DNA from: an uncultured archaeon
GTDB lineage: Archaea > Asgardarchaeota > Thorarchaeia > Thorarchaeales > Thorarchaeaceae
Reading direction: 5' to 3'
NCBI GenBank assembly: GCA_964590575.1
Contig: CAZPWM010000060.1
Span: forward strand, 1-18,865
DNA: 18,865 nt
Part shown: positions 1-18,865 of the stretch, piece after piece
Layout: each line of letters opens with the position of its first letter
Numbering within the stretch: the stretch's first letter is position 1
Made by a program: the position numbers and the translations under genes
The notes under the pieces: model-generated
Databases searched by the model: none
Told to the model about the DNA's origin: nothing
Seen by the model: the letters and a program-made list of their open reading frames with translations, nothing else

Positions 1-24
1 GAGAGCTACTACGTACCTTGCTCG

Positions 25-30
25 AAAAAA
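25..30 (-). terminator. Candidate oligo-T terminator
   Basis: A6 on + (T6 on -), 18 nt downstream of the stop of the 48..557 ORF; archaeal terminators are typically oligo-T. Confidence 0.4.
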
Positions 31-47
31 CGTCGGGCTTGTCATAA

Positions 48-557
48 TTATGTATAGTATGAAGGACCTGTATCTGTTGACTCCTCTGGTTTTGGAACAA
101 GTTGACCAGTGGTTTCGTTAAGCAGTGTAATTACCATGTCGATTGCTCCATGCAGTTTCCGCATTGTCCTCCACAGTCTGTCCTCAGAGAATGCGTCATC
201 ATAAATCCTGTCAGAGATGACAAAACCCGGTCCTGGAGGTTGAGGTCCTGGTTGACCTGGACGAGGTTGGATGAAACCCATTGTGAGACCTTCCTGAAAG
301 CTGAACTTCATAGCCTCCATTTGGAAAGAGCGCATCTTTTCAACTGTCAGGAGTTGCTGATGTTGAGGTGAGATCATGACCTGTGACTCAATCTGGAGAA
401 ATCTCTGGTCATTCGGCCGAATAACTGAGAAGAAGAACCGATGAAATTTCACCTTGAAGAGAAATTCTGCGCGTGGATTTGATATTGTTTCCACCTTTGT
501 GCCTTCTCGGGAAAACCAGTCACGTACTGCATCCTTGATGAGTTCTGTTTGGTCCAC
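48..557 (-). CDS. DUF2299-like archaeal protein
   Basis: 169 aa; pattern VRDWFSREG...PRAEFLF...VIRP...MISPQH...RIYDDAFSEDRL recalls DUF2299; GGAG upstream of the GTG start on the minus strand. Confidence 0.65.
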   Translation of the reverse strand: MDQTELIKDAVRDWFSREGTKVETISNPRAEFLFKVKFHRFFFSVIRPNDQRFLQIESQVMISPQHQQLLTVEKMRSFQMEAMKFSFQEGLTMGFIQPRPGQPGPQPPGPGFVISDRIYDDAFSEDRLWRTMRKLHGAIDMVITLLNETTGQLVPKPEESTDTGPSYYT

Positions 558-599
558 CTACTACTCCTCCAAATTAAGTATCCAGATTGTACCCCTCAC

Positions 600-1424
600 T
601 TAACGCTTGTGTTCTTGGAGTAACTCTGTGAAACGTTGAATTTTGGCATAACCTGAAGGAGCCATGTCTGCATAGCACGTGATCTGAGATCGTACAGATT
701 CGATCATCTCTGTGTTCCCCTGGGTTGTGATCAATCGTTCCTCTGAATTTCGTCGCACAAGAAGAACTCCCCAGGGGTCGACGACCTGACTATGACCAAA
801 ATACGTCTTTCCATCGAATCCAAAACCAATTCTGTTGGTCGCAGCCACGTAGAGTTGATTCTCAATCGCCCTGGCTCTCACAATTGTATTCCAATGCTCA
901 CTCCTAGGGTCTGGGAACGCTGCAGGGACGAGAACCAGTTCTGCCCCTGCAATAGCTAATTTTCTGGTTACCTCTGGAAATCTGATGTCATAGCATATCT
1001 GAACTCCGACCTCAATTCCAGAGCAATCGAACATAGCCATAGTGTCACCACCCTTGAAGACATCTCGTTCTTCCTGGAAGGGATGGATTTTCCTGTACAA
1101 ACCTAGTACTCGACCCTTTGGTGTTGCCAGTACTAATGTGTTGTAGAACTTGCCGTCACTCTTCTCTATCCCCGTCCCGATTGTAAATGCGGCATGCTCT
1201 TCAGCTACGGAACACAAGAAATCAGTGGTTGGTCCTGGGACTCCTGGTCCTTCTTTCTCGTAGTCTTCGTGGCGGAAACCAATTGCGAATAATTCTGGAA
1301 ATTGAATGAACTGAACTCCCTTTCCCGGTTTATATTGCTCAAGTATCAACCTCGCATTCGCAAAGTTATGTTCACGGTTTCCTTCAACACAGGACATCTG
1401 AATCAAGGTCATTGAGAATTCCAT
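600..1424 (-). CDS. Carbon-nitrogen hydrolase (nitrilase superfamily, Nit/omega-amidase-like)
   Basis: Glu-Lys-Cys triad in FPELF, YRKIH and QICYDIRFPE, plus RARAIENQ and GHSQVVDPWG; ATG at 1424 preceded by GGTG preferred over TTG at 1439. Confidence 0.93.
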   Translation of the reverse strand: MEFSMTLIQMSCVEGNREHNFANARLILEQYKPGKGVQFIQFPELFAIGFRHEDYEKEGPGVPGPTTDFLCSVAEEHAAFTIGTGIEKSDGKFYNTLVLATPKGRVLGLYRKIHPFQEERDVFKGGDTMAMFDCSGIEVGVQICYDIRFPEVTRKLAIAGAELVLVPAAFPDPRSEHWNTIVRARAIENQLYVAATNRIGFGFDGKTYFGHSQVVDPWGVLLVRRNSEERLITTQGNTEMIESVRSQITCYADMAPSGYAKIQRFTELLQEHKR

Positions 1425-1578
1425 ACTACACCAACTCAATCACAGTCTGAAATACAGGACTTGTTCAGCTACCGACTAGATAAGGCAACCGAATCAAGAA
1501 TCAAGACACATCATAACGCTTAATTGTCTGTCCGCCAGACGAGCTAATGACAGCTCACACTGGAAGTGTTTCCATTTG

Positions 1579-1911
1579 GTGAACGAGGTAAATACTGAGC
1601 CAACAGGCAAGAAGGACATGCCAAAAACATCTTACTCTAAACCCACTATAGGGTCTACTGGTAAGACTGGTAGCTGGCGGACTTTTGATCCCAGAGTCAA
1701 CTATGATGAGTGTAACAAATGTCGCACTTGTTGGCTCCATTGCCCAGAGGCTGTTATTAGCATAGGCGAAGATGATTATCCTATTTGGGATTTCGACTAC
1801 TGCAAAGGCTGTGGAATCTGCGCAGAGGTTTGCCCGAAGAAGTGTATCGAGATGGTACGCACCACAGACTCAGTTGCAGATTCACTACGGGTAGGAGGTT
1901 CAGAGGGATGA
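1579..1911 (+). CDS. porD: 2-oxoacid:ferredoxin oxidoreductase delta subunit (2x[4Fe-4S])
   Basis: TGSWRTFDP signature, CNKCRTCWLHCP and DYCKGCGICAEVCP; start uncertain (TTG 1576, GTG 1579 or ATG 1618). Confidence 0.9.
   Translation: MNEVNTEPTGKKDMPKTSYSKPTIGSTGKTGSWRTFDPRVNYDECNKCRTCWLHCPEAVISIGEDDYPIWDFDYCKGCGICAEVCPKKCIEMVRTTDSVADSLRVGGSEG
1894..1899 (+). promoter_or_regulatory. Shine-Dalgarno site for the alpha subunit
   Basis: GGAGGT 8 nt upstream of ATG 1908. Confidence 0.75.
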
Positions 1912-3086
1912 AGACAGAACTTATGAGTGCAAATTATGCTGCCGCTCGAGCAGTTGTTTCTGCGAGGGTTGAAGTTGTTGCAGCATACCCAATTACACCT
2001 GCAACTACAGTCCCTGAGCAGGTTGCTCTATTGAATGAACAGGGAATTTTCAAAGGGCAATTCATCCGAGTGGAGTCAGAACACTCTGCAATGTTTGCGT
2101 GCATTGGAGCAAGCTCAACGGGAGCTAGGGCATTCACAGCTACATCCTCAAACGGTCTTCTTCTTATGGATGAGGCATTGCACTGGGCCGCGGGGGCTCG
2201 CTTACCAATTGTCCTGAACAATGTCAACCGGTCCGTTTCACCGAGCTGGAACATTCACGTGACTCATGATGATGCTTACTCAAAACGCGACACCGGATGG
2301 ATTCAGTTCTACGTTGCCAGTGTCGACGAGTTATATCACACGATTATCCAGTCCTTTAAGCTGGCAGAAGATGAACGTGTTCTCATGCCTGTGATGATTA
2401 ATTCTGATGGATTTGTGTTGAGCCACACTGTTTCGCCTTTTGACTATCTCGAACCTGAAGAGGTTGACAAATTCCTCAAGCCATACACCCCCCCTCATTG
2501 GGTCATGGACCCTAAGAATCCTGTGAGTCATGGTAATATTGTTTTTCCAGAGTTTTATACCGAATTCCGAAATATGATGCATGAGGCGACAAAAAATGCG
2601 CTTCCTGTGTACCTTGAGATTGAAAAAGAATACAAGAAGTTGTTTGGCAAATACTTTGGAGGACCTATCGACTGCTACAAGTGTGATGATGCCGAAGTAG
2701 TATTCACATCTCAGGGTTCAATGGGTTCAGAGGCAAAGGATGCGATTGATGACCTCCGTGATGAAGGTTACAAGGTTGGGAACGCAAGGATACGAATGAT
2801 TCGGCCCTTCCCTGTTGACCAAATCCGGGAGCTTGGAAGCAGAGTAAAGGGATTTGCGAGCTTCGACCGAGGGGTTTCCTATGGATTTGGAGGTCCCGTG
2901 GCCAATGATATTCGCTCTACAATGTACCATACCAAGTATCGGCCAATTATTAAGAGCTACATCGGGGGTCTTGGCGGTCGAGATATGACTATCGCTGACA
3001 TCAAAGCTGTGATTTTGGACACATTCAAAGCAGTTGAGAGCGGAGAGCTGGGTCCTGAAGAAACCTGGAACGACTTGAAGGAGTGA
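1908..3086 (+). CDS. porA: Pyruvate/2-ketoisovalerate:ferredoxin oxidoreductase alpha subunit
   Basis: AYPITP, VESEHSA, TATSSNGLLLM, GARLPIV, DGFVLSH and GGLGGRD motifs; ATG 1908 forms an ATGA overlap with the delta stop; substrate specificity not resolvable. Confidence 0.92.
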   Translation: MKTELMSANYAAARAVVSARVEVVAAYPITPATTVPEQVALLNEQGIFKGQFIRVESEHSAMFACIGASSTGARAFTATSSNGLLLMDEALHWAAGARLPIVLNNVNRSVSPSWNIHVTHDDAYSKRDTGWIQFYVASVDELYHTIIQSFKLAEDERVLMPVMINSDGFVLSHTVSPFDYLEPEEVDKFLKPYTPPHWVMDPKNPVSHGNIVFPEFYTEFRNMMHEATKNALPVYLEIEKEYKKLFGKYFGGPIDCYKCDDAEVVFTSQGSMGSEAKDAIDDLRDEGYKVGNARIRMIRPFPVDQIRELGSRVKGFASFDRGVSYGFGGPVANDIRSTMYHTKYRPIIKSYIGGLGGRDMTIADIKAVILDTFKAVESGELGPEETWNDLKE

Positions 3087-3997
3087 ATGAAATGGTAACA
3101 ACAAAAGAGATTCCACTCAAAGAATATGTATTGAAGGGTAATGCGGCATGTGCTGGCTGTCAGGACATGGTAGCTCTCAGACATGCCCATAAAGCACTCG
3201 AGGGCGATGTCATTCAGGTTGTCCCTGCTTGTTGTACAAGTGTTGTTCAGTCACTATGGCCAAAGAGCGGTCTGGGTATTCCTGTTCTCAATACTGCATT
3301 TCCAGCTGCAGCTGCAACAGCATCTGGTGTGAAAGCAGCACTCAAAGCTAAGGGTAATGATCATACCATAGTCATGGTCTGGGCTGGGGATGGCGGTACC
3401 TTTGACATAGGTATCCAAGCATTGAGTGGAGCATTCGAACGAAGGACCGATTTTCTTTACATCTGTTACAACAACCAAGTCTACAGCAATACAGGTACTC
3501 AACGGTCTGGTGCAACACCACTGCATGCTCAGACGACAACAACTTGGTTTGGAAAGAAAGAACCAGAGAAAATGCTTGATTTCATTGTTGCTGCACATGA
3601 ACCAGTCTATCAATTCACAGCAAACACCGCTTATCCTCTAGATCTCTATGAAAAGTTCCAGAAAGCTCGTGAGTTTGAGGGTCCCAAATTCGGACATATC
3701 TTTCTTCCATGCCCTCAAGCATGGAACTATCCTGTGGAAAAGGGGGTGGAGATAGGAAAGCTTGCAGTGGAAACTGGATACTGGATTCAGTGGGAGCGTG
3801 TGGACGATGAGTTCACATTGGGCAAACACAGCAGGAGGTTCCAAGATCCTGAGAAGAGAAAACCAATCGATGAGTTTCTGAAGATGCAGGGTCGTTTCTC
3901 ACACCTTTATAGACCCAAACGTGATGACAAAAAGATCAAGGAGTTTGAGGATTTCATCCAGCACAGATGGGATATGCTCATGCGAACCTTCACCTGA
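3083..3997 (+). CDS. porB: Pyruvate/2-ketoisovalerate:ferredoxin oxidoreductase beta subunit (TPP-binding)
   Basis: ACAGC, PACC and LPCP cluster cysteines; GDGGTFDIG...YNNQVYSNTG TPP motif; GTGA overlap with the alpha stop (alternative ATG 3092). Confidence 0.93.
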   Translation: MNEMVTTKEIPLKEYVLKGNAACAGCQDMVALRHAHKALEGDVIQVVPACCTSVVQSLWPKSGLGIPVLNTAFPAAAATASGVKAALKAKGNDHTIVMVWAGDGGTFDIGIQALSGAFERRTDFLYICYNNQVYSNTGTQRSGATPLHAQTTTTWFGKKEPEKMLDFIVAAHEPVYQFTANTAYPLDLYEKFQKAREFEGPKFGHIFLPCPQAWNYPVEKGVEIGKLAVETGYWIQWERVDDEFTLGKHSRRFQDPEKRKPIDEFLKMQGRFSHLYRPKRDDKKIKEFEDFIQHRWDMLMRTFT

Positions 3998-4041
3998 GGA
4001 TAGCTGGCAACCTTCATTTCCAACTCAAACGACTCGCTCCC

Positions 4042-4052
4042 AAAAAAAGAAG
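4042..4052 (-). terminator. Candidate oligo-T terminator
   Basis: TCTTCTTTTTTT-type run on the minus strand just after the 4059 stop, in a convergent intergenic gap. Confidence 0.5.
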
Positions 4053-4058
4053 ATATAA

Positions 4059-5594
4059 TTAGTTTAGATTATTTTGAAACTGGAGTACTAGATACGTGAC
4101 GCCCCCAGCATAAGCAGATACGATTCTCTTGATACGATGCTCATCATCAAGATGGTCGATCTCACCTGCTGTGATGTCGGTCCGGGCGGATTCTTCTGCA
4201 ATAAATCTTGAAACCCATGGGATATCCATGACTGCTTCTCCCACATTCAATAATTGAAGTAATCTATAGGCAGTTTCAAAGCATAGAGTTTGTGTAAATC
4301 TCTCTGATTCTTCACCAAGAGACTCCCTGTGATTTTCCACAACTCCAACAATAGCATCGAATGCTTCATTCACTTTGTCGATCAGCTCGTCTGCCTGCAT
4401 ATCTTCGAGGTTCTTGTCCTCTGCTCTCTGTTTAAGTGATGAGAGCGCCACTCCAAATCGTCTTTCCGGAGTTATTTGGGGTTTCTCTCCTGTTCTAGCA
4501 CGATGACTGAGGATACTAAGTTCTACTGCTAGAGCTGCAGCTCTATCTGCAGAATCAGTAAGCCGCTGTGCAATTTCCTTTGCTTCTCCATTGAGTAAGT
4601 CAACAAAGAGAGATAACTCCCTATTCTTTCCTCTACCTTGGCGCACTCTCAATGTATCTGCGTAGTGGTCTGCAATCACTTGAATCAAATATGAGAAGAA
4701 ATCAACATCAATCCACATCCTTTTCTCTCCCTCTTGTTCAGATTTGAACAAGGAACAAGTACTCAATCGCGCTGCATTCTGCCTAAGCACTTCTAGAGCA
4801 GTGAATAGCTTACCATAGATACCCAAATTCCCTATGAGTGGCCAATCAAATGGTTTCCGAGACCCACCCCCAACTATCTGGTTCTTCAAGGTCGTTTTTG
4901 AATGCATTACAATAATGTACGAAGTTGTTTCCTCTATGAGCTTTTCTTCATTAAGAGTGAAAACAGCATCGAGGTCAAAGAGACATCCACTCGATTTCAT
5001 TAGAACTAAAGCAATCAACGATTTCAATCGTTGAGATGTCATCGAACTATCAATTGCATAACCCCTCCCAATTGGATTTGGGCGGAAAACAATATCTATT
5101 ATTCCTCGGTATGACATACTTACATTCATTTGTGATGCTAGATTTGAGCGTGACTCATCAGACGATATGAGGTTTTGAACAAAGATTTTGATATCAGTAG
5201 ATGCAAAATCCTCTGGTGCTGCGACCGGATCTATTACTACCTTCGGTATTACCCACAACCAGAGTAAGGATACAGCTTCATCCCTTGCAGCGCCTATCAC
5301 TTGTTGACCTGATTGGAACTCTTCTGCATCTAGACTGAATCCAACCCATCTTGGCACATCCATCAGGAACTTTAAGGTTTCATCATCATGGAAAGCTTGT
5401 GAAAGAATGTGTTTCTTGATTTCTCGATACATCTCCTCTGGATCTGATGAAGTTACTGAGAAACCTGCTAAACCAAGCTCTTCTCTTATCTCAAAAGATG
5501 TCTTTCTACTCCATTCCTCTATAGTTCTATAAAGAATTGTTGTGTGAAGATTTTCCACTACAGCTCTCGTAGTGTGCGTCAGGTCTGAGGTCAT
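4059..5594 (-). CDS. Hypothetical protein, probably largely alpha-helical and cytoplasmic
   Basis: 511-aa ORF with ATGA overlap to the upstream gene; no motif recognised. Confidence 0.85.
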   Translation of the reverse strand: MTSDLTHTTRAVVENLHTTILYRTIEEWSRKTSFEIREELGLAGFSVTSSDPEEMYREIKKHILSQAFHDDETLKFLMDVPRWVGFSLDAEEFQSGQQVIGAARDEAVSLLWLWVIPKVVIDPVAAPEDFASTDIKIFVQNLISSDESRSNLASQMNVSMSYRGIIDIVFRPNPIGRGYAIDSSMTSQRLKSLIALVLMKSSGCLFDLDAVFTLNEEKLIEETTSYIIVMHSKTTLKNQIVGGGSRKPFDWPLIGNLGIYGKLFTALEVLRQNAARLSTCSLFKSEQEGEKRMWIDVDFFSYLIQVIADHYADTLRVRQGRGKNRELSLFVDLLNGEAKEIAQRLTDSADRAAALAVELSILSHRARTGEKPQITPERRFGVALSSLKQRAEDKNLEDMQADELIDKVNEAFDAIVGVVENHRESLGEESERFTQTLCFETAYRLLQLLNVGEAVMDIPWVSRFIAEESARTDITAGEIDHLDDEHRIKRIVSAYAGGVTYLVLQFQNNLN

Positions 5595-6472
5595 TTTTCT
5601 CTCTCCTCAAACAACTTACTCATTACATCCTGACGTGAAATACTTCCCTGAAGCTCAGATGTGATGAAAGCACGCATATCGTTGATTGCTCCTTCAACAT
5701 TGATTTCTTCACCTTCATCTGCAAGCTTTGAGAATAGCAGGTTGCTGACCTCTTCTCCTAAATCAACCTCATCTGGAAAATGCATGCTAGAGTCTAATTC
5801 TTGTTCATCACTGTAAAGGACTTCGACAATGGTACCATAGGGATGTTTCTGGTTTCGTAAGTAGACTCGATTCCGTTTCGTTAATTCATAAAATTCGATG
5901 TCATCAAGCAACTTCTTGAGTTTCGATTGAAGGAATGAACTAGATACGTATGCTCTCTTTAGTTCACTCAACGGGATTCTCTTAGCTAGACTTGAAGCGA
6001 TTTGTATCTCGCGTTTGTAATTGAAGGTATCATAAGATAATCCCGAATCCTTCAAGAAGGATTCAGCCTCGAAGCTTCCAAGTGTATCATGTGTTATCTC
6101 AATGGGATTTATGCCTCCATTCTCGCCAAGCTTGATTCCTCCGCCCACATCAAAGGTTCTTACATCCTCTGGTCTAAAACTAGGTAATACGACTCCAGAA
6201 AGGGTTCTTTCAGTGACCTCAATTAGAACCGCATCAACCGATGTTTGTTGTGAGGAGCAATAGAACAAACCTGGGAGGAAAGCATAGAGATTCTCTTGAC
6301 TTGACATATTTTGTCGTTCAAAGTCAGTTCTAACTCGAGGCATAGAATATCCAATACCATTGAAATACCCTAAATCAGAAATACCAATTAACCACTCATC
6401 TTCAGGAAGTACACTTTCCTGAATCTCTACAAGCTGCAGGGATCTCTTGATTGGAATATACACTCGCTGCAC
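5591..6472 (-). CDS. Hypothetical protein
   Basis: 293-aa ORF, GTG start, coupled to 4059..5594; acidic C-terminal region. Confidence 0.82.
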   Translation of the reverse strand: MQRVYIPIKRSLQLVEIQESVLPEDEWLIGISDLGYFNGIGYSMPRVRTDFERQNMSSQENLYAFLPGLFYCSSQQTSVDAVLIEVTERTLSGVVLPSFRPEDVRTFDVGGGIKLGENGGINPIEITHDTLGSFEAESFLKDSGLSYDTFNYKREIQIASSLAKRIPLSELKRAYVSSSFLQSKLKKLLDDIEFYELTKRNRVYLRNQKHPYGTIVEVLYSDEQELDSSMHFPDEVDLGEEVSNLLFSKLADEGEEINVEGAINDMRAFITSELQGSISRQDVMSKLFEEREK

Positions 6473-6540
6473 CGGTCCCTATGCTTGCGACAGTAAACAT
6501 GCAATTTGAATCTTTGGCTGATTTCTTTGTCGAGCGCTAT

Positions 6541-8367
6541 TTAACTTTCATGACGAACCACAAAAACTCCTATTGCAATAATCGCAATGGCTCCAAGTAT
6601 AATAGCTGGTACTAGGTAAGATCCTACTCTAAATTCTGGAAAGTGCGGGTCAGTCTTTTCTAAGTACTCCCTCAAGTTTGAAACACCATCTTGATCAGGG
6701 TCCTCTGCGGAGTCATTAAGAGTAGGATTGAGATAGTTTTCCACCTCCCACAAGTCTGGCATTGAATCTGCGTCTGTGTCTTCTGAATTTGGGTCACAGT
6801 GGTTAAGAAATTCCTCTAGATTTGAGAGGCCATCAGAATCTTCATCCAATTGCGCATCATTTGCGTTAAGGGGATCTAATCCGTGCTGTATTTCCCATGA
6901 ATCAGACATCGAATCGGAATCTGTATCATTCGAAAACCTTGACGTACCAACGATCATCTCTTGACCGTCGTTGATGGTGTCTAAATCTGAATCCATTGAA
7001 AAGAATTCTTGATCGAACCAAAATTCTTGACTATCTGGCACGTCATTATCATCGATGTCAGTTTCGTATGTGATTTCCAGTTCGTATCCAATGCTTGTTT
7101 CCGACGGATTGAAAACACTCAAGGTGTAGATGCCTTGCATTGCCACAGATTGACTCAGAATGAGAGTGGATTCCCAAGGTGAAGGTACAGGATTTTCAAT
7201 CTGGGCTAGTTGCCAACCTAGTGTGTCGGTTAGAGTGATGCGAGTGCCTCCACCCCACCATCGACAAGAAACATTGATTGTTGTAGGAGTCGTAATGACA
7301 ATCGCGTATGTATTTTCTCGACCTTGTTGTAGTATGAATTCGTCTACAACGACTCTAGGCTCTTGATATGCACGTGCCAACGTAAACGCAATACTGGCAC
7401 CAATTGCCTTCACGGCTTCTATAGCAACAGTATAATTGTAAAGTGGATTATTCCAAACATCGGAAGGCGAATGGTATGCAGTGTCTATAGTAAAACCAGT
7501 TTCAGTTGCTAAAAGTGAGGGATACCCCTCCGCGATGAATGATGCATGGTCGGACGAATATCCTCCAGCCAAATCGTTTAATTCAATAGGCTTTATCATA
7601 TGGAAACCATAGTTCTTACTCATGGCTCTAGTAAGGTCTGCCCAGTACAAACCGTCTTGATAAGTTCCAGTCTGATATCCCATCCAGAGTTTGCTATCAC
7701 TCAGAGCATAAGGATGTGGCACTAGTAGCATGTCAATATTGTAGTAGAGTAAGATATCGACTCCCCTATCCGATAAAATTCCAGCAACTTCTCTACTACC
7801 TCGTAAACCAATCTCTTCAGCATTCCATGCTCCAAAGTAGATGTCTATTGGCCATTCGTACCCACTAAGAACTCGTGCAAGTTCCAAAGCAGTAGCAATT
7901 CCAGTTGCGTCATCATTAGCACCTGGTGCATCGGGGACAGAATCGAAATGACCTCCCACCAGAAACGCAGGACCGTCAACAGGTAAATACCCTTGGAGTC
8001 GTCCAAGAACGGAATTATAATCGCCTAGAATCTCAACCTCAATTCTTCCATTGGAAACCTCTACAAGTTTGTCTGCAATCCAATCCCTTGCTACAATATT
8101 ATTTGATTCCAAATCTGCAGGATTTACATATTCTCTTGAACCATTTTCTGTGAGTTCGATGATAAAGTTTCGAAAAGAACTTAGGGACACTCTATTGAAA
8201 ACTTCGTTTGAGTAATCTACGCCATAGATTCTTTCTATTTTAGCTGCAAGTATGGTTTCATCAATTGGCTTGATTTGATTAGAATGATCATCATGTGCAG
8301 TCGTTGTACCAAATGGAGTCAGGACTATTAGCGTACAAATGACGACGAATATGGAATACTTCTTCAT
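6541..8367 (-). CDS. Exported M28 family metallopeptidase with beta-sandwich domain, Asp-rich Ca-binding repeats and C-terminal membrane anchor
   Basis: Signal peptide MKKYSIFVVICTLIVL; complete site GGHFDS, GANDDATG, NAEEIGLRGS, NIDM, SDH, YHSPSD; ATG 8367 has GAGGT upstream (GTG 8388 is the alternative). Confidence 0.92.
   Translation of the reverse strand: MKKYSIFVVICTLIVLTPFGTTTAHDDHSNQIKPIDETILAAKIERIYGVDYSNEVFNRVSLSSFRNFIIELTENGSREYVNPADLESNNIVARDWIADKLVEVSNGRIEVEILGDYNSVLGRLQGYLPVDGPAFLVGGHFDSVPDAPGANDDATGIATALELARVLSGYEWPIDIYFGAWNAEEIGLRGSREVAGILSDRGVDILLYYNIDMLLVPHPYALSDSKLWMGYQTGTYQDGLYWADLTRAMSKNYGFHMIKPIELNDLAGGYSSDHASFIAEGYPSLLATETGFTIDTAYHSPSDVWNNPLYNYTVAIEAVKAIGASIAFTLARAYQEPRVVVDEFILQQGRENTYAIVITTPTTINVSCRWWGGGTRITLTDTLGWQLAQIENPVPSPWESTLILSQSVAMQGIYTLSVFNPSETSIGYELEITYETDIDDNDVPDSQEFWFDQEFFSMDSDLDTINDGQEMIVGTSRFSNDTDSDSMSDSWEIQHGLDPLNANDAQLDEDSDGLSNLEEFLNHCDPNSEDTDADSMPDLWEVENYLNPTLNDSAEDPDQDGVSNLREYLEKTDPHFPEFRVGSYLVPAIILGAIAIIAIGVFVVRHES
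6650..7060 (-). repeat. Protein-level TSP3-like Asp-rich repeats (D-x-D-x-D-x-x-x-D/N-x-x-E...L-D/N-P)
   Basis: DIDDNDVPD, DSDLDTIND, DTDSDSMSD, DEDSDGLSN, DTDADSMPD, DPDQDGVSN; boundaries approximate. Confidence 0.85.
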
Positions 8368-8380
8368 TTCAGGACCTCTG

Positions 8381-10231
8381 TTATCCACCTAGATTACGAG
8401 TTCGCTGAACATAAAGAAGTGCACCGATTAGAGCAATTGACAATAATGGTACTGAAATCCAAGTCACCGGGATTTCCATTGCTTCAGGTACTTGAGGGTT
8501 CGTATGGTTAATATACTCCTGAAGATTGGTTATGCCATCCCCATCCGCATCAAGCATTGAGTCGTCAACTAATGGGTCCAGTCCGTTTGCTACTTCCCAA
8601 TAATCGTCCATAGCGTCTGAGTCGGAATCAGTAGAGAATAAGTTGAGTCCTCTAGAGTATTCTTGAGCATTACTAAGGTGGTCACCATCTGCATCCTCAT
8701 TTGCATCTGCGGGATTCAGAGGATCTAGTCCATTATCCACCTCGAATTTATCGGGCATTGTATCTCCATCACTGTCTGCACTCATCAAATCTGTGCCGAG
8801 GAAAATCTCTTGAGCATCACTAAGTTCATCCCCATCTTGGTCTGACTCGAAGAGACCCGCGTCAATCCAGAATTCATGAGAATCCCCGACATCATTGCCA
8901 TCTATATCTGCGTTAAAGGAGAGCTTGAGTTCATAGCCAACTGGAAGCACATGGTCTTTGAATACCACAAGAGTGTACAATCCCTTTGTGGTTAATGATG
9001 GACTGAACACATTAGTGGGTTCCCAGGCTGATGAGTGGTTGAAAATTCCGGATGACACAAGTCCGCCTGAGGGGTTGAGTAAAAAGAATGATGATGAACC
9101 TCCAAACCATCTAGCTGTGAAATTCAGTGTTGTTGGGGTACTTATTGGAATGTAAAACGTTCTAGTCGTGGGGATGGAGAGAGTGAAGTTGTAGTTCAAT
9201 ATTGTCCGTTCACCATATGTTCTACCCATGATGTGTGCCATACTAGCACCAATTACTGCAGTTGTTTCACGACCAAGATTGTAGTTGAACTGATAGTAGT
9301 CCCATTTATCATTCCCATTGTGATATGACATGTCACTAAGATAGCCCGACTCAAAAGCACACATGGAATGAAAGCCCCTGTTGTAAAATGCGTAGTGATC
9401 AGATAATTGCCAAGCCACGAATTCAATTGATGGAATGGGGACTATCAAGTCATCCCCAATATTGTTACTCATCATGCGAGCAAGTTCCGCCCAATATTGT
9501 CCGAGGTGATATCCCGATTGTCCCCCCATCTCATATCCCATCTGAATTCGCTCGTCTGAAGGCGCACTTGTATCTTGAACCAGAATAGTGTCGACATTAT
9601 AGAGCATCAAGAGCTCAATTCCTCTATTGTTGAATTCAATAGCAACCTCTGGACTCCCTTGCATAAACCGATAGCCGAATAGACCATTGAATGCAATGAA
9701 GTATATGTCAAGTGGCCATTCATACTGTGACATGACCTTTGCAAGTTCTAAAACTGCTGCGATACCGCTCCCATCACAATTCGCACCGTCTGAGAAATCT
9801 GGTGAGTCATAGTGTGCTGAAACAGCAAATGCTGGATTATCCCCTGGGAGGTATCCAGGCAGCTTTCCAACTATGTTTTTGTAGTTCCCAACTTCTTCAA
9901 CTTCGATTCTACCTTTTGAGAGTGTCACAAGGCTCTCTTCAATATATTCTCGGGCATTTCTGTTTCCTTCCAAATTAATCTCAGCCGCGTTCATTATGAA
10001 TCTGGTTCCAATTTCAGAAATCTCCCTCACGAAGTTTCTGTAGTCTGTGGTTTTGACACTGGAATAGATGATTTCTGACAGGTCTGTTCCATACACCCTC
10101 GGAGTAGATTCAGACACCACCTGCGCTGGAATGGCACCAATTGTAGAATTGAGGGTTTCATCATTCAAGATTGGGACTGGTGTAGCACAAAGTAATATGA
10201 TCAAGAACCCTAGAAACAAATACCGTTCCAT
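8381..10231 (-). CDS. M28 peptidase paralogue with remodelled, probably non-proteolytic active site; same domain architecture as its neighbour
   Basis: Signal peptide; SAHYDS retained; GANCDGSG (Asp to Cys); FNGLFG in place of NAEE; NVDT, SDH and YHNGND retained; Asp-rich repeats and C-terminal TM helix. Confidence 0.88.
   Translation of the reverse strand: MERYLFLGFLIILLCATPVPILNDETLNSTIGAIPAQVVSESTPRVYGTDLSEIIYSSVKTTDYRNFVREISEIGTRFIMNAAEINLEGNRNAREYIEESLVTLSKGRIEVEEVGNYKNIVGKLPGYLPGDNPAFAVSAHYDSPDFSDGANCDGSGIAAVLELAKVMSQYEWPLDIYFIAFNGLFGYRFMQGSPEVAIEFNNRGIELLMLYNVDTILVQDTSAPSDERIQMGYEMGGQSGYHLGQYWAELARMMSNNIGDDLIVPIPSIEFVAWQLSDHYAFYNRGFHSMCAFESGYLSDMSYHNGNDKWDYYQFNYNLGRETTAVIGASMAHIMGRTYGERTILNYNFTLSIPTTRTFYIPISTPTTLNFTARWFGGSSSFFLLNPSGGLVSSGIFNHSSAWEPTNVFSPSLTTKGLYTLVVFKDHVLPVGYELKLSFNADIDGNDVGDSHEFWIDAGLFESDQDGDELSDAQEIFLGTDLMSADSDGDTMPDKFEVDNGLDPLNPADANEDADGDHLSNAQEYSRGLNLFSTDSDSDAMDDYWEVANGLDPLVDDSMLDADGDGITNLQEYINHTNPQVPEAMEIPVTWISVPLLSIALIGALLYVQRTRNLGG
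8500..8910 (-). repeat. Protein-level TSP3-like Asp-rich repeats
   Basis: DIDGNDVGD, DQDGDELSD, DSDGDTMPD, DADGDHLSN, DSDSDAMDD, DADGDGITN; boundaries approximate. Confidence 0.85.
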
Positions 10232-10242
10232 GAAGCCAGGTC

Positions 10243-10262
10243 TTATTGATTCTCCTCAATAA
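10243..10262. promoter_or_regulatory. Perfect inverted repeat TTATTGA-N6-TCAATAA, candidate operator
   Basis: 7-bp arms in the divergent intergenic region, 11 nt upstream of the 10231 ATG. Confidence 0.45.
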
Positions 10263-10316
10263 TGTTGCCCTACACGCACTAGAGTTAGATATTTCAGGGT
10301 TTTTGATACTGAATAA

Positions 10317-11618
10317 GTGTCTAAAATCAAGGTTGAAAAATCAATGCCGCTAGTAGATTTTCCCACAATCGTCAAAATTAAGGACCCTATTCATGGATAC
10401 GTTTCATTAACAGCTCTGGAAAAAGAGATTATAGATTTGCGACTTAGTCAAAGACTCCGTTATATACAAGCCCCCGCAGGACTCTCTCTGGTCTATCCTG
10501 GTGCTGTCACATCCTTGATGGGTCGGACATTTGGATTCATGCATATGACTGAGGTTTTTCTCGAATATCTTGGCGGGGACATGGATGAGGTACTCAAGGG
10601 TCGACTAGCATCCTTATTACTCATGTTGACTAACGGTCCATGGGCGAATATATCTGAAGAATATCTTTCTGTGCGTGGCATTGATAGACCAAAGATTACT
10701 CGGATAATCGTCGAAGAATCCAAAGTGGGAGAGCTTGTAGAAAAACATGGGTTCACAATAAATGAGGTGGTTGAACTCATTCAGAAAGGAATCCCCGTCA
10801 AGGGAATTCGTCTTGATCTTATTCACTGCCCAATCAATCCCGAATTGATTGATGATCTCGAGCGAGACTCGTATTTTGCCGGAGTTGAATATGCTCAGCT
10901 AGAGTTTAGGCGACTCTTTACAGCAACTAGGATTGCGAAGAACAAGATTGCAGTCGAGCGTAGTTCTCTGTTCACACTCGAGTCTTACCTATCTGCTGCT
11001 GCAAATATGTTTGAAGCTGTCTATTTCCATAAAACGGTACGAGCTGCAGAGCTCATGTTACTCAGAGTGCTCGATGAAGCAGGGTCTCAACTGTTCTGTC
11101 TACCGACAGAGGATTCCGAATCATTTCTTAAATGTGATGACCTGACTTTTCTGTACCGTTTACTCCACGTTTCTCCTGATGATACTGAAGAGCTGCGTAC
11201 TGCGAATCGTATCTATGATGATTTCAGTAAAAGGAATCTTATCAAATTGACAAGTTCGAGATCTATCTCAGACCCAGCATTCTTATCAAGACTTTCTACC
11301 GCTGATGGTTTGTATGAACTGGAGAAGGAGATAGCAGATGATGCAGGAATTGACCCCTCCCTTGTCTATGTCGACTTTCCTGATAGAGCCTCTGTGACAT
11401 TCTATCCAGGACGTTTTAGTTTTGAAGATTTGGTTCTCTTTGAGCGAGGTTCAACTGGTTATGAGTTTTGGCACGCAACTGATGTAAGTCTAATAGCTAG
11501 GAGTTTCTCCAGAATCTTGAAACCAGTGCGTGTTTACACAACTCGAGGTTATAGACCTAAACTGAAGAAGTCTGCAGATAGAGTCCTAGAAAGTGCTGAA
11601 CCGATTGAAAACAAATAG
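10317..11618 (+). CDS. SAMHD1/dNTP triphosphohydrolase-like HD-superfamily protein lacking the HD motif (pseudoenzyme)
   Basis: IKDPIHGY, QRLRYI, LVYPGA, RDSYFAGV and MFEAVYFHKTVRAAE match the family; LLLMLTNGPWAN replaces LLHDIGHGPFSH; start GTG 10317 or ATG 10344. Confidence 0.88.
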   Translation: MSKIKVEKSMPLVDFPTIVKIKDPIHGYVSLTALEKEIIDLRLSQRLRYIQAPAGLSLVYPGAVTSLMGRTFGFMHMTEVFLEYLGGDMDEVLKGRLASLLLMLTNGPWANISEEYLSVRGIDRPKITRIIVEESKVGELVEKHGFTINEVVELIQKGIPVKGIRLDLIHCPINPELIDDLERDSYFAGVEYAQLEFRRLFTATRIAKNKIAVERSSLFTLESYLSAAANMFEAVYFHKTVRAAELMLLRVLDEAGSQLFCLPTEDSESFLKCDDLTFLYRLLHVSPDDTEELRTANRIYDDFSKRNLIKLTSSRSISDPAFLSRLSTADGLYELEKEIADDAGIDPSLVYVDFPDRASVTFYPGRFSFEDLVLFERGSTGYEFWHATDVSLIARSFSRILKPVRVYTTRGYRPKLKKSADRVLESAEPIENK

Positions 11619-11680
11619 TGTGTGACATTCCGCAATATATAATATCTACAACTCTATCCGTTATATTACTGGTGAGGAAA

Positions 11681-12181
11681 ATGAGTGACAAACCTATTGC
11701 AATAATTGAACAAGTGATATCAGCGCCCAATTTCTTGATGATAGTAATTGGAGCTATAATCTGGATATTAGCTTCCTTTATACCGTTCATTGGATTTTTA
11801 TTCAGTACCGTTGGTTTCGGACTTACTACGTTTGCGACTATAGAAGCTGCTATGACGAAACCTGTGACCTCAGCACTACCTGGTTTTTTGTTGGGTGGGA
11901 TAATACGAGTCATAGGTTATCTTCTTATCTTCATTCCGTTTGCTGGCGCCATAATTAGTCCCTTTGTTATTATTCCTGGAAATGTTCTGATTCTTTTCTT
12001 TGGAGCTTCTCTAGCTCTTCAGAGGGCTGACATACCTATCGTAAAGGACCTCGAAGATTTCATCGACTCAAGGAAAAAGAAAGAAGTTCCGAAGAAAAGC
12101 GAAGAAGCCCCTAAGAAAAGCGAAGAAGTTGTAGATGTCGAAGAAGAAACTACGGACGAATCAGATACAACTGAACAATAG
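11681..12181 (+). CDS. Hypothetical membrane protein (about 4 hydrophobic segments) with charged, acidic tail
   Basis: ATG 11681 preceded by GGTGAGG; hydrophobic segments with repeated FIPF; E/K/D-rich C-terminus. Confidence 0.82.
   Translation: MSDKPIAIIEQVISAPNFLMIVIGAIIWILASFIPFIGFLFSTVGFGLTTFATIEAAMTKPVTSALPGFLLGGIIRVIGYLLIFIPFAGAIISPFVIIPGNVLILFFGASLALQRADIPIVKDLEDFIDSRKKKEVPKKSEEAPKKSEEVVDVEEETTDESDTTEQ
12092..12128 (+). repeat. 21-nt-period tandem duplication encoding PKKSEE twice
   Basis: AAGAAAAGCGAAGAAG exactly at 12092-12107 and 12113-12128. Confidence 0.9.
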
Positions 12182-12293
12182 AAGGTTGACTATTACTAAG
12201 CCTAAGGAAGGGGCTCACCTGAAATTCCCTTAATAGTGTATCATGAAAATCAGATGTACCTAACAACTCCCTATCTCTCAGTGGTGCATTGTA

Positions 12294-14570
12294 GTGTTCT
12301 CATGTACGAGATGCGGTGACTCCCTATTCATTCGCAGTGTTGATATGAAGGATAAAATCCTGACAATGGAGGTGCAGTGCCTTAGAGGACACAAAAGTGT
12401 TCGCCGCCTTTCTGAACACCAGGCAACGGAGATGGCTCCAGAAGTATTCAAACGACTCTATACCTGCACAGATTGCGGTTCTAATATGACACTTATTGAA
12501 GAACGAGGTGCTGGTACAAAAATAGAAGGTGTTTTTCTCTGTCCAATACACGGACCGCAGAAACGAGAGTTCCCATGTTCTTTTCATGCAACTGTTGAAC
12601 TAGCTGGCGCTGATGTTGACAGTCCTCGTTCAATCATTGATTCTTATAGATGCCCCCAATGTGGCCTTGTATATGCTGTCACTTCAATTGATCAACGACA
12701 AGGAGTTCTAGAGGTTGAAACACGATGCGCTAATGGTCATAAAGCTACTAGATACTTACCCCGTAGTCTTGATACTACATTGCTCAAGAATATTCTTCAA
12801 AGAGTTGTACATTGTGATCGGTGTGGCTTACCAGGGCATATAACTGATACAGAAGATCGGGGAAATACTACACGACTAACAATAGCCTGTCCTATTCATG
12901 GAACAACGAAAAAAGACATTCTTTCCGCACAAGTGGATCTTCTTCGAGAGGCTATATCTGAAATTCCTGAGGATGCAGTTGTAAAGTCGTCATTGACAGC
13001 TCATGATTGTCGCCGTTCCCTTGCAATCAGGAGCATTGAGGAGGACAAGCAAGGCTACAAACTGAAATGTGTTTGTCCGGGTACAAAAGTCCTATCTGAC
13101 AGAATTTTACCTCTCACATGGAATGAACCGGTCATTAAACGAATAACATCTGCATTACTAACTTGCGATGAGTGTGGACAGCTCACTCATATTCTTGACA
13201 AAAAGAAGCTCAAGAAAAAAGTTGGTTTCAGAATCGTCTGCCCAGTACATGGTGTGATGACTCGAGAAGCACCGCCTGATGTCTTCAAGCTAGTAGATGA
13301 ACATCAAGCTTCGATTGATCGCATGCCCTCGATTGTGAGGAGTTTGAGCTGTGAAAAATGCAGCATGCCAATGAACGTTCGTGATGTTGAGGAACGTCGT
13401 GGTCTGATTGAGTTTGATGTTGATTGTAGAAATGGACATAGGAGCAAGCGTCTATTCGTTCCAGGTCTTGATCAAAAAACCCTCATAGGTCTCTACAAAA
13501 AATTGTATCAATGCCCAGAATGCTACGAATCACTTGACCTGGTCTATATTGAACCTCGGGGTCGTGAGGACAGGGTTGTACTATTGTGCTCACTTCACGG
13601 GAAAATCGTTCTAGACATCCCGCCAGACCATGCAGAGGCGATGCAAAGCGCCTATAATGAGATGCAAGCAGACAAGATCAAACCTCCAGTTGAAGTACTT
13701 GAACACGAAACCTCAGAAATTCTCGAAGCTTCAGAAGAATCATCTTCAGGGAGTGACACTGGAGTTATTGTTCTCCGAGGTTGCGAGATTGTTGGGGGTA
13801 AGTTCGATTTCAAAGTCAAAATAAAGAATGAAAGTGGTTATGTGATTACCAACGCCACTGTTTCTATCGTTGCATATCCCCAAGACTGCATGGAACTAGC
13901 AGGAGAAAATGTCAAGACAATCTCGCGAATCGAAGTTGATGGGTTTAGGAGCCCTCAATTCACATTCTACCCGACAAAAGATTGTGTTCAAGGTAAGGTG
14001 GTTGCAACTGTATCATACATTGATTTCTTAGATCAGCTGCACACTGTGAGTGTTGAACCATATCTGATACGATCAGTGTGTGACTTGCTTCAACCCCTAA
14101 AGAAGACCTCAGAAGCATTCGAGCTTGTGTTGACCGAGCTTGAGAAGACACAGCAAGAACAGACTCTAGACTGGAACGCTCAAGTACTCTTCACTAAGGC
14201 TGAGAAGATTCTACCTGCAAAGAACTTCCACATAGTTGATAGTGAGGAAAAGATTGTACGTGGAGAATTCATTGGCACTATCAGAGGTTATGCAGAAGGA
14301 AAGTACACCCAGAAAAAAGTTGCAGTTGTCCTACTAATCACCGGTCCTGAGAATGGTCGTCATTCATGTGTGAGAGTTGAAGCATTAGGTGAGGATGTAG
14401 CTATGCTCCCAACCACAATCGATGAGTTAGCTGATACAATGGATTCATGGATATGCCTTCGATGTGGTGCACCATTAGAACCTGAACAGGTAGAAGAGAT
14501 GGGCCGGAGATTGCCAATTCGTTGCAAATACTGTGTTCACACTTTGACCATAGCTCTCTATCTACAATAG
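12294..14570 (+). CDS. Protein with eight Cys3His metal-ribbon repeats, putative adaptin-appendage-like (beta-sandwich plus platform) domain and C-terminal C4 zinc ribbon
   Basis: 758 aa; CxxC-x21-CxxGH alternating with CxxC-x21-C(P/S)xHG; acidic linker; beta-rich domain from about aa 490; CLRC...CKYC at the end; GGTG before the GTG start. Coding status is solid; the domain call is inference. Confidence 0.85.
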   Translation: MFSCTRCGDSLFIRSVDMKDKILTMEVQCLRGHKSVRRLSEHQATEMAPEVFKRLYTCTDCGSNMTLIEERGAGTKIEGVFLCPIHGPQKREFPCSFHATVELAGADVDSPRSIIDSYRCPQCGLVYAVTSIDQRQGVLEVETRCANGHKATRYLPRSLDTTLLKNILQRVVHCDRCGLPGHITDTEDRGNTTRLTIACPIHGTTKKDILSAQVDLLREAISEIPEDAVVKSSLTAHDCRRSLAIRSIEEDKQGYKLKCVCPGTKVLSDRILPLTWNEPVIKRITSALLTCDECGQLTHILDKKKLKKKVGFRIVCPVHGVMTREAPPDVFKLVDEHQASIDRMPSIVRSLSCEKCSMPMNVRDVEERRGLIEFDVDCRNGHRSKRLFVPGLDQKTLIGLYKKLYQCPECYESLDLVYIEPRGREDRVVLLCSLHGKIVLDIPPDHAEAMQSAYNEMQADKIKPPVEVLEHETSEILEASEESSSGSDTGVIVLRGCEIVGGKFDFKVKIKNESGYVITNATVSIVAYPQDCMELAGENVKTISRIEVDGFRSPQFTFYPTKDCVQGKVVATVSYIDFLDQLHTVSVEPYLIRSVCDLLQPLKKTSEAFELVLTELEKTQQEQTLDWNAQVLFTKAEKILPAKNFHIVDSEEKIVRGEFIGTIRGYAEGKYTQKKVAVVLLITGPENGRHSCVRVEALGEDVAMLPTTIDELADTMDSWICLRCGAPLEPEQVEEMGRRLPIRCKYCVHTLTIALYLQ

Positions 14571-14647
14571 AGCACTAGTATGCACACTTACGTAATATCT
14601 TTTAGGAAGTAGAGTGCATCTGACATAGTTTCATTTCCGAACGCCTA

Positions 14648-16510
14648 GTGGAGGAGAGAACGATTTTCACATGTAAGAAATGTAAAGAGCCATTCTTTGT
14701 TCAGTCTGGAGAACTGAAAGGTAACACACTTCGTGTTTACTGCCAATGTCTGAAAGGTCACAAGGGTAAGAGGGATATTTCAAGATACCAAGCTGACAGT
14801 ATGGCTCATGAAGTGTTTCAGGGCATTTTCACTTGTGTGGAATGTGGATTGACGATGTCCTTAATGAACACTGATGTGGGTCGCCAAAAGGCTGAGTATA
14901 TCTTCATTTGTCCAATACATGGACCTCAAAGAAGAGAGATTCCTGCTTTCTACCATACTTCTGTCACAGGAATGCAGGCGAATATGAATTTCTCAAAATC
15001 AATTCTTGACTCTCTGAGTTGTCCTAAGTGTGGGGAGGTTTTTGTTGCTACTGAGATTGCTGAGAAGAAAGGACTCCTTGAGATCAAAGCACGGTGTTCT
15101 AATGGACACAAAGAAATGCGGTTTGTTCCAAAGATAGCTGACGAGTCTGTTCTCAAAACAATGGTCAAGCGACTCATCCACTGCGATGAATGTGGCCTTC
15201 CATGCAAAGTACTAGGTTCGCAACCCAAAGGGAACAAAGCCCAGTTAGAAATTGCGTGTCCCGCACATGGAAAAATGAAGAAAGAACTCCCAGCTGAATA
15301 TGCATGGATGGTGGAATCGATTGTTGAAGCCATGTCTGAGGGTAGCATTGTAAAATCGATGTTGAACTGTCGTGATTGTGGGAAGTCATTATCAATCAAA
15401 GCAGTCGAGCTTGACAAGATGAAATACAAACTCAAGTGCAGTTGTGCGAATGGCCATAGTGTTGAACTCTCACAACCATCTGATTTGGATGAGGAAGCCA
15501 TTGATGCTATTGTCGGTGGTGTTTTGAAATGCAATGACTGTGATTTGGTGACTGACATCGTGGAAACAAAGGTCAGTGGTAACAATGTGGAACTGAAGCT
15601 ACTCTGTCCTGTTCATGGTGATTTCAAGAAAGGAATAAGTATGGGTGTTTACAAACACGTTGAGGAACGAGACAAACAAGTAGACAGGATGCCATCGACT
15701 GAAGAGAGTCTCAAGTGTGATAAATGTACATCTCCGATGACAATTCGCGGGACCAAAGTTCACGACAACATCGTTGAACTAAAGATGGACTGCATGAATG
15801 GTCATGGTCATGAACGTTATTTGCATGTTGGAGCCGACGATCCTGTGATTGAACGATTCTATCATCAATTGTTCGAATGTCACAAATGTCACAGTCCATT
15901 GACTCTGACAACCATTGGTGAGAAGGATGATAAGTCCGAAGCTTTCCTCATCTGCGAAAACCATGGTGAGAGCAAAGTTGAGATTCCAACAGCGCATGCA
16001 AAATTAGCTCGAGATGCATACCTCTCAACTATGTCAATGTCCGATCTAGAGAAGCTTCTGGAAACCCGTTTGCAGACAGAAAGAGCTGCAGAATACCAAA
16101 TTGAACCAGATGCTGATATCCAAGAAATGGTAGATATTGTGAACGATATCATTGAGCAGCAGAGTGTGAAGTTCATTGGAGAGAAGAGTAGAACCAAGAA
16201 TGGCGAGGAATCATGGTATTATGGAAAGGCTCTAGCCGGTACCGAATATATTGTGATTGGATCAGTTTCAAAAGAAAACCTGACAATGCGCATCTCAGTT
16301 GCTAGTGATGACGAGAATAAGATGAACATGCTCCTATCAGAGATGCGTGACAATCTACGAGAGGTCTTACTCAAACTTCAAGATAAGACTGGAGACACAG
16401 CTCCAAAGAAAATTCAATGTGCTCAATGCGGTGCAGCGCTACCCAAACGAGCTCTTCCTGGTGAAACTGTGATTTGTGATCACTGTGGAACTCCGTTGCA
16501 TTGGACTTAG
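14648..16510 (+). CDS. Paralogue with eight Cys3His metal-ribbon repeats, putative platform-like alpha/beta domain and C-terminal C4 zinc ribbon
   Basis: 620 aa; eight intact repeats colinear with the upstream gene; CAQC...CDHC at the end. Confidence 0.85.
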   Translation: MEERTIFTCKKCKEPFFVQSGELKGNTLRVYCQCLKGHKGKRDISRYQADSMAHEVFQGIFTCVECGLTMSLMNTDVGRQKAEYIFICPIHGPQRREIPAFYHTSVTGMQANMNFSKSILDSLSCPKCGEVFVATEIAEKKGLLEIKARCSNGHKEMRFVPKIADESVLKTMVKRLIHCDECGLPCKVLGSQPKGNKAQLEIACPAHGKMKKELPAEYAWMVESIVEAMSEGSIVKSMLNCRDCGKSLSIKAVELDKMKYKLKCSCANGHSVELSQPSDLDEEAIDAIVGGVLKCNDCDLVTDIVETKVSGNNVELKLLCPVHGDFKKGISMGVYKHVEERDKQVDRMPSTEESLKCDKCTSPMTIRGTKVHDNIVELKMDCMNGHGHERYLHVGADDPVIERFYHQLFECHKCHSPLTLTTIGEKDDKSEAFLICENHGESKVEIPTAHAKLARDAYLSTMSMSDLEKLLETRLQTERAAEYQIEPDADIQEMVDIVNDIIEQQSVKFIGEKSRTKNGEESWYYGKALAGTEYIVIGSVSKENLTMRISVASDDENKMNMLLSEMRDNLREVLLKLQDKTGDTAPKKIQCAQCGAALPKRALPGETVICDHCGTPLHWT

Positions 16511-16573
16511 TTTCAATAATGACACAAGGAAAGCCATATCGAATGTGCAAATCAAAAGGGTATCATTAGATGC

Positions 16574-17137
16574 CTATTCACCAGTCCACTTTGCAGCTGA
16601 ATCTTGGAAAACTCCCATATGTGCAAGTACTCTCTCGATCACTGAATCCACAAGTTCCTCAATGGTCTTTGGTTTTGCCCAAAATGCTGGACTAGCAGGG
16701 ATCACAATGGCACCAGCTTCTGTTACTGTAGCCATATTCCTAATTTGAATTAGATTGAGGGGCGACTCTCTAGGTACAAGAATGAGCTTGCGCCTCTCTT
16801 TCAAACTGCAATCCGAAGCGCGAGCAATGAGATTGTCTGCATATCCATGAGCAATTCCTGCAAGAGTCTTCATTGAGCATGGTATGACAACCATTGAATC
16901 GAGCGGAAAAGTCCCACTGGCTGGTCCTGCTGCGAGATCATCTTCACTATAGAAGAAGTCCGCCTCTTTGCAGAGGGTTTCTGAGTCAATCCCGGTTTCA
17001 TACTTGAGGGTCTCTTCACCCCACTTGCTGACAATCAAGTGAACTTCATGACCATCTGACTTCAGAGCTCGTAACAATCTGACTCCATATATTGCACCGC
17101 TAGCACCTGTTATACAGACAAGGACTCGCTTCTTCAT
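16574..17137 (-). CDS. ubiX: Flavin prenyltransferase UbiX
   Basis: ITGASGAIYG, ASG, PCSMKTLAGIA, NLIARA, LKERRKLILVPRESPL and PAFW motifs; ATG 17137 preceded by GGTGA. Confidence 0.96.
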   Translation of the reverse strand: MKKRVLVCITGASGAIYGVRLLRALKSDGHEVHLIVSKWGEETLKYETGIDSETLCKEADFFYSEDDLAAGPASGTFPLDSMVVIPCSMKTLAGIAHGYADNLIARASDCSLKERRKLILVPRESPLNLIQIRNMATVTEAGAIVIPASPAFWAKPKTIEELVDSVIERVLAHMGVFQDSAAKWTGE

Positions 17138-17179
17138 ATTAGTCACCAGTAGACTAGAATCTCTGAACTAGAATTTGTG

Positions 17180-17185
17180 TATATA
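17180..17185 (-). promoter_or_regulatory. Candidate TATA box for ubiX
   Basis: TATATA about 45 nt upstream of the ubiX ATG in the intergenic gap. Confidence 0.4.
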
Positions 17186-17215
17186 CCTCTATCGAAATGA
17201 TGAATGCAATGATTC

Positions 17216-18865
17216 TCAAAACAGAAAAGCTAGGAGTATGTATATGAGAATAGATCCGCCTCCTGCCCTGATTCCTACCTTCTTGGCAATACCAGCTGCC
17301 TCAGCTATATCTTGTGTGAGAATGTCAAATCCCTTCTCTCCGAAGGTCCTAAGGCCGGTTGCCTTGCCAAATCCTAGTCCAACCTTGACCGGTTGAACTC
17401 GCTCTCGCGCTTTCACTGACGCTGCTACAATATGCTCAAGGGTTTCGAAAGGTTTGTTTCGACCAACTGGTGGATATCCTCTACTGGAGAGCGAGATTGC
17501 ATTCACGACGTGGGTGTCTGTCGTGATAATTTCAGCATCGTCAAATCCCTGTGCCTTGAGCAGACTCTGAGCCTGTTCTCTAAATCCTGGTTCCACGTTA
17601 TTGCCATCAATAGAGATTAAGGCCATCTCACGCTCGCCAAGATTGAGGACAATAGCGATTACGCCGCCCGGCCCCATTCCCTCTGACTGAGTGATATCGC
17701 TTGGTATAATCTGGTGCATTCCCAACTGTACTTTCGTTCTGTCGTTATTGATAGTTGAGAACACAGCTCCTGAAACCGTGCCGACAAATTCACTCGCCTC
17801 TGGATCTCCTTGGTTCACAGAAATCGCACTATCATCAATACAATTATGCGCGTCAACCACTGCTACGCCTCCAATCTGAGGCAATCTTTCACGAATCATG
17901 TTAGCAACATCATATCCAACATCCAATGAAATGTCGTCTGTAAATTCAGGTGCACTTGTGCTAATTGTGAGTACATTTTCACCAACAAAAAGACTCCAAA
18001 CCTTGAACTTCCCTCCATCAGACCAATGTGGTCCAGAAATGAATTCATGAACCTCTGTTTCCTCGATTAGTCTGTCTATCTCTGATAGAATAATGGGATA
18101 GTCGTCTTTTGTGGTCAGATTCTGCTGATGTGTACAAGTGCCATGCATGATAAAAGATGGGATTCCATGAGTGTCATGAATGTGTTTGATAATAACAGAG
18201 GGTAGTTCGCTACTTCCAATGTCTCTGAAGGGTCCTGGATGAACATACTGAATTACTCCGCAAGCAACAGGTCCTTCATCATCTCGAAATATGATAATCT
18301 CAACAGGAATATCTTGTACAGTTGCAATCTTTGTCAGAATCTTTTCCATGGGTTCAGGATTACTCGCTAAATAATCATGACCAAATGCTCTGAGGAGTTG
18401 TGGTCCGTTGATTCCTAGGTCCCTTTCAAAAGGCACACTAACGGCTCGATAGATGTAATGGACTACCAATGAAGCAACAATCAGTGAGATACTAACGGGG
18501 ATGTACCACAAAGGCGGAAGTTGTGGAAGAGCAACGTTTGTTGGAGCAATAATTAGCTCGACAATAATCCAAAGTAATGGAGGCATAAGCGATGCAATGG
18601 TGTTCCTTACAGGATGATGATCACTCAATCCATTCACAAGGAATGCAAAAGCCATGTATGCGACTGAAACTCCTAATATTGAGAATCTAATCTCAAATGC
18701 AGCAGATGATGTGACTGCATCTACGATGCCACCAATTACACTCAGGGCAATCCAAAATATCAATCCAAATTGGACCAATCCTGCAGTCCTTCTCCCATCT
18801 AGGGGAGAGTCCTCTTCTGTCGTAATCGCATATAGTAAACCTGAACCGATGAACACAGGTGCTCC
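17216..18865 (-). CDS. DUF2070-like archaeal membrane protein (5' end outside the window)
   Basis: N-terminal TM helices followed by VHPGPF..IGSS.LP, HG...H..N, DAHN, DGNN and TTDTH, then a C-terminal TM; frame stays open to the window edge. Confidence 0.85.
   Translation of the reverse strand, partial: GAPVFIGSGLLYAITTEEDSPLDGRRTAGLVQFGLIFWIALSVIGGIVDAVTSSAAFEIRFSILGVSVAYMAFAFLVNGLSDHHPVRNTIASLMPPLLWIIVELIIAPTNVALPQLPPLWYIPVSISLIVASLVVHYIYRAVSVPFERDLGINGPQLLRAFGHDYLASNPEPMEKILTKIATVQDIPVEIIIFRDDEGPVACGVIQYVHPGPFRDIGSSELPSVIIKHIHDTHGIPSFIMHGTCTHQQNLTTKDDYPIILSEIDRLIEETEVHEFISGPHWSDGGKFKVWSLFVGENVLTISTSAPEFTDDISLDVGYDVANMIRERLPQIGGVAVVDAHNCIDDSAISVNQGDPEASEFVGTVSGAVFSTINNDRTKVQLGMHQIIPSDITQSEGMGPGGVIAIVLNLGEREMALISIDGNNVEPGFREQAQSLLKAQGFDDAEIITTDTHVVNAISLSSRGYPPVGRNKPFETLEHIVAASVKARERVQPVKVGLGFGKATGLRTFGEKGFDILTQDIAEAAGIAKKVGIRAGGGSILIYILLAFLF

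Follow-up and report, generated by a model that had tools for sequence, protein, structure and literature searches.

Enzymes of the SAMHD1 family control dNTP pools and take part in antiviral defence in organisms from bacteria to humans, and allosteric activation through nucleotide sites located between subunits is a central, much-studied feature of the family. The locus described here raises the question of what a member of this family might do once its catalytic site has been erased. It lies within a window of 18,865 nucleotides (the whole stretch of DNA that was analysed) from an uncultured archaeon of the Thorarchaeaceae, a family of the Asgard archaea, which are the closest known relatives of eukaryotes. 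A preliminary description of this DNA had proposed a pseudo-dNTPase with a maintained non-catalytic role, for example as a sensor of GTP or dNTPs or as a regulatory subunit assembling with an active dNTPase encoded elsewhere.

The frame at 10317–11618 on the forward strand comprises 433 codons and a stop. It is open, without internal stops or frameshifts, as the preliminary description had stated, but its start is most likely ATG 10344 (M10 of the 433-codon frame), giving a product of 424 aa, which is the length of most orthologues. The opening [M/L]P.D[FLY][PS] is found at this point in all 29 fetched orthologue frames; its first residue is M in 27 and L in two (L007, L013), where it perhaps represents an alternative start codon. 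Alignments that extend further upstream cross stop codons in nine of the listed orthologue matches, from several genomes, and the nine codons from GTG 10317 are probably untranslated. The tetranucleotide AGGT, read directly from the sequence, stands about 10 nt before ATG 10344. Residue numbers of the protein (R70, E176, etc.) refer to the 433-codon frame starting with GTG 10317 (Table 1). The divergent pairing with an M28 peptidase gene recurs in 28 of 29 other loci, and the gene for a predicted membrane protein of 166 aa lies directly downstream in 25 of 29 (tblastn); this neighbour has no Pfam or PADLOC match, and is possibly co-transcribed with the gene studied here. In one metatranscriptomic run (X1), 17% of the sampled words were present, and across the whole window only three exact contigs were obtained (1848–2055, 10335–10485, and 10486–10636). 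The latter two, of 151 nt each, match 10335–10636 exactly, but DNA carry-over in the library is possible; they are a weak sign of transcription, too few to call transcription, an operon or a 5' end. Public sources label these genes 'HD superfamily phosphohydrolase' though the HD motif is absent, which may serve as a warning to annotators.

Table 1. Features of the locus (window coordinates); orthologue counts are out of 116 and active-homologue counts out of 131.
Feature	Position	Strand	Basis or conservation
Intergenic region, divergent M28 peptidase gene on the other side	10232..10343	.	Presumed promoter region
Nine codons upstream from GTG 10317, counted into the earlier 433-aa frame	10317..10343	+	Stop codons crossed upstream in orthologues
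CDS of the SAMHD1/EF1143-type paralogue lacking the catalytic set	10344..11618	+	424 aa and stop; likeliest start ATG 10344; open frame, orthologue lengths, conserved opening
D40...Q45-R46-L47-R48, guanine-recognising half of the inter-subunit pocket	10434..10460	+	Orthologues D 113, Q 116, R 116
R70, at the position of metal ligand H167	10524..10526	+	Orthologues R 111; active homologues H 130
L102-M103, at the position of the HD dyad H206-D207	10620..10625	+	Orthologues L 80/R 28, M 104; active homologues H, D 131
E176, at the position of metal ligand D311	10842..10844	+	Orthologues E 111; active homologues D 131
R306...K310 (RNLIK), trans-subunit triphosphate-binding half, equivalent to SAMHD1 R451 and K455	11232..11246	+	Orthologues R 116, K 116; mapped via 8gb1_A
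R377, at SAMHD1 K523 (gamma-phosphate contact of allosteric nucleotides)	11445..11447	+	Orthologues R 116
Downstream gene, 166-aa predicted membrane protein with charged tail	11681..12181	+	Conserved neighbour

The preliminary description had supposed an active dNTPase elsewhere, and two paralogues with an intact HD motif are indeed encoded in the same genome, on contigs C75 (432 aa) and C56 (507 aa). They share 30% and 27% identity, respectively, with the HD-less protein, and all three contain the HD_assoc_2 domain. Both paralogues are also matched by Pfam HD (E values 5.9e-12 and 7.5e-08) and keep the full catalytic set, whereas in the HD-less protein HD_assoc_2 is the only Pfam match (E value 5.4e-15), Pfam HD (PF01966) being without a match even at E ≤ 1; no NCBIfam family was assigned to it. 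Its AF2 model has a pLDDT of 93.5 and a pTM of 0.91, and Foldseek aligns this model with SAMHD1 (including a fungal form), EF1143 and 2hek at TM 0.74–0.78 (E value ~1e-17). Sequence matches in the PDB include 2hek (3.9e-24), 2q14, and 2o6i (EF1143), as well as the N-terminal part of SAMHD1 (~1e-6), while the profile built for the family finds SAMHD1 with an E value of 1e-70, the alignment spanning nearly the full length (profile positions 3–399). The ORF is thus a full-length SAMHD1/EF1143-type protein, made of an HD lobe and an HD_assoc_2 lobe. The PADLOC profile for anti-phage dGTPases (PDLC02374) did not match it at E ≤ 0.01 and gave weak partial matches to the intact paralogues (5.4e-07 and 2e-05). 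We also considered a defence island, a reading that is unsupported: PADLOC was empty for the protein and its neighbours, except for a match of 0.0088 on a 758-aa neighbour.

All of the catalytic replacements listed in the preliminary description are found at their codons: H167 to R, H206-D207 to L-M, D311 to E, Q149 to A, R164 to L, H210 and H215 to N, and Y315 to D (SAMHD1 numbering). L150 to P, H233 to R, K312 to L, and R366 to A can be added to them. The SAMHD1 number equals the frame number plus 97 over residues 15–92 (phmmer to 7ujn_A, query 15–92 against chain 112–189), and later residues were mapped by profile alignment to human SAMHD1 8gb1_A and by hmmalign on the same profile. The full metal-ligand set, and with it an intact HD motif, occurs in none of the 116 orthologues examined, compared with 130–131 of 131 active homologues for each ligand; a single ligand survives in two of the 116, only at the H167 position. 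The H/H/D/D set is carried by 135 homologues in the 150-sequence alignment. E176 sits in a clade-specific motif, INPELIDDLxRDSYFA. The catalytic histidines H210, H215 and H233 are N, N and R, and are likewise replaced in the orthologues. The H233 position, that of a conserved catalytic His which we take to be His-129 of EF1143, is R or P across the clade. The triphosphate binders of SAMHD1, R164, K312 and R366 (PMC7045340), correspond to L in 112, L in 116, and A in 91 or S in 20 of the 116 orthologues, respectively.

When conservation (at least 80%) was defined in the 131 active homologues and loss was scored in the 116 orthologues, 12 of 15 catalytic positions were lost, as against none of six allosteric positions and 10 of the remaining 30. 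With positions as units, the excess of catalytic losses over the rest gives a Fisher p of 0.0014, and the pattern is not a matter of chance. The earlier wording, that the loss is confined to catalytic residues, was therefore slightly too strong, as a third of the other conserved positions have changed and the protein lacks the equivalents of K116, N119 and K354; the core inference, a maintained non-catalytic role with the loss centred on the catalytic site, holds in each of the proposed tests that were run. Together with R352 and N358, these three positions are not kept in the HD-less clade and are variable in active prokaryotic homologues as well.

The protein would have lost its ability to bind either the catalytic metal or the triphosphate of the substrate. 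The old metal site is probably filled, judging from the residues, by the hydrophobic side chains of L67, L102, M103, L177 and P53, and probably holds Arg-carboxylate pairs as well (R70/R124 with E176, D179, D180 and D184). We considered a compensatory swap between R102 and R124 and rejected it: both occur together in no sequence, R102 alone in 28, R/K124 alone in 68, and neither in 21, and the 28 R102 sequences are all confined to a single band of 66–69% identity, so that the mutual exclusion may reflect a single event. Strong conservation extends to the replacement residues, P53, N111 and L177 being fixed in 116/116 orthologues, which fits selection on the gene and also the possibility that the remodelled pocket is that of an enzyme with new chemistry or of a binder of a non-phosphorylated, nucleoside-like ligand. 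This pocket comprises R70, N106 and N111, the acidic helix face E176, D179, D180 and D184, and two residues that are kept, Y236 and D184. In SAMHD1, D319 and Y374 contact the substrate sugar (PMC7045340), and their equivalents are kept in all 116 orthologues; moreover, when eight positions of the pocket were counted, 75 of 117 sequences had five acidic and two basic residues there. We nevertheless regard such a function as quite improbable, given that the site histidines are all gone, that D319 and Y374 are invariant across the whole family and may be structural, and that deeper members vary (R/H/G at 70, L/R/S/I at 102, M/T/S/A at 103, E/Q/R/K at 176, and D/N/R/S at 180) in a manner unlike that of a catalytic constellation.

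What is kept is the region around the inter-subunit nucleotide pocket. DPIHG, IID..QRLR (D40, Q45 and R48) and VYFHK are all intact, as had been claimed, and so are R306 and K310, which the preliminary description had not listed. The pocket residues correspond to D137, Q142 and R145 of SAMHD1 (PMC7045340) and to N36, Q41 and R44 of EF1143 (PMC3190883). By residue identity both halves of the pocket are present in the orthologues (D40, Q45, R48, R306 and K310 in 113–116 of 116), and the equivalents of R333, H376 and K377 are kept in 114–116. The K523 position, where the clade has a fixed Arg, is variable in the 131 active homologues (K 25, E 21, D 17, R 14, and N 14). Altogether, 24 positions are common to the HD-less clade and the active homologues, including the DPIHG, QRLR and RNLIK interface motifs, while 62 others are fixed and clade-specific, many lying in the C-terminal lobe; the latter hint, at the level of sequence, at a function beyond what the SAMHD1 model would predict.

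Allosteric site 1 of SAMHD1 is reported to accommodate a guanine base when single-stranded nucleic acid binds, and the SAMHD1-DNA complexes 8d94 and 8d9j are among the structural matches. Combined with guanine-recognition residues conserved in 113–116 of 116 orthologues, this would be consistent with a protein that binds guanine-containing ssDNA or RNA through the guanine pocket and a basic interface, independently of dNTP hydrolysis. Such a role seems unlikely to us: the equivalents of R451, K455 and K523 are held more strictly than in the active homologues, which fits a free triphosphate better, and nucleic-acid-related genes were not found among the neighbours.

High-scoring orthologues are restricted to one lineage, the window's own family, where they occur in 72 of 85 genomes. 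In the other 13, three of which are 92–93% complete, none was found with the HD-less protein as query, and in two genomes (G334, G360) the match is split over two frames, through damage or assembly error. Both observations would suit a decaying copy without function, and the gene may be dispensable given the 13 genomes without a match. Decay is nonetheless effectively refuted, with next to no probability left to it. All 30 loci examined have an intact frame, the fold is predicted with high confidence, and the median dN/dS is 0.051 (27 of 435 pairs, those with dS < 2). For the same genome pairs, dN/dS is 0.025–0.084 for this gene and 0.022–0.061 for an intact paralogue, a comparable level, so that the strong purifying selection for which the preliminary description called is observed; dN/dS remains near 0.05 across lineages with saturated synonymous sites. 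In the phylogenetic tree, the HD-less lineage is older than the split of two families, has a long stem (0.58 + 0.65 substitutions per site), and does not branch from within either intact paralogue. A sister lineage from the neighbouring family (G311, locus L044:2219-3460; P0130) is monophyletic with it (SH-aLRT 99), shows a comparable loss, with SE in place of the HD dyad and N in place of D311, and likewise retains only HD_assoc_2 in Pfam. Unlike the HD-less clade, however, this sister lineage keeps H167 and has lost R451, K455, H376 and K377 (S, P, N and P), its pocket being degenerate.

The intact paralogues suggest that the HD-less protein might act as a regulatory subunit of mixed oligomers with the 432-aa or the 507-aa enzyme, supplying or altering interface nucleotide sites and diluting active sites, much as the inactive 'prozyme' partners of some trypanosome enzymes do. 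The 432-aa type is widespread. Every one of the 85 family genomes has at least one match, counted without distinction of paralogue, and in the genomes that lack the HD-less copy the best match (~1e-46 to 1e-51) lies in the score range of the 432-aa type. The 507-aa type is as family-restricted as the HD-less gene itself, being present in 78 of 85 family genomes with one match elsewhere (32% identity). It looks like a catalysis-only counterpart to a regulation-only copy: its catalytic set is intact, while D137 is replaced by S in 14/14 sequences, Q142 by L in 12/14, and D330 by P in 14/14.

Co-assembly, which the preliminary description had wished to see modelled, was examined with the 432-aa paralogue. 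The heterodimer model scored 0.71, and the best of three controls 0.00. Among 157 solved complexes, 116 reached a score of 0.71, as did two of 215 mismatched pairs; these counts are rough, as our own alignments were used. Contact agreement between runs was at least 97%, the partner pLDDT was at least 87, and the modelled interface is the canonical one, including the pocket residues. The pair thus passes its controls, but likeness to the solved homo-oligomers of SAMHD1 and EF1143 could explain this result, and hetero- and homo-assembly are indistinguishable in the model. The genes are, moreover, unlinked, lying on separate contigs in the present genome and widely spaced in G320 and G368, two genomes that each consist of one contig. 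Their presence is separable, with 67 family genomes having both the HD-less gene and the 507-aa paralogue, five the HD-less gene only (among them G349, 99% complete), 11 the 507-aa paralogue only, and two neither; over these 85 genomes, which are incomplete and closely related, no clear association of the two was found. In the tree, the HD-less clade is sister to neither intact paralogue. Finally, K116, D137, Q142 and R145 of SAMHD1 all come from one chain (PMC7045340), so that simple complementation between the two proteins would not restore a complete pocket. On balance, a regulatory subunit of this kind is a serious though doubtful possibility. The narrower proposal that one Thorarchaeota family has split dNTPase regulation, left to the HD-less copy, from catalysis, left to the 507-aa enzyme with its D137 to S and Q142 to L changes, in mixed tetramers with a prozyme-like sensing subunit, is rather unlikely; if true, it would be an arrangement undescribed for any SAMHD1-family enzyme.

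We therefore read the gene, on its sequence, as a maintained pseudoenzyme, a full-length SAMHD1/EF1143-type paralogue and not a decaying copy. The role originally proposed for it, non-catalytic and maintained, with a loss centred on the catalytic site, is supported by the missing HD set in its orthologues, the low dN/dS and the two active paralogues, and the product is probably a nucleotide-binding regulator. The best explanation overall, to which we would give about an even chance, is a pseudoenzyme that forms an oligomer of its own type and binds a (d)GTP-type nucleotide as a regulator or sensor. With the canonical dimer interface kept, and with both halves of the guanine pocket (D..QRLR from one chain and R..K from the neighbouring chain) complemented by the clade-fixed Arg at the K523 position, the protein would oligomerise as its active relatives do and hold the nucleotide at the interface without hydrolysis. 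It would then serve as a regulator or sensor that responds to nucleotides, the simplest form being a homo-oligomer. The pocket motifs are conserved family-wide, and it may be folding or the interface, not a ligand, that maintains them; the sister lineage persists without R451, K455, H376 and K377, so that an HD-less copy can survive without the pocket. The fold, the missing catalytic set, the retained pocket residues, the purifying selection and the confinement to one lineage are results of the analysis, whereas nucleotide binding, oligomeric state and regulatory output are what we infer.

Our literature search found no paper on a naturally inactive SAMHD1/dNTPase homologue, and the available portions of two papers (PMC13519002, PMC12042053) mention archaeal homologues, with no inactive ones among them. 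The closest known systems are EF1143 of Enterococcus faecalis (2o6i, 3irh, 4lrl) and O67745 of Aquifex aeolicus (2hek), tetrameric prokaryotic HD dNTP triphosphohydrolases that give the best full-length sequence and fold matches and share the same architecture of HD lobe and HD_assoc_2 lobe. EF1143 has a metal site of H66, H110, D111 and D183, together with R63 and a His129-Glu122 dyad (PMC3190883). In the HD-less clade, other residues stand at all four metal-ligand positions and at that of R63, whereas Q41 and R44 of the interface dGTP site (PMC3190883) have conserved equivalents, as does the basic pair R326 and K330 (PMC3190883), for which the profile alignment is about one helical turn off.

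The catalytic core of human SAMHD1 (7ujn, 7a5y, 4bzb) and its inactive H206R/D207N mutant (7lu5, 7ltt) both align with the predicted fold at TM 0.75–0.78. This laboratory mutant reportedly serves as a catalytically dead form in which nucleotide binding persists, and its two entries were among the Foldseek matches; the same R occurs naturally at the H206 position in 28 of 116 orthologues. The residues of site 1 (D137, Q142, R145, R451 and K455) and site 2 (R333, H376 and K377) of SAMHD1 (PMC7045340) have conserved equivalents in the HD-less clade. Unlike SAMHD1, the protein lacks a SAM domain, and 12 of 15 conserved catalytic-pocket positions have been changed by nature. It would represent a natural, selection-maintained member of the family in which just the interface and the regulatory pocket remain, and could bring to light a level of control over dNTP metabolism in the Asgard archaea. 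It may also offer a ready-made separation-of-function variant in which the effects of nucleotide binding and assembly could be studied apart from catalysis.

The contig (C60) belongs to a 3.4-Mb Asgard archaeal assembly with a completeness of 91%, and Thorarchaeota is the source name attached to relatives of the dead protein, i.e., the SAMHD1/EF1143-type paralogue in which catalytic residues are replaced. The 433-aa frame without stops proposed for it in the preliminary description, 10317-11618 (+), is indeed open. Among orthologues, the conserved protein opening [M/L]P.D[FLY][PS] was present in 29/29 fetched frames (M in 27, L in two, L007 and L013) and falls at ATG 10344; in addition, the commonest orthologue length is 424 aa, and orthologue matches extending upstream of 10344 hit stop codons. 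The gene is therefore annotated with the shorter coordinates (Table), while residue numbers refer to the 433-aa frame and SAMHD1-type labels to human SAMHD1.

Table. Genes of the window and intact paralogues encoded elsewhere in the same genome
Feature	Location	Strand	Remarks
Ferredoxin gene and two 2-oxoacid:ferredoxin oxidoreductase subunit genes	1576-3997	+	
Two overlapping genes (511, 293 aa)	4059-5594, 5591-6472	-	No Pfam/PADLOC match
Two tandem M28-family peptidase paralogues (615, 616 aa)	6541-8388, 8381-10231	-	8-base overlap
Dead SAMHD1-like gene	10344-11618	+	Annotated as 424 aa, start ATG 10344
166-aa predicted membrane protein, Lys/Glu-rich tail	11681-12181	+	Directly 3' of dead gene in 25/29 other loci
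Zinc-ribbon-array paralogues (758, 620 aa)	12294-14570, 14648-16510	+	3' of membrane-protein gene
Intact paralogue, 432 aa	contig C75		30% identity to dead protein; Pfam HD + HD_assoc_2, full catalytic set
Intact paralogue, 507 aa	contig C56, L006:1309-2832		27% identity to dead protein; Pfam HD + HD_assoc_2, full catalytic set

The dead gene is divergent to the second M28 peptidase gene, an arrangement kept at 28/29 other loci, and almost all of the 30 loci retain the first zinc-ribbon gene downstream of it. The second peptidase includes a weak match to the TSP3 repeat, the predicted membrane protein has no family match, and the zinc-ribbon arrays contain CxxC pairs alternately ~54 and ~62 residues apart (period ~116) together with C-terminal CxxC pairs. 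These peptidase, membrane-protein and zinc-ribbon neighbours gave no hint of function, nor was any sign of a defence system detected. One metatranscriptomic run yielded three exact contigs, one on 1848-2055 and two on 10335-10636, the latter giving a faint indication that the dead gene is transcribed.

In Pfam, the dead protein matches only the C-terminal HD_assoc_2 (E value 5.4e-15), the HD domain being absent even at E<=1, and NCBIfam contains no family for it. Among solved structures, its sequence matches members of the SAMHD1/EF1143 family, namely 2hek (E value 3.9e-24) followed by 2q14 and 2o6i, as well as human SAMHD1 (E value ~1e-6) over residues 15-92. An AF2 model based on a 109-row alignment has a mean pLDDT of 93.5 and a pTM of 0.91, and Foldseek aligned it over its whole length with fungal SAMHD1 (9mr6), EF1143 (3irh), 2hek, and human SAMHD1 (TM 0.74-0.78; E value ~1e-17).

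Alignment with the full-length chain 7ujn_A, in which query residues 15-92 pair with chain residues 112-189, sets the numbering offset at +97, and the earlier assignments of D137, Q142, R145, Q149, R164, and H167 are therefore correct. Later positions were taken from a profile alignment to the human SAMHD1 chain 8gb1_A (chain number + 110) and from hmmalign, using the same 408-position profile. All the substitutions previously listed (at Q149, R164, H167, H206, D207, H210, H215, D311, and Y315) were found at their codons, and further losses were recognized: L150 to P, H233 to R, K312 to L, and R366 to A. These positions were compared between 116 orthologues, each of at least 400 aa and one of them a representative, and 131 active homologues with an HD domain and at least 350 aa, from which P0130, a sequence of a sister dead lineage, was left out. 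The four metal ligands are present in 130-131/131 active homologues, while the full set occurs in 0/116 orthologues, so that close orthologues with an intact HD motif, named in the preliminary description as evidence against a maintained role, were not encountered. R164 (130/131 active homologues) is L in 112/116 orthologues, H215 (131/131) is N in 116/116, K312 (mostly R/K in the active set) is L in 116/116, and R366 (117/131) is A or S in 111/116.

The inter-subunit allosteric pocket of SAMHD1, as described in PMC7045340, comprises D137, Q142, and R145, to which a second monomer contributes R451 and K455, while K523 acts as a bridge. Equivalents of these residues are retained among the 116 orthologues (D137 in 113; Q142, R145, R451, and K455 in 116 each), and the K523 position, variable in active homologues, is an invariant Arg. 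Of the positions at least 80% conserved among active homologues, those lost were 12/15 catalytic, 0/6 allosteric, and 10/30 other (catalytic versus rest, Fisher p 0.0014). Thus, the loss, which had been described as confined to catalytic residues, has its focus in the catalytic pocket yet also reaches some positions outside it. Within the former metal site, Arg at position 102 (10620-10622) and R/K at position 124 (10686-10688) never occur together (R102 only, 28; R/K124 only, 68; neither, 21; n=117), and this exclusivity may reflect relocation of a charge. As all R102 sequences are in one identity band, R102 possibly arose in a single event.

Purifying selection, for which a test had been suggested, is borne out by a median dN/dS of 0.051 (Nei-Gojobori; 30 orthologous genes, 27/435 pairs with dS <2 used). 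Nine genomes with the intact 432-aa paralogue were fetched for a paired comparison, in which both genes gave values in 15/36 pairs; the dN/dS was 0.025-0.084 for the dead gene and 0.022-0.061 for the paralogue, and the dN of the dead gene was typically ~2.3-fold higher (range 1.7 to 5.7-fold). Judged by these rates, the dead gene is somewhat faster-evolving yet under clear constraint, and is not decaying. The replacement residues P53, N111, and L177 are themselves fixed in 116/116 orthologues, and 62 positions, many in the C-terminal lobe, are fixed in the dead clade and rare in active homologues.

In a survey of 400 genomes of the phylum with the dead protein as query, high-scoring orthologues (at least 50% identity) were found only in the window's own family, in 72/85 genomes besides that of the window. 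In the other 13, of which three are 92-93% complete, the query matched the intact paralogue alone. In G334 (C4:160515-161772) and G360 (C16:304-1691), the match is spread over two neighbouring frames as a result of either frameshift, sequence gap or misassembly. Genome G333 has two copies of the gene, on contigs C69 and C98. A more divergent dead form (L044:2219-3460), of the same lineage as P0130, is present in G311, the sole genome of a neighbouring family; here SE stands in place of HD and N in place of D311, H167 is kept, and the pocket residues R451, K455, H376, and K377 are also gone. This sister gene adjoins pyruvate:ferredoxin oxidoreductase genes, as in the window. In a quick IQ-TREE analysis (73 rows), the two dead lineages together formed one clade (SH-aLRT 99), which has a long stem and is nested in neither intact paralogue clade; the inactivation therefore precedes the split of the two families.

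A search for an active HD paralogue in the genome, as had been suggested, revealed two. The 432-aa type is common across the phylum, while the 507-aa type is restricted to the window's family (78/85 genomes; elsewhere a single match of 32% identity). In the latter (n=14; L006 and L046-L058), the pocket is altered by D137 to S (14/14), D330 to P (14/14), and Q142 to L (12/14). The family thus combines three forms: an enzyme that is complete, a copy competent for catalysis in which the guanine-recognition residues are gone, and a dead copy that has them. This set is suggestive of divided labour between the dead gene and the 507-aa paralogue and would suit a dead protein acting as a subunit of mixed tetramers. 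Against such a subunit, the two genes are not linked, and either can be present without the other (dead copy alone in 5 genomes, 507-aa paralogue alone in 11, neither in 2). The co-assembly proposed earlier was modelled as a heterodimer with the 432-aa paralogue, which scored 0.71 (best of three controls, 0.00), a mark reached by 116/157 solved complexes and 2/215 mismatched pairs, these counts being rough since the alignments were custom. Contact agreement between runs was at least 97%, the partner pLDDT was at least 87, and the partners meet at the canonical dimer interface, which includes the pocket residues. Because SAMHD1 and EF1143 homo-oligomers have been solved, however, the score may reflect likeness to them, and it is blind to hetero- versus homo-assembly.

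We propose that the dead protein pairs as its active relatives do and would hold a guanine nucleotide triphosphate between subunits, in a site formed by D..QRLR of one chain, R306/K310 of the other, and R377, while binding neither metal nor substrate triphosphate. The dead protein would have a regulatory output, acting alone as an oligomer that responds to nucleotides or as one subunit within mixed tetramers. Against this proposal, the kept motifs may be structural, since they are conserved across the whole family; the sister lineage survives without the pocket, and the dead gene is seemingly absent from some genomes. Searches of the full-text literature outside subscription journals turned up no account of any naturally dead homologue of SAMHD1 or of a dNTPase. 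Fold and homology place the protein in the SAMHD1/EF1143 lineage; lacking the defining catalytic features, it ought not to be classified as a dNTPase.

Follow-up and report, generated by a model that had tools for sequence, protein, structure and literature searches.

A tandem pair of Asgard archaeal proteins with Cys3His zinc-ribbon arrays and predicted appendage-like C-terminal domains

Known appendage domains and the locus

The ears of alpha- and beta2-adaptin of AP-2 and of gamma-COP (1w80, 3h1z, 1e42, 1r4x, 9qpq_H) consist of an Ig-like sandwich with an alpha/beta platform behind it, and are tethered through a disordered hinge to a body that is a HEAT solenoid. Ear domains bind peptides in eukaryotes. 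Adaptin appendage-like domains are also found in archaea, where some are combined with a Zn ribbon or connected to an outside domain by a transmembrane linker, and were proposed as interaction hubs of protein sorting by Makarova et al. (2024), who described Meth_adaptin and Asgard Vps28-C/longin fusions; the theme also appears in Liu et al. (2020 preprint and 2021) and in a legend of Eme et al. (2023). The Ig plus TBP-like appendage region of these reports is shared with the first of the two proteins described here, P1. The published examples, as far as these descriptions go, have ESCRT neighbourhoods or Vps28-C, steadiness-box or longin domains, whereas P1 and its neighbour P2 have none of these.

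The window analysed here is an entire contig of 18.9 kb from a Thorarchaeota-type Asgard archaeon, and all features given below are on its forward strand. The P1 gene (12294..14570, GTG start, 758 aa) encodes an (AB)4 zinc-ribbon array, an acidic hinge, an appendage-like ear and a C4 ribbon, and the P2 gene (14648..16510, GTG start, 620 aa) encodes an (AB)4 array with eight intact units, a helical linker, a platform-like domain and a C4 ribbon. A preliminary description had given the coordinates (12294-16510) and reading frames of this tandem pair correctly. Conservation of C4 and C7 in unit 1 (29 of 30 orthologues) favours the GTG start of P1 over the recorded 741-aa call (P0252). No hydrophobic stretch or TM segment was found in P1 or P2, whose maximum Kyte-Doolittle means over 19 residues were only 1.04 and 1.13, respectively, as the preliminary description had held, and both are predicted to be soluble cytoplasmic proteins. 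Upstream and co-directional lie, as context only, the genes of an HD_assoc_2 protein of 433 aa (10317-11618) and of a multi-pass membrane protein of 187 aa (11618-12181), and these two genes (10317..12181) stay beside the P1-type gene throughout the family. The conserved neighbours of array genes, i.e., the HD_assoc_2 protein, the small membrane protein, UbiX and DUF2070, suggest no trafficking role, and gene adjacency carries little functional weight because the entire region is syntenic.

The Cys3His arrays

The array of P1 is composed of four AB di-units, namely AB1 (12294..12641, aa 1-116; predicted sites C4/C7/C29/H33 and C58/C61/C83/H86), AB2 (12642..12989, aa 117-232; sites at C120 and C174), AB3 (12990..13340, aa 233-349; unit 5 degenerate with A236, C239, C259, C261 and no His, unit 6 intact at C291) and AB4 (13341..13691, aa 350-466; sites at C353 and C407). 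The four di-units of P2 span 14648..16042 (aa 1-465), with CxxC at residues 9, 63, 125, 179, 241, 295, 357 and 411. A regular-expression count of CxxC-x21-Cxx(GH|HG) found the pattern in 8/8 units of P2 and 7/8 of P1 (15/16 in total), the spacer being exactly 21 residues in every matching unit, and the start-to-start distances alternate 54/62 in both proteins. The (AB)4 higher-order repeat proposed earlier is thus seen in P1 and P2 alike, and the alternation of GH in odd and HG in even units and the quoted paralogous strings are present in both sequences. The claim that all 16 units share the 21-residue spacer stood for 15, including all of P2, but not for P1 unit 5 (aa ~236-265), in which Ala replaces the first Cys and no His follows the third ligand. 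Every one of the 30 P1-type orthologues examined shows this degenerate state, with S or A at ligand 1 and K or G at ligand 4; the remaining cysteines are kept in 29/30 (C239), 24/30 (C259) and 29/30 (C261), and unit 5 may be a non-canonical metal site.

When each protein was shuffled 20,000 times, the pattern occurred 0.0003 times on average and at most once. The ligand columns are conserved in 28-30 of 30 P1-type and 32-34 of 34 P2-type orthologues, and the terminal C4 ribbon, also noted in the preliminary description, in 30/30 and 34/34. In the AlphaFold2 model of P1 the array units are built of three strands and one or two helices, with pLDDT mostly >90. The array is a real and strongly conserved series of small units bearing predicted metal sites. 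Counted by motif, there would be up to nine such sites in P2 and eight canonical ones in P1; the preliminary description had put both chains at up to about nine metal ions. The identity between di-units of P1 and P2 is highest on the diagonal (41, 39, 34 and 32%) as compared to 19-28% off the diagonal, and therefore the (AB)4 array is older than the gene duplication, as had been deduced from the unit-by-unit paralogy.

With up to 8-9 predicted sites per chain, the repeats could be regarded as metal sinks and the two proteins as zinc stores or buffers. We consider this extremely unlikely, because the spacing is exact, numerous positions other than the ligands are conserved and an interaction domain is fused to the array, all of which speaks for a role in structure and binding. 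Structural Cys3His ribbons, moreover, hold zinc tightly with little exchange.

No family of Pfam or NCBIfam covers the array, which gave only generic sub-threshold zinc-ribbon matches and one summed PF13408 score. Some of these matches, together with the automatic names of orthologues ('RNA polymerase subunit RPC12/RpoP', 'Elf1', 'ssDNA-binding Zn-ribbon topoisomerase 1') and the basic residues conserved after the GH/HG knuckles, would suit nucleic-acid-binding ribbons of the TFIIB, Elf1, RpoP or recombinase type, with the ear as a recruitment domain: weak matches to Zn_Ribbon_TF were seen in six (best E 0.0019) and to Zn_ribbon_recom in four of the 15 di-units. Summed over P2, Zn_ribbon_recom scores 30.3 bits and so exceeds its cut-off of 25.3, which no single stretch passes. 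Nevertheless, the arrays are near-neutral (net charge +5 in P1 and -3 in P2), no solved nucleic-acid-binding ribbon was matched by sequence (the best for a unit was aIF2-beta, E 0.37-0.45), and the units recur in fusion with an ear, a domain that binds peptides in eukaryotes. No DNA or RNA gene lies consistently beside the genes of stand-alone AB proteins either, a family B polymerase adjoining them in two related genomes only. Nucleic-acid binding is unlikely in our judgement.

The appendage-like ear and the terminal ribbon

Behind the array of P1 there is an acidic hinge (13692..13757, aa 467-488; net charge -8) that is predicted to be disordered (pLDDT <50), followed by the Ig-like beta-sandwich (13758..14096, aa ~489-601) and the alpha/beta platform (14097..14444, aa ~602-717) of the predicted ear, and by the C4 ribbon (14445..14567; C721, C724, C744, C747). 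Both subdomains were placed from the AlphaFold2 model and its structure matches. The model has a mean pLDDT of 89.3 and a pTM of 0.59, a value that leaves the relative placement of the domains uncertain and bears out neither the elongated scaffold proposed earlier nor a rigid array. A Foldseek search of the PDB returned first the ear of gamma-COP (9qpq_H; E 4e-9, TM on target 0.72, rmsd 4.0, 241 columns), and next the ears of alpha- and beta2-adaptin and subunits of the BBSome. VIA-align gave Z scores of 14.8 for 1w80_A (213 aligned, model 483-716), 14.2 for 3h1z_A and 12.6 for 1r4x_A, as compared to about 10 for single Ig-like domains, and the platform matched 2mj7 (Z 13.4, rmsd 2.4, 112 aligned, model 597-718). 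By these comparisons of the predicted model, aa ~489-717 of P1 are an appendage of the adaptin/gamma-COP type, composed of Ig sandwich and platform. The hinge-tethered order is also that of adaptin and gamma-COP, but identity to their ears is just 7-16%, no Pfam adaptin or coatomer family was matched by P1, the body is a zinc-ribbon array instead of a HEAT solenoid, and the platforms of P1 and P2 are capped by a C4 ribbon. The preliminary description did not recognise the architecture as a named family, and it overlooked the appendage-like domain of P1 and the platform-like domain of P2, which fall within a published Asgard theme. BBS2/7/9 of the BBSome and FANCB/FAAP100 of the Fanconi core were also among the best Foldseek matches, presumably through an ear-like sandwich and platform; their long alignments (rmsd 28-37 A, TM 0.13-0.17) indicate local domain likeness only, and their bodies, unlike those of P1 and P2, are beta-propellers that lack zinc ribbons.

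In P2 the array is followed by a platform-like alpha/beta domain (16103..16402, aa ~486-585; boundaries approximate and drawn from sequence only) and a C4 ribbon (16403..16507; C591, C594, C610, C613). Aa 463-615 of P2 match a protein of another Asgard family, G129 (E 2.7e-16), and the P1 ear profile spans this same protein end to end (profile positions 2-264; E 4.6e-19 with Z set to 1000). The platform assignment is transitive only, because the ribbon alone aligned (probability 20%) when the C-terminal profiles of P2 and P1 were compared directly; the best Pfam adaptin/coatomer match of P2, Coatomer_g_Cpla (E 0.024), was below the cut-off. Through the G129 protein, P2 probably retains platform and ribbon without the sandwich.

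The search with P1 found 362 representative proteins at E<=1e-3. Among the best 150 of these, the top stretch was mostly aa ~490-756 of P1, at 35-59% identity, and the proteins ranged from 125 to 2867 aa in length; beta-helix, beta-propeller or PKD regions lay N-terminal to ear and ribbon in six of eight scanned proteins. In P0118 and P0112 the module comes, as read from the sequence, after a start that resembles a signal peptide, a single hydrophobic helix and an Arg-rich stop-transfer. Ear and ribbon thus appear to be the C-terminal tail behind a single membrane helix of surface proteins, 40-59% identical to P1.

Distribution, pairing and proposed role

The AB double unit is, judging from the homologues found, an Asgard-restricted building block. 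In other Asgard families it stands alone or is joined once to an ear, as in single proteins of G129 and G124 with one di-unit, ear and ribbon, and it is quadrupled only in the family of the window and one sister genome. Stand-alone proteins (hits of 121-161 aa; called ORFs of 163-241 aa) share with P1 and P2 the invariant C..C / C / C..C / C..H columns and spacing, but have one di-unit instead of four, and a shifting His position in the A unit (HG, H-x or x-H); most of them end, after a Pro-rich linker, in a double zinc ribbon (DZR-type tail) in place of an ear, and their annotations say no more than 'zinc-ribbon domain-containing' or hypothetical. With P2 as query, 75 of the 85 family genomes were found to contain the array. 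Its function is dispensable, because several near-complete genomes have no array protein, e.g., G313 (98% complete) and G387-G389 (96-99%).

P1 had been suggested to act with P2 as a heterodimer or co-polymer, in which equal 54/62 periodicity would zip the arrays together in register. The genes are adjacent and co-directional, P1 then P2, in 24 of 25 genomes with both on one contig (read by eye from homologue-search rows), both paralogues retain four di-units and the same spacing, and the BBSome and Fanconi core subunits among the structural matches are paralogous pairs with ear-like domains that heterodimerise. But most genera of the family have the P1-type gene only (alone in g2-g5, g7-g11, g14 and the sister family). 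Of the 13 matching genomes in genus g12, 11 have four di-unit matches, i.e., one array gene, and in the three examined (G368, a single contig, G370 and G372) P1 as query matched only a P2-type frame of 627-633 aa. A distance of 1.7 Mb separates the two genes in G320, and a shared repeat fold by itself predicts equal spacing. An obligate heteromer is unlikely given the many genomes with one type only, and the heterodimer or co-polymer as such, with gene adjacency in its favour, is in our judgement unlikely too. P2 would rather be a younger paralogue that lost the sandwich and accompanies or replaces P1.

The arrays might also serve as multivalent receptors for ubiquitin or a ubiquitin-like modifier, with P1 and P2 as ESCRT-0-like cargo collectors. 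Makarova et al. (2024) proposed Asgard appendage-containing proteins as functional ESCRT-0 analogues, and three of the 15 di-units gave sub-threshold matches to zf_UBZ (best E 0.00086). No ubiquitin-binding family reached threshold, and no ESCRT or ubiquitin gene was found on the contig, which makes this role highly improbable. Snf7 was matched on contigs C18 and C13, and Vps4_C on C28 and C13; linkage can be judged only within 18.9 kb, because the window is the whole contig.

The best explanation overall, which we hold tentatively and at somewhat less than even chance, is that P1 and P2 are multivalent cytoplasmic adaptors or scaffolds with a layout like that of adaptin large subunits and a different body. 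They would act at the cytoplasmic face of the membrane, where the array may present as many as eight recurring binding surfaces to a ligand that is more probably protein than nucleic acid. Because many single-pass surface proteins of these archaea appear to carry the ear and ribbon module as their cytoplasmic tail, P1, P2 and these receptors may dock on a common partner or on each other. The fusion of a zinc-ribbon array to an ear was not found in the published descriptions of archaeal appendages, although the supplementary tables of those papers may list the family. P1 and P2 would represent a new domain combination inside the already known theme of adaptin-like ears in Asgard archaea.

Two neighbouring genes with zinc-ribbon-like arrays

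The interval under study was filled by two co-directional open reading frames, P1 (12294-14570, + strand, 758 aa) and P2 (14648-16510, + strand, 620 aa), both with a GTG start, and the two proteins were 37% identical over about 457 residues. The window is one entire contig of a genome of 3.4 Mb and 91% completeness (G000), in which these two were the only array copies, and the source names on near-identical and related proteins were Candidatus Thorarchaeota or, for a few, Promethearchaeota. The recorded protein of this contig (P0252, 741 aa) begins P1 at Met17. The GTG start adds positions 12294-12344, which carry the first CxxC knuckle, and because a start at Met17 removes this knuckle, conserved in 29 of 30 orthologues, the recorded protein is probably truncated and the GTG at 12294 is the better start. 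Neither P1 nor P2 contained hydrophobic segments, in agreement with the preliminary description, which had found no transmembrane helix.

Each array consists of four AB di-units, in which an A unit (CxxC-x21-CxxGH) is followed by a B unit (CxxC-x21-CxxHG). P2 contained eight matches to the CxxC-x21-Cxx(GH|HG) pattern and P1 seven, with unit starts alternately 54 and 62 residues apart, and the count confirmed the alternation of GH in odd units and HG in even units noticed earlier. The spacer was 21 residues in every matching unit, so that the regular spacing first ascribed to all sixteen units held for fifteen of them; the sixteenth, unit 5 of P1, has lost its first Cys and its His. The loss was common to all 30 P1-type orthologues examined, in which C239 was kept in 29, C259 in 24 and C261 in 29, and unit 5 is therefore an old, fixed and non-canonical unit. 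The columns of the putative metal ligands were conserved in 28-30 of the 30 P1-type and 32-34 of the 34 P2-type orthologues, and the terminal C4 ribbons were kept in all of them. A chance origin of the repeats was rejected, the pattern occurring in 20,000 residue shuffles with a mean of 0.0003 per protein and a maximum of 1. The identities between corresponding di-units of P1 and P2 (41, 39, 34 and 32%) exceeded those between non-corresponding ones (19-28%), which bears out the proposal that the (AB)4 array is older than the gene duplication.

The AlphaFold2 model of P1 was built from an alignment of 68 rows, comprising P1-type, P2-type and module-only relatives, and had a mean pLDDT of 89.3 and a pTM of 0.59. 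Every unit was modelled as a CxxC, two strands, a CxxH knuckle, a third strand and one or two helices. In the DSSP secondary-structure string the third Cys lies at the end of the second strand, and the predicted layout read from this string fits that of a zinc ribbon. The Pfam family PF13408 (Zn_ribbon_recom) matched P2 with 30.3 bits (cut-off 25.3) as a sum, in which no single stretch passes, and P1 gave no match to it in the Pfam scan. Fifteen aligned di-units, eight from the window and seven from other Asgard families, retrieved generic ribbon families from Pfam only, all below threshold. A profile sequence search of the AB region against solved structures gave only weak matches to aIF2-beta (0.37-0.45) and HypA (0.09); the single significant solved-structure match of the AB profile, 9sfa_A (E 3.8e-5), was set aside, as it covers the double-ribbon tail of stand-alone proteins. 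The whole-model Foldseek and VIA lists were dominated by the C-terminal domain of P1 and are therefore uninformative on the array.

The arrays are near-neutral, with net charges of +5 and -3. This weakly favours protein binding over nucleic-acid binding, and nucleic acid seems an unlikely ligand.

The two genes had been described as a pair whose products may form a heteromer. The P2 query found matches in 75 of the 85 genomes of the window's family. P1-type frames (~760-790 aa) were present in almost every genus, and also in the sister family (G311); P2-type frames (~615-650 aa) were confined to genera g1, g6, g12 and g16. As read from the match rows of the P2 query, both types were readable in 32 genomes and lay on one contig in 25 of these, P1 being the upstream neighbour of P2 in 24 of the 25; the exception was G320, with the two genes 1.7 Mb apart. 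In genus g12, 11 of the 13 matching genomes had four di-unit matches only, and in three of its genomes (G368, which is one contig, G370 and G372) the array match of the P1 query was a P2-type frame only, which in G368 occupies the exact position that P1 has elsewhere. Several near-complete genomes (G313, G387-G389) had no array. Thus the adjacency stood up, but in many genomes a P1-type or a P2-type gene occurs alone, which speaks against an obligate heteromer and suggests that the roles of the two overlap or succeed each other; that the two proteins form a heteromer is accordingly doubtful.

C-terminal domains of P1 and P2

The structure prediction and Foldseek search suggested at the outset gave ear matches at residues ~489-717 of P1 and left the array without an informative match. 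In the model, the array is followed by a disordered, acidic hinge (467-488, net charge -8), an all-beta part (~489-601), an alpha/beta part (602-717) and a part with the C4 ribbon (718-758). Among compact matches in the PDB, Foldseek ranked the gamma-COP appendage 9qpq_H first (E 4e-9, TM on target 0.72, rmsd 4.0, 241 columns), followed by the alpha- and beta2-adaptin ears 1w80_A (E 5.9e-9), 1e42_A, 1b9k, 1pzd and 1r4x. The independent all-against-all alignment (VIA) returned 1w80_A with Z 14.8 (213 aligned residues, model 483-716), 3h1z_A with Z 14.2 (207 aligned), 2mj7, the AP-4 beta platform, with Z 13.4 (rmsd 2.4) and 1r4x_A with Z 12.6, and many single Ig-like domains lay lower, at about Z 10. 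The ~489-601 part aligned to the sandwich of 1w80_A, 3h1z_A and 1r4x_A, and was also matched by the GAE domains 3mnm_A (Z 9.7) and 2ymt_A (Z 9.4). The solved ears match sandwich and platform together, and as modelled the C-terminal domain of P1 is an adaptin-type ear. Conserved positions of the ear and its ribbon include an R-G-x-A-x-G-K-Y-T stretch (664-672) and W719.

P1 has the structural features of adaptin ears but misses their Pfam sequence thresholds. The P1 ear gave nothing at E<=1 against Alpha_adaptinC2, B2-adapt-app_C or Coatomer_g_Cpla; the relatives L023 and L021 reached 19.4 and 13.7 bits against Alpha_adaptinC2 (cut-off 27.6), and the E values of the relatives were 0.0013-0.23. 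Adaptins have a HEAT trunk, whereas the body of P1 is the zinc-ribbon array: it is this array that precedes the hinge, no HEAT/alpha-solenoid trunk was found in P1, and a match to Adaptin_N was absent.

P2 appears to keep the platform and the ribbon and to have no sandwich. This assignment is transitive, as both P2 (463-615, E 2.7e-16) and the P1 ear profile (E 4.6e-19 with Z set to 1000) match the same 457-aa protein of genome G129, the latter from sandwich to ribbon; the link was relied on because a direct profile-profile comparison of the two C-termini aligned the ribbon alone, with 20% probability. The C-terminus of P2 also matched Coatomer_g_Cpla below threshold (15.2 bits, cut-off 31.2, E 0.024).

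The AB di-unit and the ear+ribbon module in other proteins

Seven di-units from other Asgard families, which form the N-terminal parts of short proteins, could be aligned cleanly with the eight of the window, and C7, C29, C58, C61, C83 and H86 were invariant across all fifteen. In five of the seven, a Pro-rich linker and a double zinc ribbon come after the AB part. The di-unit profile retrieved 39 proteins of 121-161 aa (E 2e-26 to 1e-12), and all 11 matches with an organism name were from Asgard archaea (Jord-, Frey-, Hod-, Hermod- and Promethearchaeota). The di-unit was found in 149 of 400 Asgard genomes, namely in 68/85 of the window's family (f1), 1/1 of its sister family (f2), 19/19 of f14, 6/6 of f16, 3/3 of f17, 2/2 of f18, 2/2 of f19, 45/135 of f22 and 2/4 of f23; among these 400 genomes, families f8 (0/31), f10, f11, f13 and f21 gave no match. 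Outside f1 and f2 there was one di-unit per protein, and what is distinctive here is the fourfold AB expansion. Genomes G129 and G124 each encode one AB di-unit, a sandwich, a platform and a ribbon in a single protein, so that the link between AB unit and ear is older and wider than the window's family. The G124 protein (L042:3658-5409, 583 aa) also contains further CxxC pairs, and its PCI-like match of 23.6 bits (cut-off 22) is sub-threshold to borderline.

Seven loci with stand-alone AB genes were compared and had no recurring informative neighbour; the genes seen there included those of a family B DNA polymerase, of a cation-efflux protein and, some genes off, of an SPFH protein. Near the stand-alone AB gene of G102 and G100 (loci L039 and L044) lay genes for a pair of paralogues of ~330 aa, each with a zinc ribbon at the N-terminus, for a helical protein of 172 aa, for a cation-efflux/ZT_dimer protein and for an SPFH (Band_7_1) protein, in an order mirrored in both genomes.

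The ear and its terminal C4 ribbon also occur as a module on other proteins. A scan of P1 against 1.84 billion representative proteins gave 362 matches at E<=1e-3, and among the best 150 of these 362 the best stretch was mostly P1 ~490-756 (35-59% identity), the matching proteins being 125 to 2867 residues long. In six of eight proteins scanned for domains, the module was preceded by beta-helix (NosD), SBBP or LVIVD beta-propeller or PKD-like regions; the other two were short and had no Pfam domain. Five sequences read by eye showed a hydrophobic N-terminus, outside-type domains, one hydrophobic helix and after it an Arg-rich stretch, a linker and the module, an order in which the module would form the cytoplasmic tail of single-pass surface proteins. 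P0118, P0112, P0115, P0128 and P0151 are probable large single-pass surface proteins whose outside domains are of beta-helix, beta-propeller or PKD-like type and whose tail module is 52-59% identical to P1, and they would constitute a receptor family bearing the adaptin-type ear.

Other arrangements of the module were also observed. P0104, P0105, P0107 and P0109 (755-793 aa) carry two tandem modules and a helical N-terminal region without a zinc-ribbon array. The window's own genome had five module copies: that of P1, two adjacent copies on contig C139, one on C161 and a distant one on C44. The two on C139 (4262-6094) lie in adjoining separate frames of 371 and 351 aa, which may be two neighbour genes or one double-module gene broken by a frame change. 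In G320, the P2-type gene (L029:7600-9441, + strand) adjoins a divergent gene for an ear-only protein of 316 aa (L029:5386-6333, - strand), 35% identical to the P1 ear.

Gene neighbourhood, known appendages and possible roles

The order of an HD_assoc_2 protein, a small multi-pass membrane protein and a P1-type protein (then a P2-type protein) was conserved through ten genera, and so was the presence of UbiX and DUF2070, which are encoded on the opposite strand. Since the flanking genes for pyruvate:ferredoxin oxidoreductase and M28 peptidase were likewise kept, the neighbourhood reflects general synteny and gives no specific operon signal. The gene directly upstream of the P1-type gene in seven of the 12 compared loci encodes in the window (11618-12181, + strand) a protein of 187 aa that has several hydrophobic helices and an acidic tail rich in Lys and Glu, and that had no Pfam or NCBIfam match. 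The M28 peptidases of the window are two tandem paralogues (6541-10231, - strand, 615 and 616 aa), the second with a sub-threshold match to the bacterial TSP3 repeat near its C-terminus, and in relatives the corresponding place is taken by one such gene or by two. Three contigs of the salt-marsh metatranscriptome X20 were identical to window 12102-12375 and 13679-13913, and one contig pair bridges the intergenic gap that separates P1 from the membrane-protein gene upstream of it. Such a library can contain DNA and its contigs cannot show transcription, so that they are only a faint hint of expression, and stretches without contigs carry no weight.

Adaptin/COPI C-terminal domains of Asgard archaea were reported by Liu et al. 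(2020, preprint), by Eme et al. (2023) and by Makarova et al. (2024). The last described archaeal appendages, among them forms that contain a Zn ribbon and forms that have a transmembrane linker, and argued that these appendage-like domains are interaction hubs in protein sorting. P1 agrees with the appendage region given there (Ig and TBP, optional Zn ribbon). The published archaeal examples lie in an ESCRT (Vps4 or ESCRT-III) neighbourhood or are fused to Vps28-C, steadiness-box or longin domains, unlike P1: the Pfam scan found none of these three domains in P1 or P2, no ESCRT gene was present in the 12 loci syntenic with the window, the window contig being 18.9 kb, and the Snf7 and Vps4_C matches of G000 are on other contigs. 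A zinc-ribbon array fused to an ear was not found in the literature searched on Asgard appendages and zinc ribbons, whose supplementary tables may list the family, and the terms sought were absent from a 2026 Nature paper on Asgard motility. Thus adaptin-type ears in Asgard genomes are known, and the architecture predicted here from sequence, in which a zinc-ribbon array is joined to an ear, appears new in that no published description was found.

In eukaryotes, the hinged ear serves as a hub to which short peptide motifs bind. We tentatively propose that P1 and P2 act as cytoplasmic multivalent adaptors or scaffolds, a reading that is plausible and still well short of secure. Soluble proteins and many receptor tails share the module with 40-59% identity, which suggests that both would have a common partner or would make module-module contacts. 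Two other roles can be considered for these proteins. That the array is a ubiquitin receptor is less likely than that it binds nucleic acid, and that P1 and P2 are a zinc store is very improbable. The adaptor or scaffold reading could be carried further, to a primitive cargo sorting in Thorarchaeota, in which P1 and P2, bearing the same ear, would cluster or coat receptors with ear tails by contacts of ear with ear or of ear with array, so as to form membrane patches or buds. Such an archaeal forerunner of adaptor and coat assemblies, with a zinc-ribbon body for the HEAT solenoid, is a speculative extension to which we give little probability.

Three points are added here: a highly conserved and sharply delimited architecture, in which eight zinc-ribbon-like units form the body that bears hinge and ear; the AB double unit, restricted to Asgard archaea, as its building block; and the same ear+ribbon module as the probable cytoplasmic tail of many single-pass surface proteins. 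P1, P2 and the receptors are definite proteins that can be expressed, and with them the binding partners of an archaeal ear could be sought. If their ears share no partner, the architecture would be a lineage-specific domain shuffle of moderate interest; if the ears of the receptors and of P1 and P2 do share a partner, this would be direct evidence of adaptor-like sorting before eukaryotes.
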